From the NCBI GenBank assembly GCA_018713165.1, contig DVFR01000046.1:6637-70636 (forward strand): a stretch of DNA of 64,000 bases. The letters run 5' to 3'. A program made the position numbers and the translations under genes. The notes beneath the pieces are model-generated. The model had not been told where the DNA came from, made no database searches, and worked only from the letters and a program-made list of their open reading frames with translations. Source of the stretch: Candidatus Coproplasma stercoravium. GTDB taxonomy: Bacteria; Bacillota; Clostridia; Christensenellales; Borkfalkiaceae. Position 1 is the stretch's first letter; each line of letters opens with the position of its first letter. Shown here piece after piece: positions 1 through 64,000 of this stretch.

Positions 1-886
1 TGCCCGTTTTGCCGCGCATGAGTTCGGGTATGTCGGGATTTTTCTTCTGCGGCATTATCGAAGAGCCCGTCGAGTAGGCGTCGGGTATCTCGATAAAACC
101 GAACTCCTCGGTGGAGTAGAGTATGAGGTCTTCGCACAGGCGCGAGAGATGGCTCATCGTCATCGAGGCGTCGAAGAGATATTCCGCCACGAAGTCGCGG
201 TCGGAAACTCCGTCGAGCGAGTTTTCGCACGGCTTGTCGAAGTCCAAAAGGGTGGCGGTCATATTTCTTTCGATGGGGTACGAAGTCCCAGCCAGCGCGC
301 CGCTGCCCAGCGGCATAACGTTCATGCGCTTGCGCGAGGAGTAAAACCTGTCCAAATCGCGCAGGAACATCTCCGCGTATGCGTTGAAAAAGTGCCCCGC
401 GCACATCGGCTGCGCCTTTCTCAGGTGCGTGTAGCCCGGCATTACGTATTTCAGCCCCGATTCCGCCCTGTCGGAGAGGCTCTCAATCAGCGAGGAGAGC
501 GCCTTCATTACCCTGTCGGCCGAGTTCCTCACGTAGAGGCGGAAGTCGGTCGCCACCTGGTCGTTGCGCGAGCGCGCGGTGTGCAGCTTTTTGCCGCTGT
601 CGCCTATTCTCGCCACAAGCTCGTTTTCGACGAACGAGTGTATGTCCTCGGCGTCCTTAATTTCAAGGTTGCCCGCCTCTATGTCGGCGTAAATTGCTTC
701 CAGCCCGCCGCAAATCTCGTCGCATTCCTGTTCGGAGATAATTTCGCACTTGCCCAGCATCTTCGCGTGCGCGATTGAGGCGGTTATGTCCTCCCGCCAG
801 AGTTTTTTGTCGAAGGGGAGCGAGTCGTTGAATTCGTCCGCGTCCTTTGCCGTAGGTTCTTCAAACCTTCCCTGCCACAGTTTCAT
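1..886 (-). CDS. argH: argininosuccinate lyase, N-terminal ~295 aa (gene runs off the window start)
   Basis: My own reverse-strand translation from the ATG at 884-886 gives MKLWQGRFEEPTAKDADEFNDSLPFDKKLWREDITASIAHAKML...SGKKLHTARSRNDQVATDF, which carries the lyase-1 SRNDQVATD signature. It is missing from the ORF track because it is open at the window edge. The 149-778 + ORF is its antisense shadow. Confidence 0.85.
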   Translation of the reverse strand, partial: MKLWQGRFEEPTAKDADEFNDSLPFDKKLWREDITASIAHAKMLGKCEIISEQECDEICGGLEAIYADIEAGNLEIKDAEDIHSFVENELVARIGDSGKKLHTARSRNDQVATDFRLYVRNSADRVMKALSSLIESLSDRAESGLKYVMPGYTHLRKAQPMCAGHFFNAYAEMFLRDLDRFYSSRKRMNVMPLGSGALAGTSYPIERNMTATLLDFDKPCENSLDGVSDRDFVAEYLFDASMTMSHLSRLCEDLILYSTEEFGFIEIPDAYSTGSSIMPQKKNPDIPELMRGKTG

Positions 887-1008
887 ATCAAATTTACCTC
901 TGATTAAATTGACTTATTTGCCGATTTAAACTAAAATGTATTAGTATACAAGAATTATAAACAAAAAATCGCAATTAATCAAGCGTATTTTTTGCGCGGT
1001 GTCATTTT

Positions 1009-1506
1009 ATGATAATTTTGGGTATCGACCCGGGGCTCGCCACCATGGGTTACGGAATAATAGAAAAAAAGCCGAACGGCGACTCCGTGCCCGTCGACTA
1101 CGGCGTGGTGCTCACGCCCAAGGACGAGAGCCTGCCCGTACGCCTCGCCATGCTCGAGGAGGGAGTGAACAAAATTTTAAACAAGTTCAAACCTGCGGAA
1201 GTGGCGGTGGAGGAGCTGTTCTTTTCAAAGAACATTACAACCGGCATACCCGTCGCGCACGCGCGCGGCGTAATACTTTTAACCTGCGTAAAATACTGCG
1301 GCAAGCTGTATGAATATACGCCCATGCAGATAAAGCAGGCGCTCACTGGTTACGGCAGGGCAGACAAGGTGCAGATGATGCACGTCGTAACGTCCCTTCT
1401 TCACCTTCAAAAGATACCCCGTCCCGACGACGCCGCCGACGCGCTTGCGGTGGCTCTGTGTCATGCGCACACGTCACGCTTCGGGAGGCTTTTCGGAATA
1501 AATTAA
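1009..1506 (+). CDS. ruvC: crossover junction endodeoxyribonuclease RuvC
   Basis: 165 aa. The N-terminus MIILGIDPGLATMGYGII is typical of RuvC. ruvA and ruvB lie downstream. Confidence 0.9.
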   Translation: MIILGIDPGLATMGYGIIEKKPNGDSVPVDYGVVLTPKDESLPVRLAMLEEGVNKILNKFKPAEVAVEELFFSKNITTGIPVAHARGVILLTCVKYCGKLYEYTPMQIKQALTGYGRADKVQMMHVVTSLLHLQKIPRPDDAADALAVALCHAHTSRFGRLFGIN

Positions 1507-1532
1507 TTGCTCCGCTTTCCCTTGCATATACT

Positions 1533-1634
1533 TCGCATTACGGTGTCGCGCTGTGGCAACCTTCGGTCATGTACGTCTTTGTACACTCCCTCAGGTTTTC
1601 CTCGCGCTCCTTGTACTGCTCGTATCTCCGAGGG
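1533..1634 (+). repeat. repeat family X, copy 1 (~102 nt, structured)
   Basis: It aligns by eye with 4872-4973. Shared blocks include tcgcatt.cggtgtcgc, gtcat, tttgta.actcc and ctccttg.actgct.g.atctc. Confidence 0.75.
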
Positions 1635-1680
1635 TTAACCGGGCAAATAATTAAGGTTAAAATTTTTTAAAATAATAATT

Positions 1681-1855
1681 GTGCGCAAGCAGGGTTTCCC
1701 TGCGCCGGCGCGACCCTATTTGCTGCGGTCAGCAGGCTCACTGGAAGTGAATGGCGGCATTTCTATATGTGAGGGCAACAGCAATGCCGCCAGAGAAACT
1801 TAGTTTCTGAAAATCACGAAATTTTTACGGCGCGCAAGACGTAAAAATTTGTGAA
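1681..1855 (+). repeat. repeat family Y, copy 1 (~175 nt, six predicted helices), ending 12 nt before the ruvA ATG
   Basis: It aligns with 2527-2697 and with the reverse complement of 62447-62619. The helices are kept by compensatory changes (details in findings). Confidence 0.8.
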
Positions 1856-1866
1856 CAGGTTTATAT

Positions 1867-2457
1867 ATGATAGGTTATCTTAAAGGTAAAATTTTATCCC
1901 TCAATTCCGATACCGCCCTTATCGAAACGGGCGGGGTCGGCTACGAAGTTCTCTGCTCCGCCTCGGCGCTCTCCTCGCTCGGGGGTAAAACGGAGGGAGA
2001 AGTTTACACGTATCTTCAGGTGCGCGACGACGGAATAAGCCTCTTCGGCTTTTCCTCCCCCGCCGAAAAGAATATGTTCTTAAAGCTCGTGTCTGTATCG
2101 GGCGTAGGCCCCAAAATGGGCATAGCGGTACTCTCCGGGATGGATATAAATTCGCTCGCGGTCGCCATAGCCTCGTCCGACGTAAAAAAGCTCAGCACCG
2201 TAAAGGGGCTCGGAAAAAAAACGGCGGAGCGCATAATTCTGGAGCTGCGCGAAAAGGTATCCGCCGCCGACGCGCCTATATCGTCAAAGAGCGGCGCGCC
2301 CCTTCCCGCGGCGGACGAGAGTGACGAGGACGCGGTGGTAGCTTTAATGTCGCTCGGTCTCACCCGCGCGGAGAGCACAAAGGCGATAGAGCGGGCAAAG
2401 GCAACGGGCGCCTCCACGATAGAGGACATAATCCGCGAAGCTTTAAAGGGAATGTAA
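1867..2457 (+). CDS. ruvA: Holliday junction branch migration complex subunit RuvA
   Basis: 196 aa. Starts MIGYLKGKI..GGVGYEV and has the helix-hairpin-helix motifs SGVGPK and KGLGKKTAERI. Confidence 0.9.
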   Translation: MIGYLKGKILSLNSDTALIETGGVGYEVLCSASALSSLGGKTEGEVYTYLQVRDDGISLFGFSSPAEKNMFLKLVSVSGVGPKMGIAVLSGMDINSLAVAIASSDVKKLSTVKGLGKKTAERIILELREKVSAADAPISSKSGAPLPAADESDEDAVVALMSLGLTRAESTKAIERAKATGASTIEDIIREALKGM

Positions 2458-2526
2458 TATAGCGTATTGCATATTTTTACGCCGTCACCTGCGCGTAAAT
2501 CTGTGAGGAAGATACAAATAAATAAC

Positions 2527-2697
2527 GTTTCAAGCAAGGTTTCCTTGCGCAGAAAGACTCAATTTGCCGCGTAAGCGGGCTCACCGGGGTGAATCACCCC
2601 GATTAAATTATCGAGGGCTCCTGAAAATCGGGGCGAAAGGGGCTGGCCCCTCAAATCACGGAATTTTTAGCGCGCGGCCCGCGCTAAAAATTCGTGA
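2527..2697 (+). repeat. repeat family Y, copy 2, ending 15 nt before the ruvB ATG
   Basis: It is close to identical to the reverse complement of 62447-62619 over most of its length. Confidence 0.85.
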
Positions 2698-2712
2698 GAA
2701 GGATGTTTTGTT

Positions 2713-3783
2713 ATGTTTTTCGACGACGAAGAATACGGCGGCGAGGACGACAGGCTTGTAAAGAGCACCAAGGGCGAATACGACGTTGAAGAGAACGTCC
2801 TGCGCCCCAAAACTCTTGCAGACTATGTCGGACAGGCCAAGGTAAAGGAAAATTTAAACGTCTACATGGCGGCGGCGAAAAAGAGGGGCGAGGCGCTCGA
2901 GCACGTCCTTTTATACGGCGCGCCCGGACTGGGCAAAACCACGCTCGCGCACATTATCGCAAACGAAATGGGCGGTCAGCTCAAGCTCACTTCCGCCCCC
3001 GCGATAGAGCGCAGCGCCGACCTTGCGGCAATTCTCACCAACCTCAACGACGGCGACGTGCTCTTCATCGACGAAATTCACCGTTTAAGCCACAGCGTGG
3101 AGGAGATTTTATATTCGGCAATGGAGGACTACGCGCTCGACATAATCGTCGGCAAGGGCCCCAGCGCGCGCAATATCCGCTTTTCGCTCAAAAAATTCAC
3201 GCTGATAGGCGCAACCACCCGCGCGGGCATGATTGCAACCCCCTTAAGAAACCGCTTCGGCATAATCTGCCGTCTCGAAATGTACACGCCCTCCGAACTC
3301 AAAGAGATTGTGCTTAAAAGCGCGGGCAAGCTCGGCATAGAGATAGAGCCGGATGCCGCTGCCGAAATTTCCAAGCGTTCGCGCGGCACGCCGCGAATTG
3401 CCAACAGGCTGTTAAAGCGCGTGCGCGACTTTTCGGAGATACGCGGCGCGGGAAAAGTTTCGTTGGACGACGCGCGCTTCGCGCTCGGCAGAATGGACAT
3501 CGACGAACTCGGGCTTGACGAAACCGACCGCGCGATTCTGCGCGCCATGATTGAAAAGTTCGACGGCAAGCCCGTCGGGCTCGAAACGCTCGCCGCCACG
3601 GTAAACGAGGACGCGGGCACGATAGAGGACGTTTACGAACCCTATCTTCTGCAGCTCGGTTTTATCGCCCGCACTCCGCGCGGCAGGGTAATTCTGCGCG
3701 GCGGATACGAACATCTCGGATATAAAATAACCGAAAGGCAGGCGGCGCAGCTTTCGGTTTTCGATAAAGAAGAAAATGACTGA
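2713..3783 (+). CDS. ruvB: Holliday junction branch migration DNA helicase RuvB
   Basis: 356 aa. Contains [12 protein letters not shown] and the Walker A motif GAPGLGKTT. The C-terminal part fits a RuvB winged helix. Confidence 0.95.
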
Positions 3784-4849
3784 CAACGAAAAGATACTCA
3801 ACGTAGAGGCGCACGGCGCGCCTACAAATTTAAAAAAGAGCGACTTTTATTACGACCTGCCCGAGGAACTCATTGCGCAGACCCCCGCGGAACCGCGCGA
3901 TTCCTCCCGCCTTCTGGTGTACGACAGGGCGAGCGGTAAAGTCGAACATAAAATATTCCGCGACATAAAAAATTATCTGCGCAAGGGCGACGTGCTCGTC
4001 GTGAACAACACGAAGGTGCTCCCCGCGCGCCTGTTCGCGCATACAGAACACGGCGGAAAGGTGGAGGTGCTCTTGTTAAAGCGCTTATCGGCGCTCAGAT
4101 GGGAAGTGCTCGTAAAGCCGGGCAAAAAGTGCCGCCCCGGCACCGTCCTCACCATAGACGAAAAGCTCTCCCTCACCGTCGTCTCGGTGACCGAAAGCGG
4201 CGAAAGGATAGTCGATTTCAAGTGCGACGGCGTGTTCGAAGAGGCGCTCGAAAGGGTCGGCTCTATGCCGCTGCCCCCGTATATCCACGAAAAGCTCAAA
4301 GATAAAAACCGCTACCAGACGGTATACGCCAAAACCGACGGCTCGGCGGCGGCGCCCACGGCCGGGCTGCACTTTACGCCGCAGCTTTTGGAGGAGATTA
4401 AAGCAATGGGCGTGGAGGTTGCCGAAATTCTCCTGCACGTGGGGCTGGGCACCTTCCGTCCCGTAAAGGAAGACGCCATAACCGACCACAAAATGCACAG
4501 CGAGTATTACGAGGTGAACGAAAGGGCGGCCGACATTATAAGCCGCGCAAAGCGCGAGGGAAGAAGGGTAATCGCCGTCGGCACGACCTCCGTCCGCACC
4601 TTAGAGAGCGCCGCTAAAGACGACGGCACCATAGAGCCCTGCCGCGGCAATACCTCGATATTCATATACCCGCCCTATAAATTCAGGTGCGTCGACGCGC
4701 TTATCACCAACTTCCACTTGCCCGAAAGCACTTTGATTATGCTCGTTGCGGCCATGGTCGGCAGGGAAAAGATATTGGAGCTGTATAAGACGGCGGTGGA
4801 GGAAAAATACCGCTTTTTCTCCTTCGGCGACGCTATGTTTATTTGTTAG
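3776..4849 (+). CDS. queA: tRNA preQ1(34) S-adenosylmethionine ribosyltransferase-isomerase
   Basis: 357 aa. Contains [26 protein letters not shown]. It overlaps the end of ruvB by 8 nt. Confidence 0.95.
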
Positions 4850-4871
4850 TCCGCTAAACTTCACATTTGCG

Positions 4872-4973
4872 TCGCATTGCGGTGTCGCCGTTACGGGTGT
4901 GTTCAGTCATTTACTTTTTTGTAAACTCCTTCACACCTTCCGCCGGCTCCTTGCACTGCTTGCATCTCTGAAG
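4872..4973 (+). repeat. repeat family X, copy 2
   Basis: See copy 1. A 3'-half fragment is also present at 62645-62678. Confidence 0.75.
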
Positions 4974-5016
4974 TTATGATGAACACCTATTATAAGGTGG
5001 TTATTAAAAAAATAAT

Positions 5017-5049
5017 GTGCGCTGGCGCAGTGGAACCCTGCTTGCGCAC
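5017..5049 (-). repeat. family Y fragment (helix P1 region only), inverted
   Basis: gtgcgctggcgcagtggaaccctgcttgcgcac is close to the reverse complement of 1681-1712. Confidence 0.55.
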
Positions 5050-5071
5050 GCGATTCATTTTAAAAAATTAT

Positions 5072-5122
5072 TGTCATTTTGAGCGAAGGCGATAGCTGAA
5101 GTCGAAAAATCTATTCCGCATT
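5072..5122 (+). repeat. repeat family Z, copy 1
   Basis: tgtcattttgagcgaaggcgatagctgaagtcgaaaaatctattccgcatt aligns with 62705-62752. Confidence 0.65.
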
Positions 5123-5125
5123 GTA

Positions 5126-5339
5126 GCCTCCCCTTGTGTAAATGGGGAGTCCCACACCGAGCCCCCCTTGTGTAAAGGGGAACTCCCTACACCGAGCCTC
5201 CCCTTGTGTAAAGGGGAACTCCCTACACCGAGCCCCCCTTGTGTAAATGGGGAATCCCACACCGAGCCCCCCTTGTGTAAAGGGGGAATCCCACACCGAG
5301 CCCCCCTTGTGTAAAGGGGGGAATTAAAGGGGGGATTGT
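5126..5339 (+). repeat. tandem array (minisatellite) of about 6 units of 34-36 bp, each with the hairpin CCCCTT-gtgta-AAGGGG
   Basis: Units start at 5126, 5161, 5196, 5232, 5266 and 5300. The linker (a/g)a(a/c)tccc(t)acaccga is the same in all units. The array ends with gaattaaaggggggattgt. Confidence 0.9.
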
Positions 5340-5400
5340 CAAAGCCGTGCACAATTCGTGCACAATTACTGAACAATCCCTCAGTCGGCTTCGCCGCCAG

Positions 5401-5419
5401 CTCCCTTTACACAAGGGAG
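5401..5419 (-). repeat. isolated inverted copy of the C-tract/G-tract hairpin
   Basis: ctccctttacacaagggag has the loop tacac, the reverse complement of the array loop gtgta. Confidence 0.6.
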
Positions 5420-5461
5420 CCCATAATATCGTACATAACAACATAATTATAAGGTTTTTAA

Positions 5462-6580
<1,119 letters not shown>

Positions 6581-6652
6581 CGAAACAGTGCGAAAAAATT
6601 TTGAAAACGGAGTGAAAGTTTTATTTTGCGTGTAATTTAGTTTAAAAATTGC

Positions 6653-6681
6653 TTGCAAAAACATTCCAAAAATTGTATAGT
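6653..6681 (+). promoter_or_regulatory. sigma-A-type promoter candidate for yajC
   Basis: TTGCAA, 17 nt, TATAGT. Confidence 0.45.
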
Positions 6682-6720
6682 TGAAAGGTAAGCAAAACCA
6701 TAAGGAGTTAAAAATACATC

Positions 6721-7194
6721 ATGTTAAGCGCATTATTGGCCGACGAAACCACTAATAACAGCGGCGCCGGCGACTGGGTAACGTGGGTAATTCTCGCGGT
6801 ATTCATCGTGATAATCGTCGTTTTCTTTGTTTTCTCGTCCCGCAGGAACAAGAAAAAGCAGCAGGAAGCACAGCAGCTCATGGACGCCGTAAAGCCCGGC
6901 AACAAGGTTAAAACGATAGGCGGCGTATGCGGCATAGTCGTGGAAGTTGACCCCGAAGAGAACACCTTCGTGCTCGAAACCGGGTCTGAGACGAGCGGCA
7001 AATGCTATATGAAGTTTGACAAGCAGGCTATATATCAGACCGATGCCGTCGTTGAAACGCCCGCTGCCGAAACCAAAGACGATAAAAAGGAAGAGGAAAC
7101 GGCGGAAGAGCCGTTCGAGGAGAATGCTCCCGCAGAAGGCGAAAAGGCTGAAGAAAAGCCCGAAACCAAGGAAGAAAATTCCGATAAAGAGTAA
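6721..7194 (+). CDS. yajC: preprotein translocase subunit YajC with a long acidic C-terminal tail
   Basis: 157 aa. One N-terminal TM segment and the YajC core KPGNKVKTIGGVCGIVVEVD, followed by an E/K/A/P-rich tail of about 60 aa. Confidence 0.8.
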   Translation: MLSALLADETTNNSGAGDWVTWVILAVFIVIIVVFFVFSSRRNKKKQQEAQQLMDAVKPGNKVKTIGGVCGIVVEVDPEENTFVLETGSETSGKCYMKFDKQAIYQTDAVVETPAAETKDDKKEEETAEEPFEENAPAEGEKAEEKPETKEENSDKE

Positions 7195-7215
7195 ATCAAT
7201 CATAAAAAAAGCCAA

Positions 7216-7250
7216 CTCCGCATAGTTTTAAACTGTGCGGAGGTTTTTTT
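7216..7250 (+). terminator. intrinsic terminator after yajC whose 3' arm contains the SD of the next gene
   Basis: CTCCGCA-(13 nt)-TGCGGAG followed by g and T7. The ATG at 7251 follows immediately. Confidence 0.6.
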
Positions 7251-7619
7251 ATGCGCGATAACGTTTTACAGGTCTTAAAGGCAACGCTTGCGGCGGCAAT
7301 ATTCTCGCTTCTGTGCGTGCTCATCTTCTCGTTTATAATTCAGCTCTTCTCTGTTTCCACAGACGTGATAAAGCCCGTCAACCAGGTGTTCAAAATTCTC
7401 GCGATAGCTCTCGGCGGCATACTCTTCATACGCGGCGGCAGGGGGCTCTTCAAGGGCGCGGTATACGGCGTGTGCGCCGTCCTCGTTACATATCTGCTCT
7501 TTTCGATAATCTCTTCGTCGTTTGCCGTAACGTGGCTCTTCGCCTTAGAGATTGCCCTCGGCGCGGTTGCGGGCGGCATAAGCGGCATAATCGGCGTAAA
7601 TATAAAGCATAGGGGCTGA
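7251..7619 (+). CDS. small 4-TM membrane protein (resembles TIGR04086-type proteins)
   Basis: 122 aa, glycine-rich and hydrophobic. It sits between yajC and SCIFF, which I recall as a common placement in Clostridia. Confidence 0.5.
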   Translation: MRDNVLQVLKATLAAAIFSLLCVLIFSFIIQLFSVSTDVIKPVNQVFKILAIALGGILFIRGGRGLFKGAVYGVCAVLVTYLLFSIISSSFAVTWLFALEIALGAVAGGISGIIGVNIKHRG

Positions 7620-7635
7620 AAGTTTGCAAAAACGC

Positions 7636-7664
7636 TTGATTTTTCGCCTGTGTTAAACTATAAT
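7636..7664 (+). promoter_or_regulatory. sigma-A-type promoter candidate for scfA
   Basis: TTGATT, 17 nt, TATAAT, lying 43 nt upstream of the scfA ATG. Confidence 0.55.
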
Positions 7665-7706
7665 ATAGAAAAATATAAATTTTGACTTGCAAAGGAGCGT
7701 AACGTT

Positions 7707-7865
7707 ATGATAAAGACGATAGCAAAACCTTCCGAAAGAAAAATAAGCGGCTGCGGCGAATGCAGGAGCACCTGCCAGTCGGCATGCAAAACGAGTTGCA
7801 CCGTCGGCAACCAGAGCTGCGAAAGAATTACAAGAGAAGAAAGACCGGATAAAGAAACTAAGTAA
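7707..7865 (+). CDS. scfA: six-cysteine peptide SCIFF (RiPP precursor)
   Basis: My own translation gives MIKTIAKPSERKISGCGECRSTCQSACKTSCTVGNQSCERITREERPDKETK (52 aa, below the ORF-track cutoff). It has the canonical GCGEC..CQSACKTSCTVGNQSCE core. The SD aaaggag lies 9 nt upstream, and the maturase gene follows. Confidence 0.85.
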   Translation: MIKTIAKPSERKISGCGECRSTCQSACKTSCTVGNQSCERITREERPDKETK

Positions 7866-7887
7866 ATTTTCATACAGGGAATTTTTA

Positions 7888-7917
7888 AAGGAGCAGAAAA
7901 AAGTTTCTCTGCTCCTT
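7888..7917 (+). promoter_or_regulatory. 10-bp hairpin between scfA and scfB (no U-tract)
   Basis: AAGGAGCAGA-aaaaagtttc-TCTGCTCCTT begins 23 nt after the scfA stop. It may be a partial terminator or an mRNA-stability element. Confidence 0.45.
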
Positions 7918-7936
7918 AAAATTTGCATTCAGCATA

Positions 7937-7975
7937 ATTTAGCGCCAGCCACGGCGCTAAATTTTTAGTGAACGG
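7937..7975 (+). repeat. H-type hairpin module (A/T arms, GC apex, 3' ...tttagtgaac)
   Basis: aatttagcgcc-agccac-ggcgctaaatt followed by tttagtgaacgggg. It resembles the 3' helix (P6) of family Y. Confidence 0.55.
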
Positions 7976-8024
7976 GGTTTTTTATTCCGCGCGCGGCTGA
8001 AATTTTTTTGGTTAATTATTTTTT

Positions 8025-9350
8025 ATGGTTCACGTATTTAAATATAAAACGCATAACTACATATACGATACGGGCAGCGCCAGCCTGCACGAGTGCGACG
8101 AAAAGACCGCCGCATATTTAAAGGCAGCTGAGCTCGGCGAAAAACCCGCCCTCTCAGAAGAGGATATAAAGGCGGCGGCAGCCGACGTCGAAACGCTCAG
8201 AGGCGAGGGGCTCTTATACGCGCCCGAACCTGCGGCATATCCCGTAAAATCGCACGAGGTAAAGGCGCTGTGCATACACATATGCCACGACTGCAATCTC
8301 CGTTGCCGCTACTGTTTCGCCGACGAGGGCGCCTACCATTCCGCCCGCGAATTCATGAGCGAGCAGACCGCAAAGAGGGCAATCGACTTCCTCATTGAAA
8401 ACAGCGGTTCGCGCAAGGTTCTCGAAGCCGACTTCTTCGGCGGTGAGCCACTGATGTGCCTCGACACGATAAAGAGGGTGGTGGAGTACGCGCGCGGGCA
8501 AGGGGACAAGCACGGGAAAAAGTTCCTCTTCACCACGACGACCAACGGCGTGCTCTTAAACGACGACGCGGCGGACTTTTTCAATCGCGAGATGGAGAAC
8601 GTCGTTTTATCGCTCGACGGCAGAAGGGAAGTGCACGACGCCATCAGAAAGACGGTAAACGGCAAGGGCAGCTTCGACCTGTGTTTCAAAAACATAAAAA
8701 AATTCGTTGAAACGCGCGGCGACAAGAGCTATTACGTGCGCGGCACGTTCACGGCGAAAAATCTCGACTTTTCGAACGACGTGATGTTCCTCGCCGAAAG
8801 CGGGTTCGACTCCATCTCCATGGAGCCCGTCGTAACCGACATCCCCGATTTGCAGATAAGGGCTGAGCACCTTCCGCGCATCTGCGAGGAGTACGAGGTG
8901 CTGTGCGAAAAGTATCTCGACGCATACAGGGCGGGCAAGGGCTTCAATTTCTTCCATTTCAATATCGACCTGGAGGGCGGGCCCTGCCTTTCAAAGCGCG
9001 TATCTGCGTGCGGCGCGGGCAACGAATATTTCTCCGTCGTTCCGAACGGCGACATATATCCCTGCCACCAGTTCGCGGGCAACAAAGATTTTTACATGGG
9101 CAACGTTTACGAAGGCAGGCTCGACGAAAATATCCGTTCGCGATTCGCCTCGTCATGCCTCTTCACGCGCAAAAAATGCGACGGCTGTTTTGCCAAGTTC
9201 ATATGCAGCGGCGGTTGCAGCGCCAACAACTACAATTTCACGGGCGATATAGAGCAGCCCTACGAAATCACCTGCGCCATGATGAAAAAGAGAATAGAGT
9301 GCGCAATGCACATTCTCGCCGAAAAGAAGCGCCTTGCGCAAAAGGCATAA
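8025..9350 (+). CDS. scfB: SCIFF radical SAM/SPASM thioether maturase
   Basis: 441 aa. Has the radical-SAM motif CHDCNLRCRYC and a Cys-rich SPASM C-terminus (CGAG..YPCHQF..CDGCFAKFICSGGC). It lies directly downstream of scfA. Confidence 0.9.
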   Translation: MVHVFKYKTHNYIYDTGSASLHECDEKTAAYLKAAELGEKPALSEEDIKAAAADVETLRGEGLLYAPEPAAYPVKSHEVKALCIHICHDCNLRCRYCFADEGAYHSAREFMSEQTAKRAIDFLIENSGSRKVLEADFFGGEPLMCLDTIKRVVEYARGQGDKHGKKFLFTTTTNGVLLNDDAADFFNREMENVVLSLDGRREVHDAIRKTVNGKGSFDLCFKNIKKFVETRGDKSYYVRGTFTAKNLDFSNDVMFLAESGFDSISMEPVVTDIPDLQIRAEHLPRICEEYEVLCEKYLDAYRAGKGFNFFHFNIDLEGGPCLSKRVSACGAGNEYFSVVPNGDIYPCHQFAGNKDFYMGNVYEGRLDENIRSRFASSCLFTRKKCDGCFAKFICSGGCSANNYNFTGDIEQPYEITCAMMKKRIECAMHILAEKKRLAQKA

Positions 9351-9418
9351 AAACCTGCGCCGCAAAGGTGAAATTTTGCAATTTCGCCTAATTTTTAGGT
9401 TATCAAACGGGTAATTGA

Positions 9419-9447
9419 TTGACGGCGCGCTTAAATTTTACTATAAT
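9419..9447 (+). promoter_or_regulatory. sigma-A-type promoter candidate for secDF
   Basis: TTGACG, 17 nt, TATAAT. Confidence 0.5.
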
Positions 9448-9523
9448 AAAGAAGTTGATTTTCGTTTAAATTTTCGTTTATTCGCTGCGGCGCTGTTGCG
9501 GTGCCGTTTAAACGATAAGGAGA

Positions 9524-11107
9524 ATGCAGATGGGCAAGATTAAATCTGCCATAATCACCGCGATAGTTGTGCTCGCAACGGCCGCTCTGTTTTTGTTCGG
9601 AGTTGTCTCGTGCGAACTTCCCGACGGTGTAAACAGGTATAATTCAATACTCTCAAACGTTCATCTCGGCAGCGAGCTTACGGGCGACGCCTACGCGACG
9701 CTTCTGCCCGAAGGCGTTATAACGGCGGAGGAGTACGACTTCACCGTCGCTGACGAGGGCGACAAGGCCGACGAGTACAGGGACACCTACGTTCCCTCCG
9801 GAAGCGGCGCTTACTACGTTGACCGCGACACGCTCGGCTCTTACACCGACGACGGAACTGCGGATACCGATGCCGATGTTGAATCTGCGCTCGCGGCGCT
9901 TGCGGAGGAAGTGGAGTCCGACGCGGCAAAACTTGCCGAAAGGTTTGCCTCCCGCAACTACACCTCGTATTCGGTTAGCGCGGCAGACGGCTGCGCAATC
10001 CGCGTCAACGTTCCCACGAACTTCACCTATGCGGCGTATACGGGCAGCGACAACAGCTCGCGCACCGATTCGCTCTCAGAAGTAAGCACGGCCATAAATT
10101 ATCTTACGCTCGGCGGCGAGCTCACGCTCAGGAACAACGAGTACGGCATAAGGGACAACGTCTCTGCGGTACAGTCCGCCGAAGGCTCCACGGTTACGCG
10201 CAATATTCTCAAACCCTCGCTCAGCGTGTCCGACGTCATTTCAAGCGCGTCGTACTATGCGGCGGGCGGCTCGTATGCGGTGAGAATAAATCTCACATCC
10301 GCAGGCCGCGACGAAATTTCGAGGGTTACGGCGATAATTGCCGATACCGACCAGGTGAGCGACCAGTATATCAGGTTCTACGTCGGCGAAACGAACGTTA
10401 TCAACCTCACGTGCGACAGCCAGATGACCGAAGGCAGCTTCTACATTCAGGTCAGCGACGAAGAGACGGCGCGCAACTATGCCTCCCTTCTCAACTCGGC
10501 GGCAAACGGCGGCGACCTCTCGCTCATATACAGCTACGACGAAGTTGTATACGGCAGCGCAGTTTCGGGCGTAAATTCGGCGATGTTCCTCGCGATAGCC
10601 GTTCTCGTTATTTTCGCCGCTCTCGCGGCGTTCGCGATAGCGCGCTACCGCCGTCTCGGACTTGTGTTCTCGCTCATCGCGCTTCTGTTCTGCTCGGCCG
10701 TTATAGCCGTAATATATCTCGTGGGCACCACGCTCACGACGCTCGGCGTGTTCACCGCGCTGCTCACGCTCGCCGTATTTGCGGGCACCAACTTCTGGTC
10801 GTATGAGGCGATAAGAAAGGAGAGCGAAGCAGGCAGAACGTTGCAGGCCTCGGTAAAGCTCGGCTACAAAAAGACTCTCACCGGCATACTCGAGCTGCAC
10901 ATAGTGCTCCTCGTAATTTCTGTAATGCTCGCGCTCATAGGCGTAGGCGAAGTTGCGGCTTGCGGCATGGTGCTCCTCATCGGCATCCTCGCGTCCTACC
11001 TTCTTCACTGGTTCACCTGCTTCATGTGGTACGTAACCATGTCGCCCGCGCGCGATAAATATAAGTTCTGCGGTTTCAGCAGGGAGGCGTTCGAAGAAGA
11101 TGACTAA
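9524..11107 (+). CDS. secD: protein translocase subunit SecD (divergent, with a large extracytoplasmic domain)
   Basis: 527 aa. N-terminal TM, a long D/S/T-rich external domain and a C-terminal 5-TM SecD_SecF-type bundle. It overlaps secF by 8 nt. Confidence 0.7.
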   Translation: MQMGKIKSAIITAIVVLATAALFLFGVVSCELPDGVNRYNSILSNVHLGSELTGDAYATLLPEGVITAEEYDFTVADEGDKADEYRDTYVPSGSGAYYVDRDTLGSYTDDGTADTDADVESALAALAEEVESDAAKLAERFASRNYTSYSVSAADGCAIRVNVPTNFTYAAYTGSDNSSRTDSLSEVSTAINYLTLGGELTLRNNEYGIRDNVSAVQSAEGSTVTRNILKPSLSVSDVISSASYYAAGGSYAVRINLTSAGRDEISRVTAIIADTDQVSDQYIRFYVGETNVINLTCDSQMTEGSFYIQVSDEETARNYASLLNSAANGGDLSLIYSYDEVVYGSAVSGVNSAMFLAIAVLVIFAALAAFAIARYRRLGLVFSLIALLFCSAVIAVIYLVGTTLTTLGVFTALLTLAVFAGTNFWSYEAIRKESEAGRTLQASVKLGYKKTLTGILELHIVLLVISVMLALIGVGEVAACGMVLLIGILASYLLHWFTCFMWYVTMSPARDKYKFCGFSREAFEEDD

Positions 11108-12098
11108 GTTCAGATTTTCCTCCAAAATGCACCTGTTCATAATAATCTCGGCGATAATAGTGGCCATCGGCCTTGCCGTCGGCCTCGTATGCCGGTTCAC
11201 GGCAAACGGGTTCTTCAATCCCGGCGCCGACTACGCCTCGTACAGAGCGGTGAGGGTGGAATATACCATGCCTTTCACCGAAGAGCAGGTTTCCGAAATC
11301 TGCGAGAGCGCCTTCGACGAAAACGGCGTAAGCTACTACGCGTCCGTTTCGGCGAGCAACGCGGGCGGCAGCGAGGTCGAATACAGGTTCGCAAGCTCCG
11401 TCGACGAAGCCGCGCTCAAAGCCGCGGCAGAGAGCATTAACTCGCAGGTCGGCTTAAACAGCGACCTTTTGGGTTCGGCTTACTACTCGAAATTCACCGC
11501 CGAATTCGGCGGCGCGAACGACATGATGTATGCAGGCATTGCGCTTGCCGCGGCCGTCGTTTTCCAGTTCCTTTACTTTGTAATAAGGTATAAATTCACC
11601 ATGGCGATATCGGCGTTTATCGCCGACCTTCACAACCTCGCGCTGTTCTATGCGCTCGTTGCCATAACGCGCGTGCAGGTTTCGCTGTCGGTCGTAGCCA
11701 TGTCGGTATTCGTTGTGCTTTTAACGATGGTATGCTGCGGCATACTCTTCGATAAGATGCGCAAAAATTTCAGGCAGGACGGTTACAAGGCAATGTCCTC
11801 GTTCGAGCAGGTCGACGCCGCCTCGCGCGAAAGCTTTAAGCTCGTAACGCTCATCAACGTCGTTCTTGCCGTTGCATTCCTCGTAATGCTCATATTCGGC
11901 CTGTTCGCAGGCTCCGGCATATACGGCATATTCATGCCCTGCGCGGGCGGCATAATCGCTGCCGCTGTGTGCGAATACGGAACCATGTTCTTCACTCCTT
12001 CCGTATATTCCCGCCTCAAAAAACGCGCCGACGACTATGCCGCAAAAAAGGCGTCGCGTTACAGCGGTGCAAAAAAATCGGTAAAACCGGCCGAATAA
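11100..12098 (+). CDS. secF: protein translocase subunit SecF
   Basis: 332 aa. SecF-like topology and a SecD_SecF C-terminal bundle (FVIRYKF..., FDKMRKNF). Confidence 0.75.
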   Translation: MTKFRFSSKMHLFIIISAIIVAIGLAVGLVCRFTANGFFNPGADYASYRAVRVEYTMPFTEEQVSEICESAFDENGVSYYASVSASNAGGSEVEYRFASSVDEAALKAAAESINSQVGLNSDLLGSAYYSKFTAEFGGANDMMYAGIALAAAVVFQFLYFVIRYKFTMAISAFIADLHNLALFYALVAITRVQVSLSVVAMSVFVVLLTMVCCGILFDKMRKNFRQDGYKAMSSFEQVDAASRESFKLVTLINVVLAVAFLVMLIFGLFAGSGIYGIFMPCAGGIIAAAVCEYGTMFFTPSVYSRLKKRADDYAAKKASRYSGAKKSVKPAE

Positions 12099-12110
12099 TC
12101 TTGCAACTTA

Positions 12111-12144
12111 AAAGGGGCGGGGCTTATTACCTCGCCCTTTTTTG
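12111..12144 (+). terminator. intrinsic terminator after secF
   Basis: aaaggggcg...cgccc followed by tttttt. Confidence 0.5.
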
Positions 12145-12222
12145 CTTACACCGCGCTTTTTCGTGTTATAATTGTTATAAATAAGATATATCCGCGGCAT
12201 TTTTGCCGCTTTAATGTAAAAG

Positions 12223-14535
12223 ATGAAGAGAATACTCCCGGAATTTGAATTTTCCGAAGAACAAAGGCGCGGGATAGGCGCCCTCGCCTCGGCGTGCAAT
12301 TTATCGCAGACTGCGGCGGCAATACTGTACGGAAGGGGCGTAAACACGCCCGAAAAGGCGGAGGCGTTCATTCACCCCTCAAAGTCGCACTTCATATCGC
12401 CCTTTAAAATGCGCGGAATGCAGGAGGCGTGCTCGCTCATAAAGCTCGCCCGCGACGAGGAGTGGGACGTGCTCGTCTACGGCGACTACGACGCCGACGG
12501 CGTTTGCGCGTCTACAATCATGGGCGGCGCGCTTAAAGATTACGGCGTAAACGTCCGCGTGTACGTTCCCGAAAGGCGCAACGGCTACGGCGTTACCGTC
12601 GCCGCGATTGACGAGATATTCGAAGATTATTTCCCCCAGCTCGTTATAACGGTCGACTGCGGTATATCCAACGCCGAAGAAGTCGAGTATTTAAAGGAGA
12701 GCGGCTGCGAGGTAATTGTCACCGACCACCACGAACTCCCCGAAAACATCCCCGACTGCATTTGCATAAACCCCAAATTTGAGGACGGTTACCCCTACGA
12801 CAATCTCTGCGGCGCGGGCGTGGCTTTCAAAGTTGCCTGTGCGCTGAACGGCAAGTCTGCGTATAAATATCTCGACTTCGCCGCTCTCGCCACCGTTGCC
12901 GACAGCGTGCCCCTTATGGGCGAAAACCGCGACATAGTGGCGGAGGGGCTTAAACTTATAAACACTTCGCCGCGCAAGTGCTTTTCCAACTTTTTAACAA
13001 AGACGCAGGACGGCGCCGACGCGCACACCCTCGCCTTTACGATAGCCCCCAAGATAAACGCGGCGGGCAGAATGGGCGACGCGGCCTCCGCGCTCGCGCT
13101 CTTTTCCGAAACTGACGAAAAGGCGGTGTTCGAACTCTCCGCCCGTCTCACCTCATATAACCAGGAGCGCCAGCTTAAATGCGACGAGCTGTATAACCAG
13201 GCCAAGGCAAAGCTTTCCGAGCGCGGCGCATACGGCAGGGTGATAATGCTCTGGGACGAGAGCTGGAACTCCGGCTTCGTCGGCATAGTCGCCGCACGCC
13301 TCGCCGAGGAATACGGCAGGCCGGTAATTCTGTTCGTCAACAACGGCGGAATGTTAAAGGGCTCCGCCCGCAGCATAGAGGGTGTGAACATATTCGACGC
13401 CTTAAAGGCGTGCTCCGACTTCATCTCCGAATTCGGCGGTCACTCGCAGGCGGCGGGCGTAAACGTAACCGAGGAGAATTTTGCCCTCCTTGAAGGCGCG
13501 CTCAACGAGTATATGGAGCGCACCTACACCGCCGAGGACTTTATCCCCACGATATATATCAGCGGTATGCTCGACGGCGAAAACGTGCTTCGCCTCTCGC
13601 GCGAGCTCGAAACGTTCGAGCCGTACGGCGTCGGCAACAAGCGCCCCATGTTTGCGGCAAAGGTGGAAGAGTGCCGCCCCCGCGCCATAAAGCCCTTTTC
13701 GCCCCATCTCACGTTTAAATGCGGCGGGCTGGAAATGATGTTTTTCGGCGGCGCGAAGTATGTCGAAATTCTCCGCAGTTCCGCGCCTAAAACGCTCGTC
13801 TTTGAGTATAACGTCTCCCGCTTCCGCGGCAGGGAGTATGTCCGCGGCTTCGTGCGCGACGTGATTTACTCCTCCGAAAGCGGCGGTTACGCGGGCGAAT
13901 ATATAGCTGCAAACGCCGTAATGCGCGCAGCACTCCCGCAGGTTTCCTGCTCGCCCGTATATAAAACGGCGGCGGAGATTGACAAAATTATGGAAGAGGA
14001 CGACGGCGGCTACGGCACCTTATACATCGCCGAAGACTACGCCACGCTCTCAAAATACAAAAACGCGGGCAGATTTTTTGCCGATACCTTCAACATGTCT
14101 GCAAAGAGCCTGATAAACACCGTGCTCGTCGCGCCCCGTCCCGACTGCGATTTTTCGGGTTACAGGCGCATAATCTGGCTGGATAAGCCGCTCAAAATAA
14201 CTTTCCCCTCGGCGGAGGGCAAGGAAGTTATCATCTGTTCTGATATCGACGGCTGCGCGCCGCTTGCGGGAATCGAAAGCTCGCGCGAGTCGCTCTTAAA
14301 GATATTCGCCTTTCTCTCGGCAAATTCCGGCTCGATAGAGGGTGTAAATGCCGAGGAGGCGGCGTTCGGTTTAAAAACCAACTGCCGCGTAAGCGAATTG
14401 TTGTTCGCCATAAAAGTATTTGAAGAGCTCGGGCTCGTCTCCTTTGCGGAGGGTCGCCTCGTAATATACAGGGGCATAAAAACCGACCTCAAAAATTCCG
14501 CGCTCTACAACACCGTTGCTAATATTGTATCTTGA
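12223..14535 (+). CDS. recJ: single-stranded-DNA-specific exonuclease RecJ
   Basis: 770 aa. DHH motifs VYGDYDADGV, TVDCG and VTDHHE, plus DHHA1 GGHSQAAG. Confidence 0.9.
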   Translation: MKRILPEFEFSEEQRRGIGALASACNLSQTAAAILYGRGVNTPEKAEAFIHPSKSHFISPFKMRGMQEACSLIKLARDEEWDVLVYGDYDADGVCASTIMGGALKDYGVNVRVYVPERRNGYGVTVAAIDEIFEDYFPQLVITVDCGISNAEEVEYLKESGCEVIVTDHHELPENIPDCICINPKFEDGYPYDNLCGAGVAFKVACALNGKSAYKYLDFAALATVADSVPLMGENRDIVAEGLKLINTSPRKCFSNFLTKTQDGADAHTLAFTIAPKINAAGRMGDAASALALFSETDEKAVFELSARLTSYNQERQLKCDELYNQAKAKLSERGAYGRVIMLWDESWNSGFVGIVAARLAEEYGRPVILFVNNGGMLKGSARSIEGVNIFDALKACSDFISEFGGHSQAAGVNVTEENFALLEGALNEYMERTYTAEDFIPTIYISGMLDGENVLRLSRELETFEPYGVGNKRPMFAAKVEECRPRAIKPFSPHLTFKCGGLEMMFFGGAKYVEILRSSAPKTLVFEYNVSRFRGREYVRGFVRDVIYSSESGGYAGEYIAANAVMRAALPQVSCSPVYKTAAEIDKIMEEDDGGYGTLYIAEDYATLSKYKNAGRFFADTFNMSAKSLINTVLVAPRPDCDFSGYRRIIWLDKPLKITFPSAEGKEVIICSDIDGCAPLAGIESSRESLLKIFAFLSANSGSIEGVNAEEAAFGLKTNCRVSELLFAIKVFEELGLVSFAEGRLVIYRGIKTDLKNSALYNTVANIVS

Positions 14536-14585
14536 ATTTTGCGTAAATTTTGTCGCTGACAGGATTTCGTGAAAAATGGTTATAT

Positions 14586-16721
14586 ATGAAGAACGTATTG
14601 GATAAAATCTACGAAAATTATCCCGAAGAAGAACGGGAGATGCTGCTCTCGGCTTATAAATATGCCGAACAGATGCATTCCAACCAGAAGCGCGCCTCGG
14701 GCGAGCCCTATTTCACTCACCCCTGCGCCGTCGCTGAAATACTCATCGATTTAGGCCTCGACGCACCCACCGTCGCCGCGGCTTTTCTTCATGACGTGAT
14801 AGAAGATACCCCCGCGACCAAGGACGACATAATCAGCCGTTTCGGTCAGGAGGTCTATACCCTCGTCGACGGCGTCACCAAGCTCGATAAAATTCACTAC
14901 CAGACGCACGAAGAGGAGGATATCGAAAATTTCCGCAAGATATTCGTCGCCATGGCGAACGACGTGCGCGTTATAATCATAAAACTTGCCGACAGGCTGC
15001 ACAACATGCGCTCTTTGAACTTCCTCTCGGACGAACGCCAGCAGAGGATAGCAAAGGAGACGCTCGAAATTTACACGCCGCTTGCGGGCAGGCTGGGCAT
15101 TTCGCAGATGAAGTGCGAGCTCGAGGATTTGTGCCTCAAATATCTCGACCCCAAGGCCTACGAATATCTCGTCACAAATATCCACCAAAAACTCGAAGAG
15201 CGCCGCTCGTTCATCGATGCGTGCGTGAAAGAGCTCAAAGAAATTCTCGACGAGAGCGGCATAAAGGGCGAAGTTTTCGGCAGACCCAAGCACTTCTATT
15301 CGATATATAAAAAGATGAAAAACACGGGCAAAACGCTCGACCAGATATACGACCTCTCCGCCGTGCGCGTGATTGTGAACACCACTGAGGAGTGCTACGA
15401 AGTCCTCGGCAAAATTCACAAAAAGTGGAAGCCCGTCCCCGGCAGGATAAAGGACTACATCGCAATGCCCAAGCGCAATATGTACCAATCTCTGCACACG
15501 ACGGTTGTCACCGACTTCGGCCAGATATTTGAAATACAGATTCGCACCTTCGAAATGCACCATATGGCCGAATACGGTATCGCGGCGCACTGGCGCTATA
15601 AGGAGCAGAAGGGCGGGCAGGACAACAACTTCGATGCGCGCCTCGCGTGGATACGCGACGTAATGGACTGGGAGGGCAGCACGGGCAGCGCCAAGGAGTT
15701 CGTCGAGAGCTTAAAAACCGACCTCTATACCAACGAACTGCTCGTATTCACGCCGCAGGGCAAAGTTATATCCCTCCCGCTGGAGGCGACCCCCATAGAC
15801 TTCGCCTACGCCATTCACTCTGAGGTAGGCAACAAGTGCGTGGGCGCAAAGGTGAATTCCAAAATCGTGCCTTTAAACTCCACGCTGCACACGGGCGACG
15901 TAGTCGAAATTTTAACTTCGCCCAACAGCAAGGGGCCCTCGTGGGACTGGCTCAAATACGTAAAATCAGGCTCGGCGCGCGCCAAGATAAGGCAGTTCTT
16001 CAAAAAGGAGATGAAGGAGGAGAACGCCCGCACGGGCAAGACGATGCTCGAAGCGGAGGCAAAGCGCAGGGGGTACAACCTCGGCGATATCCTCACGAAC
16101 GACTCCTTTGAAAAGCTCTCCAAAAAGCTGGTGTTCTCGTCCATGGACGAGATGTTCGCCTCCGTCGGCTACGGCGCAGTCAGCGTAAACCAGATAATAT
16201 ACAAACTGATTGACTACTACAAAAAGGCGATACCCAAGGAGCCCGGTTCCACGCTCCCCGGCAAGAGCGGCAAGGCTTCGGAATCGAGCGTGGTCGTGCG
16301 CGGCATGGGCGGGTTAATGGTGCGCTTCGCGCGGTGCTGTAACCCCGTTCCGGGCGACGATATCGTGGGGTTTGTGTCGCGAGGGAGAGGAGTAATCGTC
16401 CACCGCAAGGACTGCCCCAACTTAAAGGACTACGACCCCGACCGCATACAGCCCGCCGAATGGACTGCCGACACCGGTTCGGAGTTTATCGTCGGAATGC
16501 GCGTCGTTGCTGACGACCACGACGGGCTCGTCGCCTTCGTAACTTCGGAGATTGCGGCGATGCACCTGTCGCTCACGCAGATTGTCGGCAGACTGGATAA
16601 AAACAAGCAGGCTGTGGTAGACATAAACGTCCGCCTCAACAAGCGCTCCGATTTAGACCTTCTCATCAATCACCTCAAAAAGGATAAGCGCGTGATTGAC
16701 GTATACCGTACTTCCAACTGA
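14586..16721 (+). CDS. relA: bifunctional (p)ppGpp synthetase/hydrolase (RelA/SpoT homologue)
   Basis: I take the ATG at 14586 (MKNVLDKIYENY) as the start. It has an HD domain (HPCAVAEIL..HDVIEDT), a synthetase domain (YQSLHTTV) and TGS and ACT-like C-terminal regions. Confidence 0.9.
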   Translation: MKNVLDKIYENYPEEEREMLLSAYKYAEQMHSNQKRASGEPYFTHPCAVAEILIDLGLDAPTVAAAFLHDVIEDTPATKDDIISRFGQEVYTLVDGVTKLDKIHYQTHEEEDIENFRKIFVAMANDVRVIIIKLADRLHNMRSLNFLSDERQQRIAKETLEIYTPLAGRLGISQMKCELEDLCLKYLDPKAYEYLVTNIHQKLEERRSFIDACVKELKEILDESGIKGEVFGRPKHFYSIYKKMKNTGKTLDQIYDLSAVRVIVNTTEECYEVLGKIHKKWKPVPGRIKDYIAMPKRNMYQSLHTTVVTDFGQIFEIQIRTFEMHHMAEYGIAAHWRYKEQKGGQDNNFDARLAWIRDVMDWEGSTGSAKEFVESLKTDLYTNELLVFTPQGKVISLPLEATPIDFAYAIHSEVGNKCVGAKVNSKIVPLNSTLHTGDVVEILTSPNSKGPSWDWLKYVKSGSARAKIRQFFKKEMKEENARTGKTMLEAEAKRRGYNLGDILTNDSFEKLSKKLVFSSMDEMFASVGYGAVSVNQIIYKLIDYYKKAIPKEPGSTLPGKSGKASESSVVVRGMGGLMVRFARCCNPVPGDDIVGFVSRGRGVIVHRKDCPNLKDYDPDRIQPAEWTADTGSEFIVGMRVVADDHDGLVAFVTSEIAAMHLSLTQIVGRLDKNKQAVVDINVRLNKRSDLDLLINHLKKDKRVIDVYRTSN

Positions 16722-16737
16722 TTATTTGCCCGTCCTT

Positions 16738-16790
16738 GCCTCCCCTTGAATAGGGGAGGTGGCACGCATAGCGTGACGGAAGGGTAGATA
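16738..16790 (+). repeat. repeat family W (double hairpin), copy 1
   Basis: gcctccccttgaataggggaggtggcacgcatagcgtgacggaagggtagat. It is nearly identical to 20119-20170. Confidence 0.85.
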
Positions 16791-16867
16791 CGTGCCGCAG
16801 GAATACGCGCCCCTTGCTTTTAATTTTAATATAAAAACGACCGAGTAAAACAAGTGGAGAAATCTGT

Positions 16868-17476
16868 ATGCCGCTCACCGTTCACAAAATTTACCCTTCG
16901 GGGTTTGCCTCAAATTCCTATATCGTCACCAAAGACGGCAGGAGCGCCGTCGTCGTGGACTGCGCGCAGGAGCGCGTATGGGACAAGTGCGCCGAACTCG
17001 GGCTCATTCCCGAAGCCGTGCTTTTAACCCACGGGCACTACGACCACATCGGCGGCTGTATGCGCTTTTCCAAGTGCGGCGTGCCTATATACGTCGGCGA
17101 AGAGGAGGCGGAGAACATGTTTTCGCCCGAATTTACCTCGCTCAGTTGGTACAGGATAGAAAAATTCCCCGTAAATACCGTGCGCGGCGGGCAAACGCTC
17201 ACGCTTGCGGGGATAGATTTCAAAGTCATCTCCACCCCGGGGCACACGTCGGGCGGCGTGTGCTATCTCGCAGAGGACAACCTCTTCACGGGCGACACCC
17301 TCTTTTTCGAAAGCGTCGGCAGGTGCGACCTTCCCACGGGCAGCTATCCTCGGCTCGTCACCAGCGTTAAAAAGCTGTATGCACTCCCCGGCGGCTACAA
17401 AGTTTATTGCGGCCACGAAGAGGATACCACGCTCGAACACGAGCGCACATTCAACGCCTTTATAAGAGAAAATTAA
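16868..17476 (+). CDS. MBL-fold metallo-hydrolase
   Basis: 202 aa with the THGHYDHIGG motif. Sitting after relA is a common Firmicute arrangement. Confidence 0.8.
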   Translation: MPLTVHKIYPSGFASNSYIVTKDGRSAVVVDCAQERVWDKCAELGLIPEAVLLTHGHYDHIGGCMRFSKCGVPIYVGEEEAENMFSPEFTSLSWYRIEKFPVNTVRGGQTLTLAGIDFKVISTPGHTSGGVCYLAEDNLFTGDTLFFESVGRCDLPTGSYPRLVTSVKKLYALPGGYKVYCGHEEDTTLEHERTFNAFIREN

Positions 17477-17562
17477 ATTGCCTGCGCGGCGCGCAAAATT
17501 TCGCGTGCCGCGCATTTTAAAACCACGTTAGTTGCGGCATATGTGCCGCTCAATTTAAAATT

Positions 17563-18933
17563 ATGCTGAGTACAGACTGCGAATTTCTCCGCCCTGAAAT
17601 TATGGACGTTCTGCGCCTTTTCGGCGCCGGGGAGAGGGATTTTTCCCACACGTTCGCGCGCGAGGGCGACAAGTTTATAAATACGGTAGAGTGCGGCGGA
17701 AAAACAAAAACTTTTTCCGACGAATGGCGCGCCGCAACCGAAACAGAGTTCAGGCGGTGCGCAAAGCGTTCGGCAAAGCTCGCGTTTTACCTGTATCTTT
17801 CGGCCGAAAGCGGCACGCATTTCCCGTGGGGCGCGCTCACGGGCATACGCCCGACCAAAATTGCGTACGCCGAGCTTGCCGAGGGGCGCGACTTTGCCCC
17901 GCTGTTCAAAAAATTCTGCGTTTCCGACGAAAATATCGCAATTATCCGCCGCGTGCTTAAAGCGCAGAGTGCAATTTACAACAAAAACAAGGGGAGCGGG
18001 GAGGATATTTTTATCAGCCTGCCCTTCTGCCCCACAAAGTGCGAATACTGCTCGTTCATCACCGCGCCCGTCGCGGCGGTGCAAAAGTATATCCCGCAGT
18101 ACGTCGACTGCCTCATCGAGGAGATAAAAGAGCTCAAAGGCGTTATAACCAAAATCAACTCGGTGTACATAGGCGGCGGCACGCCGTTCTGCATGACGGA
18201 AGAACAATTAACCCGCATATATGCCGCAATTAACGGGCTTAATACAGGCGACGCCGAGTTCACCGTTGAGGCCGGAAGGCCCGACACGTTCACCGAAGAA
18301 AAGTTAAAGCTCACCAAAGACGCGGGCGCGACGCGCATATGCGTTAACCCCCAGTCGTTCTCCGATAAAACTCTCGCGGCAATCGGCAGAAAGCACACTG
18401 CGGCAGATACGCTCGCCGCATACGATATGGCAAAAAAATACGGCTTCGATATCAATATCGACCTGATTGCGGGACTTTCGGACGAGGGCGTCGCCGAATT
18501 TGAAAAGTCGCTGAATACGGCGGTCGGCTTAAACCCTGCAAATATCACCGTCCATTCGCTTTGTTTAAAGGCGGGCTCTAAGTTAAAGGAGCACACCTCG
18601 CGCATAGAGGGCGGCGACGTTGACGGCATGATAGCCCTCTCGCGTTCCTTGCTCACCTCGGCGGGGTACGAGCCTTATTATCTGTACCGCCAGAAGTACC
18701 AGGCGGGCGCCAACGAAAATATCGGCTGGGCAAAACCGGGCAAGGTGTGCGTTTATAACGTCGGCACTATGGAGGAGATAAGCTCCAACATAGCCGTCGG
18801 CGCGGGCGCAATCTCCAAGCGCGTGTATTCGGAGGAAAACAGGATAGAGCGCCTCGCTTCCCCCAAAGATATCCCCACATATTTAAATAAGTATAGAGAG
18901 ATTATTTCAAAGCGCGCCGCACTGTTCGGCTGA
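17563..18933 (+). CDS. hemZ: HemN-family radical SAM protein (coproporphyrinogen dehydrogenase HemZ-like)
   Basis: 456 aa. Has the motif CPTKCEYCSF and a HemN-like C-terminal domain. Confidence 0.75.
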   Translation: MLSTDCEFLRPEIMDVLRLFGAGERDFSHTFAREGDKFINTVECGGKTKTFSDEWRAATETEFRRCAKRSAKLAFYLYLSAESGTHFPWGALTGIRPTKIAYAELAEGRDFAPLFKKFCVSDENIAIIRRVLKAQSAIYNKNKGSGEDIFISLPFCPTKCEYCSFITAPVAAVQKYIPQYVDCLIEEIKELKGVITKINSVYIGGGTPFCMTEEQLTRIYAAINGLNTGDAEFTVEAGRPDTFTEEKLKLTKDAGATRICVNPQSFSDKTLAAIGRKHTAADTLAAYDMAKKYGFDINIDLIAGLSDEGVAEFEKSLNTAVGLNPANITVHSLCLKAGSKLKEHTSRIEGGDVDGMIALSRSLLTSAGYEPYYLYRQKYQAGANENIGWAKPGKVCVYNVGTMEEISSNIAVGAGAISKRVYSEENRIERLASPKDIPTYLNKYREIISKRAALFG

Positions 18934-18952
18934 GCTGTTTGTTTTGAAATGA

Positions 18953-18999
18953 AACGCCGCCGAGGGCACAAAAATGTGCCCTCGGCGGCGTTGTTTATT
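18953..18999 (+). terminator. intrinsic terminator after hemZ
   Basis: A 17-bp stem AACGCCGCCGAGGGCAC-aaaaat-GTGCCCTCGGCGGCGTT followed by gtttatt. Confidence 0.7.
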
Positions 19000-19087
19000 G
19001 TGTAAATAAAACCCGCGGTTAGTTCGTGGCAGTATAATTATTTGTCGGTGAGAAGAAGTGGCGGCAGAAGTAACCGGCGCCCTCTCG

Positions 19088-19166
19088 TCCCCCTTTTAAA
19101 GGGGGAGAATTCAGTCCCCAAACTTGTCCCCCTTTTTAAAGGGGGAAATTAAAAGGGGGATTCAAG
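19088..19166 (+). repeat. two C5-T/A-G5 hairpins plus a terminal aattaaaagggggatt module (variant of the array family)
   Basis: tcccccttttaaaggggga (19088-19106) and tccccctttttaaaggggga (19127-19146) are followed by aattaaaagggggattcaag. Confidence 0.75.
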
Positions 19167-19252
19167 AGAGAATAAAATGGGAATTCAAGGAAGAATCAAA
19201 AGAGGATAGACTTCTGATTAATTCTATACTGCAACAATCAATCTATCCTTCT

Positions 19253-19302
19253 GTCACGGCTTCACTCCGTTCGCCCGTGACACCTCCCTTAATCAAAGGG
19301 AG
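19253..19302 (-). repeat. repeat family W, copy 5 (variant)
   Basis: gtcacggcttcactccgttcgcccgtgacacctcccttaatcaaagggagg. Confidence 0.6.
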
Positions 19303-19314
19303 GCAAGTTGAAGT

Positions 19315-19518
19315 TCAATCTTCCAGCCCTAATAAATAATCACTGGTCACGCCAAAATATTTGGCGATTATAACTACGGCTTCGGCAGAGGGCACACGCA
19401 AATCATTTTCCCAAAACGTAATAGTTGTTCTGGGTATTCCTGTCTGCCGTGAAAGCTCACCTTGAGAAATTCCACGTTCGCTTCTCAGTTCTTTTAATCT
19501 TTCTGCAAAAATTTTCAT
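19315..19518 (-). CDS. XRE-family helix-turn-helix transcriptional regulator
   Basis: 67 aa. MKIFAERLKELRSERGISQGELSRQTGIPRTTITFWEND is a Cro/CI-type HTH. Confidence 0.8.
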   Translation of the reverse strand: MKIFAERLKELRSERGISQGELSRQTGIPRTTITFWENDLRVPSAEAVVIIAKYFGVTSDYLLGLED

Positions 19519-19524
19519 TGCAAA

Positions 19525-19728
19525 CTAATCTTCCAAGCCCAAAAGATAATCACTTGTTACGCCAAAATATTTGGCTAAAACAATGAGAGCCTCACCCGAA
19601 GGTGACCTTATACCACTTTCCCAGTGTGTTATTGCGCCCTGCGTAAGACCAACCGCCTTTGCAAGTTCTCGTTGCGATAATCCTTTTTCAATTCTTAGTT
19701 CTTTTAATCTTTCCGCAAACTTTTCCAT
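19525..19728 (-). CDS. XRE-family helix-turn-helix transcriptional regulator (tandem paralogue)
   Basis: 67 aa. MEKFAERLKELRIEKGLSQRELAKAVGLTQGAITHWESG. It shares the same C-terminal AKYFGVTSDYLLGLED as its neighbour. Confidence 0.8.
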   Translation of the reverse strand: MEKFAERLKELRIEKGLSQRELAKAVGLTQGAITHWESGIRSPSGEALIVLAKYFGVTSDYLLGLED

Positions 19729-19761
19729 AATTAAAAATTACTACATTTGTATTCAATATAG

Positions 19762-19791
19762 TTGACATAATACAACTGTATTCTGTATAAT
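19762..19791 (+). promoter_or_regulatory. consensus promoter of the 19810 ORF with an operator-like palindrome in its spacer
   Basis: TTGACA, 18 nt, TATAAT. AATACA-ac-TGTATT (19769-19782) lies inside the spacer, and a related ACTACA-tt-TGTATT sits at 19740-19753. Confidence 0.55.
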
Positions 19792-19809
19792 AACATCGGA
19801 GGTGACGAA

Positions 19810-20046
19810 ATGGAAAATACTTTGCTCGATATGCTCTGTGTTTGGCTGGGACAGGATAGGTCGTTCTTTAAAATGAGCGGAGAGGAGTCGGATTTCCTCG
19901 GCGAGATAGACGGGCTCTACATGTATTTTTTAAAAAACTTAAATAAAGAGGACGCCGAAAAGTTTAAAAAACTCTGCGCCTCCTTCGACGGGCTGGTGAG
20001 CGAAGAGGCGGGGCATATTTTAAAATGGGTTTTAAGTTTGCCTTAA
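19810..20046 (+). CDS. hypothetical small helical protein, divergent from the XRE pair
   Basis: 78 aa. The SD ggaggtg lies 5 nt upstream and a consensus promoter precedes it. I see no recognisable domain. Confidence 0.5.
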   Translation: MENTLLDMLCVWLGQDRSFFKMSGEESDFLGEIDGLYMYFLKNLNKEDAEKFKKLCASFDGLVSEEAGHILKWVLSLP

Positions 20047-20118
20047 AACTCGCCGCCGAGTGCTTCGTGCAATAGAGCGCGCCGCCTCAGCCGAGTGCCG
20101 ATAGCCTGAACTGCACAT

Positions 20119-20170
20119 GCCTCCCCTTGCATAGGGGAGGTGGCACGCATTGCGTGACGGAAGGGTAGAT
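20119..20170 (+). repeat. repeat family W, copy 2
   Basis: gcctccccttgcataggggaggtggcacgcattgcgtgacggaagggtagat. Confidence 0.85.
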
Positions 20171-20229
20171 GCGCTCCGAAAATTGCGGCAACAGCGCTAA
20201 AAAACTGTTTTAATTATAGCCGTAAACGC

Positions 20230-20258
20230 TTGCTATTTTAAAGCGCATATGCTAAAAT
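20230..20258 (+). promoter_or_regulatory. sigma-A-type promoter candidate for rpsO
   Basis: TTGCTA, 17 nt, TAAAAT. Confidence 0.45.
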
Positions 20259-20347
20259 ATCCTCGTTACGGGTACAACGCGGTGCGAATACTCCACGCCC
20301 GACTTTGTTCGCCGCATATAAAATTCCATTCAGGAGGATAATTTAAA

Positions 20348-20602
20348 ATGGATAAGCAGGAAATCATTGCAAAATTTGCAACCAAGGAAGGCGACACGGG
20401 TTCTCCCGAAGTTCAGATAGCCCTTCTCACCGAGAGGATTAACCACCTCAACGAGCATCTCAAAGTTCACATTCACGACAATCACTCCCGCAGAGGCCTT
20501 CTCAAAATGGTAGGTCGCCGCCGCGGTCTTCTCGACTACCTTAAATCTAAGGATATCGAGAGATACCGTGCCGTTATCGCTGCTTTGAACTTGAGAAAGT
20601 AA
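20348..20602 (+). CDS. rpsO: 30S ribosomal protein S15
   Basis: 84 aa. Contains [45 protein letters not shown]. Confidence 0.95.
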
Positions 20603-20616
20603 TTTTAACGTACATG

Positions 20617-20650
20617 AAAAAGAGCGCTGTTTTTCTGTCGCTCTTTTTTT
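20617..20650 (+). terminator. intrinsic terminator or attenuator between rpsO and pnp
   Basis: AAAAAGAGCG-(12 nt)-CGCTCTTTTT followed by tt. Confidence 0.7.
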
Positions 20651-20713
20651 CATAAATTTGCCTTCGGCGGGGTCGCCGCGGGCGCAAGAACAGACAAGGA
20701 GTAGATAATTTAA

Positions 20714-22810
20714 ATGAAAGAAAGCAAAAAATTCACAATGGAAGTAGGGGGCAGAGAAGTCGTAATCGAAACCGGCAAATATGCCGAGCAGGCTAACGGC
20801 GCGTGCGTAGTGCGCTGCGGCGACACCGCGGTGCTCGTCACCGTCTGCATGTCCGCTACCCCCAGGGAGGGCATGGATTTCTTCCCTCTCCAGGTAGACT
20901 ATGACGAAAAAATGTACTCCGTCGGCAAAATTCCCGGCGGCTTCAAAAAGCGCGAAGGCAGGGCAAGCGACAAGGCAATACTCACCGCAAGGCTTATCGA
21001 CCGTCCCCTTCGTCCGCTCTTCCCCAAGGGGCTGTATAACGACGTAACGGTGGTTGCGCAGGCGCTCTCCGTAGAGCCCGACGTTTCCCCCGAACCCCTC
21101 GCAATGATAGGTTCGTCGGTTGCGCTCTCCATCTCCGATATCCCCTGGGCGGGCCCCACGGGTTCGGTAGTTGTGGGCATGGTCGACGGCAAGTACGTGA
21201 TAAACCCCGACCTCGCGCAGAGGCACGCAAGCACCATTCACCTCAACCTTGCAGGCACGCGCGACGCCATCTTGATGATAGAGGCGGGCGCAGACGAGGT
21301 TTCCAACGAGGAAATGGTCGGCGCGATAATGTTCGGCCACGAAGAGATTAAAAAGATTTGCGCCTTCATCGAGGAAGTAATCGTTCCCGCAGTGGGCAAG
21401 CCCAAGAGGGAGATGGAGCTCTACCACATTCCCGAAGAGCTCGACAAGGCAGTCCGCGAATACGCCTCCGAAAAGATTGACTGGGCTATCGACACGTTCG
21501 ACAGGCAGGAGAGGGAGGCGCGCCAGGCGCAGGCAGAGAGCGAAGTTCTGGAGCACTTCGCCGACATTTATCCCGAAAACACGCGCGAGATAAAGGACAG
21601 CCTTTACTACCTCACCAAAGAAAAGGTTCGCGCAAAGATATTCGACAAGGGTATCCGTCCCGACGGCAGGGGACTCAAAGAAGTTCGTCCCATCTGGTGC
21701 GAGCGCCACGTTCTTCCCCGCGTTCACGGCAGCGCCGTGTTCACCCGCGGACAGACCCAGACCCTTACGACCTGCACCCTTGCAATGCTTTCCGAGGCGC
21801 AGAGGCTCGAAGGACTCGACGACGAGACGAGCAAGAGGTATATGCACCAGTACAACTTCCCCGGCTACTGCACGGGCGAGGCAAAGGCTCTCCGCAGCCC
21901 CGGCAGGCGCGAGATAGGTCACGGCGCGCTTGCAGAGCGCGCGCTCATTCCCGTTCTTCCCTCCGAAGAGCAGTTCCCCTATGCCATAAGGGTGGTAAAC
22001 GACATACTTTCCTCCAACGGCTCCTCGTCGATGGCTTCGGTATGCGGCTCCACCATGGCGCTCATGGATGCGGGCGTTCCCATCAAAGCTCCCGTTGCGG
22101 GCGTAGCAATGGGTCTTATCAAAAACCAGGAGACGGGCGAGTTCAAAGTGCTCACCGATATCCAGGGCTTAGAGGACTTCCTCGGCGATATGGACTTCAA
22201 GGTAGCGGGCACCACAAAGGGCATCACCGCTATCCAGATGGATATTAAGATTAAGGGCATATCCGAAGAGATAATGCACACCGCAATCGACCAGGCAAAC
22301 GAGGGCAGGCAGTTCATTCTGTCAAAAATGCTCGAATGCGTTCCCGAAGTCGCTCCCGCGCTCTCGGTATACGCACCCAAGATTATCAGCTTCGAGATTG
22401 ACCCCGAAAAAATCGGCGACGTCATCGGCAAGCAGGGTTGCGTGATAAAGAAGATAATGGAGGAGACGGGCACCGAAATCGACTTCAACGACGACGATTC
22501 CGGCCGCGGCTACATCTCCACCACGGGCCCCATCGAGAATGCCGAAAAGGCGAAGGCGATAATAATGTCTATCGCGCACGACCCCGAAGTCGGCGACATG
22601 TTCGTCGGCACCGTAGTAAGAATTCTCACCTTCGGCGCATTCGTAGAGTTCGCGCCCGGCAAGGACGGCATGATTCACATCTCCAAGCTCTCCGACAAGC
22701 GAGTCGAAAAGGTTGAAGACGTGGTAAACATCGGCGACGTGGTAAAGGTAGAGATAATCAAGATAGGCGAAAAGGGCATCGACCTCAAGCTTCTCGAAAA
22801 ACTCTCTTAA
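20714..22810 (+). CDS. pnp: polyribonucleotide nucleotidyltransferase (PNPase)
   Basis: 698 aa. Two RNase PH domains followed by KH and S1 domains. rpsO is upstream. Confidence 0.95.
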   Translation: MKESKKFTMEVGGREVVIETGKYAEQANGACVVRCGDTAVLVTVCMSATPREGMDFFPLQVDYDEKMYSVGKIPGGFKKREGRASDKAILTARLIDRPLRPLFPKGLYNDVTVVAQALSVEPDVSPEPLAMIGSSVALSISDIPWAGPTGSVVVGMVDGKYVINPDLAQRHASTIHLNLAGTRDAILMIEAGADEVSNEEMVGAIMFGHEEIKKICAFIEEVIVPAVGKPKREMELYHIPEELDKAVREYASEKIDWAIDTFDRQEREARQAQAESEVLEHFADIYPENTREIKDSLYYLTKEKVRAKIFDKGIRPDGRGLKEVRPIWCERHVLPRVHGSAVFTRGQTQTLTTCTLAMLSEAQRLEGLDDETSKRYMHQYNFPGYCTGEAKALRSPGRREIGHGALAERALIPVLPSEEQFPYAIRVVNDILSSNGSSSMASVCGSTMALMDAGVPIKAPVAGVAMGLIKNQETGEFKVLTDIQGLEDFLGDMDFKVAGTTKGITAIQMDIKIKGISEEIMHTAIDQANEGRQFILSKMLECVPEVAPALSVYAPKIISFEIDPEKIGDVIGKQGCVIKKIMEETGTEIDFNDDDSGRGYISTTGPIENAEKAKAIIMSIAHDPEVGDMFVGTVVRILTFGAFVEFAPGKDGMIHISKLSDKRVEKVEDVVNIGDVVKVEIIKIGEKGIDLKLLEKLS

Positions 22811-22829
22811 AATTTAATTTATAAAGAAC

Positions 22830-22867
22830 GCCGCCGCGGCAAATGTTGCCGCGGCGGCTTATTTTTT
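22830..22867. terminator. bidirectional terminator between pnp (+) and cwlD (-)
   Basis: GCCGCCGCGGCAA-atg-TTGCCGCGGCGGC followed by ttatttttt. An A-rich run lies upstream. Confidence 0.75.
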
Positions 22868-22880
22868 AACTTGCCGCAAC

Positions 22881-23567
22881 TCAGCTGTAATAGCTCACCG
22901 CGCCGGCAAAAATGGCGTAGGCGACGGACTTGCGGTATTCGCTGTCGCACAAGAGAGCCTCATCCTCTGCGTTTGATAAAAAACCGCATTCGACTATCAC
23001 GGAGGGGCTGTCGGTGCATTTGAGCATATAATATTCGCCGACGAGAGGGCTGTGGCTCGTAGCCGCGTTCTCCATGGAGTTCATGCTGTTCTGTATGCAC
23101 ACGGCAAGCTGCTTTCCGCTCTCGCTGTCTTTGTCGAAAAACACGGTGGCGCCACGCCGCGTGCCGTCGGAATAAAAGTTCTGGTGCACGGAAATAACCA
23201 TATCGGCGCCGCATTCCTGTATTATATCGCGGCGCTTCTGCATATCGCGCAGCTTAAAGCCCTTCGTCGGCAGCCCATACAGCCCGGCCTGACTCTTTCT
23301 CGTAAGCACGACGCAAAATCCCGCGCTTTCGAAACAGCTTTTCAGCTCGTATGTTATCGCAAGGTTGATGTCGCTCTCTTTGATTCCGCTCTTTTTCCCG
23401 CGCACGCCCGAATCTATTCCGCCGTGCCCCGCGTCGAGCACAATCACGGGCGCATACGAAACGCTCGCCTCGGCAATGCCTTTGCACAGCGCGCCAGCCG
23501 CCGCGCTGAATACCATTATTGCCGCAAACAGCGCTGCCGCGCTCTTTTTAAGGGTAAACAATTTCAC
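22881..23567 (-). CDS. cwlD: N-acetylmuramoyl-L-alanine amidase (CwlD-like, amidase_3)
   Basis: 228 aa. N-terminal anchor, then VIVLDAGHGGIDSGV and SVHQN, ending in ECGFLSN. Confidence 0.7.
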   Translation of the reverse strand: MKLFTLKKSAAALFAAIMVFSAAAGALCKGIAEASVSYAPVIVLDAGHGGIDSGVRGKKSGIKESDINLAITYELKSCFESAGFCVVLTRKSQAGLYGLPTKGFKLRDMQKRRDIIQECGADMVISVHQNFYSDGTRRGATVFFDKDSESGKQLAVCIQNSMNSMENAATSHSPLVGEYYMLKCTDSPSVIVECGFLSNAEDEALLCDSEYRKSVAYAIFAGAVSYYS

Positions 23568-23629
23568 GCTATATACTACTGAACATTTGATTTTTTTATG
23601 CTTTGATGCTATAATAAAATAGATTAAAT

Positions 23630-24016
23630 ATGTTTGGTAAAGACGATTTTCTCGCGCCTGAAACCGCGCGCAGTTTAAGTCCCGTAACCCTCGCGTTCGT
23701 GGGCGACGCGGTATATTCGCTGTACGTGCGCGAACAGCTCGTGCGTTCTGCGGACTTCAAGGCGGGGCAACTGAATAAACTCTCTTCGCAAAAGGTATCG
23801 GCGCACGGACAGAGCGAACTTGCCGAAAGAATATTGCCCCTTTTAACCGAGGAGGAGGCGGAGGTGTACCGCCGCGGCAGGAACGCCAAAAAAACGGCGC
23901 GCGCCAAGCACGCCACCGTATCGGAATACAACCGCTCGACGGGGTTCGAGGCGGTTATGGGTTATCTGTACCTTACGGGCAGATACGACAGAATAGAAGC
24001 ACTTTTAAAGGACTGA
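23630..24016 (+). CDS. mrnC: mini-ribonuclease 3
   Basis: 128 aa. Contains LAFVGDAVYSLYVREQL and YRRGRNAK. Confidence 0.85.
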   Translation: MFGKDDFLAPETARSLSPVTLAFVGDAVYSLYVREQLVRSADFKAGQLNKLSSQKVSAHGQSELAERILPLLTEEEAEVYRRGRNAKKTARAKHATVSEYNRSTGFEAVMGYLYLTGRYDRIEALLKD

Positions 24017-24017
24017 A

Positions 24018-24737
24018 ATGAAAACAGAGGGCAGGAACGCCGTATTAGAACTTCTTAAAAGCGGCAAACCCGTTGAAAAAATAGTTATGGAAAAGGGCGC
24101 GCAGGGCTCGCTCGGCAGAATCTTCGCCGAAGCGCGCAAGGCGGGCGTGCGCGTGCAGTTCGCCGACACGAAGGCGCTCGACAGAATGAGTTCCACGGGG
24201 CACCACCAGGGCGTGATTGCCTTTGCCGCCGAATACGAATATTGCGACCTTGAGGACATAATAGAGGCAAAGGGCGCAAATGGCGGCTTCGTCATTCTGT
24301 GCGACGGGATAGAGGACGTGCACAACCTCGGCTCGATAATAAGGGTTGCGGAGTGCGCGGGCGCCGACGGCGTGGTAATTCCGTCGGTTAAGTCGGCGAG
24401 CGTGACGGAGGCGGTCATCCGCATTTCGGCGGGCGCGGCAAACCACGTTAAGGTGGCAAAAGTGCCCTCTGTCAACGCCGCCGTGGACAAACTCAAAAAC
24501 AGCGGCTACTGGCTGTATGCCCTGGAGGCGGACGGGCAGAGCATATACTCGGCCGACCTTTCGGGCAACATCGGGCTGGTGATAGGCGGGGAGGACAGCG
24601 GCGTTAAACGCCTCACGCGCGAAAAGTGCGACGGGGTTCTGTCGCTTCCCCTTTTGGGCAAAGTAAACTCCCTGAACGCCTCGGTGGCTCTCGGCATAGC
24701 CGCATACGAAGTGGTGAGATGCAGACTGAAAATTTAA
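24018..24737 (+). CDS. rlmB: 23S rRNA (guanosine-2'-O)-methyltransferase, SpoU/TrmH family
   Basis: 239 aa. SpoU motifs DGIEDVHNLGSIIR, LVIGGEDSGV and SLNASVA. Confidence 0.8.
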   Translation: MKTEGRNAVLELLKSGKPVEKIVMEKGAQGSLGRIFAEARKAGVRVQFADTKALDRMSSTGHHQGVIAFAAEYEYCDLEDIIEAKGANGGFVILCDGIEDVHNLGSIIRVAECAGADGVVIPSVKSASVTEAVIRISAGAANHVKVAKVPSVNAAVDKLKNSGYWLYALEADGQSIYSADLSGNIGLVIGGEDSGVKRLTREKCDGVLSLPLLGKVNSLNASVALGIAAYEVVRCRLKI

Positions 24738-25282
24738 GCGACGAGCGCCTCGCCGAACTCTCGCAGAGCGGCGACAAAAACGCAACTGAACTTTTGCTTA
24801 AAAGATATAAAAACGTCGTTCTCTCCGTCGCGCGCAGATTTTTTCTCTCTGGCGGTGAAACGGAAGATTTGGTTCAGGAGGGAATGTGCGGTCTGTATTC
24901 GGCAATCGGAGGATACTCTGAGGGCAAGTCGGGCTTTTCGTCGTACGCGACCCGCTGCATACGCAACCGCATTATCGACGCCGTCAAGGCGACTTCGGGC
25001 GCTAAACACTCGGCGCTCAACAATTTTCTGCCCATCGTAGAGGTGGGCGAGGAGCTCTATCCCTCGCGCCAGAACCCGGAGGACGAGCTGATAAAGCGCG
25101 AAAACAGGCGCGAATTTTTGCAGAAGATAAGCAAAAATCTCTCCTCGTTCGAGTTTCAGGTCACGGTAATGTATATGGACGGCTTAACCATGGCGGAGAT
25201 GTCGTCCTCGACGGGCAAGCCGATAAAGAGTATCGATAACGCCCTTCAGCGCGCCAAGCGCAAACTTTTAAAACTTCTGTAA
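24719..25282 (+). CDS. sigH: RNA polymerase sporulation sigma factor SigH
   Basis: I take the ATG at 24719 (MQTENLSDERLAEL..) as the start. It has sigma-70 region 2 (EDLVQEGMCGLYSAI) and region 4. The mrnC-rlmB-sigH order is conserved in Firmicutes. It overlaps rlmB by 19 nt. Confidence 0.8.
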   Translation: MQTENLSDERLAELSQSGDKNATELLLKRYKNVVLSVARRFFLSGGETEDLVQEGMCGLYSAIGGYSEGKSGFSSYATRCIRNRIIDAVKATSGAKHSALNNFLPIVEVGEELYPSRQNPEDELIKRENRREFLQKISKNLSSFEFQVTVMYMDGLTMAEMSSSTGKPIKSIDNALQRAKRKLLKLL

Positions 25283-25307
25283 AAAAGGCCGCATTTTGCG
25301 GTTTTTT
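25283..25307 (+). terminator. intrinsic terminator after sigH
   Basis: CCGCA-ttt-TGCGG followed by T6, with an A6 run on the 5' side. Confidence 0.55.
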
Positions 25308-25356
25308 ACATAACTTTAAGGCGCGCCGCGTGCGCGCAATTCAAGCGGAGCGGTAA

Positions 25357-27096
25357 ATGGCATATCTTGCGTTTTACAGAATGTTCCGCCCCGACACCCT
25401 CGATAAGGTCGTCAGGCAGGAGCATATCGTAAAAATTTTAAAAAATCAGATAGAGAGCGGCAAAATCGGTCACGCATACCTTTTTTGCGGGCCCCGCGGC
25501 ACGGGCAAAACGTCCGTCGCCAAAATTTTTGCGCGCGCCATAAACTGCGAACACCCCGTAAACGGTTCGCCGTGCGGCAAGTGCGCCACGTGCAGGGCGC
25601 TCGCCGAGGGGAGCAACCTCGACATCTCCGAGATTGACGCGGCGTCGAACAACGGCGTCGACGAAATGCGTGACCTGCGCGAAAAGGTGCAGTATCCGCC
25701 CGTCGCGGGCAAATACAAGGTGTATATCATCGACGAGGTTCACATGCTCACCGCGTCGGCGTTCAACGCCGTGCTCAAAACGCTGGAAGAGCCTCCCGCG
25801 CACGCCGTGTTCATTCTCGCCACCACCGAGCCGCAGAAGATTCCCGCAACAATTCTCTCGCGCTGCATGCGCTTCGATTTCAAGCTCATTCCCCAGCACG
25901 ATTTGGAGAGACTGCTCAAAGATATATTTGCAAAGATAGGCAAGGAGTACGAGGAGGAGGCTGTCGCCGCCATAGCCCGCGCGGGTGCCGGCAGTGCGCG
26001 CGATACCCTCTCGATAGCCGATATGTGCGTTTCGTACTCTACGGGCAAACTCACTTATGCCGACGTGAACGCCGTTTTGGGCTCGGCCGATTTTTATAAG
26101 ATAGCCGAAGCCGTGCGCCTGCTTTTATCCGACGATTCGGGCGGCGCGCTCTCCTGCGCCGAAGAGATATTCGCGGGCGGCAAGAGCGCGGGCGTATTCG
26201 TAAAGGATATTCTCGGGTACTTAAATAACGTAGCAGTCGCCAAAATGTGCAAAAATGCCGAACAGATACTCAATCTCCCGCAGGAGATGTTTTCGGTAAT
26301 TTCTTCCGTCGCCGCCGTGTGCGACGGGCACAAACTGCTCCGCGCCACCGAAATTTTCGTAAAGGCGGAGGGCGACATGCGCTACGCCGCCGACCCGCGC
26401 GTAGTTTTGGAAACGGCGATTCTCCGCTGTACGCTGCCGCAGGCAGATTACAATATCGATAGCCTTATAGCGCGCGTATCCGCGCTCGAAAAAAAGATAG
26501 CGGAGGGCAACTTTGCCCCCGCGGCGCCCGCTGCGGCTTCAACGCGCGCCCCCGCGCAGAATATGCAGACCGAACAGCCTCAGCCGTCCCGCAATTTATC
26601 CGGAAGCGGCGAGGTTCAGACAGATTTTCTCCATACGGGAGGCGGAAGGGCGACGGCGTTCTATGCGCCCGAAAAGAGCAAAGAGGTTAAGCCCGAGGCA
26701 AAGACCGCACCCGACGAGTTTTCTTCCGACCCGTTCTCTTCAAAGCAGGCAAAGCCTGCGCCCGCGCAGACTGCGGCGCCTTCAAAGGGCAGGGGCAGCG
26801 TGCTCGCAACGCTCTTGCGCGCGCTCCGCACCACGCACAAAAACGCGGTGCTCTTCACCCTCTGTTCCGACCTCGGCTGCGAGCAGGACGGCGGCAAGGT
26901 CACGTTTACCACCGATAACGAAACGGTGCACCGCGCTATAACGCGGCAGGACAACGCAAAAATTCTCTCCGATATTCTCGCCGAATCGGGCATTACAGAA
27001 TACGAGGTAAAGCTTTTAAAAAAGGACGACGCGCTCTCCCGCGCGCTCGACGTTTTAAAGAGCAACTTCGGCGGAACGGATATAAATATCAAATAG
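25357..27096 (+). CDS. dnaX: DNA polymerase III subunit gamma/tau
   Basis: 579 aa. Contains GHAYLFCGPRGTGKTS, a zinc module CGKCATC and IIDEVHML, then a low-complexity linker and a C-terminal domain. Confidence 0.9.
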   Translation: MAYLAFYRMFRPDTLDKVVRQEHIVKILKNQIESGKIGHAYLFCGPRGTGKTSVAKIFARAINCEHPVNGSPCGKCATCRALAEGSNLDISEIDAASNNGVDEMRDLREKVQYPPVAGKYKVYIIDEVHMLTASAFNAVLKTLEEPPAHAVFILATTEPQKIPATILSRCMRFDFKLIPQHDLERLLKDIFAKIGKEYEEEAVAAIARAGAGSARDTLSIADMCVSYSTGKLTYADVNAVLGSADFYKIAEAVRLLLSDDSGGALSCAEEIFAGGKSAGVFVKDILGYLNNVAVAKMCKNAEQILNLPQEMFSVISSVAAVCDGHKLLRATEIFVKAEGDMRYAADPRVVLETAILRCTLPQADYNIDSLIARVSALEKKIAEGNFAPAAPAAASTRAPAQNMQTEQPQPSRNLSGSGEVQTDFLHTGGGRATAFYAPEKSKEVKPEAKTAPDEFSSDPFSSKQAKPAPAQTAAPSKGRGSVLATLLRALRTTHKNAVLFTLCSDLGCEQDGGKVTFTTDNETVHRAITRQDNAKILSDILAESGITEYEVKLLKKDDALSRALDVLKSNFGGTDINIK

Positions 27097-27118
27097 TTTA
27101 AAAGTAAGGAGTATAATT

Positions 27119-27484
27119 ATGGCAGGATTCCGTGGCGGCATGGGCGGCGGCATGAACAACCTTGTAAAACAGGCGCAAAAAATTCAGGAACAGATGCAGG
27201 CGGCCGAAAAGGAGCTCGAAGAGCTCGAAGTGGTAGGCCTTTCGGGCGGCGGCGAAGAGGGCGACGAAACCGTCGTCATATATATGAACGGCAAAAAGGT
27301 GATAAACGGCGTCGAGTTCGGCAGCAAAATCTCGCAGATGATTGACCTTACCGACGAGGACGACGTCGAAATGCTTGAAGACCTCATTTTAGCCGCGATA
27401 AACGACGGCTACAAAAAGGCCGACGAGCTCTACGAGGAAAAGATGGGCAAATTCGGCGGGGCAAGCATTCCCGGCCTCATATAA
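27119..27484 (+). CDS. ybaB: nucleoid-associated protein YbaB/EbfC
   Basis: 121 aa. Contains NNLVKQAQKIQEQMQAAEKELEE. The dnaX-ybaB-recR order is conserved. Confidence 0.85.
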   Translation: MAGFRGGMGGGMNNLVKQAQKIQEQMQAAEKELEELEVVGLSGGGEEGDETVVIYMNGKKVINGVEFGSKISQMIDLTDEDDVEMLEDLILAAINDGYKKADELYEEKMGKFGGASIPGLI

Positions 27485-27596
27485 CGGCGCAAAGCGATAA
27501 TTTGCCTGACGGCAAAGTGATAAGTGATGAGCGCGGCAAGCCGCGCGTTATGAGTTGTGTGGGCAAGGCAGGTTCCCGCAGTAAAATGTAGCGCAA

Positions 27597-27652
27597 ATCC
27601 CCCCGTCACGCTTTGCGTGCCACCCCCCTTAAAGCTAAAGCGTTAAAGGGGG
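27597..27652 (-). repeat. repeat family W, copy 3 (opposite orientation)
   Basis: atccccccgtcacgctttgcgtgccaccccccttaaagctaaagcgttaaaggggg. Confidence 0.7.
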
Positions 27653-27719
27653 CAAGCGAGCGTTAAGCATTTTGCAAGGAATAAATTTTTTCTACAGCAA
27701 GTTTAAAAATGAATATGTT

Positions 27720-27797
27720 CGGAAAAAGAGCAGGCGAATTTAGTTCGCCGATACCTCTTTTTCTCGACTTTATAAAAATCTCACGGCAAAGATTTTT
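27720..27797 (+). repeat. repeat family V, copy 1 (nested hairpin plus the ctcacggcaaagattttt tail)
   Basis: cggaaaaagagcaggcgaatttagttcgccgatacctctttttctcgactttataaaaatctcacggcaaagattttt. Confidence 0.7.
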
Positions 27798-27830
27798 GCA
27801 CAGCAAAAAGATTTGCGTGAACTGTGTTAT

Positions 27831-28421
27831 ATGGATATTTTTATCGAGCCTATAGGCAGGCTTATCAACGAATTTACCAAGCTCCCGGGCGTAGGCAAAA
27901 AAACCGCCCAGAGGTACGCTTATAAAATAATAAACATGAGCGCAGAGGAAGCGGCGGGTTTTGCCGCCGCCATAACCGACGCAAAGAGAAAGGTGCGCTA
28001 CTGCAAGATATGCGGCAACTTCACCGAAAACGACGTGTGCGATATCTGCCGCACGCGCGATAAGTCTACCATCTGCGTAGTAAAGGAACCCAAAGACGTC
28101 GTCGCGCTCGAAAAACTGCACGAGTATAAGGGCGTTTACCACGTGCTGCACGGCGTTATAAACCCGATGGAGGGGGTTGGCCCCAACGATATCCGCATAA
28201 AGGAACTTCTCGAGCGGATAGACGGCTCCGTCAAAGAGGTGATAATGGCTACCAACCCCGACGTCGAGGGCGAGGCGACCGCAATGTACGTTGCGCGCCT
28301 CTTAAAGCCGCTCGGCGTAAACGTAACCCGCCTCGCGCACGGCATTCCCATAGGCAGCGAGATAGAGTACACCGACGACGTAACCCTGTCCCGCGCGCTC
28401 ATGGAGAGAAAGTCGATTTAA
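27831..28421 (+). CDS. recR: recombination protein RecR
   Basis: I take the ATG at 27831 ([28 protein letters not shown]) as the start. It has a C4 zinc finger (CKICGNF..CDIC) and a Toprim domain. Confidence 0.9.
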
Positions 28422-28571
28422 ATTAATTTTCCGCCGCAAAAAAGTCATATAAAAAAATGCGTTTATTGCGGCATATATGCGCCCCTTTTGCATTTAAAAA
28501 TTATAATTTTATTTCAATTTGCGGCGTATTTTCAGGTATATTTTTCATAATAAAAAATACGGAGAACTTAC

Positions 28572-29561
28572 ATGAAAATTTCCGTTCTCGGCTGCGGAAG
28601 ATGGGGCTCGTTCATCGCGTGGTACCAGTCCGCAATAAAGGGCAACGACGTTATAAACTGGGGACCCGAAGGCGAGCCTTCGTACGAAGTGCTCAAAAAT
28701 ACGGGCAGGAACGAATACGTTGAGCTCGACGGCAGGATAAAGCTCACCTGCGATTTGGAATACGCCTTAAAGGCGAGCGATATTATAATAATTTCGATAA
28801 GTTCGCAGGGACTGCGCGGCTTCATGCAGAAGATTATGCGCTATCCCGTTCGGGATAAAGCATTCGTGCTCTGCATGAAGGGCATAGAGGAATCCACGGG
28901 CAAGCGCCTTTCGGAAGTTCTTACAGAGAGCGGCGTATCGCCCGAAAAGATTGCCGTGTGGGTCGGCCCGGGGCACATTCAGGCGTTCGTTCAGGGCATA
29001 CCCAACTGCATGGTCATCGATTCTTCGAACGAACAGTTGAAGCGCGGCCTTGCCGACAGTTTCAAGAGCAATCTCATACGCTTTTACTACGGCAACGACC
29101 TTATAGGCACGGAGATAGGCGCGGCGGCTAAAAACGTTATGGGCATCGCCGCGGGCGTGCTCGACGGCAGCGGCTACGTAAGTTTAAAGGGCCCCTTAAT
29201 GGCGCGCGGCGCGTACGAGGTCGGCTCTCTCATAAAGGCGATGGGCGGCAACTTCATGTCAGCCTACGGGCTCGCCCACCTCGGCGACTACGAAACGACG
29301 CTCTTTTCCGAATACTCCCACAACCGCCGCTACGGCGAAATGATGGCAAAGGGACAGAAGTTTGAAAAACTTGCCGAAGGCGTAATGACGGCAAAGGCGA
29401 TGAAAAAGCTGGGCGAAAAATACGGCGTGGAACTTCCCATAACGGAGGCCGTGTACGAGGCGTGCTTCTTATCGCACGCGTTCGAGAGCGGCGACGGCGC
29501 AAGGGAGTGCATGAACATAATTTTAAAGCTCTTCGACCGCGCTACAAAGAGCGAATTTTAA
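28572..29561 (+). CDS. gpsA: NAD(P)H-dependent glycerol-3-phosphate dehydrogenase
   Basis: 329 aa. Rossmann N-terminus MKISVLGCGRWGS, plus GIEESTGKRLSEV and EIGAAAKNVMGIAAG. Confidence 0.75.
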   Translation: MKISVLGCGRWGSFIAWYQSAIKGNDVINWGPEGEPSYEVLKNTGRNEYVELDGRIKLTCDLEYALKASDIIIISISSQGLRGFMQKIMRYPVRDKAFVLCMKGIEESTGKRLSEVLTESGVSPEKIAVWVGPGHIQAFVQGIPNCMVIDSSNEQLKRGLADSFKSNLIRFYYGNDLIGTEIGAAAKNVMGIAAGVLDGSGYVSLKGPLMARGAYEVGSLIKAMGGNFMSAYGLAHLGDYETTLFSEYSHNRRYGEMMAKGQKFEKLAEGVMTAKAMKKLGEKYGVELPITEAVYEACFLSHAFESGDGARECMNIILKLFDRATKSEF

Positions 29562-29702
29562 GGCTGCCATTTTATTTGGCGCCGAAAACGGCGGCGTTTG
29601 CGGCGGGCGGTTACCCTGCCGTTCATTTCAAATGCAAACAATTATAAAAAATTTTTATTGTTTTACAAAAAAAGTCAAAAATTTGCAGCCGCATGCAATG
29701 GG

Positions 29703-29731
29703 TTGCAAATTTTTTATTGCACATTTATAAT
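29703..29731 (+). promoter_or_regulatory. sigma-A-type promoter candidate for typA
   Basis: TTGCAA, 17 nt, TATAAT. Confidence 0.5.
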
Positions 29732-29765
29732 ATAGTCTGAAAATTATTTATAAAAAAGGGAATTT

Positions 29766-31595
29766 ATGGTAAGAAACGATTTACGCAACGTGGCGATAAT
29801 CGCGCACGTAGACCACGGCAAAACAACGCTCGTCGACGCAATGCTCAAGCAGAGCCATGCATTCAGGGAAAATCAGGCGGTGGAGGAGAGGGTTATGGAC
29901 TCCAACGCCATCGAGCGCGAGCGCGGCATAACAATTCTCGCAAAAAACACTTCGGTACGCTATAACGGCGTAAAGATAAACATAGTCGACACCCCCGGCC
30001 ACGCCGACTTTTCGGGCGAGGTAGAGAGGGTTATGATGATGGTAAACGGCGTGCTCGTCCTCGTCGACGCCGCCGAAGGCCCCATGCCCCAGACGCGCTT
30101 CGTCGTTCAGAAGGCGCTGGAGATGGGTCACAGACTTATAATCGTCGTAAATAAGATTGACCGTCCCGACGCCCGCCTTTCCGAGGTGCAGGACGAAATA
30201 CTCGAACTTTTAATGGAGCTCGACGCCTCCGACGACCAGCTCATGAGCCCCGTCGTATGGTGCTCGGGCAGAAACGGCACCGCCACCCTCGATTTGAACA
30301 CCCCCGGCAAGGACCTCACGCCCCTGTTCGATACCATACTTACGCACATTCAGCCCATGGAAGTCGACGAAAAGGGCGGCGCGCAGCTCCTCGTATCCTC
30401 GATAGACTACAACGACTACGTCGGAAGAATAGGCATAGGCAGGATAGAGCGCGGCGAAATTCTGCAGGGTCAGTCGGTAGTCGTCACCAACTACAACAAC
30501 CAACAGATGAAGCTCGCGGGAAAGATAGCCAACCTCTACCAGATAGAGGGGCTGAACCGCGTTCCATGCGAAAGGGCGATAGCGGGCGACATCGTATGCT
30601 TTTCGGGACTTGAAAAGATAAACATCGGCGACACTGTTTGTTCGCCCGACTGCGTGGAGCCGCACAAATTCGTAAAAATTTCAGAGCCCACCGTCGAGAT
30701 GACCTTCTCTGTAAACGACTCGCCCTTTGCGGGTAAAGAGGGCAAGTGGGTAACCACCAGGCATCTTCGCGAAAGGCTCTTCCGCGAACTTTTGAAGGAC
30801 GTGTCTTTGAGGGTTGAGGAGACCGACTCTGCCGACAGCTACCGCGTCTGCGGCAGGGGCGAAATGCACCTATCCATTTTAATAGAAAACATGCGCCGCG
30901 AGGGCTACGAATTCCAGGTATCCACGCCCCGCGTGCTCTTCAAAGAGATTGACGGCGTAAAATGCGAGCCCATGGAGCGCCTTATCGTCGACGTTCCCGA
31001 CGAATTTTCGGGCGCGGTATTCCAGAGCATGGGCGAGAGGAAGGGCGAGCTCATGCACATGAGCGCCGTCGGCAGCCGCACGAGGCTGGAATTCATAATT
31101 CCCGCCCGCGGACTCTTCGGCTACAAGAGCGAATTTTTAACGGCGACGAAAGGCGAGGGTGTGTTCTCCTCGGTATTCTTCGAGTATCAGCCCTACAAGG
31201 GCGAGTTCTCGCGCAGGAGCACCGGTTCGCTCGTTGCGTTTGAAACGGGCGAGGCCGTAACTTACGGTCTCTATAATGCGCAGGGCCGCGGAACGCTGTT
31301 CATCGGTCCCGGCACGCAGGTGTACGAGGGCATGGTTATAGGCGAAAGTCCCAAGAGCGAGGATATAAACGTAAACGTCTGCAAACAAAAGCACCTCACC
31401 AACACGCGCTCCTCGTCGAGCGACGACGCGCTCCGCCTCATCACTCCCAAGCGCATGAGTCTGGAGGAGTGCCTCGAATTTATCGCCGACGACGAACTTC
31501 TTGAAATAACGCCCAAAAATATCCGTATCCGCAAGCGTATTCTCGATTCAGAGCTGAGGGCGAAGGCTAATGCCAAGGCAAAGAAGGGGCTTTGA
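29766..31595 (+). CDS. typA: translational GTPase TypA/BipA
   Basis: 609 aa. Contains [25 protein letters not shown] and NKID. Confidence 0.95.
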
Positions 31596-31640
31596 TTAAA
31601 CTTTCCTCAACATAAAAAACCAAATTCAAGCATATATAAA

Positions 31641-31667
31641 TACTGCCGCACAGGCAGTAATTTTTTT
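31641..31667 (+). terminator. intrinsic terminator after typA
   Basis: TACTGCC-gcaca-GGCAGTA followed by a and T7. Confidence 0.7.
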
Positions 31668-31683
31668 GCGGCGGGAGGAGAAA

Positions 31684-31938
31684 ATGGAGGGAGCGGTACA
31701 TTCCGTTACGATAGAGGACTGCAAAAAAATTTCGGCGACGGCGATAGAGAGCGTTGACGCGTTTTCGTCCTCGCAGATAGTTTTAAGCTACGCGGGCGGC
31801 AGAATAACCGTCACGGGCAGCGGGCTTAAAATAGTAGCCTTTTCCAAGGGCAGCGGCGCGTTTGCGGCAACGGGCACGGTTACGGGCGTAAAATATGCGT
31901 CGAAGGCGGTAAAGCTTTCGCAGCGCCTCTTCAGATAG
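31684..31938 (+). CDS. yabP: sporulation protein YabP
   Basis: I take the ATG at 31684 as the start. Sequence MEGAVHSVTIEDCKKISATAIESVDAFSSSQIVLSYAGGRITVTGSGLKI. The SD gggagg is upstream. Confidence 0.8.
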   Translation: MEGAVHSVTIEDCKKISATAIESVDAFSSSQIVLSYAGGRITVTGSGLKIVAFSKGSGAFAATGTVTGVKYASKAVKLSQRLFR

Positions 31939-31978
31939 CGTCCCTTTCGCGTGCCATAGCTTTCCGCACATTCTTTTT

Positions 31979-32374
31979 ATGCAGATTTATATCTTTTTGC
32001 TCTGCCTCGCCTGCGGGGTGGCGAGCGGCTTCGCGTACGATTTTTTATATCTCATAAGGCGCGCCGCGGCAGGGGCGCCCGCCGTTAAGACCAAAAAGCG
32101 CGAAATTATCGTCACCGCCGTGTGCGACGTTATATACGCCCTCGTCCTTGCGGCGCTCTTCGTCGCGTGCTCTGTGGCGTTTTCTTTCCCCGACGTGCGG
32201 CTTTATATGTTTGCCGCCGTTTTTTCGGGCGCATTGCTCTATATCAAAAGCTTGCACATAATGGTTGCATTTTTGGTAAATAAATTGTATAATAGAATTG
32301 CCGAAAGTGTAAAATGTAAAAAAGCACGCCGCAGGCGCGCCAAAAACAACCTTGCGGCACGCACGAAGAGGTAA
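31979..32374 (+). CDS. yabQ: spore cortex biosynthesis protein YabQ-like membrane protein
   Basis: 131 aa with 3-4 TM segments. It lies directly after yabP. Confidence 0.6.
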   Translation: MQIYIFLLCLACGVASGFAYDFLYLIRRAAAGAPAVKTKKREIIVTAVCDVIYALVLAALFVACSVAFSFPDVRLYMFAAVFSGALLYIKSLHIMVAFLVNKLYNRIAESVKCKKARRRRAKNNLAARTKR

Positions 32375-32378
32375 ATTT

Positions 32379-32639
32379 ATGAATCAGCAAAAACGCAACC
32401 GCTTAATCGCCGCAGGTACCGTGGCGATAGTTCTTCTCCTTATAGTTCTGGTTGCGATAATGGTCTATCAGCTCGTGGTGATAGTTAACTTAAACAACCG
32501 CAAGCAGGAACTTCAGGACAAGATTGACGGATACAACCAGAGCATAAACGACTACGAGTCGCAGCTCGACTATTACGAGAGCTACGACGGGCTTTTCAAT
32601 CTCGCAATCGAGTACGACATTATAGGCAAAAAATCTTAA
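32379..32639 (+). CDS. divIC: septum formation initiator (DivIC/FtsB-like)
   Basis: I take the ATG at 32379 as the start. One TM followed by a coiled coil (NRKQELQDKIDGYNQSINDYESQL). It follows yabP-yabQ, as in Bacillus. Confidence 0.55.
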   Translation: MNQQKRNRLIAAGTVAIVLLLIVLVAIMVYQLVVIVNLNNRKQELQDKIDGYNQSINDYESQLDYYESYDGLFNLAIEYDIIGKKS

Positions 32640-32681
32640 AGTTTTAAAATCGCGCAAACGCGCGGCAGGCTTCTTCTTTCT

Positions 32682-33548
32682 ATGAAAATTTCGGCAATAG
32701 ACGTAGGTTCTAATTCCGTCCGCCTCATGGTTATGGCGGACGGAAAAACTTTATATAAGCAGCTCGATACCACCCGCCTCGGCGAGGGGCTGGCAAACAG
32801 CGGCGTTTTAAAGCCCGAGGCAATCGAGCGCACGGCGCGCGCCGTGCAGCTCTTTGCCGCCGCGGCGGAGCTCAACGGAGCGGGCACTCCGTACGTGTTC
32901 GCCACAGCCTCCGTGCGTTCAGCCTCCAACGGCGGCGACTTCGTAAAGAGAGTAAAACAGCTCACGGGCATCGACGTCGACGTGATAAGCGGCGAAGAGG
33001 AGGCTGCTTGCGGCATAACGGGCGCCCTGCGCGGGCGTGACGGCGGCATAATCGACCTCGGCGGCGCCAGCACGGAGATAACCCTCCAAAAGGGCGGCAA
33101 AACTGTGTATTCGAAGAGCGTGAACGTCGGCACCGTGCGCCTTTACGATATCGCCGGGCAGGACAGGCAAGCCTTAGAGCGCGCGGCCCGAACCGCGCTC
33201 AAAGACTACGGCAATCTTTCGCTCGCGGGCACTGATATGTACGGCGTGGGAGGTACGGCAACAAGCCTTGCGGCGCTCTTTCACGAACTGCCCGCATACG
33301 ACCCGAAGGTTGTGGACGGAACCGTGCTCACCGTAGGTTGGCTCGGCAGTATGGCCGAACGACTGCTCTCCATGCCGGTGGAGGAGCGCAAGGCCATGCG
33401 CGGAATGGACGTGCGCCGCGCCGACGTGATTGCGGGCGGATGCCTTCTGCTGCACCACATTTTAAAGCGCTTCGGAGCGGAAAAACTCACCGTGTCGGAG
33501 AGCGACAATTTAGAGGGCTACGTGCTCCTTAAAGGACTTGCAAAGTGA
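32682..33548 (+). CDS. Ppx/GppA-family phosphatase (short form)
   Basis: 288 aa. ASKHA-fold N-terminus MKISAIDVGSNSVRL, plus DLGGASTE. Confidence 0.75.
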   Translation: MKISAIDVGSNSVRLMVMADGKTLYKQLDTTRLGEGLANSGVLKPEAIERTARAVQLFAAAAELNGAGTPYVFATASVRSASNGGDFVKRVKQLTGIDVDVISGEEEAACGITGALRGRDGGIIDLGGASTEITLQKGGKTVYSKSVNVGTVRLYDIAGQDRQALERAARTALKDYGNLSLAGTDMYGVGGTATSLAALFHELPAYDPKVVDGTVLTVGWLGSMAERLLSMPVEERKAMRGMDVRRADVIAGGCLLLHHILKRFGAEKLTVSESDNLEGYVLLKGLAK

Positions 33549-34264
33549 AGTATTTTATAACCGCCGTCGCCGCGGCCGCTGCGCTCGCTGTCACTGCCGC
33601 AGGCAGCTGGCTTGTATTTGAATTCGGCGGCGAATGGTGGCACATAGTTTTGTATATACTGCTGTGCGCCGTATTTTTCCCGCTCGCTTCGCAGCTCCAC
33701 GAGCTCGGGCATAAGCTCTTCGGCTTATTCGGCGGAATGAAGGTAAAACTCGGCAGGTTCGCCTTGTTTTCCCCTTCAAGCTGCATGGTGATGCCGAAGC
33801 ATTCAAAAAACATAAGGCGCGGGTTTATTCTCACGGCGTGCGGCGGAATCGCCGTAAACTTTCTATTTGCGGCGGCGGGCATAATCTGCCTGTGCGCAGG
33901 CGGGGAGGCGGCGCTCGCCTCGTTCATCGCGCCGTCGTCGCTCTATCTTTTAATAATAAACGCCGCGCCTGCGGGCTCGGGGGCGGGCGCTACCGATATG
34001 CGCATGGTAGCGGACGCCGCAAAAAACACCCCCGAATGGCAGGTGCTCTGCCGCGTGCTCACAATTCAGGGGATGCTCTTTGAGGGCACGCCGATAGAGG
34101 ATATCGAAGAAGATTTATTTTTCTCCGTTCCGCAGATAGCCGAAGACGAGCCCGCCTTCATTATGCTCGTATCGCTGCGCGCAGATTATTATGCCGCAAT
34201 AGGGGATGATAGCAATGCAAAAAAGTGGGGCGACAGGTTGGAGAGCATAAATAACGATATCTGA
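33545..34264 (+). CDS. membrane-embedded HExxH metalloprotease-like protein (site-2 protease/M50-like)
   Basis: 239 aa. HELGH sits in a TM segment, and a later NAAP....TD segment resembles the S2P NxxPxxxxDG motif. The GTG start overlaps the ppx stop (GTGA). Confidence 0.55.
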   Translation: MKYFITAVAAAAALAVTAAGSWLVFEFGGEWWHIVLYILLCAVFFPLASQLHELGHKLFGLFGGMKVKLGRFALFSPSSCMVMPKHSKNIRRGFILTACGGIAVNFLFAAAGIICLCAGGEAALASFIAPSSLYLLIINAAPAGSGAGATDMRMVADAAKNTPEWQVLCRVLTIQGMLFEGTPIEDIEEDLFFSVPQIAEDEPAFIMLVSLRADYYAAIGDDSNAKKWGDRLESINNDI

Positions 34265-34331
34265 CCTTGCATTATTATTTTCCGCTTATAAAAATTTAAA
34301 GTTGTATAGGCATATTGTAAGGGGGCAAAAT

Positions 34332-35021
34332 TTGAAAAAATTCTGGGGCATCTGCGGGAATGGGCTTTATAGTGTAGGGTGCACCGGCGGAACAGTATAC
34401 GTGTATGGTTCAAAAGGGGAAGAATTGGCAAAATTCAGGCATTTTCCCTATGCCTATACCGCAACTTTCAAGCCGAACTCAAATATTATTGCTGTAAAAT
34501 CTACCGAAGGCTTTTTGGGCTTCTATGACCTTGACTCTCTGTCTTTGATAAAAAAGATAACGGTCACAAGGCTTGGCGCGCAGGACGAAGGTTTTGCTTT
34601 TACGCCGGACGGAAGGTACTTCTGTAATATCGAAAAGCCTGTAAATTCCTGTCAGACTCAATTGGGTATATATGACGGAGCATCATTTGATAAAGTGAAT
34701 ACCCTGTTTGCCGATGAGCAAAAAACCGTTTTTGAGGAGTTGGAATTTGATGGCGGCGAAACGCGCGTCGCATATGTGCTCGGCTTTATGCGCGGCGATA
34801 TCGGAGGAGTGTTCGGCTATGGCTTTGTGGGAAAACTTGATATTGAAAACGGTACGCTTACAAATATCCGCGCCATTGACGAAGAACGGTATAACTATCT
34901 TCGCTGGTATAAATCGTGGGAAAGGAGCGGCTTTACAGAAAAATCGCTCGAATGGAATCCGCTGAATAAGCTGAATGAAATCAGACAGACAAGCATTAAG
35001 GCAGTTTTCTGTGCAATATAA
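34332..35021 (+). CDS. hypothetical protein with beta-strand-rich repeats (possible propeller-like fold)
   Basis: The ORF is open from 34302. I favour the TTG at 34332, which lies 7 nt after aaggggg. G+C is visibly lower and codons are A/T-ending compared with the neighbours. Segments such as VYVYGSKGEELAKF, AVKSTEGFLGFYDL and FAFTPDGRYF recur. Confidence 0.5.
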   Translation: MKKFWGICGNGLYSVGCTGGTVYVYGSKGEELAKFRHFPYAYTATFKPNSNIIAVKSTEGFLGFYDLDSLSLIKKITVTRLGAQDEGFAFTPDGRYFCNIEKPVNSCQTQLGIYDGASFDKVNTLFADEQKTVFEELEFDGGETRVAYVLGFMRGDIGGVFGYGFVGKLDIENGTLTNIRAIDEERYNYLRWYKSWERSGFTEKSLEWNPLNKLNEIRQTSIKAVFCAI

Positions 35022-35061
35022 AAAGCCCTGAATTTAGTGCAGATTATGAATATAATAAAGG

Positions 35062-35101
35062 CGCGGCGCCCGCAATTTAGTTGCGGGCGCCGCGTTCTTT
35101 T
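35062..35101. terminator. bidirectional terminator between the 34332 ORF (+) and the zinc-ribbon gene (-)
   Basis: A 14-bp GC stem cgcggcgcccgcaa-tttag-ttgcgggcgccgcg followed by ttctttt. Confidence 0.7.
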
Positions 35102-35123
35102 GTCCAATAAAAGCAGTTTTTTT

Positions 35124-35279
35124 TCAGCTTATCCTGTAAAGCCGCGAAAGGCAGTGCGGGCACAGCCCGAAGTTTGTTTCGGCGCAGTTTCCGCATACGT
35201 GATTGCCGCAGTTCGGGCACTCGAAGCCGCTCGAAACGTCGTATTTTCCGCACCTTAAAACGATGGTTTCTCTTTCCAT
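35124..35279 (-). CDS. small zinc-ribbon protein
   Basis: I take the internal ATG at 35279 as the start. MERETIVLRCGKYDVSSGFECPNCGNHVCGNCAETNFGLCPHCLSRLYRIS carries CPNC, CGNC and CPHC. Confidence 0.5.
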   Translation of the reverse strand: MERETIVLRCGKYDVSSGFECPNCGNHVCGNCAETNFGLCPHCLSRLYRIS

Positions 35280-35481
35280 AAAACTCCCCCTTTTTCGTTT
35301 AAAAAAGTATGTGCAGAGCGCCCTTTTAATATGCCATAAAATGCCAAAACGCACACCAAAAGTTGACAGCCACTATATAATATGGTATAATATAAAAGAT
35401 AAAATTTGTCATTGATTTATCATTGAAATTTTTGTTTGCGGCTCCCCTTTATGCAACGGGAGCGGGCGTATTTTCTTTGCT

Positions 35482-35514
35482 GAAATTTCCGCCCCAAGAC
35501 GTAAAATTTTGTGA
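35482..35514 (+). repeat. H-type hairpin module, partial
   Basis: gaaatttccgccccaagacgtaaaattttgtga aligns with 1818-1854. Confidence 0.5.
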
Positions 35515-35534
35515 ATATTAAAAAACTATTCTTG

Positions 35535-35616
35535 CCGAGAAAGGGCAAGGCGGAATTTACTTCTGCCGTTAAGCCCTTTCACGACATCATAAAAAAACTC
35601 ACGGCAAAGATTTTTT
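35535..35616 (+). repeat. repeat family V, copy 2
   Basis: ccgagaaagggcaaggcggaatttacttctgccgttaagccctttcacgacatcataaaaaaactcacggcaaagatttttt. Confidence 0.7.
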
Positions 35617-35621
35617 CCACA

Positions 35622-35677
35622 ATCCCTCCGTCACAGGCAAATAATTCGCCGTGCCACCTCCCTTTACACAAGGGAGG
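35622..35677 (-). repeat. repeat family W, copy 4 (opposite orientation)
   Basis: atccctccgtcacaggcaaataattcgccgtgccacctccctttacacaagggagg. Confidence 0.7.
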
Positions 35678-35706
35678 CAGGTCGATTTGCGTGAACGCGG
35701 GGTGCT

Positions 35707-35731
35707 ATTTTAAAGACGTAAAATTTCGTGA
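35707..35731 (+). repeat. H-type module, 3' half, 19 nt before the gyrB ATG
   Basis: attttaaagacgtaaaatttcgtga, then gggtttaaggagg (SD). Confidence 0.5.
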
Positions 35732-37675
<1,944 letters not shown>

Positions 37676-37685
37676 GGAGTGACTT

Positions 37686-40232
37686 ATGGCTAAAAAAGAG
37701 ACCAGCCCCGAGCTTACCGAAGAGTTCAAAAAGACTCTGTCAATGACCAAGATGCTCGACGTGGAGGTGGACGAGGAGTTGAAGCGCTCGTTCATCGCCT
37801 ACGCCATGGCGGTAAACGTATCGCGCGCCATTCCCGACGTGCGCGACGGCTTAAAGCCCGTTCACCGCAGAATACTCTATTCGATGCACGAACTCGGACT
37901 GTATAACGATAAACCTTTCCGAAAATGCGCGCGTATCGTCGGCGACTGCCTCGGTAAATATCACCCCCACGGCGACATTTCGGTGTACGACGCGCTCGTG
38001 CGCCTCGCGCAGGATTTCTCCATAAACTTCCCGCTCATTGAGGGGCACGGCAACTTCGGTTCGGTCGACGGCGACCCTCCCGCGGCAATGAGGTACACCG
38101 AGGCGAGGCTCTCAAAGCTCGCCGCGGAGATGCTGCGCGATTTGGATAAGGAGACGGTAGATTTCTACCCGACCTTCGACGACACGGGCATGCAGCCCTC
38201 CGTTCTTCCCGCGCGCTTCCCCAACATGCTCGTAAACGGCTCCGATGGTATCGCCGTCGGCATGGCTACGAATATTCCGCCCCACAACCTCGGCGAGGTG
38301 ATAGACGGCGTAATCGCCATGATTGAAAAGCCCGACATAGAGGTCGACGAGCTCATGCAGTATATCCCCGCCCCCGACTTCCCCACGGGCGCGATGATAA
38401 TGGGCAGAAGCGGCATACGCAAGGCATACCGCACGGGCCGCGGCAACATAATAATCCGCTCCAAGTGCGAAATAGAGGACTACCAGAGCGGCAACCAGAC
38501 GCGCACGCGCATAATCGTCACCGAAATTCCCTATCAGGTAAACAAGGCGAAACTGATTGAAAATATCGCCGACCTCGTCAAGGATAAAAAGATAGAGGGA
38601 ATCTCCGATATCCGCGAAGAGTCCGACCGCGACGGCATGCGCATCGTCATCGAAATAAAGAAGGACGCCAACGCACAGGTTGTTTTAAACCTTTTATACA
38701 AGCACACCAATCTGCAGGTATCCGACGGCATAATAATGCTCGCCCTTGTCGACGGCACCCCCAAGGTGCTCAACTTAAAGGAGTGCATCTATTACTACCT
38801 CGAACACCAGAAAGACATAATAACCCGCAGAACGAAATTCGACTTAAATAAAACCGAGGAGAGGGCGCACATTTTGCGCGGCCTTGTCATCGCCCAGGCG
38901 AGCATAGACGAAGTAGTCGAAATATGCAAGACGGCGAAGGACAAAAACGACTGCGTGGTAAAGCTGATGGCAAACTTCGTGCTCGACGAGCGCCAGGCAA
39001 ACGCCGTCGCCGAACTCAGGTTGTACAGGCTGTCGCACCTCGAAGTTGATAAGCTCACCGACGAACTGAGCGAGCTGGAGGCGCAGATTGCCGACTTTAA
39101 AGACATTCTCGCCAACGAGAGCAGAGTGCTCGACATAATCAAGGCCGACCTTTTGGATATCAAAAAGAGGTATCCCTCCGAGAGAAAGACGGAGATTGCC
39201 GTAGACTACGGCGAAATCGAGGACGCAGACCTCATTCCCGTGGAAAACGTGGTAATTTCGCTCACCCATTCGGGCTATGTAAAGCGCCTTCCCGTAACCG
39301 AATACAAGGCGCAGCACCGCGGCGGCATGGGCGTCACCGCACATAAGCCGAAGGAAGAGGACTTCGTCGAGCAAATGTTCATCTCGTCCACGCACGACGA
39401 TATCCTGCTGTTCTCCAGCTTCGGCAAGGTGTATTCGATAAAGGGCTACGAAATTCCCGAAGCCGCAAGAACTGCGCGCGGCAGGGCGATAGTAAATATC
39501 GTGCGCATAGCGCAGGACGAAAAGATTACCGCAATGATTCCCTTAAAGGAGGGCGCCGAGGGCTATATAGCCTTTGCAACCCGCCGCGGTCTTATAAAAA
39601 AGACTAAGGTAGAAGAATTTGCGCACATAAACAAGAACGGCAAGATAGCCATAAAGCTCGGCGAGGACGACGAACTTATCTCCGTACAGTTCACGACGGG
39701 CGGCGACGAGCTCATGATAGCCTCGTCCGACGGCAAGTGCATACGCTTCTCCGAAGAGAACGTGCGCGCCATGGGCCGCGATACGGCAGGCGTGAGGGCG
39801 ATGAAACTCGGCGAGGGCGACAGGCTCGTGGATATGCTCGTCGTAGACGAAAACAAGGATATCCTCACAGTAACCTCAAACGGCTACGGCAAGCGCACCT
39901 CCGTCGAAGATTACAGGCTCCAGGGCCGCGCGGGCAAGGGCATAAAGGCAGGCGTGTTCAACGAGGCAACGGGCAAGCTCGTAAACATGAAGCAGGTAAC
40001 CGCAGACGACGACGTAATGATTATCTCCGACGCGGGCGTAATAATAAGAATGCACTGCTCGGATATCTCCCGCATAGGCAGGGCGACGCGCGGCGTCCGC
40101 CTCATGAAGCTCAAAGAGGGCTCTGTTGCGACAGTCGCCGTAACCGAAAAGGACGAGGAGGCGGAGGTGGCAGCTCCCGAAGAGACCGCCGCCGACGTGG
40201 AACCCGTTCCCGAGGAAAACGGCGAGGAGTAA
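37686..40232 (+). CDS. gyrA: DNA gyrase subunit A
   Basis: 848 aa. Contains [12 protein letters not shown] and AAMRYTE (the catalytic Tyr region), a beta-pinwheel C-terminal domain and an acidic tail. Confidence 0.95.
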
Positions 40233-40265
40233 TGCCTGAAAAAATCAAAACTTAAAATCTTAATA

Positions 40266-40318
40266 AAAGTGCAGCGCCGCCGCGGAATATCCGCGGCGGC
40301 GCTGCACTTTTGCTTTTT
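40266..40318. terminator. bidirectional terminator between gyrA (+) and the P-type ATPase (-)
   Basis: A stem of about 21 bp AAAGTGCAGCGCCGCCGCGGA-ata-TCCGCGGCGGCGCTGCACTTT followed by tgcttttt. Confidence 0.8.
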
Positions 40319-40366
40319 AAACAAGGCTTTGTTTTGGCGCAGCCTTTATATTCTTGCAAATGGTTT

Positions 40367-43099
40367 TTATCTCGTCTGAACCTGTTTTTGCTGTTGCTTT
40401 TTTGCGTTGCCGGTCGACGACGGCAGTATTATCTCCATAATCTTTATCAGCGCGGAGGAGAGGGGGAACGCCGCCTCTAGAGCAACAACTATGACGAGTA
40501 TCTTTGCGTAGTCCCAATCGAGTTTATCCCAGCCCGAATAAAGGAATCCCGCAAGCGGTTCGACGGCAAAGCAGACGATGGCTACCGCCACCATGGTGAC
40601 AAACAGAACAAGCCTGTATGCGTTGAATGGCAGACACACGCGGTACAGCATTACAAGTCCGCTGAACGTCAGCGCTATCATGCACATTGCATTCATGTAT
40701 TGCCCGAATTCATCCTCAAACGCCGTTCCGACGATATACATCGACATAACGCATAAAATCATCAGCACGCCGCCCGCAACTGCACGACTCATGACGTGGG
40801 TTATAAACTTGCCCTGCACGCGCGCGTTGTTCGGCTGCAATGAGAGGAAGAAGGAGGGTACGCCAATCACGCACACTTCCAGAAGGAGCACGTTCGAAGG
40901 CATGAACAGGTACGCCTTTCCCATAAATATGCACAAAGCCGCAAGTATGGTTGTGAACAGTGTTTTCATGAGATACAGCGACGATGAATTTTTAATGTTA
41001 TTTATAACGCGCCTGCCCTCTGCCACAATCTTCGGCATAGAGTTGAAGTTGTTGTCCATTAAAACGAGGTGGCTCACGTTTCTCGCCGCCTCGCTGCCCG
41101 AGGCAACCGATATAGCGCAGTCGGCCTCCTTTAAGGCGAGTATGTCGTTCACGCCGTCGCCCGTCATCGCAACGGTGTTTCCCTCCGACTTTATCGCCCG
41201 TACGAGTATTGCCTTCTGTTCGGGCGTAACCCTGCCGAACACTGTGTATTTGTTCGCCACGTTTTCGACTTCCTTGTCGTTAAGTCCCTCGAGCGAGATG
41301 AACTTTTCTGCGCCCTCTATTCCTGCGCGGCGCGCCACTTCCGAAACGGTTACGGGGTTGTCGCCCGAAATAACTTTTACGGCCACGTCGTTTTCCCTGA
41401 ACCATTTTATGGTTGAAATGGCGTCCTCGCGTATGTTGTCGGCAATGGAAATTATAGCCACAGGCCTCATAATCGCCGGCAGTTTGTCGCCGACGATGGG
41501 GGCGGAGGAGTGCGCAAGCACTAAAACTCGCATGCCCATCTGCGCATATTGCTTTATAATTCTTTCAACTTTTGCGGGCAGAGGCTTTAAAACAAACTCC
41601 GGCGCGCCGTAGGCAAACGTGCCCGCCTCGTCGAACGTCACCGCCGAAAGTTTTCTCTTCGAAGAGAAGGGGATAATCGTCGTCGGAGAAAGCTTGTCGC
41701 TGTGCCCGAAGTGGTTGTAAAGCGCTATCGAAGTCTGGTTGTTGTCCTCGAGCGCGGCGAGCATTGACCCCATAATATCATCGAGCGAATAGTCTGCAAC
41801 GGTGTTTAATATTATGCAGTCGCTCACCTTCATTCTGCCGTCGGTTATCGTGCCCGTTTTATCCAGGCACAAAACGTTTACGCGCGCCAGCATCTCCAGC
41901 GAATACAAATCCTGCACCAGCGTGTTGTGCTTTGCAAGGCGTATTACGCCGACGGCGAGCGCCATTGAAGTGAGCAGGAGCATTCCCGAGGGAATCATTC
42001 CTATAATAACCGTGCACGTGCGCTGTATCGCGTAATTTATGCGCACCGAAAATATCCATTCGTGTATGTTTTCCGAACCCTGTATGCCGGGGTAATATGC
42101 ATTGTAGGTCGTAAAGAAAATACCTATGGCAATGGGAATGATAAGCACGCCGATAACCTTTATTATCCATTTCGTGCTGTTCATAAGTTCGGAGTTGGGG
42201 CGCCTGTATTTTTTCGCCTTAGAAGTAAGCTTCTGAAGATATGTCTCTTTTCCGACCTTTTCCACGCGGAACTTGCCGCTGCCGCTGGAAATAAAGCTGC
42301 CTGCATACAGTATGTCGCCGACGTTCTTTTTAACGGATATGCTCTCGCCCGTAAGCAACGATTCGTTGACTTCCACGCTGCCCTCTGCAAGTATGCAGTC
42401 GGCGGGAACCTGGTTGCCGAGTTCGAGTATAATCACGTCGTCGAGAACTATCTCCGAGAGCGGTATTTCGACGATTTCCCCGTCGCGGACGACTTTGGCC
42501 GTGTTCGCCGCCATTATCGAAAGTCTGTCGATTGAGAGTTTGGAGCGTATCTCCTGAATTATGCCTATAACGATATTCGCCGTCGTAATAAAAATTACGA
42601 GGTAGTTAGATATTCCCGTCGTATTGGCAAGTATCAGCGCGATAAAGGCTATCAGGCAGAGCAGGTTGAAAAACGTGCAGATGTTTCCGACGAAGATGCT
42701 CGCGTACGACTTTGAGTATTTTTTATTGGTGTCGTTGAACAGAAACTGCGAAAATCTCGTCTGCACCTGCGCCGTGTTCAGACCCTCTTTCAGGTCGGGC
42801 GAATAGCGCTCCACGTGCGTGTTTATCTTATTTTTCGGGTGGCGGCGGAAGTATTTGACAATCTTATCCTTGTCAAACTCGCCGTCTTCCGCGGGGGATG
42901 CCGCGCCGCCCGCTCTGCCTGCGGGCAGCTCTGCGGCAGAACGCTCCGCGCTCTCCGCATTTGCGGCGTTTTCCGCTTCGTCGGCGGCGTTGTTTTCGGG
43001 CTCTCCGCTCTGCGCGCTCTCTGCTGCGGCGGCCTCTTCTTCGGCTTCCCTGTCGGTCAGCGTCCGCGCCGTACCCTTTTTATAAAAGAATTTGCTCAT
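40367..43099 (-). CDS. cation-translocating P-type ATPase with an acidic/Ala-rich N-terminal extension
   Basis: 910 aa. Contains TGES, DKTGTIT, MTGDGVNDILAL and about 10 TM segments. Confidence 0.85.
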   Translation of the reverse strand: MSKFFYKKGTARTLTDREAEEEAAAAESAQSGEPENNAADEAENAANAESAERSAAELPAGRAGGAASPAEDGEFDKDKIVKYFRRHPKNKINTHVERYSPDLKEGLNTAQVQTRFSQFLFNDTNKKYSKSYASIFVGNICTFFNLLCLIAFIALILANTTGISNYLVIFITTANIVIGIIQEIRSKLSIDRLSIMAANTAKVVRDGEIVEIPLSEIVLDDVIILELGNQVPADCILAEGSVEVNESLLTGESISVKKNVGDILYAGSFISSGSGKFRVEKVGKETYLQKLTSKAKKYRRPNSELMNSTKWIIKVIGVLIIPIAIGIFFTTYNAYYPGIQGSENIHEWIFSVRINYAIQRTCTVIIGMIPSGMLLLTSMALAVGVIRLAKHNTLVQDLYSLEMLARVNVLCLDKTGTITDGRMKVSDCIILNTVADYSLDDIMGSMLAALEDNNQTSIALYNHFGHSDKLSPTTIIPFSSKRKLSAVTFDEAGTFAYGAPEFVLKPLPAKVERIIKQYAQMGMRVLVLAHSSAPIVGDKLPAIMRPVAIISIADNIREDAISTIKWFRENDVAVKVISGDNPVTVSEVARRAGIEGAEKFISLEGLNDKEVENVANKYTVFGRVTPEQKAILVRAIKSEGNTVAMTGDGVNDILALKEADCAISVASGSEAARNVSHLVLMDNNFNSMPKIVAEGRRVINNIKNSSSLYLMKTLFTTILAALCIFMGKAYLFMPSNVLLLEVCVIGVPSFFLSLQPNNARVQGKFITHVMSRAVAGGVLMILCVMSMYIVGTAFEDEFGQYMNAMCMIALTFSGLVMLYRVCLPFNAYRLVLFVTMVAVAIVCFAVEPLAGFLYSGWDKLDWDYAKILVIVVALEAAFPLSSALIKIMEIILPSSTGNAKKQQQKQVQTR

Positions 43100-43212
43100 A
43101 TCGTTCCTTAACCGGGTCAGATTAAACCTGACCTGATTTAAAAAGTACTGTTAAAAGTATAACACACCGCGCATTTTTTTTCAACATAATAGCGCGTGTT
43201 CGGCAATTTTAA

Positions 43213-43241
43213 TTGCTTTTGCCTTTTTTTTGGTTTATAAT
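43213..43241 (+). promoter_or_regulatory. sigma-A-type promoter candidate for serS
   Basis: TTGCTT, 17 nt, TATAAT, lying 56 nt before the ATG. Confidence 0.5.
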
Positions 43242-43297
43242 TTAAGCATAATTTTTCATACAGCAAATTTACAGCAGGTTTGCAGGAGAATTTTACC

Positions 43298-44590
43298 ATG
43301 ATAGACATCAACCTCATAAGGGAAAATCCCGACCTCGTAAGAGAGAATATAAAAAAGAAGTTCCAGGATAAAAAGCTTCCGCTCGTCGACGAAGTGCTTT
43401 CGCTCGACAGCGAAAAACGCGCGCTCCAGCGCGAGGGCGACGAGAGGCGCGCAAAGCGCAATTCTCTTTCGAAGAGTATAGGCGCTCTGATGAAGGAGGG
43501 GAAAAAGGAAGAGGCGGAAAAGGTTAAGGAAGAGGTAAAGGAAAATAACGACCGCATATCCGCGATTGAGGCGCGCCAGAGCGAGATTGAGGCGCAGCTC
43601 AAAAAGGATATGATGGCCATTCCCAACATAATTGCCGACGACGTGCCGCTCGGCAAAGACGACAGCGAAAACGTGCAATGGAACACCTATCTTGAGGCGA
43701 AGGAAAAGCCCTTTGAAGTTCCCTACCATGTAGATATTTTGGAGCGCCTCGGCGGAATCGATTTAGACAGCGCAAGGCGCACTTCGGGCAACGGCTTTTA
43801 CTATCTCACAGGCGATGTGGCGCGCCTTCACTCCGCCGTGCTCACCTACGCCCGCGACTTTATGATTGACAAGGGCTTCACCTACGTCATTCCTCCGTTC
43901 ATGATTCGCAGCGACGTCGTTTCGGGCGTTATGAGCTTTGAAGAGATGGACGGCATGATGTATAAGATAGAGGGCGAAGATTTGTACCTTATCGGCACTT
44001 CCGAGCACTCTATGATAGGCCGCTTCATGAACACCGTTATAGACGAGAGCAAGCTTCCCTTAACGCTCACGTCCTATTCGCCCTGCTTCCGCAAAGAAAA
44101 GGGCGCGCACGGCATAGAGGAGCGCGGCATATACCGTATTCACCAGTTTGAAAAGCAGGAGATGATAGTCGTCTGCAAACCCGAAGAGAGCGACTACTGG
44201 TACGAAAAACTCTGGTCGTACACCGTCGAACTCTTCGTATCCATGCAGATACCCGTGCGCACGCTCGTGTGCTGCTCGGGCGATTTGGCAGACCTCAAAT
44301 ACAGAAGTCTGGACGTAGAGGCGTGGAGTCCCCGCCAGAAGAAATATTTCGAGGTGGGCAGCTGTTCCAACCTCACCGACGCGCAGGCAAGGCGTCTCGG
44401 CATAAAGTTCAAAAATTCCCAAACGGGCAAAAACGAATTTGCCCACACGCTCAACAACACCGTCGTGGCTCCCCCCAGAATGCTCATCGCCTTCCTCGAA
44501 AATCATCTTCAGGAGGACGGCAGCGTGTTCATTCCCGAGGTGCTCCGCAAGTACATGGGCGGCAAGGACAAAATCGTTCCCGTAAAGTAA
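43298..44590 (+). CDS. serS: serine--tRNA ligase
   Basis: I take the ATG at 43298 (MIDINLIRENPDLV) as the start. It has a coiled-coil arm and class II motifs (FRKEKGAHG, YRIHQFEKQE). Confidence 0.95.
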   Translation: MIDINLIRENPDLVRENIKKKFQDKKLPLVDEVLSLDSEKRALQREGDERRAKRNSLSKSIGALMKEGKKEEAEKVKEEVKENNDRISAIEARQSEIEAQLKKDMMAIPNIIADDVPLGKDDSENVQWNTYLEAKEKPFEVPYHVDILERLGGIDLDSARRTSGNGFYYLTGDVARLHSAVLTYARDFMIDKGFTYVIPPFMIRSDVVSGVMSFEEMDGMMYKIEGEDLYLIGTSEHSMIGRFMNTVIDESKLPLTLTSYSPCFRKEKGAHGIEERGIYRIHQFEKQEMIVVCKPEESDYWYEKLWSYTVELFVSMQIPVRTLVCCSGDLADLKYRSLDVEAWSPRQKKYFEVGSCSNLTDAQARRLGIKFKNSQTGKNEFAHTLNNTVVAPPRMLIAFLENHLQEDGSVFIPEVLRKYMGGKDKIVPVK

Positions 44591-44602
44591 TTATTTGCTT
44601 CG

Positions 44603-44829
44603 CAATACCAACACTCTTGCCCCCTTGTGTAAAGAGGGGAATTAACAATACCAACACTCTTGCCCCCTTGTGTAAAGAGGGGAATTAACAATACCAACAC
44701 TCTTGCCCCCTTGTGTAAAGGGGGAATTAATAATACCAACACTCTTGCCCCCCTTGTGTAAAGGGGGAATTAATAATACCAACACTCTTGCCCCCCTTGT
44801 GTAAAGGGGGGAATTAAAGGGGGGATTGT
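44603..44829 (+). repeat. tandem array of 5 units of 42-43 bp with the same CCCCTT-gtgta-AAGGGG hairpin core
   Basis: Units start at 44603, 44646, 44689, 44731 and 44774. The linker is aattaa(c/t)aataccaacactctt. The last ~40 nt match 5300-5339. Confidence 0.9.
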
Positions 44830-44868
44830 ATATGGCATAGCCATTTTTATTCCCCAACCATTAAACTT

Positions 44869-45333
44869 ATGACCGTTCGTAAAGCAGAAAATAAGGATAT
44901 CCCCACGATAATAGACCTCTTAAAGCAGGTAAACGCCGTTCATGCCGAGGCGCGGCCCGACCTCTTTAAACTTGCCACAAAGTATTCGGAGGAAGAGGTA
45001 AAGGGACTTATTTCGGATGAAAACACCCCGATATTTGTCGCCGACGATGGCGGCAAGGTGCTGGGCTACGCCATGTGCAAGCTCATCGTGCACAGCGGCG
45101 AGAGCATTATGCAGGACATGAAGTCGCTGTATATCGACGATATCTGCGTGGACGAAAGCGCCCGCGGCAAACACGTCGGCACACAGATATATGACCATGT
45201 GCTCGCCTTTGCAAGGGATATCGGCTGTTACAACATAACGCTTAACGTATGGGCGTGCAACCCCGCGGCCGGGGCCTTCTATAAAAAGCTGGGACTGATT
45301 CCCCAAAAAACTACAATGGAAAAAATACTTTGA
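44869..45333 (+). CDS. GNAT-family N-acetyltransferase
   Basis: 154 aa. Acetyl-CoA site RGKHVGTQIY and a C-terminal FYKKLG. Confidence 0.8.
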   Translation: MTVRKAENKDIPTIIDLLKQVNAVHAEARPDLFKLATKYSEEEVKGLISDENTPIFVADDGGKVLGYAMCKLIVHSGESIMQDMKSLYIDDICVDESARGKHVGTQIYDHVLAFARDIGCYNITLNVWACNPAAGAFYKKLGLIPQKTTMEKIL

Positions 45334-45404
45334 TATTTTGGCGGCAATTTCAGCTTTCGGTCTTAAATTGCCGCCTTAAATTTTATTTGCGACGAGGCAA
45401 AATA

Positions 45405-46268
45405 ATGAGCGTTTTAAAGATAGCCCTTCTCCAGATATCGCCGTGCGGCGATGAGCGGCAAAATGCAATAAAGGGTGAAAAATATTGCAGAATGGCCAAA
45501 GAGCTGGGCGCTGATATCGCCCTCTTTCCCGAAATGTTCAGTTGCGGCTACAATATTGCATATACCCCGCGCGAAGAGTGGAAGGCCGTCGCGGAGGGCG
45601 GGCAGTTTTTACAAACTTTCTCCGCCCTTGCGGCAGAGCTTGAAATGGCGATAGGAATAACCTTTCTGGAAAACGCCGGCGGAGAATTTGCAAATACTTT
45701 CGCCCTTTACGACCGCTTCGGCAAACCGGCGCTGAGATACCGCAAGGCGCATACCTGCGATTTTGACGTCGAGCGCAATCTCGTCCGCGGCGAAGGGTTT
45801 GAAGTGTGCGACCTCGATACTGCGGCAGGCAAAATAAAAACAGGCGCAATGATATGTTTAGACAGGGAATTCCCCGAAAGCGCCCGCGTTTTAATGCTCC
45901 GCGGCGCAGAACTCATTCTCGTGCCCAACGCCTGCCCCATGGAGATAAACAGGCTTTCGCAGCTGCGCGCCCGCGCGTTTGAAAACATGACGGCAATCGC
46001 CACCTGCAACTATCCCTCGGGCGTGCCCGACTGCAACGGGCATTCCACCGTGTTCGACGGAATTGCCTGGCGCGACGAGGGCGATATGTGCATACTCGAA
46101 GCGGGGGAAGAGGAGGGCGTGTTCTGCGCGGCACTCGATATCGGCAAACTCCGCGCATACAGGGAGGAGGAAGTGCACGGCGACGCCTACCGCCGCCCGA
46201 AACTCTATTCGGATATCGTCGGAACAAAAACAGAGGCGCCGTTTGTGCGGGGCGACGCGCGCAGATAA
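45405..46268 (+). CDS. carbon-nitrogen hydrolase (nitrilase superfamily)
   Basis: I take the ATG at 45405 (MSVLKIALLQISP) as the start. The motifs FPE, RKAH and ICLDREFPE contain the catalytic E, K and C residues. Confidence 0.8.
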   Translation: MSVLKIALLQISPCGDERQNAIKGEKYCRMAKELGADIALFPEMFSCGYNIAYTPREEWKAVAEGGQFLQTFSALAAELEMAIGITFLENAGGEFANTFALYDRFGKPALRYRKAHTCDFDVERNLVRGEGFEVCDLDTAAGKIKTGAMICLDREFPESARVLMLRGAELILVPNACPMEINRLSQLRARAFENMTAIATCNYPSGVPDCNGHSTVFDGIAWRDEGDMCILEAGEEEGVFCAALDIGKLRAYREEEVHGDAYRRPKLYSDIVGTKTEAPFVRGDARR

Positions 46269-46311
46269 GAGACGCGCGCAAGGCGGGTAATTGCCGGAAA
46301 TATTAAAAATT

Positions 46312-46342
46312 TAAAGGCGCACATGCGGTGCGCCTTTATTTA
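46312..46342 (+). terminator. intrinsic terminator after the C-N hydrolase gene
   Basis: AAAGGCGCAC-atgc-GGTGCGCCTTT followed by attt. Confidence 0.6.
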
Positions 46343-46421
46343 ATTGTTGATATTTTTGCGGGCTTATGCTATAATTGAATGGTATTCATGCATTTTTAAG
46401 GATAAACTGATATATCAAAAT

Positions 46422-47375
46422 ATGAATTTGGTTTTTTTCGACATAGAATGTGCCAGCGTGTATAAAACATCGGCAAAAATCTGCGCGTTCGGCTACGTCG
46501 TCTGCGACGAAAAGTTCAACATAATCGAAAAGGAAGATATCTTAATAAACCCCAAGGGCGCCTTTCACCTCACCGATTCGAAGGGCGAACACGGACTCGT
46601 GCTTCCCTATAAGTATGCCGACTTCAAAAAATATCCCGATTTCCGCGCGGTGTATCCCAGGATTAAATCTCTGCTCGAAGATAAGAACAACATAATAGCC
46701 GGTCACGCTACATATAACGACGTGAACTATCTCAATCTGGAAACGCGCCGCTTTTCGCTCCCCTCGTTTTGCTTCGAATTTTCCGATACCCAGCTTTTAT
46801 ATATGTCAATGACGGGCGGCTACTCCCGTCAGTACGGCCTGGAATATATCACGCGCGAACTCGGCGTCGATTTTACTCCTCACCGCGCCGCCGACGACGC
46901 ATACGCGACGATGAGGGTGGCGGAGGCAATGTGCCGCGCAAAGGAGTGCGACTTTATCGGGCTGGAACGCTCTTTAAATCTTACGCGCGGAAAGATAGAT
47001 AATTACTCAATCGAAAAGCCCCGCACCGCAGGTTACAGCCAGTATGCCGAAAGCCGCCGCGCGGCAAAGGAGGAGCGCTCCCGCGCAAGGCGCGATTTTT
47101 ACGTTTACCTCTCCCGCAAAAAGCGCCGCCAGGAGGGCAGGCTCAAGGGCAAAATCTTCAACTTCGCGCGATGCATAGAGGACGACCTTGCCGTATCGCT
47201 GCCATATCTCGACAAAATATACGAGGCGGGCGGCGAATACACGCAGAAACTCGCGCAGTGCAACGTATATGCCGCACCGCAGGGCGACAGTTCCACCCGT
47301 ACCCGCTCTGCCCTTGCAAAAGAGGGGCTGTATATTGTGACGATGGAAGAGTTAGAGGATATTTTAAGTGAATAA
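46422..47375 (+). CDS. DEDDh-type 3'-5' exonuclease domain protein
   Basis: I take the ATG at 46422 (MNLVFFDIECAS) as the start. It also has GHATYNDVNYL and HRAADDAYAT (Exo I-III-like motifs). Confidence 0.65.
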   Translation: MNLVFFDIECASVYKTSAKICAFGYVVCDEKFNIIEKEDILINPKGAFHLTDSKGEHGLVLPYKYADFKKYPDFRAVYPRIKSLLEDKNNIIAGHATYNDVNYLNLETRRFSLPSFCFEFSDTQLLYMSMTGGYSRQYGLEYITRELGVDFTPHRAADDAYATMRVAEAMCRAKECDFIGLERSLNLTRGKIDNYSIEKPRTAGYSQYAESRRAAKEERSRARRDFYVYLSRKKRRQEGRLKGKIFNFARCIEDDLAVSLPYLDKIYEAGGEYTQKLAQCNVYAAPQGDSSTRTRSALAKEGLYIVTMEELEDILSE

Positions 47376-48693
47376 AAATACAGCTAAAAAAAGTCCGCCC
47401 GAAGGCGGACTTTTCCGTAAAGAGAATATACCGCAGGCGTTCCTCGAACGCATGAAAGAGTCGCTCGGCGCGGAGTCCGGCGATTTTCTGGCATCGTACA
47501 ATGTGCCCGCCGCCCGCGGCGTGCGCGTAAATACGCTTAAGATTTCGCCCGAAGAATTCTGCAAAATTGCGCCCTTTGCGCTCGAACCCGTTCCGTGGTG
47601 CGACTGCGGCTTTTACATTTCGGAAGAAAAGCCGGGCAAATTCATAGAGCACGCCGCAGGGCTCTATTACGTTCAGGAGCCTTCGGCAATGTGCGCCGCG
47701 CCGCTCCTCGGCGATATATCGGGCAAAACGGTGCTCGATATGTGTTCCGCCCCCGGCGGCAAGGGCACCCAGCTCGCCGCGCAGATGAGGGGCGAAGGTG
47801 TGCTGTTTTTAAACGAAATAAACTTTTCCCGTGCAAAAATTCTCTCGCAGAACACCGAGCGCATTGGCATAAAAAACGCCGTGGTAACCGTTGCCCCGCC
47901 CGAAAAGTTAGCCAGCGCGTATCCTGCCTGCTTCGACGCCATTCTCGTCGACGCGCCTTGCTCGGGAGAGGGTATGTTCAAAAAGGAGGAGGCGGCGATT
48001 TCCGAGTGGAGCGCGGAGAACGTAAAAATGTGCGCCGCGCGGCAGGCAGATATTCTTGATAATGCCGATAAACTATTAAAGGCGGGCGGTTCGCTCGTAT
48101 ATTCCACCTGCACTTTTTCGGAGGAAGAGGACGAGGGGATGATAGAGCAGTTTTTAAAGCTCCACACAAATTATAAATTGCTGCACATGCAAAAGCTATA
48201 TCCGCACAAGGTGCGCGGCGAGGGGCATTTTGCCGCCCTGCTGCAAAAGACCGACGGCGAAGAGGGCGAAATGCGCCCCGCACCCGCGGCTAAGCTCAAA
48301 GAACGCGAAAAACTTTACCGCGACTTCGAGCGCGCCTTTTTAAATATCCGTTTCGAAAATCTTTTCGCCGCCGGCGACAGCCTTTTCTCTCTCCCTTATG
48401 GCGCGCCCGCACCCCAATTACAGACGCTCCGCGCGGGCGTTAAGCTGGGCGACTTTATCTCCGGCAGGTTCGAGCCGTCCCATTCGCTCGCAATGTGTTT
48501 AAAACAGGGTGAAGCCGATTTTGTTGAAGCAGACGAAGATACTGCAAAAAAATATCTCTCGGGACTTACGTTCGGCGTCGGCGGCAGCGGCTGGAAAGTC
48601 GTGTCGTACAAAGGCTATCCGCTCGGCTGGTGCAAGGCAGGCGCAGGCATAGCCAAAAACCACTACCCGAAGGGGCTGCGCACGAGCTATTGA
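47368..48693 (+). CDS. RsmB/RsmF-type rRNA cytosine-C5 methyltransferase
   Basis: 441 aa. Contains DMCSAPGGKGTQLA, DAPCSGEGMF and YSTCTF. It overlaps the upstream gene by 8 nt. Confidence 0.8.
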   Translation: MNKNTAKKSPPEGGLFRKENIPQAFLERMKESLGAESGDFLASYNVPAARGVRVNTLKISPEEFCKIAPFALEPVPWCDCGFYISEEKPGKFIEHAAGLYYVQEPSAMCAAPLLGDISGKTVLDMCSAPGGKGTQLAAQMRGEGVLFLNEINFSRAKILSQNTERIGIKNAVVTVAPPEKLASAYPACFDAILVDAPCSGEGMFKKEEAAISEWSAENVKMCAARQADILDNADKLLKAGGSLVYSTCTFSEEEDEGMIEQFLKLHTNYKLLHMQKLYPHKVRGEGHFAALLQKTDGEEGEMRPAPAAKLKEREKLYRDFERAFLNIRFENLFAAGDSLFSLPYGAPAPQLQTLRAGVKLGDFISGRFEPSHSLAMCLKQGEADFVEADEDTAKKYLSGLTFGVGGSGWKVVSYKGYPLGWCKAGAGIAKNHYPKGLRTSY

Positions 48694-48757
48694 ATATTGT
48701 CGGGCGGCGCGCAAAACAGCTAAACCGCATTGCTCAAAAAATTTAATATTATCGCAT

Positions 48758-48789
48758 AAAAAAGCGCTCCCCCGCGGGGGAGCGCTTTT
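48758..48789. terminator. bidirectional terminator between the rRNA methyltransferase (+) and the giant surface protein (-)
   Basis: AAAAAGCGCTCCCCC-gc-GGGGGAGCGCTTTT. Confidence 0.8.
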
Positions 48790-48805
48790 CAGCTCTTAAA
48801 AGCTC

Positions 48806-51800
48806 TTATTTGTCTTCGCTTTCGCTCTTTTCGCTCTCGACTTCTTCGCTGCTGCCTTCATCGGCACTTTCCGTCGTTTCTGCGGGTGCGTCGGCCTCTG
48901 CGTCATCTGCATTGTCCTCGGCATTTTCCGCGGGCGCTTCATTTGCTTGGCTTTCGGTCGCTTCACCCTCGCCGTCCTTTGCGCCTTCCTCTACGGCAGA
49001 CTCGGTTATTCCGAGCTTGCGGATGTAGTGTTTGCGCTTTCCGGAGTAAACGTTTTTAACGTATTTCCTGTTGCGCCTTCTCTTTTTGATAAGGTCTCTT
49101 ACGAATATCGAGATGAGCGTGAAGATGAGCACTACCGCAAGCACAATCGAGGCAACGAGCAGCCATACGTTGGTGTCGCTCTCGGTCGTGGTGTCGTCCG
49201 TCGAACCGCCGTCGTCTACCGTGCCGCTTTCAACGGTTACGTCGGTTGCGGAGTAGTCGACGAATACGCTCATGCTGTTGTTTTCCCTGTCGCTTATGCT
49301 GAGGTAAACGAGCGTTTCGCTGTAATCGTCGGGGTTGTAGTTATAACCCGTTTCTCCGTCTGCCGCGGTGTCCATATTGAAGGGAACGTAGCCCGCATCG
49401 TCGTACAGGGAGTAGGTGTAGTACATCGCCTCGTAAGAGGTTATCTTATCGTAGCTGTCTTTTACGTTTTCGTTATCCGCAATGTCTGCGGGTACGAGCT
49501 TGCCGCTTTCAACGAACCCGTCGTAGAGATTCTTATAGTAGCTGATGTTCTGCTCGGTATCCTTTATAAGTCCTTCGCTGAGCAGTCCGTATTCACGGAA
49601 TATTTCAAGGTAGCTTGCCTTAATCTCGTCGGAGTAAGCCGTGGTGAGGTCGCTAAACGTTGTTTCGTCAACCGTTTCGTTGCTGTAATCGAATATCACG
49701 TAGCTTCCGGGCACGCTGCCGTCGTTGTTGACGGTGTGGGTGGTGCCGTCCGTGGTCACGCCGCTTGTCTCCCTCGCGCCGCTCCACAGCTCGAGGCTGT
49801 ACGAAACGTCTTCATCGCCCGTGTGAACGTAGAAGGTAACAGTCTGCCACGTGTCGGCAACGTAGTTTCCGTTTTTGTCGTATCCGAGCGCGGAGAGGTT
49901 TGCCGTCTCGGCGGTCGCCCCGCCGAAGAGCCTGCCCTCGGAGTCGTATCTCGCGTCTATTACCGAGTAGAGCTGTTTTGCGGTATTCGTGTTGTCGTAC
50001 CTTAAATCTGCTCCGCCGTTCTCGCTTCCTATAACGAAGTTGGAAACGGGTTCGGAATAGCTTACCGTGCTGTTTCCGTCGCTGTCGGTATCGGTTATGA
50101 TATAGCGGTATTCGCCGTCCTCATATCTGAATACCCTCGTCGTGGTGCCGTCGGAATTTTCGGTAACGAGGTAGTGGGGTACCTGAATGCCGGTTCCGTC
50201 GGTCTTCGCCGCTTCTTCCTTGCTTATATAGTAAACGGTGTCGCTATCGGCTTCTTCGAGTATTACCGCCTCGTCTGCGCCCGCCGCCCAGTACTCAACG
50301 TCCTCGGCATAGTAAACTCTCGAGTAGTTGTACATGTTGGCATAGAGATTGCCTTCGCTGTCCTCGTAGAGTCCGTCCTCGCGCGTGTAGTAAACGATGT
50401 GGTCGCGCGCCTCGTAGCTGTCGTCGTCGTAGTCGGGCTCGCTGTCGAGCACGTTGCCCGCCGCGTCGTACCAGAAGCTGTATTTGGGAAGGCTGAACGA
50501 GGAGATGTCGGTGCGGCTGCCGTCTTCGGTCAGATATACATAAGCCGCGCCGCCCGCGCTCACTTTAACCCTTACGGTTATCGCCTGGTAGCTCGAGGAG
50601 GAAACGGTCGTCGCGCTGCTTGCAAGGAAGCCGTAGTTCATTGCCGCCGTGCCGTCGTCGAACACTCTGAGCGCGTTTACGATAAGCAGGGGCTGAACGG
50701 AGGAGGAGCCGAATATATCGTTCCATATTCCCGCCGCCTCGTTTGCCGCGTTTATCTGCGAAAGCTGTAGTCCGTTACTTGCAAGCAGGCTCTCGAGCCA
50801 TGCATAGCTGCCCGAAGAGTCGCCCTGCGCAGCCTCTATATAGTTTCCGAAGTAATCTTTATTGATAAGTCCCGCGCTGCCGTTGTCGTTTCTCTTGTCG
50901 GCATTGTCGGGGTCGATTGTGTCTTTGTAAACAACGTTTGCGCTGCCGCCGTTAACTCCGTCGTAGGAGGAGGGGCGCGTTATGTTGCTCTCGATATTGT
51001 TGCTGAGCGAACCGTAAACGCTGTCCATGTAGTTATTTTCGCGGTTGTCGGTGCTCTCGAACGAGAAGCTTGCAGCGTACGTTCCTGTCGACGCGAGGCT
51101 GAATACGTCCTCGTCTACCGAGAAGGTCTGCACGTTTGCAATCGCCGCCCAGCCCGCTTTATACGAAGCCGCTGTCGTATCCTTAATCGTCGACGTCGTT
51201 CCGAAGCTGAAATCTATCTTGAACGTCTTTTCCGCGTCGAGGGGATTTTCAACGAAGAAGAAGCACTGCAGCCAGCCGCCGTATATATCTTCTTCGTCGC
51301 CAGCGTCGAACGTGATGTCGGTCGTGTCGACGGTGAGCGAAGCCGAAGTTTCTTCGTCCGCCTCGTCGTAAATGCTTATCGTAGCCGCGGTAAAGCCGCT
51401 CATGTCGGACGTCCTCACCCAGAACGAAATCATCTTGTATCCGCCAGCCTCAACGGTGAAACTGTCGTTCTCGCCGCTTATGGTGGAGGTGTATGCCGCC
51501 CCGCGCGAGGACAGGAGCATGAGAGCCGTCGTGTCGTCGCTTGCGCCGGGGAGAGAAGATGCGTTCGAAAGCACGTCCTCAATCAGCGTTGCATAGCGCT
51601 GCGCGCCCGCAGAACTGCTTGAAGAGAGTTCGTCGGAGAGAGTTCCCAGGGTAAACGCGCCTATAACGTCGTTGTCGGTGCCGAGGTTGAGCGTGTGGTT
51701 GAGCAGCGTGGTGCCGTTATCCTTCGTGCCTACGTTAATAAAGGAGGGGGTGCTGCCCGAGGTTACGTAATTGTCGTCGTCCTTGGTGAGCGCTGCCGAG

Positions 51801-53104
51801 GCGTTTGCCGAGGAGAGCGCGTTATCGGCTCTCTCCTGCCTTGAAGTAAGGTCGATAAGGAAGTTTCTGCCGTAGCCTGCCGCAAAGTCTGCGTTCGACT
51901 TGAAGCTGTCGTAGCTGAACACCTTCTCGTCGTCGCTGTCGCTTATCGTGCAAACGGTGTCGGCGTCGTCGTGGGTCGCGGAATTTACGATGTATCCCGC
52001 GGCGTCAGCCTCGTTGTAGTTTTCGCTGCGCGAAAGGTTCGGGTAAACCGTGCACTCTATGTCGTCGAAGAAGGCGTATCCTTCGAGCACTCTCGAATAG
52101 TCGCCGTCGTCGTTTGCAAGACCGAGTCCCACTTCAATCGAAACCACGCTCGTTGCAAAGTCGCAGCCCTGAACGTATATGGTGTACTGCACCCAGCCGT
52201 TGTTTTCGGTTATGTTCGAGGTGTTTATGGCCTCTATATAAAAAGTATCTATCGTATTGTCGCCGACCGACTGTTCAACCGCGATATATGCGCCCAGTCC
52301 ATCTTCGGGCGTGTCGCCGTTGCGGTTATACATAAGGTCAGAAGTCTTTACCCAAACTGAAATCTCCGCCGCGGTGTTGGGGTCGAGCGTAACCGTGCTC
52401 GAAGAGCTGTAACCCTGCGCCGTACCGTATCTCTGGTCGATGTTCCTGTAATTGTGAACCATCAGAACGTGGCTTTCGTAGAGCTGGGTGTTCGCCTCGT
52501 CAGTATAGTATCTCCCGTCGTCGCCTACGTATATCGGCTGAACGTCGCCGTTCTCGTCGGTATAGGAGTAGCTGCCGTCGGAATTGACTATGATGTCGTG
52601 GGTGAGCGGATTATCTATGAGGGCCTTGTCCTCGTCGGTCGCGTCGCTCGCCAGCGCCGAATGGGGGTCGGCATATGGAATGTCGCGTGCGCGCATGCCG
52701 TTGTAGTCGACGTAAAGGTCGTCGTAATTCTCGTCGTTCTCGTCGAGGTTATAGTTGTCCTCCAGCCTCGTTGCAAGGTCGCTTGCCGAAATAGCGTCCC
52801 AGCCGCGCTTGCTCGTGTCGATTATGCCGTTCATCGAGTAGTTGGTCTGGCCGGAAACGGAGGCTGTCCAGCTGTCAGGCGTGTAAATGATTCTCGTTTC
52901 GTCGTCGCTGTCGCTGAAAAACTCGAAATTGCCGTTTAAGATGGTCTGGGTATCCACGGGGGTAGAGGAGGAATCGTCGCTGCTGTTGTCGTCGGTAGTG
53001 CACGCCGCGGCGAAGCCGAGCGAAGCAACCATAACGCCCGACAGGAGCGCTATCGAAATCTTTCTCATTATTCCGTGTTTAGAGTGATATTTCTTTTTGT
53101 ACAT
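48806..53104 (-). CDS. giant D/S/T/Y-rich cell-surface protein with an N-terminal lipoprotein-type signal and a C-terminal TM anchor
   Basis: 1432 aa. The SD aggtg is 5 nt upstream. It has a signal peptide with LGFAAAC, a C-terminal TM VWLLVASIVLAVVLIFTLISIFV, then a KR-rich segment and an acidic tail. Confidence 0.7.
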   Translation of the reverse strand: MYKKKYHSKHGIMRKISIALLSGVMVASLGFAAACTTDDNSSDDSSSTPVDTQTILNGNFEFFSDSDDETRIIYTPDSWTASVSGQTNYSMNGIIDTSKRGWDAISASDLATRLEDNYNLDENDENYDDLYVDYNGMRARDIPYADPHSALASDATDEDKALIDNPLTHDIIVNSDGSYSYTDENGDVQPIYVGDDGRYYTDEANTQLYESHVLMVHNYRNIDQRYGTAQGYSSSSTVTLDPNTAAEISVWVKTSDLMYNRNGDTPEDGLGAYIAVEQSVGDNTIDTFYIEAINTSNITENNGWVQYTIYVQGCDFATSVVSIEVGLGLANDDGDYSRVLEGYAFFDDIECTVYPNLSRSENYNEADAAGYIVNSATHDDADTVCTISDSDDEKVFSYDSFKSNADFAAGYGRNFLIDLTSRQERADNALSSANASAALTKDDDNYVTSGSTPSFINVGTKDNGTTLLNHTLNLGTDNDVIGAFTLGTLSDELSSSSSAGAQRYATLIEDVLSNASSLPGASDDTTALMLLSSRGAAYTSTISGENDSFTVEAGGYKMISFWVRTSDMSGFTAATISIYDEADEETSASLTVDTTDITFDAGDEEDIYGGWLQCFFFVENPLDAEKTFKIDFSFGTTSTIKDTTAASYKAGWAAIANVQTFSVDEDVFSLASTGTYAASFSFESTDNRENNYMDSVYGSLSNNIESNITRPSSYDGVNGGSANVVYKDTIDPDNADKRNDNGSAGLINKDYFGNYIEAAQGDSSGSYAWLESLLASNGLQLSQINAANEAAGIWNDIFGSSSVQPLLIVNALRVFDDGTAAMNYGFLASSATTVSSSSYQAITVRVKVSAGGAAYVYLTEDGSRTDISSFSLPKYSFWYDAAGNVLDSEPDYDDDSYEARDHIVYYTREDGLYEDSEGNLYANMYNYSRVYYAEDVEYWAAGADEAVILEEADSDTVYYISKEEAAKTDGTGIQVPHYLVTENSDGTTTRVFRYEDGEYRYIITDTDSDGNSTVSYSEPVSNFVIGSENGGADLRYDNTNTAKQLYSVIDARYDSEGRLFGGATAETANLSALGYDKNGNYVADTWQTVTFYVHTGDEDVSYSLELWSGARETSGVTTDGTTHTVNNDGSVPGSYVIFDYSNETVDETTFSDLTTAYSDEIKASYLEIFREYGLLSEGLIKDTEQNISYYKNLYDGFVESGKLVPADIADNENVKDSYDKITSYEAMYYTYSLYDDAGYVPFNMDTAADGETGYNYNPDDYSETLVYLSISDRENNSMSVFVDYSATDVTVESGTVDDGGSTDDTTTESDTNVWLLVASIVLAVVLIFTLISIFVRDLIKKRRRNRKYVKNVYSGKRKHYIRKLGITESAVEEGAKDGEGEATESQANEAPAENAEDNADDAEADAPAETTESADEGSSEEVESEKSESEDK

Positions 53105-53287
53105 ATAACACCTGCATTGATTTGTAGTAAGGCAAAAACTTTTAAAAACCGTACTATGATATTTTAATATAAAAGGTGATTATAAGCAAGCAATTTTCCG
53201 ACCGTTTAAATGAAAAAACAGTTAAATTTATTTAAATTGCGCAAACTTATGCAAAAGGGGCGCCCCGTTGCGGGCGGAAGGAGTTTT

Positions 53288-53653
53288 ATGAACGGCTTAG
53301 GCGAAGTTATGCGCGCTGTTTTGTCGGGCGCGGCGGTGGGAGCGGCAAACGGATTGTTCGGAGGAGGGGGCGGAATGATAGCCGTGCCGCTGCTTTCGGG
53401 CGCGATGAATTACGAAGAAAAGTGCGCCCACGCCACGGCGATACTTATAATCGCACCCGTAAGCCTCGCGGGCGCGGTGGCGTATATCATATCGGGCTAC
53501 GCCTTTGCGGACGTCGTCATCCCCGCCGCCGTCGGCATGACCGCGGGAGGCGCGCTCGGCGCCGTATTTTTAAACAAACTTCCGCTCACCGCGGTAAAAA
53601 TTATCTTCGTCGCGGTAATGTTTGCTGCGGGAGTGAGGATGATTCTGCCGTAA
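53288..53653 (+). CDS. TSUP/TauE-SafE family half-size (4-TM) transporter subunit
   Basis: I take the ATG at 53288, which follows ggaaggag, as the start. Sequence begins MNGLGEVMRAVLSGAAVGAANGLFGGGGGMIAVPLL. Confidence 0.65.
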   Translation: MNGLGEVMRAVLSGAAVGAANGLFGGGGGMIAVPLLSGAMNYEEKCAHATAILIIAPVSLAGAVAYIISGYAFADVVIPAAVGMTAGGALGAVFLNKLPLTAVKIIFVAVMFAAGVRMILP

Positions 53654-53669
53654 GCGGCAGGCGTGTGGT

Positions 53670-54053
53670 ATGGGATTTATATTTATAATGTTGTTTGCGT
53701 TTGCCGCGGGACTTCTCGGCGGAATGGGCATGGGCGGGGGCACCATTCTCATTCCCGCGCTCACGCTCTTCCTCGGCATAGGCCAGCACGCCGCGCAGGC
53801 GGCAAACCTGCTCGCCTTTCTGCCGATGGCGCTTTTAAGTTTAAAAATTCACTCGGGCAACGGACTGATAAAAACGCAGGGCGCGCTGTGGATAATACTG
53901 CCCGCCGTCGCGCTCTCCGCGGGCGGCGCCTTTCTCGCGGCGTTCACGCCCGCCGACCTTTTAAGGCGGATGTTCGGCGCGTTTTTGGTTGCGCTCGCCA
54001 TAAAACAGGCGTTCGATTTGCGCATGCTCTTCAAAGCCAAAAAGAGCAGATAA
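53670..54053 (+). CDS. TSUP/TauE-SafE family half-size (4-TM) transporter subunit
   Basis: 127 aa. Sequence begins MGFIFIMLFAFAAGLLGGMGMGGGTILIPALTLFLG. Confidence 0.65.
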   Translation: MGFIFIMLFAFAAGLLGGMGMGGGTILIPALTLFLGIGQHAAQAANLLAFLPMALLSLKIHSGNGLIKTQGALWIILPAVALSAGGAFLAAFTPADLLRRMFGAFLVALAIKQAFDLRMLFKAKKSR

Positions 54054-54063
54054 AGTTAAATAA

Positions 54064-54104
54064 GGCGCGTGCGGACAGATATTCCGCACGCGCCGAAATC
54101 TTAT
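54064..54104. terminator. bidirectional terminator between the second TSUP half-gene (+) and spoVB (-)
   Basis: GGCGCGTGCGGA-cagatat-TCCGCACGCGCC. Confidence 0.65.
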
Positions 54105-54143
54105 TTTAAGCCGATTGCCCGCCATATATGGCGCAAATAAATA

Positions 54144-55673
54144 TTAATTTTGCACATTCTTGACCTTTCTGCGTTTTAAAAGTCTGTCTTTCAGCGGGGC
54201 GAGGGAATACGTTTTAAACAGCAGGAACGCCGCCGCGGCAAACGCCGCAAGCACGGCGGCGCACACTATCAGCCGCCAGAACGCCGCAAGGTAGTTTTCG
54301 AGTATTCCCACAAATAATATGCCGAACGCGCAGCTCATCGCGCAGGCCGCCGCGCATCTTATGCCGTAGCCGAATATCTTCATCCCGGGGCACAGCTTTT
54401 TCAAAAGGCGCATGTTGAACGCCGCCGTAATCACGAACCCCGCGCCCAGCCCTATCACGTACGAATATACCCCCACGGCGGGCGTGAGCGCCGCTATGCA
54501 TATAAGCGTTGCCGCCGCCCCGCAGAAGTAGTAGATAAGCGTCGCCTTTTCCCTGTTCATGGAATTGAGCACTGTGTTCGTTATCATAGAAATGCACATC
54601 GGCAGCAGTATAAAACAGCAGTTTTTAACAATCTCCCCGCTGAGCGCGTCGGAAAATAGCACCTCGCCCACCGATTCCCCGAGCGCGAACAAAAAGGGTA
54701 TCAGCGCAAAGGCAATCAGCATTGCCGATTTTACCGATTTTTCCACGTCCCTTTTCAGTCTTTCCGTCCTGTTTCTGTAAAAGTTTTCCGAAAGTTCGGG
54801 CGCCAGCACCACGGCGATGCTGCCGATAAGAGATGAGGGGATAAACAGTATGGGCACGGCCATTCCCGCGGCTGCGCCGTAAAGACTGACCGCCTCGCTG
54901 TCGGTATATCCGCACATTTTCACGAGCAGGAAGGGCATGAGCACCGCCACGAGCGAGTTCAAAAGCGAGGTCGCCGTCCTCATCGCCGTGACGGGCAGGG
55001 AGGAGGAGAGCAGCGGTTTCAGCTGTTTTGAGGGATTTACCAGCCGTCCGCCCTTTTTGAAATACCAGAACAGTGACACCGCGAACGAAAACACGTACGA
55101 AACGAACACGGCGACCGCCGCCCTTCTCGCGCCGTCGGCCGCGCCTGCCGCCCCCGCGACGAGAATACACCCCAGTCCGACCATGAGCGCGTCCTCTGCA
55201 AGCTCTATGAGGGAGTAGGGCATAAACTGCCTGTCGCCCCAGAACGCTCCGCGCATCACCGAATATACCGAGGTGAGAATAAGCCCGGGGAGGATTATAA
55301 GAAAAACTTCCAGACATCTCTCGTCCGAAAACAGCAGCCCGAAAATTTTCTGCCCGCCGAAAATGAGCGCGACGGCGGGCACGGTAAAAATCAGCGTGCT
55401 CACGATTCCCGCCGTGACCACGGCGCTTCTTCCCGCGGTATTGCCCAGCGCGTTCTGTTTGGTGATAAGCCTCGATACGGTTACGGGCACGCCCGAAGAG
55501 GCTGCCGTAAGAAGCACCGAAAAAACCGAAAGGGCTATCTGGTAAATGCCCAGCCCCTCGGCGCCTATCATGCGCGAGAGCGCTATGCGGTAAATAAAAC
55601 TCAGCGTTTTTTCCACGGTCGAGAAGAATGTCACCTGCGCCGTCGTCTTGTAAATGCTCGTACTCATCAACAA
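54144..55673 (-). CDS. spoVB: MOP-superfamily flippase, stage V sporulation protein B-like
   Basis: 509 aa with about 14 TM segments. The N-terminus TFFSTVEKTLSFIYRIALSRMIGAEGLGIYQIA is typical of SpoVB and polysaccharide-biosynthesis proteins. Confidence 0.7.
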   Translation of the reverse strand: MLMSTSIYKTTAQVTFFSTVEKTLSFIYRIALSRMIGAEGLGIYQIALSVFSVLLTAASSGVPVTVSRLITKQNALGNTAGRSAVVTAGIVSTLIFTVPAVALIFGGQKIFGLLFSDERCLEVFLIILPGLILTSVYSVMRGAFWGDRQFMPYSLIELAEDALMVGLGCILVAGAAGAADGARRAAVAVFVSYVFSFAVSLFWYFKKGGRLVNPSKQLKPLLSSSLPVTAMRTATSLLNSLVAVLMPFLLVKMCGYTDSEAVSLYGAAAGMAVPILFIPSSLIGSIAVVLAPELSENFYRNRTERLKRDVEKSVKSAMLIAFALIPFLFALGESVGEVLFSDALSGEIVKNCCFILLPMCISMITNTVLNSMNREKATLIYYFCGAAATLICIAALTPAVGVYSYVIGLGAGFVITAAFNMRLLKKLCPGMKIFGYGIRCAAACAMSCAFGILFVGILENYLAAFWRLIVCAAVLAAFAAAAFLLFKTYSLAPLKDRLLKRRKVKNVQN

Positions 55674-55779
55674 TATTCTACAAATTGTGCGCGCCGAATA
55701 TGAGTGTGCGCCGCCGCCGGACGATAAAATTTTTGCATTTTGCGCACATTTGCCGTTCCCCGCGGCATATTATATAGCG

Positions 55780-56076
55780 ATGTACGAGCTTAAACTTGCA
55801 AGACCTTCCTTTTACAGGGTAAAGAGGGGGCAGACGGCGAAGGATATATCCGCCGCGTTCGGCTGTCCCGTTCCCGAAGACGTCGCCGAGGGCGACATAA
55901 TAGAGCTTCCGCGCGGCAACTTTTTCACCTATTCCGCGCGCGTGGGCGACAGTTATTCCTCGATAGCCGCAAAGTTCGGCGTGGGTGAGGCGGAGCTCAA
56001 AGAGCTCAACGGCGGCAAGCCCGTGTATCCCACCTGCCGCATATGCATACCCATGGCAGGCGGCGGGGCGGAATAA
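55780..56076 (+). CDS. small protein with two LysM-like repeats
   Basis: I take the ATG at 55780 as the start. The two repeats are YRVKRGQTAKDISAAFG and YSARVGDSYSSIAAKFGVGEAELKELN. Confidence 0.6.
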   Translation: MYELKLARPSFYRVKRGQTAKDISAAFGCPVPEDVAEGDIIELPRGNFFTYSARVGDSYSSIAAKFGVGEAELKELNGGKPVYPTCRICIPMAGGGAE

Positions 56077-56139
56077 AATTAAAGCGCCGCATATGTAAAT
56101 AAAAAGCGGCGCAAATCATATAATACACTATAAAATTGC

Positions 56140-56207
56140 CGCGCCCGCACAGGCGCAGGCGCCTCATGACGCCTGAGTTTTTTCCGCCGCTTAAACGTGC
56201 GGGCGCG
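56140..56207 (+). promoter_or_regulatory. structured leader upstream of the 56235 ORF
   Basis: An 11-bp outer stem cgcgcccgcac/gtgcgggcgcg encloses CAGGCG-cctcatga-CGCCTG followed by ag and T6. Confidence 0.35.
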
Positions 56208-56234
56208 CTTCCCAAATAAAGACGGAGGTTAAAA

Positions 56235-56888
56235 ATGTCATTTTTTTCCAATTTTCAGTCGGATAAATGTCCCGGCACGATAAGCGGCAACCCGCTTAAC
56301 GGAATGTGTGAAAAAGTGTGCATTCAGGCACAAAAGATTTTCGATGCCTGCATCAAGCAGATTCAGCTTGAAAATTACACGCTCACACTCACCGACCTCG
56401 TGCCTGCCGACCCTACATACCCCCTGACGTTCATAAGCGCCAAGTCGACTACTTCGGCGGGCACCATAACGGCGCTCAGCGTCGACAGGCTTGCCGACAA
56501 GCCCGGCTGCGCGCGCGTGCAGGCAACGGTGAATATTCCCGTTGAGGTGCTCTATACCGACGCCAACGGCGTCGAAGGCAGCGCGCAGTCGACGATAAGC
56601 GTAAAGCAGGACGTTCTGCTGTTCGTTCCCGCGCCCTCAATCATGCCCTATAAGGTCACTGCCGAGGTGAGCGCTGTATGCGCCGAAGGCACCTTCAACG
56701 AGGAGTCGGGCACGTTCACGGTAAACGCGTGCGTCACCATAATCTTAAAGGTGGCAATCGACGTGGAGATTCTTCTCCCCAGCTACGGCTACTGCGCAAT
56801 TCCGCCCGCACAGGACTATTCGCAGGAGGTATGCGCGGGCTTCTTCGAGCTGCCGCTCTATCCCCAGGGCAACGTCCGCACGAAGTAA
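56235..56888 (+). CDS. hypothetical Cys-containing protein (possibly spore-associated, from context only)
   Basis: 217 aa. The SD ggaggt is upstream. The N-terminus reads CPGTISGNPLNGMCEKVCIQAQKIFDACIKQ. I do not recognise a family. Confidence 0.55.
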   Translation: MSFFSNFQSDKCPGTISGNPLNGMCEKVCIQAQKIFDACIKQIQLENYTLTLTDLVPADPTYPLTFISAKSTTSAGTITALSVDRLADKPGCARVQATVNIPVEVLYTDANGVEGSAQSTISVKQDVLLFVPAPSIMPYKVTAEVSAVCAEGTFNEESGTFTVNACVTIILKVAIDVEILLPSYGYCAIPPAQDYSQEVCAGFFELPLYPQGNVRTK

Positions 56889-56958
56889 CAGCACCGCACT
56901 CCGAGTTTCTTTTCTTCGGTGAGCCGTTGGTGAGCCGCAGGTTATAAATTCTCCTTAT

Positions 56959-57005
56959 AAAAAAGCGGGCACGCGCCATTTCGGCGCGTGCCCGCAATTC
57001 TGTTT
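56959..57005. terminator. bidirectional terminator between the 56235 ORF (+) and spo0A (-)
   Basis: A 5' aaaaaa run, then GCGGGCACGCGCC-atttc-GGCGCGTGCCCGC followed by aattctgtttt. Confidence 0.75.
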
Positions 57006-57009
57006 TCAA

Positions 57010-57792
57010 TTAAAATTCGTTGTTGAGTTTCTGTGCGTAGTAGAAGATGAATTCGGTGATGGTGGGGATGCCCTTGGAGGACTTTATTCTCGCGGTGTAG
57101 TTTGCGAGCAGGTCTTCGGGGTCAACGTTCTTCCACGCGCGGTTTATGGCGTTCTGCATCGCGCGTTCCACGCTGTTCTCCGTTTTGCCGTACTTTTTGC
57201 CGATTATGTTGCATACGTGCTGTACGGGCTGTTTCATTATAATCTTTATTGCCTCGATGAGATACCTGTATCCGACCGATTTCGAGCTTATGCCAATCTT
57301 GTCGAGCTCGTTGCTTATCCTTCTGTGAAGGCGCTTTTCCTGCAACTCGTCGGCAGTCATGTCGCCGCTGTAACCGTCGCGCGGCTTTCTCGTAAGAACT
57401 ATGGGCTTTGTTATCCTTAAAAAGTCGATAACGCCCTGCGCCGAAAAACTGCCGGAGTCTTTGGTCATTATATAGTCTGCGCCGTATTCGCGCGCAACTT
57501 TGTTCGTGAGCGAGTCGACGCTGTCGGCAAGGATGAGCACGAAGGGAGGACGCGAAATCTCTACCGATTTAAGTCTTTTCAAAAACTCTATGCCTTCGCT
57601 GCCTTCGCTGAGCTCCAAATCGAGGAGTACGGCGTCGGGATGCGTGTCGCACACATACTGCAAAGCGCGACCCGAGTTGTTCGTCACGCCTACGAGATTG
57701 AACGATTCGGCGTCTTTTGATATCTCAACAATCAGTTCCTTACAAATCTGGGGGTCGTCTTCAACTAAAAGCAATGCAAGTTTTTCGTCCAT
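57010..57792 (-). CDS. spo0A: sporulation transcription factor Spo0A (response regulator with a Spo0A_C DNA-binding domain)
   Basis: 260 aa. Receiver domain (LLVEDDP, LLDLEL). The C-terminus SVGYRYLIEAI...SVERAMQNAINRAW...PTITEFIFYYAQKL parallels the Bacillus Spo0A recognition region. Confidence 0.7.
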   Translation of the reverse strand: MDEKLALLLVEDDPQICKELIVEISKDAESFNLVGVTNNSGRALQYVCDTHPDAVLLDLELSEGSEGIEFLKRLKSVEISRPPFVLILADSVDSLTNKVAREYGADYIMTKDSGSFSAQGVIDFLRITKPIVLTRKPRDGYSGDMTADELQEKRLHRRISNELDKIGISSKSVGYRYLIEAIKIIMKQPVQHVCNIIGKKYGKTENSVERAMQNAINRAWKNVDPEDLLANYTARIKSSKGIPTITEFIFYYAQKLNNEF

Positions 57793-58156
57793 GAGTATAA
57801 CCTCGTTTATTTTACTGACTCTATAATACCACTAAAAAAATAAAAAAACAATACTAATTGCCATAATATTTGCAAAATTTTTAAGAAAAAATTTAAAAAT
57901 TGGAAAAAATCGACGTAAAAAAACTTCAATCTGACACCAAATGCCGCGGCGGGGAGCGACATGCGCCCGCAGTATTGGCAAAAAAGAATGTACTATGCGT
58001 AACATATACCGCGGCGATTATGCGCGTTGCGCGGCAATGTAAACAAAAGATTACATCGTTTTGCGCGCAGGTTTTCCGTACATGTCCAAAAACACTTTTG
58101 CAAAAGAGCGCAAAACGCTTCCGCTCAAAAAAATTTTGTGTTATCATTGAATTGTT

Positions 58157-58852
58157 ATGAATATTTTTTCGATAAGCGATTTGCACCTTTCGGGCGTCAA
58201 TCCCAAGCCCATGGATATCTTCGGGAGCGGCTGGGAGGGGCACTTCGAAAAAATCTGCGCCGACTGGCGCGAAAAGGTTACAGGGGACGACGTCGTGCTC
58301 GTCTGCGGCGACATAAGCTGGGGACTCACCCTCGGCGAGGGTCTGTACGATTTGAACCGTCTCAAACCCCTTCCGGGCAAAAAGGTGTTTATCCGCGGCA
58401 ACCACGACTACTGGTGGAACGGAATAACAAAGCTGCGCGACCGCGCGCCCGACGATAGTTTTTATTTTCTGCAGAACGACTGCGTGAAGTTTGAAAATGT
58501 CGTCGTCTGCGGCTCCCGCGGCTGGACGTGCCCCGGAAGTCCCGACTATACCGAACAGGACAACAAAATTTACCTGCGCGAGGCGGAGCGTTTCAAGCTC
58601 TGTTTTCAGAGCGCGGCAAAGCTGAGGGAGGAGGGCGACAGGCTGATAGCCATGATTCACTATCCCCCGTACAGCCTTAAAAACGGCGAAACGCTGTTCA
58701 CGCAGCTCTTCGAGGAGAACAAGGTCGATTTTGCCGTATTCGGCCACATTCACGGCGACGCGTACTTTCCGTTCAGAAGCAGCAAAAACGGAGTGGAGTA
58801 CGTCCTCACCTCCTGCGACAAGGTATCGTTCAGGCTGCAAAAAATTTTGTAA
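58157..58852 (+). CDS. metallophosphoesterase
   Basis: 231 aa. Contains ISDLHL, GDISW, GNHDYWW and FGHIHG. Confidence 0.75.
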   Translation: MNIFSISDLHLSGVNPKPMDIFGSGWEGHFEKICADWREKVTGDDVVLVCGDISWGLTLGEGLYDLNRLKPLPGKKVFIRGNHDYWWNGITKLRDRAPDDSFYFLQNDCVKFENVVVCGSRGWTCPGSPDYTEQDNKIYLREAERFKLCFQSAAKLREEGDRLIAMIHYPPYSLKNGETLFTQLFEENKVDFAVFGHIHGDAYFPFRSSKNGVEYVLTSCDKVSFRLQKIL

Positions 58853-59022
58853 TGTCGCGCCTTCTCCGCGCCGCGCCGTCCGCCGCTAAATTTCCGTTAC
58901 TTAATTTTGTTTTTTGCTTTACTTTGAAGAGCGGTTATGTTATAATCGTCGTTGAAAATAAACGGTAAACCGTGCGGCGCGGCGCCTGCAATACATTGTG
59001 CCCGCGCGCGTCGGGCGGTTTT

Positions 59023-59035
59023 TTCAGAGAAGGCT
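59023..59035 (+). promoter_or_regulatory. PyrR-binding-loop-like motif in the pyrB leader
   Basis: TTCAGAGAAGGCT resembles the UCCAGAGAGGCU core of Bacillus PyrR binding loops. Confidence 0.4.
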
Positions 59036-59144
59036 ATGGCGGCGTTATCCAATTCGGCGCAGGAGGGCAGACCCCGCGCAACGGGAAATAAATATCGTAC
59101 ACACGGCGGATTGACCGTTCGGCTGGGCAGAGTGTCTGCTTAAA

Positions 59145-59169
59145 GCCGTGCGGAATACCCGCTTTTTTT
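59145..59169 (+). terminator. weak attenuator-type terminator in the pyrB leader
   Basis: GCGG-aatac-CCGC followed by T7. The upstream CACGGC (59102-59107) can pair with GCCGTG (59145-59150), which would be a possible antiterminator. Confidence 0.35.
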
Positions 59170-59268
59170 GTGCAAAAACGCGCCGTCTTTCCCCGTCCGC
59201 CGCGCCGCGGCAGCAGGCTGGGCAAACATTGCAACCGCTTACGGATAAAAAAATTTAAAGAGGATTTT

Positions 59269-60198
59269 ATGCTTAACAACAAGGACTTGCTGGGGCTGTA
59301 TCACACCTCCGCCGAAGAAATCTGCGAAATACTCGACAGGGCCGCCGAAATGAAGGCGCTCCTTTTAGCGGGCAGAAAGGCCGAAAAGTTGCTTTCGGGC
59401 ACGGCGCTCATCACTCTCTTTTACGAAAACAGCACGCGTACGCGCACCTCGTTCGAGCTTGCGGGCAAATACCTCGGCGCAAGCGAGGTAAACGTCTCCG
59501 CTTCGTCGAGCTCCGTCCAGAAGGGCGAAACGCTGATTGACACGGGCAAGACGCTCGACGCGATGAAGATTGACTTCATTGCAATCCGCCACCCGCTCGC
59601 GGGGGCGCCCAAACTGCTCGCCGAAAACGTGCACGCCTCTGTAATAAACGCCGGCGACGGCATGAACGAGCATCCCACCCAGGCACTTTTGGATATGTTC
59701 TCCATGCGCGAAAAATTCGGCAGAATCTCGGGACTGAAAGTTGCCATACTCGGCGACATCAAGCACAGCCGCGTGGCAAAATCCAATCTCTTCGGGCTTA
59801 AAAAGCTCGGCGCGGAAGTTTATATGTACGCGCCCGAAACGCTCATGCCCAAGGAGATTGAAAAGCTGGGCGCGCACGTCTGCCGTTCGATGGAGGAGGC
59901 GATTGAGGGCGCCCACTGCGTGATGGGGCTGAGGATACAGCTCGAACGCCAGAAGGGCGGGCTTTTCCCCTCGCTCTCCGAGTACAGCAGGTTTTACGGC
60001 GTAAAGGACGGCATGCTCGCCCTCGCCGACAAAGACGCGATAATAATGCACCCCGGCCCCGTAAACAGGGGCATAGAACTCACGCCTTCTCTGATAGACG
60101 GGGACAACAGCGTTATATGCGAGCAGGTGACTAACGGTCTTTCGGTGAGAATGGCCATTCTCACCCTTTTAAAAGAGTACAGGGAGAAGAACTTATGA
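59269..60198 (+). CDS. pyrB: aspartate carbamoyltransferase catalytic subunit
   Basis: I take the ATG at 59269 (MLNNKDLLGL) as the start. Contains ENSTRTRTSFE, HPTQALLD and HPGPVNRG. Confidence 0.9.
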   Translation: MLNNKDLLGLYHTSAEEICEILDRAAEMKALLLAGRKAEKLLSGTALITLFYENSTRTRTSFELAGKYLGASEVNVSASSSSVQKGETLIDTGKTLDAMKIDFIAIRHPLAGAPKLLAENVHASVINAGDGMNEHPTQALLDMFSMREKFGRISGLKVAILGDIKHSRVAKSNLFGLKKLGAEVYMYAPETLMPKEIEKLGAHVCRSMEEAIEGAHCVMGLRIQLERQKGGLFPSLSEYSRFYGVKDGMLALADKDAIIMHPGPVNRGIELTPSLIDGDNSVICEQVTNGLSVRMAILTLLKEYREKNL

Positions 60199-61463
60199 AA
60201 TATATTATAAAGAACGGTTCCGTCGTCTTTCCCGGCGGCGTTAAAAAATGCGACGTCCTCGTCGAGGACGGCAAAATAGCAGAGGTAGGCGAAAATATTT
60301 CCTGCGACTGCGAGGTTCTCGACGCCGAAGGGCTGCACGTTTTCCCCGGGCTCATTGATATGCACGTCCATCTCCGCGAGCCCGGTTTCGAGGGCAAGGA
60401 GGACATAGAGAGCGGCTCAAAGGCGGCCGTTGCGGGCGGCTTCACGCAGATTTGCTGCATGCCCAACACCAACCCCGTGAACGACAATGCGGTCGTGACC
60501 ACCTATATAAAATACAGGTCGGAGCAGGTAAACCTCTGCAAAGTTCACCCCATCGGCAGCATAACCAAGGGCGAAAAGGGCGAAGAACTAGCCGAGATAG
60601 GCAAGATGGCTTCGGCGGGCGCGGTCGCCATCTCCGACGACGGAAGGTCGGTCATGGACTCCAAGATAATGCGCCTTGCAATGGAGTACGCAAACGGCTT
60701 TAACATAAAGTGCCTCTGCCACTGCGAGGACGAAAACCTCGTCGACGGCGGAGTGGTAAACGAGGGGCTCAACTCCACTATAACGGGCTTGAAGGGCAGT
60801 ATCCGCGCGGCGGAAGATATAATGATTGCGCGCGAAATATGCCTCTCCGAGAGCCTCGGTATCCCCGTGCACATCTGCCATGTATCCACATACAGCGGCG
60901 TGGAACTCATTCGCAGCGCCAAGGCGCGCGGCGTAAAGGTCACCGCCGAAAGCTGCCCGCACTATTTCTGGCTCACCGACGACATTATAACCGGTTTCGA
61001 TACCTACACCAAGGTAAACCCGCCCATAAGGGAGGAGCGCGACAGGCAGGCGATAATCGAAGGGCTCAAAGACGGCACGCTCGACTGCATAGTCACCGAC
61101 CACGCGCCCCATTCGAAGAAGGATAAACAGGTCGAATACAGCCTCGCCGCGTTCGGCATAAGCGGGATTGAAACGAGTTTTTCACTCTCCTACACAAAGC
61201 TTGTAAAGGAGGGCGATATGAGCCTTCCCGAACTTGCCGAAAAGATGAGCGCCGCGCCCGCAAGGATACTCAATCTCGAGGGCGGCGAAATAAAGGCGGG
61301 CGCGCCTGCCGACATAACCATCGCCGACCTTGCGGCAAAATACGTGATAGACGGCGAAAAGTTTATCTCCAAGGGCAAGAACACGCCCTTTAACGGCACG
61401 GAAGTTTACGGCAAAATCGCATATACAATCGTCGGCGGCGACGTGAAGTACAGCGCGGTATAA
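60195..61463 (+). CDS. pyrC: dihydroorotase
   Basis: 422 aa. Contains PGLIDMHVHLREPG and VTDHAPH. It overlaps pyrB by 4 nt (ATGA). Confidence 0.9.
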   Translation: MKYIIKNGSVVFPGGVKKCDVLVEDGKIAEVGENISCDCEVLDAEGLHVFPGLIDMHVHLREPGFEGKEDIESGSKAAVAGGFTQICCMPNTNPVNDNAVVTTYIKYRSEQVNLCKVHPIGSITKGEKGEELAEIGKMASAGAVAISDDGRSVMDSKIMRLAMEYANGFNIKCLCHCEDENLVDGGVVNEGLNSTITGLKGSIRAAEDIMIAREICLSESLGIPVHICHVSTYSGVELIRSAKARGVKVTAESCPHYFWLTDDIITGFDTYTKVNPPIREERDRQAIIEGLKDGTLDCIVTDHAPHSKKDKQVEYSLAAFGISGIETSFSLSYTKLVKEGDMSLPELAEKMSAAPARILNLEGGEIKAGAPADITIADLAAKYVIDGEKFISKGKNTPFNGTEVYGKIAYTIVGGDVKYSAV

Positions 61464-61525
61464 CTTAAAAAATACGCCGCGTTTGCGGCTTTCAGAAAAT
61501 AAAGGCAATATTTTAAGGAGCGGAT

Positions 61526-62437
61526 ATGATTGACAAACTGATAAAAAAGATAATCGATATGCAGAACCCCACTTGCGTGGGGCTCGACACCAGCTTCGAT
61601 TACCTGCCCGACAACATGCGCGAGGACATGGCTACCTTCGAGGGCGCGTCCGAGGCGATAACCGAATTCAACATGAACATCGTCGATAAGATAAGCGACA
61701 TTGTGCCCGCAATAAAGGTACAGGTCGCCTACTACGAGATGTACGGCTACGAAGGGCTCAAAGCTTTCAACTACACAATAAATTACGCGCTCGGCAGGGG
61801 CATGATTGTAATTGCCGACTGCAAGCGCAACGACATAGGTTCCACCGCGGGCTGCTATGCAACGGCATACCTCGGCCGCACCAAGATAAACGAAAAACTT
61901 ATGCGCGCCTTCCCCGCGGATATGCTCACGATAAACGGCTATCTCGGCACCGACGGCGTCGCTCCCTTTGTGGAGGAGTGCAAGGCGTGCAACAAGGGCG
62001 CCTTCGTGCTCGTAAAAACTTCCAACCCTTCGAGCGGCGAAATTCAGGATTTGAAGCTCGAAAGCGGCGAAAAGGTTTATGAGCGCATGGGCTTGCTCGT
62101 TGCCGAGTGGGGCAAAGACCTCATCGGTCACTACGGCTATTCTGATATCGGCGCGGTAGTCGGCGCAACCTATCCCGAGCAGGGTGCCGAACTCAGGAAG
62201 AAGTTGCCCCATACATTCTTCCTTATCCCCGGCTACGGCGCGCAGGGCGGCTCTGCCGACGGAATCAAGGGCTGTTTCGACGGGCGCGGCCTCGGCGGGA
62301 TAGTAAACAACTCCCGCGGCATACTCTGCGCGTACCGCAAACCGCAGTACAGCGGCATGACATATTGGGAGGCCGCCAGAGCTGCGTGCATCGATATGAG
62401 GGAAGATTTGCGCCGCGCCATCGGCAAAATGGGTTAA
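61526..62437 (+). CDS. pyrF: orotidine 5'-phosphate decarboxylase (long type 2)
   Basis: 303 aa. Contains CVGLD, VIADCKRNDIGST and IPGYGAQGG. Confidence 0.85.
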   Translation: MIDKLIKKIIDMQNPTCVGLDTSFDYLPDNMREDMATFEGASEAITEFNMNIVDKISDIVPAIKVQVAYYEMYGYEGLKAFNYTINYALGRGMIVIADCKRNDIGSTAGCYATAYLGRTKINEKLMRAFPADMLTINGYLGTDGVAPFVEECKACNKGAFVLVKTSNPSSGEIQDLKLESGEKVYERMGLLVAEWGKDLIGHYGYSDIGAVVGATYPEQGAELRKKLPHTFFLIPGYGAQGGSADGIKGCFDGRGLGGIVNNSRGILCAYRKPQYSGMTYWEAARAACIDMREDLRRAIGKMG

Positions 62438-62446
62438 AAAAAGTTT

Positions 62447-62619
62447 TCACAAAATTTTGCGGCTTGCGCGCCGAAAAATTTTTGTGAATTTTAGGGGCGC
62501 CGCCCCTCTTGCCCCGATTTATAGGAGCCCTCGATTATATAATCGGGGCAATTCACCCTCGGTGAGCTCGCTTGCGCGACAAATTGTGTCTTTCTGCGCA
62601 AGGAAACCTTGCTTGAAAC
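62447..62619 (-). repeat. repeat family Y, copy 3 (inverted relative to the flanking pyr genes)
   Basis: The reverse complement reads gtttcaagcaaggtttccttgcgcagaaagacacaatttgtcgcgcaagcgagctcaccgagggtgaat..., matching copy 2. Confidence 0.85.
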
Positions 62620-62644
62620 ATTTATTATTTTAGAATTTTTGGTG

Positions 62645-62678
62645 TTCCTGCGCCTCGTTCTGCTTGCTTCTGAAAATT
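62645..62678 (+). repeat. repeat family X, partial (3' half)
   Basis: ttcctgcgcctcgttctgcttgcttctgaaaatt aligns with ttccgccggctccttgcactgcttgcatctctgaagtt of copy 2. Confidence 0.5.
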
Positions 62679-62704
62679 CTCACTGTGCCGCAGAATGATT
62701 ATTA

Positions 62705-62752
62705 TGTCATTTCGAGCGAAGCGTAGCGTAGCCGAGAAATCTCTTCCGTATT
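62705..62752 (+). repeat. repeat family Z, copy 2
   Basis: tgtcatttcgagcgaagcgtagcgtagccgagaaatctcttccgtatt. Confidence 0.65.
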
Positions 62753-62762
62753 TTAAACTATC

Positions 62763-63524
62763 ATGAAAGAATTACTTGCAACTGTAAAAGAAAACAGAGA
62801 ATTAGCAAAGGATATCCGGGCTATAACGCTCACTTTGCCCGAGCCCGTCGGAAAAATAAAAGGCGGGCAGTTCGCCAACCTCTCCGCGGGCGATAAGTCC
62901 TTTCCCTTAAAGCGCCCCCTCGGCATATGCGAGGTCAACAATAACGACATAACGCTCTGCTATCAGTTAAAGGGCGAAGGTACGCGCAGTATTTCGAGTG
63001 CGGAGGCGGGGGACAAGCTTTCGGTGCTTCTTCCGCTCGGCAACGGTTTCGACCTCGGCGGGGCGCATAATATCGCCGTTGTCGGAGGCGGCGTGGGGAT
63101 TTTTCCCCTTGCGGCGGTTATAAGCGAGTACGCAGGCAAAAAGAACTTTTTCTCATACATAGGCTTCCGGGGAGCAGAATACGCCTGCCTTACCGAAAGG
63201 TTTGAACGGGGCGGCAAACTTATTGTCGCCACCGACGACGGCAGTATCGGCTTTCACGGAAACGCCGTCCAGGCTTTCCTTGCCGACTATGAGGAGGGTA
63301 AATTCGACCTTATTATCTCCTGCGGGCCTCCCGTAATGCTCCGCGCGTTAAAGTCCGCGCTTAAAGAGCGCAAAATAAACACAAAGTGCTTCGTATCTTT
63401 GGAGGAGCGCATGGGCTGCGGCATAGGCGCGTGCCTCGTGTGCGCGTGCAAAAAGACCGACGGGCACAACGCCCGCGTCTGCAAAGACGGACCCGTGTTC
63501 GACATAACGGAGGTGGAGCTGTGA
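62763..63524 (+). CDS. pyrK: dihydroorotate dehydrogenase electron-transfer subunit
   Basis: 253 aa. FAD/NAD-binding fold and a C-terminal 2Fe-2S motif CGIGACLVCAC. Confidence 0.9.
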   Translation: MKELLATVKENRELAKDIRAITLTLPEPVGKIKGGQFANLSAGDKSFPLKRPLGICEVNNNDITLCYQLKGEGTRSISSAEAGDKLSVLLPLGNGFDLGGAHNIAVVGGGVGIFPLAAVISEYAGKKNFFSYIGFRGAEYACLTERFERGGKLIVATDDGSIGFHGNAVQAFLADYEEGKFDLIISCGPPVMLRALKSALKERKINTKCFVSLEERMGCGIGACLVCACKKTDGHNARVCKDGPVFDITEVEL

Positions 63525-64000
63525 GCAAACTTTCGGTAAATATCTGCGGCGTAAGTTTTAAAAATCCCGTTATAGCCGCAAGCGGCACGTTCGGCTTCGG
63601 CAGGGAATATAACGAACTGTACGACATATCTTCTGTCGGCGGAGTGAGCACTAAGGGGCTCACCCTCGAATCCCGCCCCGGCAACCCCGTGCCCAGAATA
63701 GCCGAGGGTAAGAGCGTCATCTTAAACGCCGTCGGCTTGCAGAATCCGGGTGTGGAGGAGTTTGTAAAAAACGACCTTGATTGGCTTAAAGGCAAAACCA
63801 CCGTGATAGCCAACGTCGCGGGAAGAACGCTCGAAGATTACGAAAATATCTGCGCCCGCCTCGACGGACTTGTGGACATGATGGAGCTCAACATCTCCTG
63901 TCCCAACGTGCGCGCGGGCGGAATGGCGCTCGGCATAAAGCCGCAGAACGTGGAGGAGGTCACGAGGCTCTGCAAGGGCGCGCTTAAAAAGACGCCTCTG
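63521..64000 (+). CDS. pyrD: dihydroorotate dehydrogenase 1B catalytic subunit, N-terminal 160 aa (runs off the window end)
   Basis: My own translation from the GTG at 63521 gives VSKLSVNICGVSFKNPVIAASGTFGFG...NAVGLQNPG...ELNISCPNV. It overlaps the pyrK stop (GTGA). Confidence 0.9.
   Translation, partial: MSKLSVNICGVSFKNPVIAASGTFGFGREYNELYDISSVGGVSTKGLTLESRPGNPVPRIAEGKSVILNAVGLQNPGVEEFVKNDLDWLKGKTTVIANVAGRTLEDYENICARLDGLVDMMELNISCPNVRAGGMALGIKPQNVEEVTRLCKGALKKTPL

Follow-up and report, generated by a model that had tools for sequence, protein, structure and literature searches.

Structured intergenic repeats, among them the REP/BIME, BOX, bcr and Correia elements, are widespread and mostly unexplained. 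RAYT-associated REP elements carry a GTAG-like 5' tetranucleotide and flank the RAYT gene, integron attC sites are single imperfect palindromes that lie between RYYYAAC and GTTRRRY core sites beside cassette ORFs, and the ends of IS200/IS605 elements form non-canonical base contacts in single-stranded DNA. In the Bacillus cereus group, the bcr1 repeat is ~155 bp long, has stem-loops with compensatory changes, is transcribed together with its neighbours and varies in distribution among strains (PMC3184786). BOX in Streptococcus pneumoniae and BIME/REP in enterobacteria are modular, intergenic mosaics with stable predicted structures, which are often located at the 3' ends of genes and have no transposase of their own (PMC3184786). 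A REP is a single GC-rich palindrome of 20-40 nt and BOX an array of the form boxA-boxB(n)-boxC; in the review, neither is described as having conserved junctions, tertiary covariation or a fold of several helices (PMC3184786).

Here, we describe a repeat unit from Candidatus Coproplasma, a genus of chicken-gut MAGs. It was picked up in an earlier note on a 64,000-nt stretch of Candidatus Coproplasma stercoravium DNA, which is referred to in full as the window. The unit represents a real and robust, unclassified family among the structured interspersed bacterial repeats, and it has features beyond that kind.

Results

Copies and fragments of the unit in the window

Three full copies and a 5' fragment had been listed in the earlier note. 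All four were recovered by nhmmer and BLASTN at coordinates that agree to 1-2 nt (Table 1). When the window was searched with a three-copy profile, the full copies c1 to c3 reached nhmmer E-values of 6e-60 to 8e-69, and the minimum free energies of these single copies gave z-scores of -3.5 to -4.3 against shuffled sequences. The truncated copy, which consists of the 5' module alone, was matched at E = 3e-5 to 3e-4 over model positions 2-41/55. Lone P6-like hairpins were sought by a fold-based search, which added a solitary hairpin; it is placed in the family by shape, common termini and orthologous position, with a weak nhmmer match (E = 3). At the orthologous site of another species (L016, 5533-6201), four tandem units end at the identical position.

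Each full copy lies close to a reading frame. The 3' end of c1 is 10 nt from the ruvA ATG (1867), and c2 is flanked by the ruvA stop (2457) and the ruvB ATG (2713), its end being ~14 nt from the latter. The third copy occupies the pyrF/pyrK spacer in antisense orientation to both genes (pyrF stop, 62435-62437; pyrK start, 62763), with its P6 end 8 nt away from the pyrF stop codon.

Table 1 Coordinates of full copies, their parts, and fragments of the unit in the window
Feature	Position	Strand	Content or method
Full copy c1, with leader	1663-1856 (nhmmer and BLASTN, 1660/1682-1856)	+	profile nhmmer and BLASTN
c1 core	1681/1682-1856	+	
c1 leader	~1663-1680	+	A-rich
c1 P0	1683-1686/1708-1711	+	
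c1 P1	1689-1694/1698-1703	+	
c1 P2	1723-1726/1732-1735	+	
c1 P3	1738-1741/1747-1750	+	
c1 P3 loop	1742-1746	+	
c1 P4	1752-1762/1782-1792	+	
c1 P5	1794-1799/1803-1808	+	
c1 P6	1814-1854	+	
c1 terminus	1855-1856	+	AC
Full copy c2, with leader	2510-2699 (nhmmer and BLASTN, 2506/2527-2698)	+	profile nhmmer and BLASTN
c2 leader	~2512-2527	+	
c2 core	2527-2699	+	
c2 P3 loop	2585-2588	+	CGGG
c2 P5	2638-2651	+	
c2 P6	2656-2697	+	
Full copy c3, with leader	62445-62637 (nhmmer and BLASTN, 62426/62446-62619)	-	
c3 leader	62635-62619	-	
c3 core	62619-62445	-	
c3 P6	62487-62447	-	
Truncated copy, 5' module alone	5018-5069 (nhmmer, 5016-5068)	-	A-rich leader and P0/P1 hairpin, then T-run
Solitary P6-like hairpin	27781-27820	+	TCACGG...CGTGA, then AC; directly upstream of a gene start

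A predicted seven-helix fold is kept by compensatory changes

The unit is non-coding and 175-190 nt in length. It starts with an 18-nt A-rich leader, TT.TAAAATAAT.AAYG, upstream of which conservation is nil, and it terminates in GTGA(A/G)C (as ..TTYGTGARC), beyond which the copies are unrelated save for mild T-richness at +5 to +10. RNAalifold analysis of 38 distinct copies yielded seven helices, P0 to P6: all six helices named in the earlier note were recovered, and P0, which encloses P1, was added. The apex of P1 (GGUUUCC) and the whole of P3 (UCAC/GUGA) are invariant. On the sense strand, the P2 loops have the form G...A in 36 of 38 copies and are mostly of the GNRA type, with sequences including GCAA, GAAA, GUAA, GGAA, GUGA, GAGA, GGCA and GGUCA. 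P4 comprises 11 bp and carries an apical loop of ~24 nt with AUAAUCGNGGGC, P5 is a 6-bp hairpin, and P6 spans ~17 bp, A/T-rich in its arms and GC at the apex, which is preceded by T5 and followed by A5 on either strand. The joining segments CAAUUUG, GCUCAC, GUGAAU, AGAG and UCAA are almost invariant.

Pairing was then compared with that obtained after sliding the partners by 1-3 columns, a control that keeps the relatedness of the copies. In the first set (38 copies), 96.2% of cells were paired, compared with 30-49% after sliding, and 32 of 52 pairs had changed on both sides. Double-change cells numbered 342 (18-75 after sliding), a count to be read with the limited set of cassettes in mind, since the independent compensatory events are far fewer than such numbers suggest. 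The observed values were reached by 0 of 500 shuffles, in which relatedness is ignored. Covariation was kept, and replicated, in a separate set of 51 metagenome copies, with 96.9% of cells paired (33-48% after sliding), 528 double-change cells (48-119 after sliding) and changes on both sides of 36 of 52 pairs. The proposal of the earlier note that selection acts on pairing and not on stem sequence is strongly supported by these analyses and holds with many more copies than it had at hand. By comparative sequence evidence, one strand is shown to have a defined, predicted multi-helix fold, in which pairing and joining sequences are constrained and stem sequence is free.

Template-switch 'correction' of palindromes could provide a selection-free route to complementary short hairpins. 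An unconstrained, decaying repeat, the covariation of which would come from few ancestral hairpins, duplication and palindrome self-correction, would also be in keeping with the cassette-like variation (only 5 P0 and 2 P1 haplotypes among the 38 copies) and with a shuffle control that is blind to descent. The same copies carry 21 P4 and 32 P6 haplotypes, nearly all of them fully paired, and the slid-partner controls, in which descent is accounted for, fall far below the observed pairing. We therefore regard such decay as largely ruled out and highly improbable.

Changes within pairs were nearly all from one Watson-Crick pair to another, and over all pairs of the 38 copies G-U cells (23; 1.2%) were about as rare as A-C cells (21; 1.0%). 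G-T positions had been taken in the earlier note as a marker of the + sense. With both mismatches similarly rare, this wobble argument for the strand fails, and the G-T position cited in P6 is better explained as a bulged G. For an RNA of such length this symmetry is unusual; it is consistent with constraint acting on DNA or on the two strands alike. It would be expected if the fold mattered at the level of DNA, that is, if the unit were mobile or recombinogenic and its single strand, cruciform or H-DNA-like form were recognised by a HUH-type or other recombinase acting in trans and encoded at another place in the genome, with RNA folding being incidental. IS200/IS605 ends, REP/RAYT and integron attC sites are precedents for such DNA folds, and small G...A-closed loops like those of P2 would suit this as well, being very stable also in single-stranded DNA. 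We consider a DNA-level fold, the main rival explanation, rather unlikely overall; among the points against it, conservation of the joining sequences far exceeds the need of hairpin extrusion.

The P3 loop covaries with P5 in a mirror pattern

When mutual information was calculated for all column pairs, the top non-helix pairs, 68/133 and 67/132, were level with true base pairs. Columns 67 and 68 are the two final positions of the P3 loop, and columns 132 and 133 belong to P5. In 89 distinct copies, 68/133 was GC in 47, AU in 37, UG in three and GU in two. Column 67 goes with 132 and column 68 with 133, a parallel register, which is equivalent to a mirror match of the final two loop bases with the 5' strand of P5. 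Loops ending in AA occur with P5 AGAAAC, those in AG with AGGAAC or AGGAGC, those in GG with AGGGGC, those in GA with AGAGGC and those in GU with AGCGGC. In terms of the third and fourth base pairs of P5, A in the 3' part of the loop accompanies A-U, G accompanies G-C and U accompanies C-G. Both mirror identities were kept in 79 of 89 copies (permutation mean 27, maximum 44), and the copies that break the rule (~7-10 of 89) are mostly visibly chimeric or degenerate. In a sub-family with longer P5, the mirror match reaches five bases (GAGGG/GGGAG, GGGGG/GGGGG). No other long-range covariation of comparable strength was observed among all column pairs, a weaker link connecting column 64 with the last base of the P5 loop.

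Normalised mutual information was higher between the loop and P5 (0.81) than between loop and P4 (0.50), P4 and P5 (0.44) or loop and P2 (0.16). The loop-P5 coupling thus outlasts the free reshuffling of P4, which is located between both partners. Part of the link could stem from shared backbone ancestry; a coupling across a reshuffled helix goes beyond what self-correction of hairpins would bring about and is a further point against a merely decaying repeat.

The covariation looks like base triples at columns 68.[123:133] and 67.[124:132]. On the basis of the mirror pattern, these would be A.A-U and G.G-C triples, with P3 docked onto P5, and selection on structure, as put forward in the earlier note, appears to extend to this predicted tertiary contact. 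Antiparallel Watson-Crick pairing between the P3 loop and the 3' strand of P5 was tried as an alternative and rejected, both for the parallel register and because the T1 and T2 classes are not accounted for. In the tRNA core, the triples 9.[12:23], 45.[10:25] and 46.[13:22] display like-with-like purine covariation and were found by comparative analysis. As there, a single-stranded base covaries with a helix pair; the analogy is one of pattern alone, the unit having neither tRNA-like sequence nor a cloverleaf.

A.A-T and G.G-C are also the triples of the classical purine-motif DNA triplex, to which the mirror pattern would correspond if DNA were the folded molecule. Read on the opposite strand, the pattern becomes U.A-U and C.G-C, and a DNA triplex is likewise compatible with it. 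Since a purine-motif triplex on the sense strand and a pyrimidine-motif triplex on the antisense strand both fit, the contact by itself fixes neither strand nor molecule.

The family is restricted to Candidatus Coproplasma and related Clostridia

A scan of one genome per species (185,579 species) with an exact pattern, in which three P1 pairs, the whole of P2 and the P3 loop were left free, resulted in 41 sites. Every one came from Candidatus Coproplasma or from MAGs of related uncultured Clostridia, and there were several in each genome. The identical pattern was present in 55 metagenome contigs. Viral contigs scanned with the exact pattern and plasmid and phage collections searched by BLASTN were without a match. 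In all DNA that was fetched (~870 kb), a profile search returned 183 matches, 109 full-length (96 distinct) and 74 partial, and we estimate the copy number at tens per genome. The species of the window also occurs in many ENA metagenome assemblies.

Whether the unit matches an Rfam family had been left undecided in the earlier note. No match to Rfam 15 was obtained for the whole window at gathering thresholds, and a permissive search (E <= 10) with c1 and c2 gave chance-level matches only, the best of which (E = 0.19-0.69) were far under the gathering scores. The family is restricted to Candidatus Coproplasma and related uncultured Clostridia and matched no Rfam 15 family in these searches; it is new and unclassified. 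Among the matches listed for literature naming Coproplasma, none was about repeats, and a literature search for EFAR repeats returned unrelated papers only.

Copies abut the boundaries of reading frames

The copies are exclusively intergenic, and their P6 end is anchored at reading-frame boundaries. In a census of 103 full copies, 20 of which could not be placed, the P6 end was beside a convergent stop (ORF of at least 100 aa) in 60, within 10 nt in 55 and within 2 nt in 21; the junction is often GTGARC followed by TTA, TCA or CTA. A co-oriented start followed beyond the P6 end in 23 of 103 copies, at a median distance of 13 nt (range about 10-25), and an SD-like motif was present in 20 of these 23. 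Relative to the adjoining gene, about 60% of the placed copies are in antisense orientation, and 1 of ~38 classified copies was located between divergent genes. On the leader side, the next gene is 20-500 nt off, and the gap holds other repeat modules or tandem units. Sense copies are found within housekeeping clusters, in the order ruvC-unit-ruvA-unit-ruvB, rimP-unit-nusA and infA-unit-rpmJ.

Clustering of 349 and then 797 flanking ORFs from ~870 kb around the copies revealed no recurring partner gene other than orthologous or paralogous housekeeping families. An ORF between two inverted copies was considered as a RAYT candidate and turned out to encode rimP. Around c1 to c3, a terminator scan of either strand gave 0 sites and a promoter scan for the consensus was negative, both being simple scans. 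Copies of the c3 type are antisense to both neighbours, such that a sense transcript would need a promoter of its own there, for which the scan gave no candidate.

These observations bear on the idea of a stand-alone small-RNA gene family, in which transcripts would start at P0 from the TAAAAT-like leader, end after P6 and act in trans, as an omega-RNA- or bridge-RNA-like scaffold or guide or as a ribozyme. In its favour, the conserved TAAAAT/AATAAT is separated from the first paired base by ~7 nt, as would be right for a -10 box, and T is mildly enriched 5-10 nt past P6. The compact fold with its conserved junctions and tertiary contact would suit such a gene, as would the unrelated sequence that begins right after GTGA(A/G)C, in the manner of a 3' guide, and the intactness of c3-type copies in spite of their antisense position. 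Against it, a conserved -35 box or TG extension is missing, the promoter and terminator scans were negative, and a terminator in the sense copies within operons, at 10-15 nt from the next RBS, would be polar. In addition, there is no recurrent protein gene nearby that could be a partner, the omega-RNA and HEARO families of Rfam were unmatched, and fragments and solitary modules are frequent (partial matches, 74; full-length matches, 109), which is typical of repeats and not of genes. On balance, this idea appears quite improbable.

Orthologous copies persist and are rewritten helix by helix

Orthologous copies are present at both sides of ruvA in Candidatus C. stercoripullorum (L037, 6432-6604 for c1 and 7224-7397 for c2). 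c2 and its orthologue are 84% identical, compared with 56% at the four-fold sites of ruvA, a difference that an unconstrained repeat would not be expected to display. The orthologue of c1 is a chimera, the P4 of which is broken. Orthologous copies are also found 1 nt past the hslU stop at four loci. Between L065 and L089, the four-fold sites of hslU are 97% identical and the unit is 81% identical, with the P3 loop, P4 and P5 swapped jointly.

Turnover is also apparent among strains. Among contigs with identical PyrF, loop inserts (present or absent) and two P5/P6 cassettes occur in every one of the four possible combinations, and the strain variants of c3 (L045-L047) have a replaced P5/P6 cassette as well as inserts in both the P1 and the P2 loop. 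The inserts at the pyrF copy measure ~125 nt in the P1 loop together with ~55 nt in the P2 loop, and a second species carries the same P1-loop insert. A long variant is defined by an insertion of ~108 nt that separates P4 from P5; this insert is the alternative 3' region seen in L010 and L029, behind which no long ORF was found. In one strain, c1 is without P6. Lone P0/P1, lone P5/P6, tandem units and nested inserts all occur as sub-modules. In L018, a 40-nt flank is co-duplicated, which marks a tandem duplication, and in L016 a doubtful TGAATTT repeat flanks a composite of 430 nt. As read from these alignments, whole helices are shown to be overwritten as cassettes from other copies, even among near-identical strains, and every rewritten helix pairs. 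Orthologous persistence combined with cassette turnover indicates that the family is old at many sites and has been rewritten helix by helix.

Filled and empty sites were compared, as suggested in the earlier note. The window has no copy at two sites that other species have filled, one carrying a classic terminator (40232 onward) and the other being a 70-nt spacer (31595-31666), with the orthologous regions too diverged in nucleotides for exact insertion boundaries. Within species, no empty sites were found, only internal indels and cassette swaps.

Several of these properties, namely fast cassette turnover, foreign modules inserted exactly in the P1 loop, the P2 loop and the P4-P5 joint, and tandem arrays with one-sided growth, would be natural for a DNA-level fold that is acted on by a recombinase. 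Taken together, the lack of wobbles on both strands, copies in either orientation to genes with many in antisense, loop-precise insertions and the absence of promoter and terminator signals from the scans are what favour this explanation. However, no transposase or recombinase was found near about 180 matches in ~870 kb of loci, and a conserved target motif, a duplication or an IS200/IS605-like similarity of both ends is lacking. Moreover, orthologous sites in essential operons keep their copies across species whose neutral sites are saturated, a further point against a DNA-level fold.

Discussion

We favour, with a probability of about 0.45 and hence tentatively, a non-autonomous, recombining structured repeat that most likely acts as a co-transcribed RNA. 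The unit would spread and be refreshed through copy-to-copy recombination or conversion, with survival presumably limited to well-folded variants. Its relevant folded form would most likely be RNA that is transcribed together with the neighbouring genes, for example in ruvC-ruvA-ruvB, rimP-nusA and infA-rpmJ, and the predicted RNA may work in cis where the neighbouring reading frame begins or ends, as a module for stability, processing or insulation. RNA is favoured because sense copies within operons must be co-transcribed, because the GNRA-type G...A loops are strand-specific, because the junctions are conserved and because the predicted tertiary contact resembles those of folded RNAs.

The generic features of structured RNAs, that is, compensatory changes, conserved junctions and tertiary covariation, are present as far as alignments can tell. 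They would also suit a new class of compact functional RNA with seven helices and a P3/P5 triple dock, kept at tens of copies per genome because each copy would act on the adjacent frame or on a dedicated protein, its helices having been deliberately diversified by cassette exchange. Such a class might block exonucleases, take part in processing, cleave itself as a ribozyme or serve as a guide or scaffold RNA. We view a dedicated class of this sort as unlikely, and keep the co-transcribed, recombining repeat as the preferred explanation.

The comparative record of the family is unusually clean. Some 90 distinct copies have free stems with pairing of 96-97%, covariation by itself reveals a long-range contact, and orthologous copies can be traced through species and strains. 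Should RNA be the level at which the fold acts, an uncultured gut lineage would have supplied a new class of structured RNA, and the three-dimensional model of this class would be testable. If the fold acts at the DNA level, it would point to a structure-specific recombination system that rewrites helices faster than neutral divergence. On both views, the family illustrates to what extent self-propagating modules, located precisely at gene boundaries, can make up the DNA between the genes of a small gut genome.

Two kinds of mobile unit that the earlier note had offered as options do not match the family. A MITE with terminal inverted repeats is not supported by the ends, as the 5' end TT.TAAAATAAT.AAYG and P0 are not complementary to the 3' ..TTYGTGARC, and nor by the flanks of 44 inspected copies, in which a consistent direct repeat or target-site duplication is absent. 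With IS200/IS605 PATEs and the omega-RNAs of TnpB/IscB, the unit shares a non-autonomous nature, the lack of terminal inverted repeats, a structure of ~150-250 nt and a scaffold that stops exactly where unrelated flank starts. In contrast to these, it has no conserved left end, target motif, tnpA, tnpB or iscB nearby (among 797 flanking ORFs in ~870 kb), or Rfam match (including IS605-orfB and HEARO), and its end hairpins, P1 and P6, are unrelated. Integron attC sites were likewise rejected: the unit is multi-helix, its terminal GTTCAC on the reverse strand violates GTTRRRY, and its neighbours are core housekeeping genes (ruvA/B, hslU, nusA, rpmJ, pyrF).

Terminator-like repeats are also distinct. 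The pneumococcal SPRITE resembles a Rho-independent terminator, whereas the unit is without a stem followed by a U-tract on either strand, the T-run of P6 preceding the stem and not coming after it. Compared with REP/BIME, the unit is considerably longer at 175-190 nt, lacks a 5' GTAG-like tetranucleotide and has no Y1-transposase-like gene between copies. In line with BOX and BIME, its sub-units also occur singly or arrayed, and mosaic intergenic clusters are formed in both cases. As for bcr1, both are intergenic repeats of Firmicutes that are similar in size, lineage-restricted and endowed with predicted stem-loops kept by compensation. However, they have no sequence similarity, and bcr1 has 5-bp flanking direct repeats, of which none were seen for the unit; the unit adds seven helices, a loop-helix contact, cassette exchange and one end at ORF boundaries. 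The nearest analogues by kind are bcr1, BOX and BIME, and by this comparison the unit belongs to none of them. It is set apart by a seven-helix fold with a covariation-supported contact, by cassettes exchanged helix by helix, by its anchoring at ORF boundaries and by its restriction to one genus.

Repeat modules in the intergenic DNA around Y copies

Intergenic DNA of Coproplasma looks to be assembled mostly from repeat modules, of which the folded Y repeat (leader and helices P0-P6) is accompanied by several others in the window. Many Y copies have a CGGAAKAGATTTYTCG...CGCTTCGCTCRAAATGACA repeat 15-80 nt ahead of their leader, and members of this second family were also found upstream of Y copies at loci from other genomes or metagenome contigs (L005, L013, L017, L021, L026, and L034). 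The conserved block that precedes c1, the Y copy before ruvA, is common to the orthologous spacer of another species, Ca. C. stercoripullorum (L037 6150-6430), and its 3' part also occurs before Y copies upstream of rpmJ and another gene (flanks of L009 and L043). In the two tandem arrays, each unit forms a small hairpin and units abut without spacers, with 72-95% similarity both within each array and between them. The array between queA and tgt seems to vary in length from strain to strain, judging by the different spacing of these two genes in L002 and L003.

Repeat modules and conserved non-coding block in the window
Feature	Position	Strand	Setting or further occurrences
Second repeat family, CGGAAKAGATTTYTCG...CGCTTCGCTCRAAATGACA	62690-62750	-	
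Second repeat family, CGGAAKAGATTTYTCG...CGCTTCGCTCRAAATGACA	5070-5120	-	
Third motif, GAWGCAAGCAGAACG.GGAGCGTGCGGAAGRTGTGAAGG	4940-4990	-	Also upstream of c3 (Y copy in pyrF/pyrK spacer); L030, L038
Conserved non-coding block, ..GTACACTCCCTCAGGTTTTCCTCGC..GCTCGTATCTCCGAGGGTTAACC..AAGGTTAAA	1507-1660		Spacer between ruvC and c1
Tandem array, ~36-nt unit, CCCCTTTACACAAGGGGGGCTCGGTGTGGGATT-like	5125-5339		Between queA and tgt, adjoining truncated Y fragment
Tandem array, ~36-nt unit, CCCCTTTACACAAGGGGGGCTCGGTGTGGGATT-like	44603-44829		

No recognisable Shine-Dalgarno sequence was found for pyrK (ATG at 62763; window 62740-62765). Repeat modules reach to about 13 nt from its start codon.

Duplication, possible deletion, and possible refolding of Y units

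At L018 (6283-6561), a whole Y unit was duplicated in tandem along with the 40 nt that follow its 3' end, among them the stop and last codons of the convergent gene; this duplication could be due either to read-through or one-ended copying, or to unequal recombination. The P6 hairpin and ribosome-binding site region of c1 are exactly missing in one strain of the window's species (L002, about 2990-3001), where ..AAAATCA runs straight into the ATG of ruvA, leaving this gene with no visible ribosome-binding site. This loss could be either a genuine palindrome deletion or an assembly artefact.

Within the Y unit itself, the invariant 4-bp helix UCAC/GUGA occurs twice in all copies, as P3 and at the base of P6. 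Since both helices are invariant, covariation is uninformative on a swap of partners between them. An alternative Y fold could in principle form by such a swap, pairing alignment columns 60-63 with 179-182 and 69-72 with 141-144.
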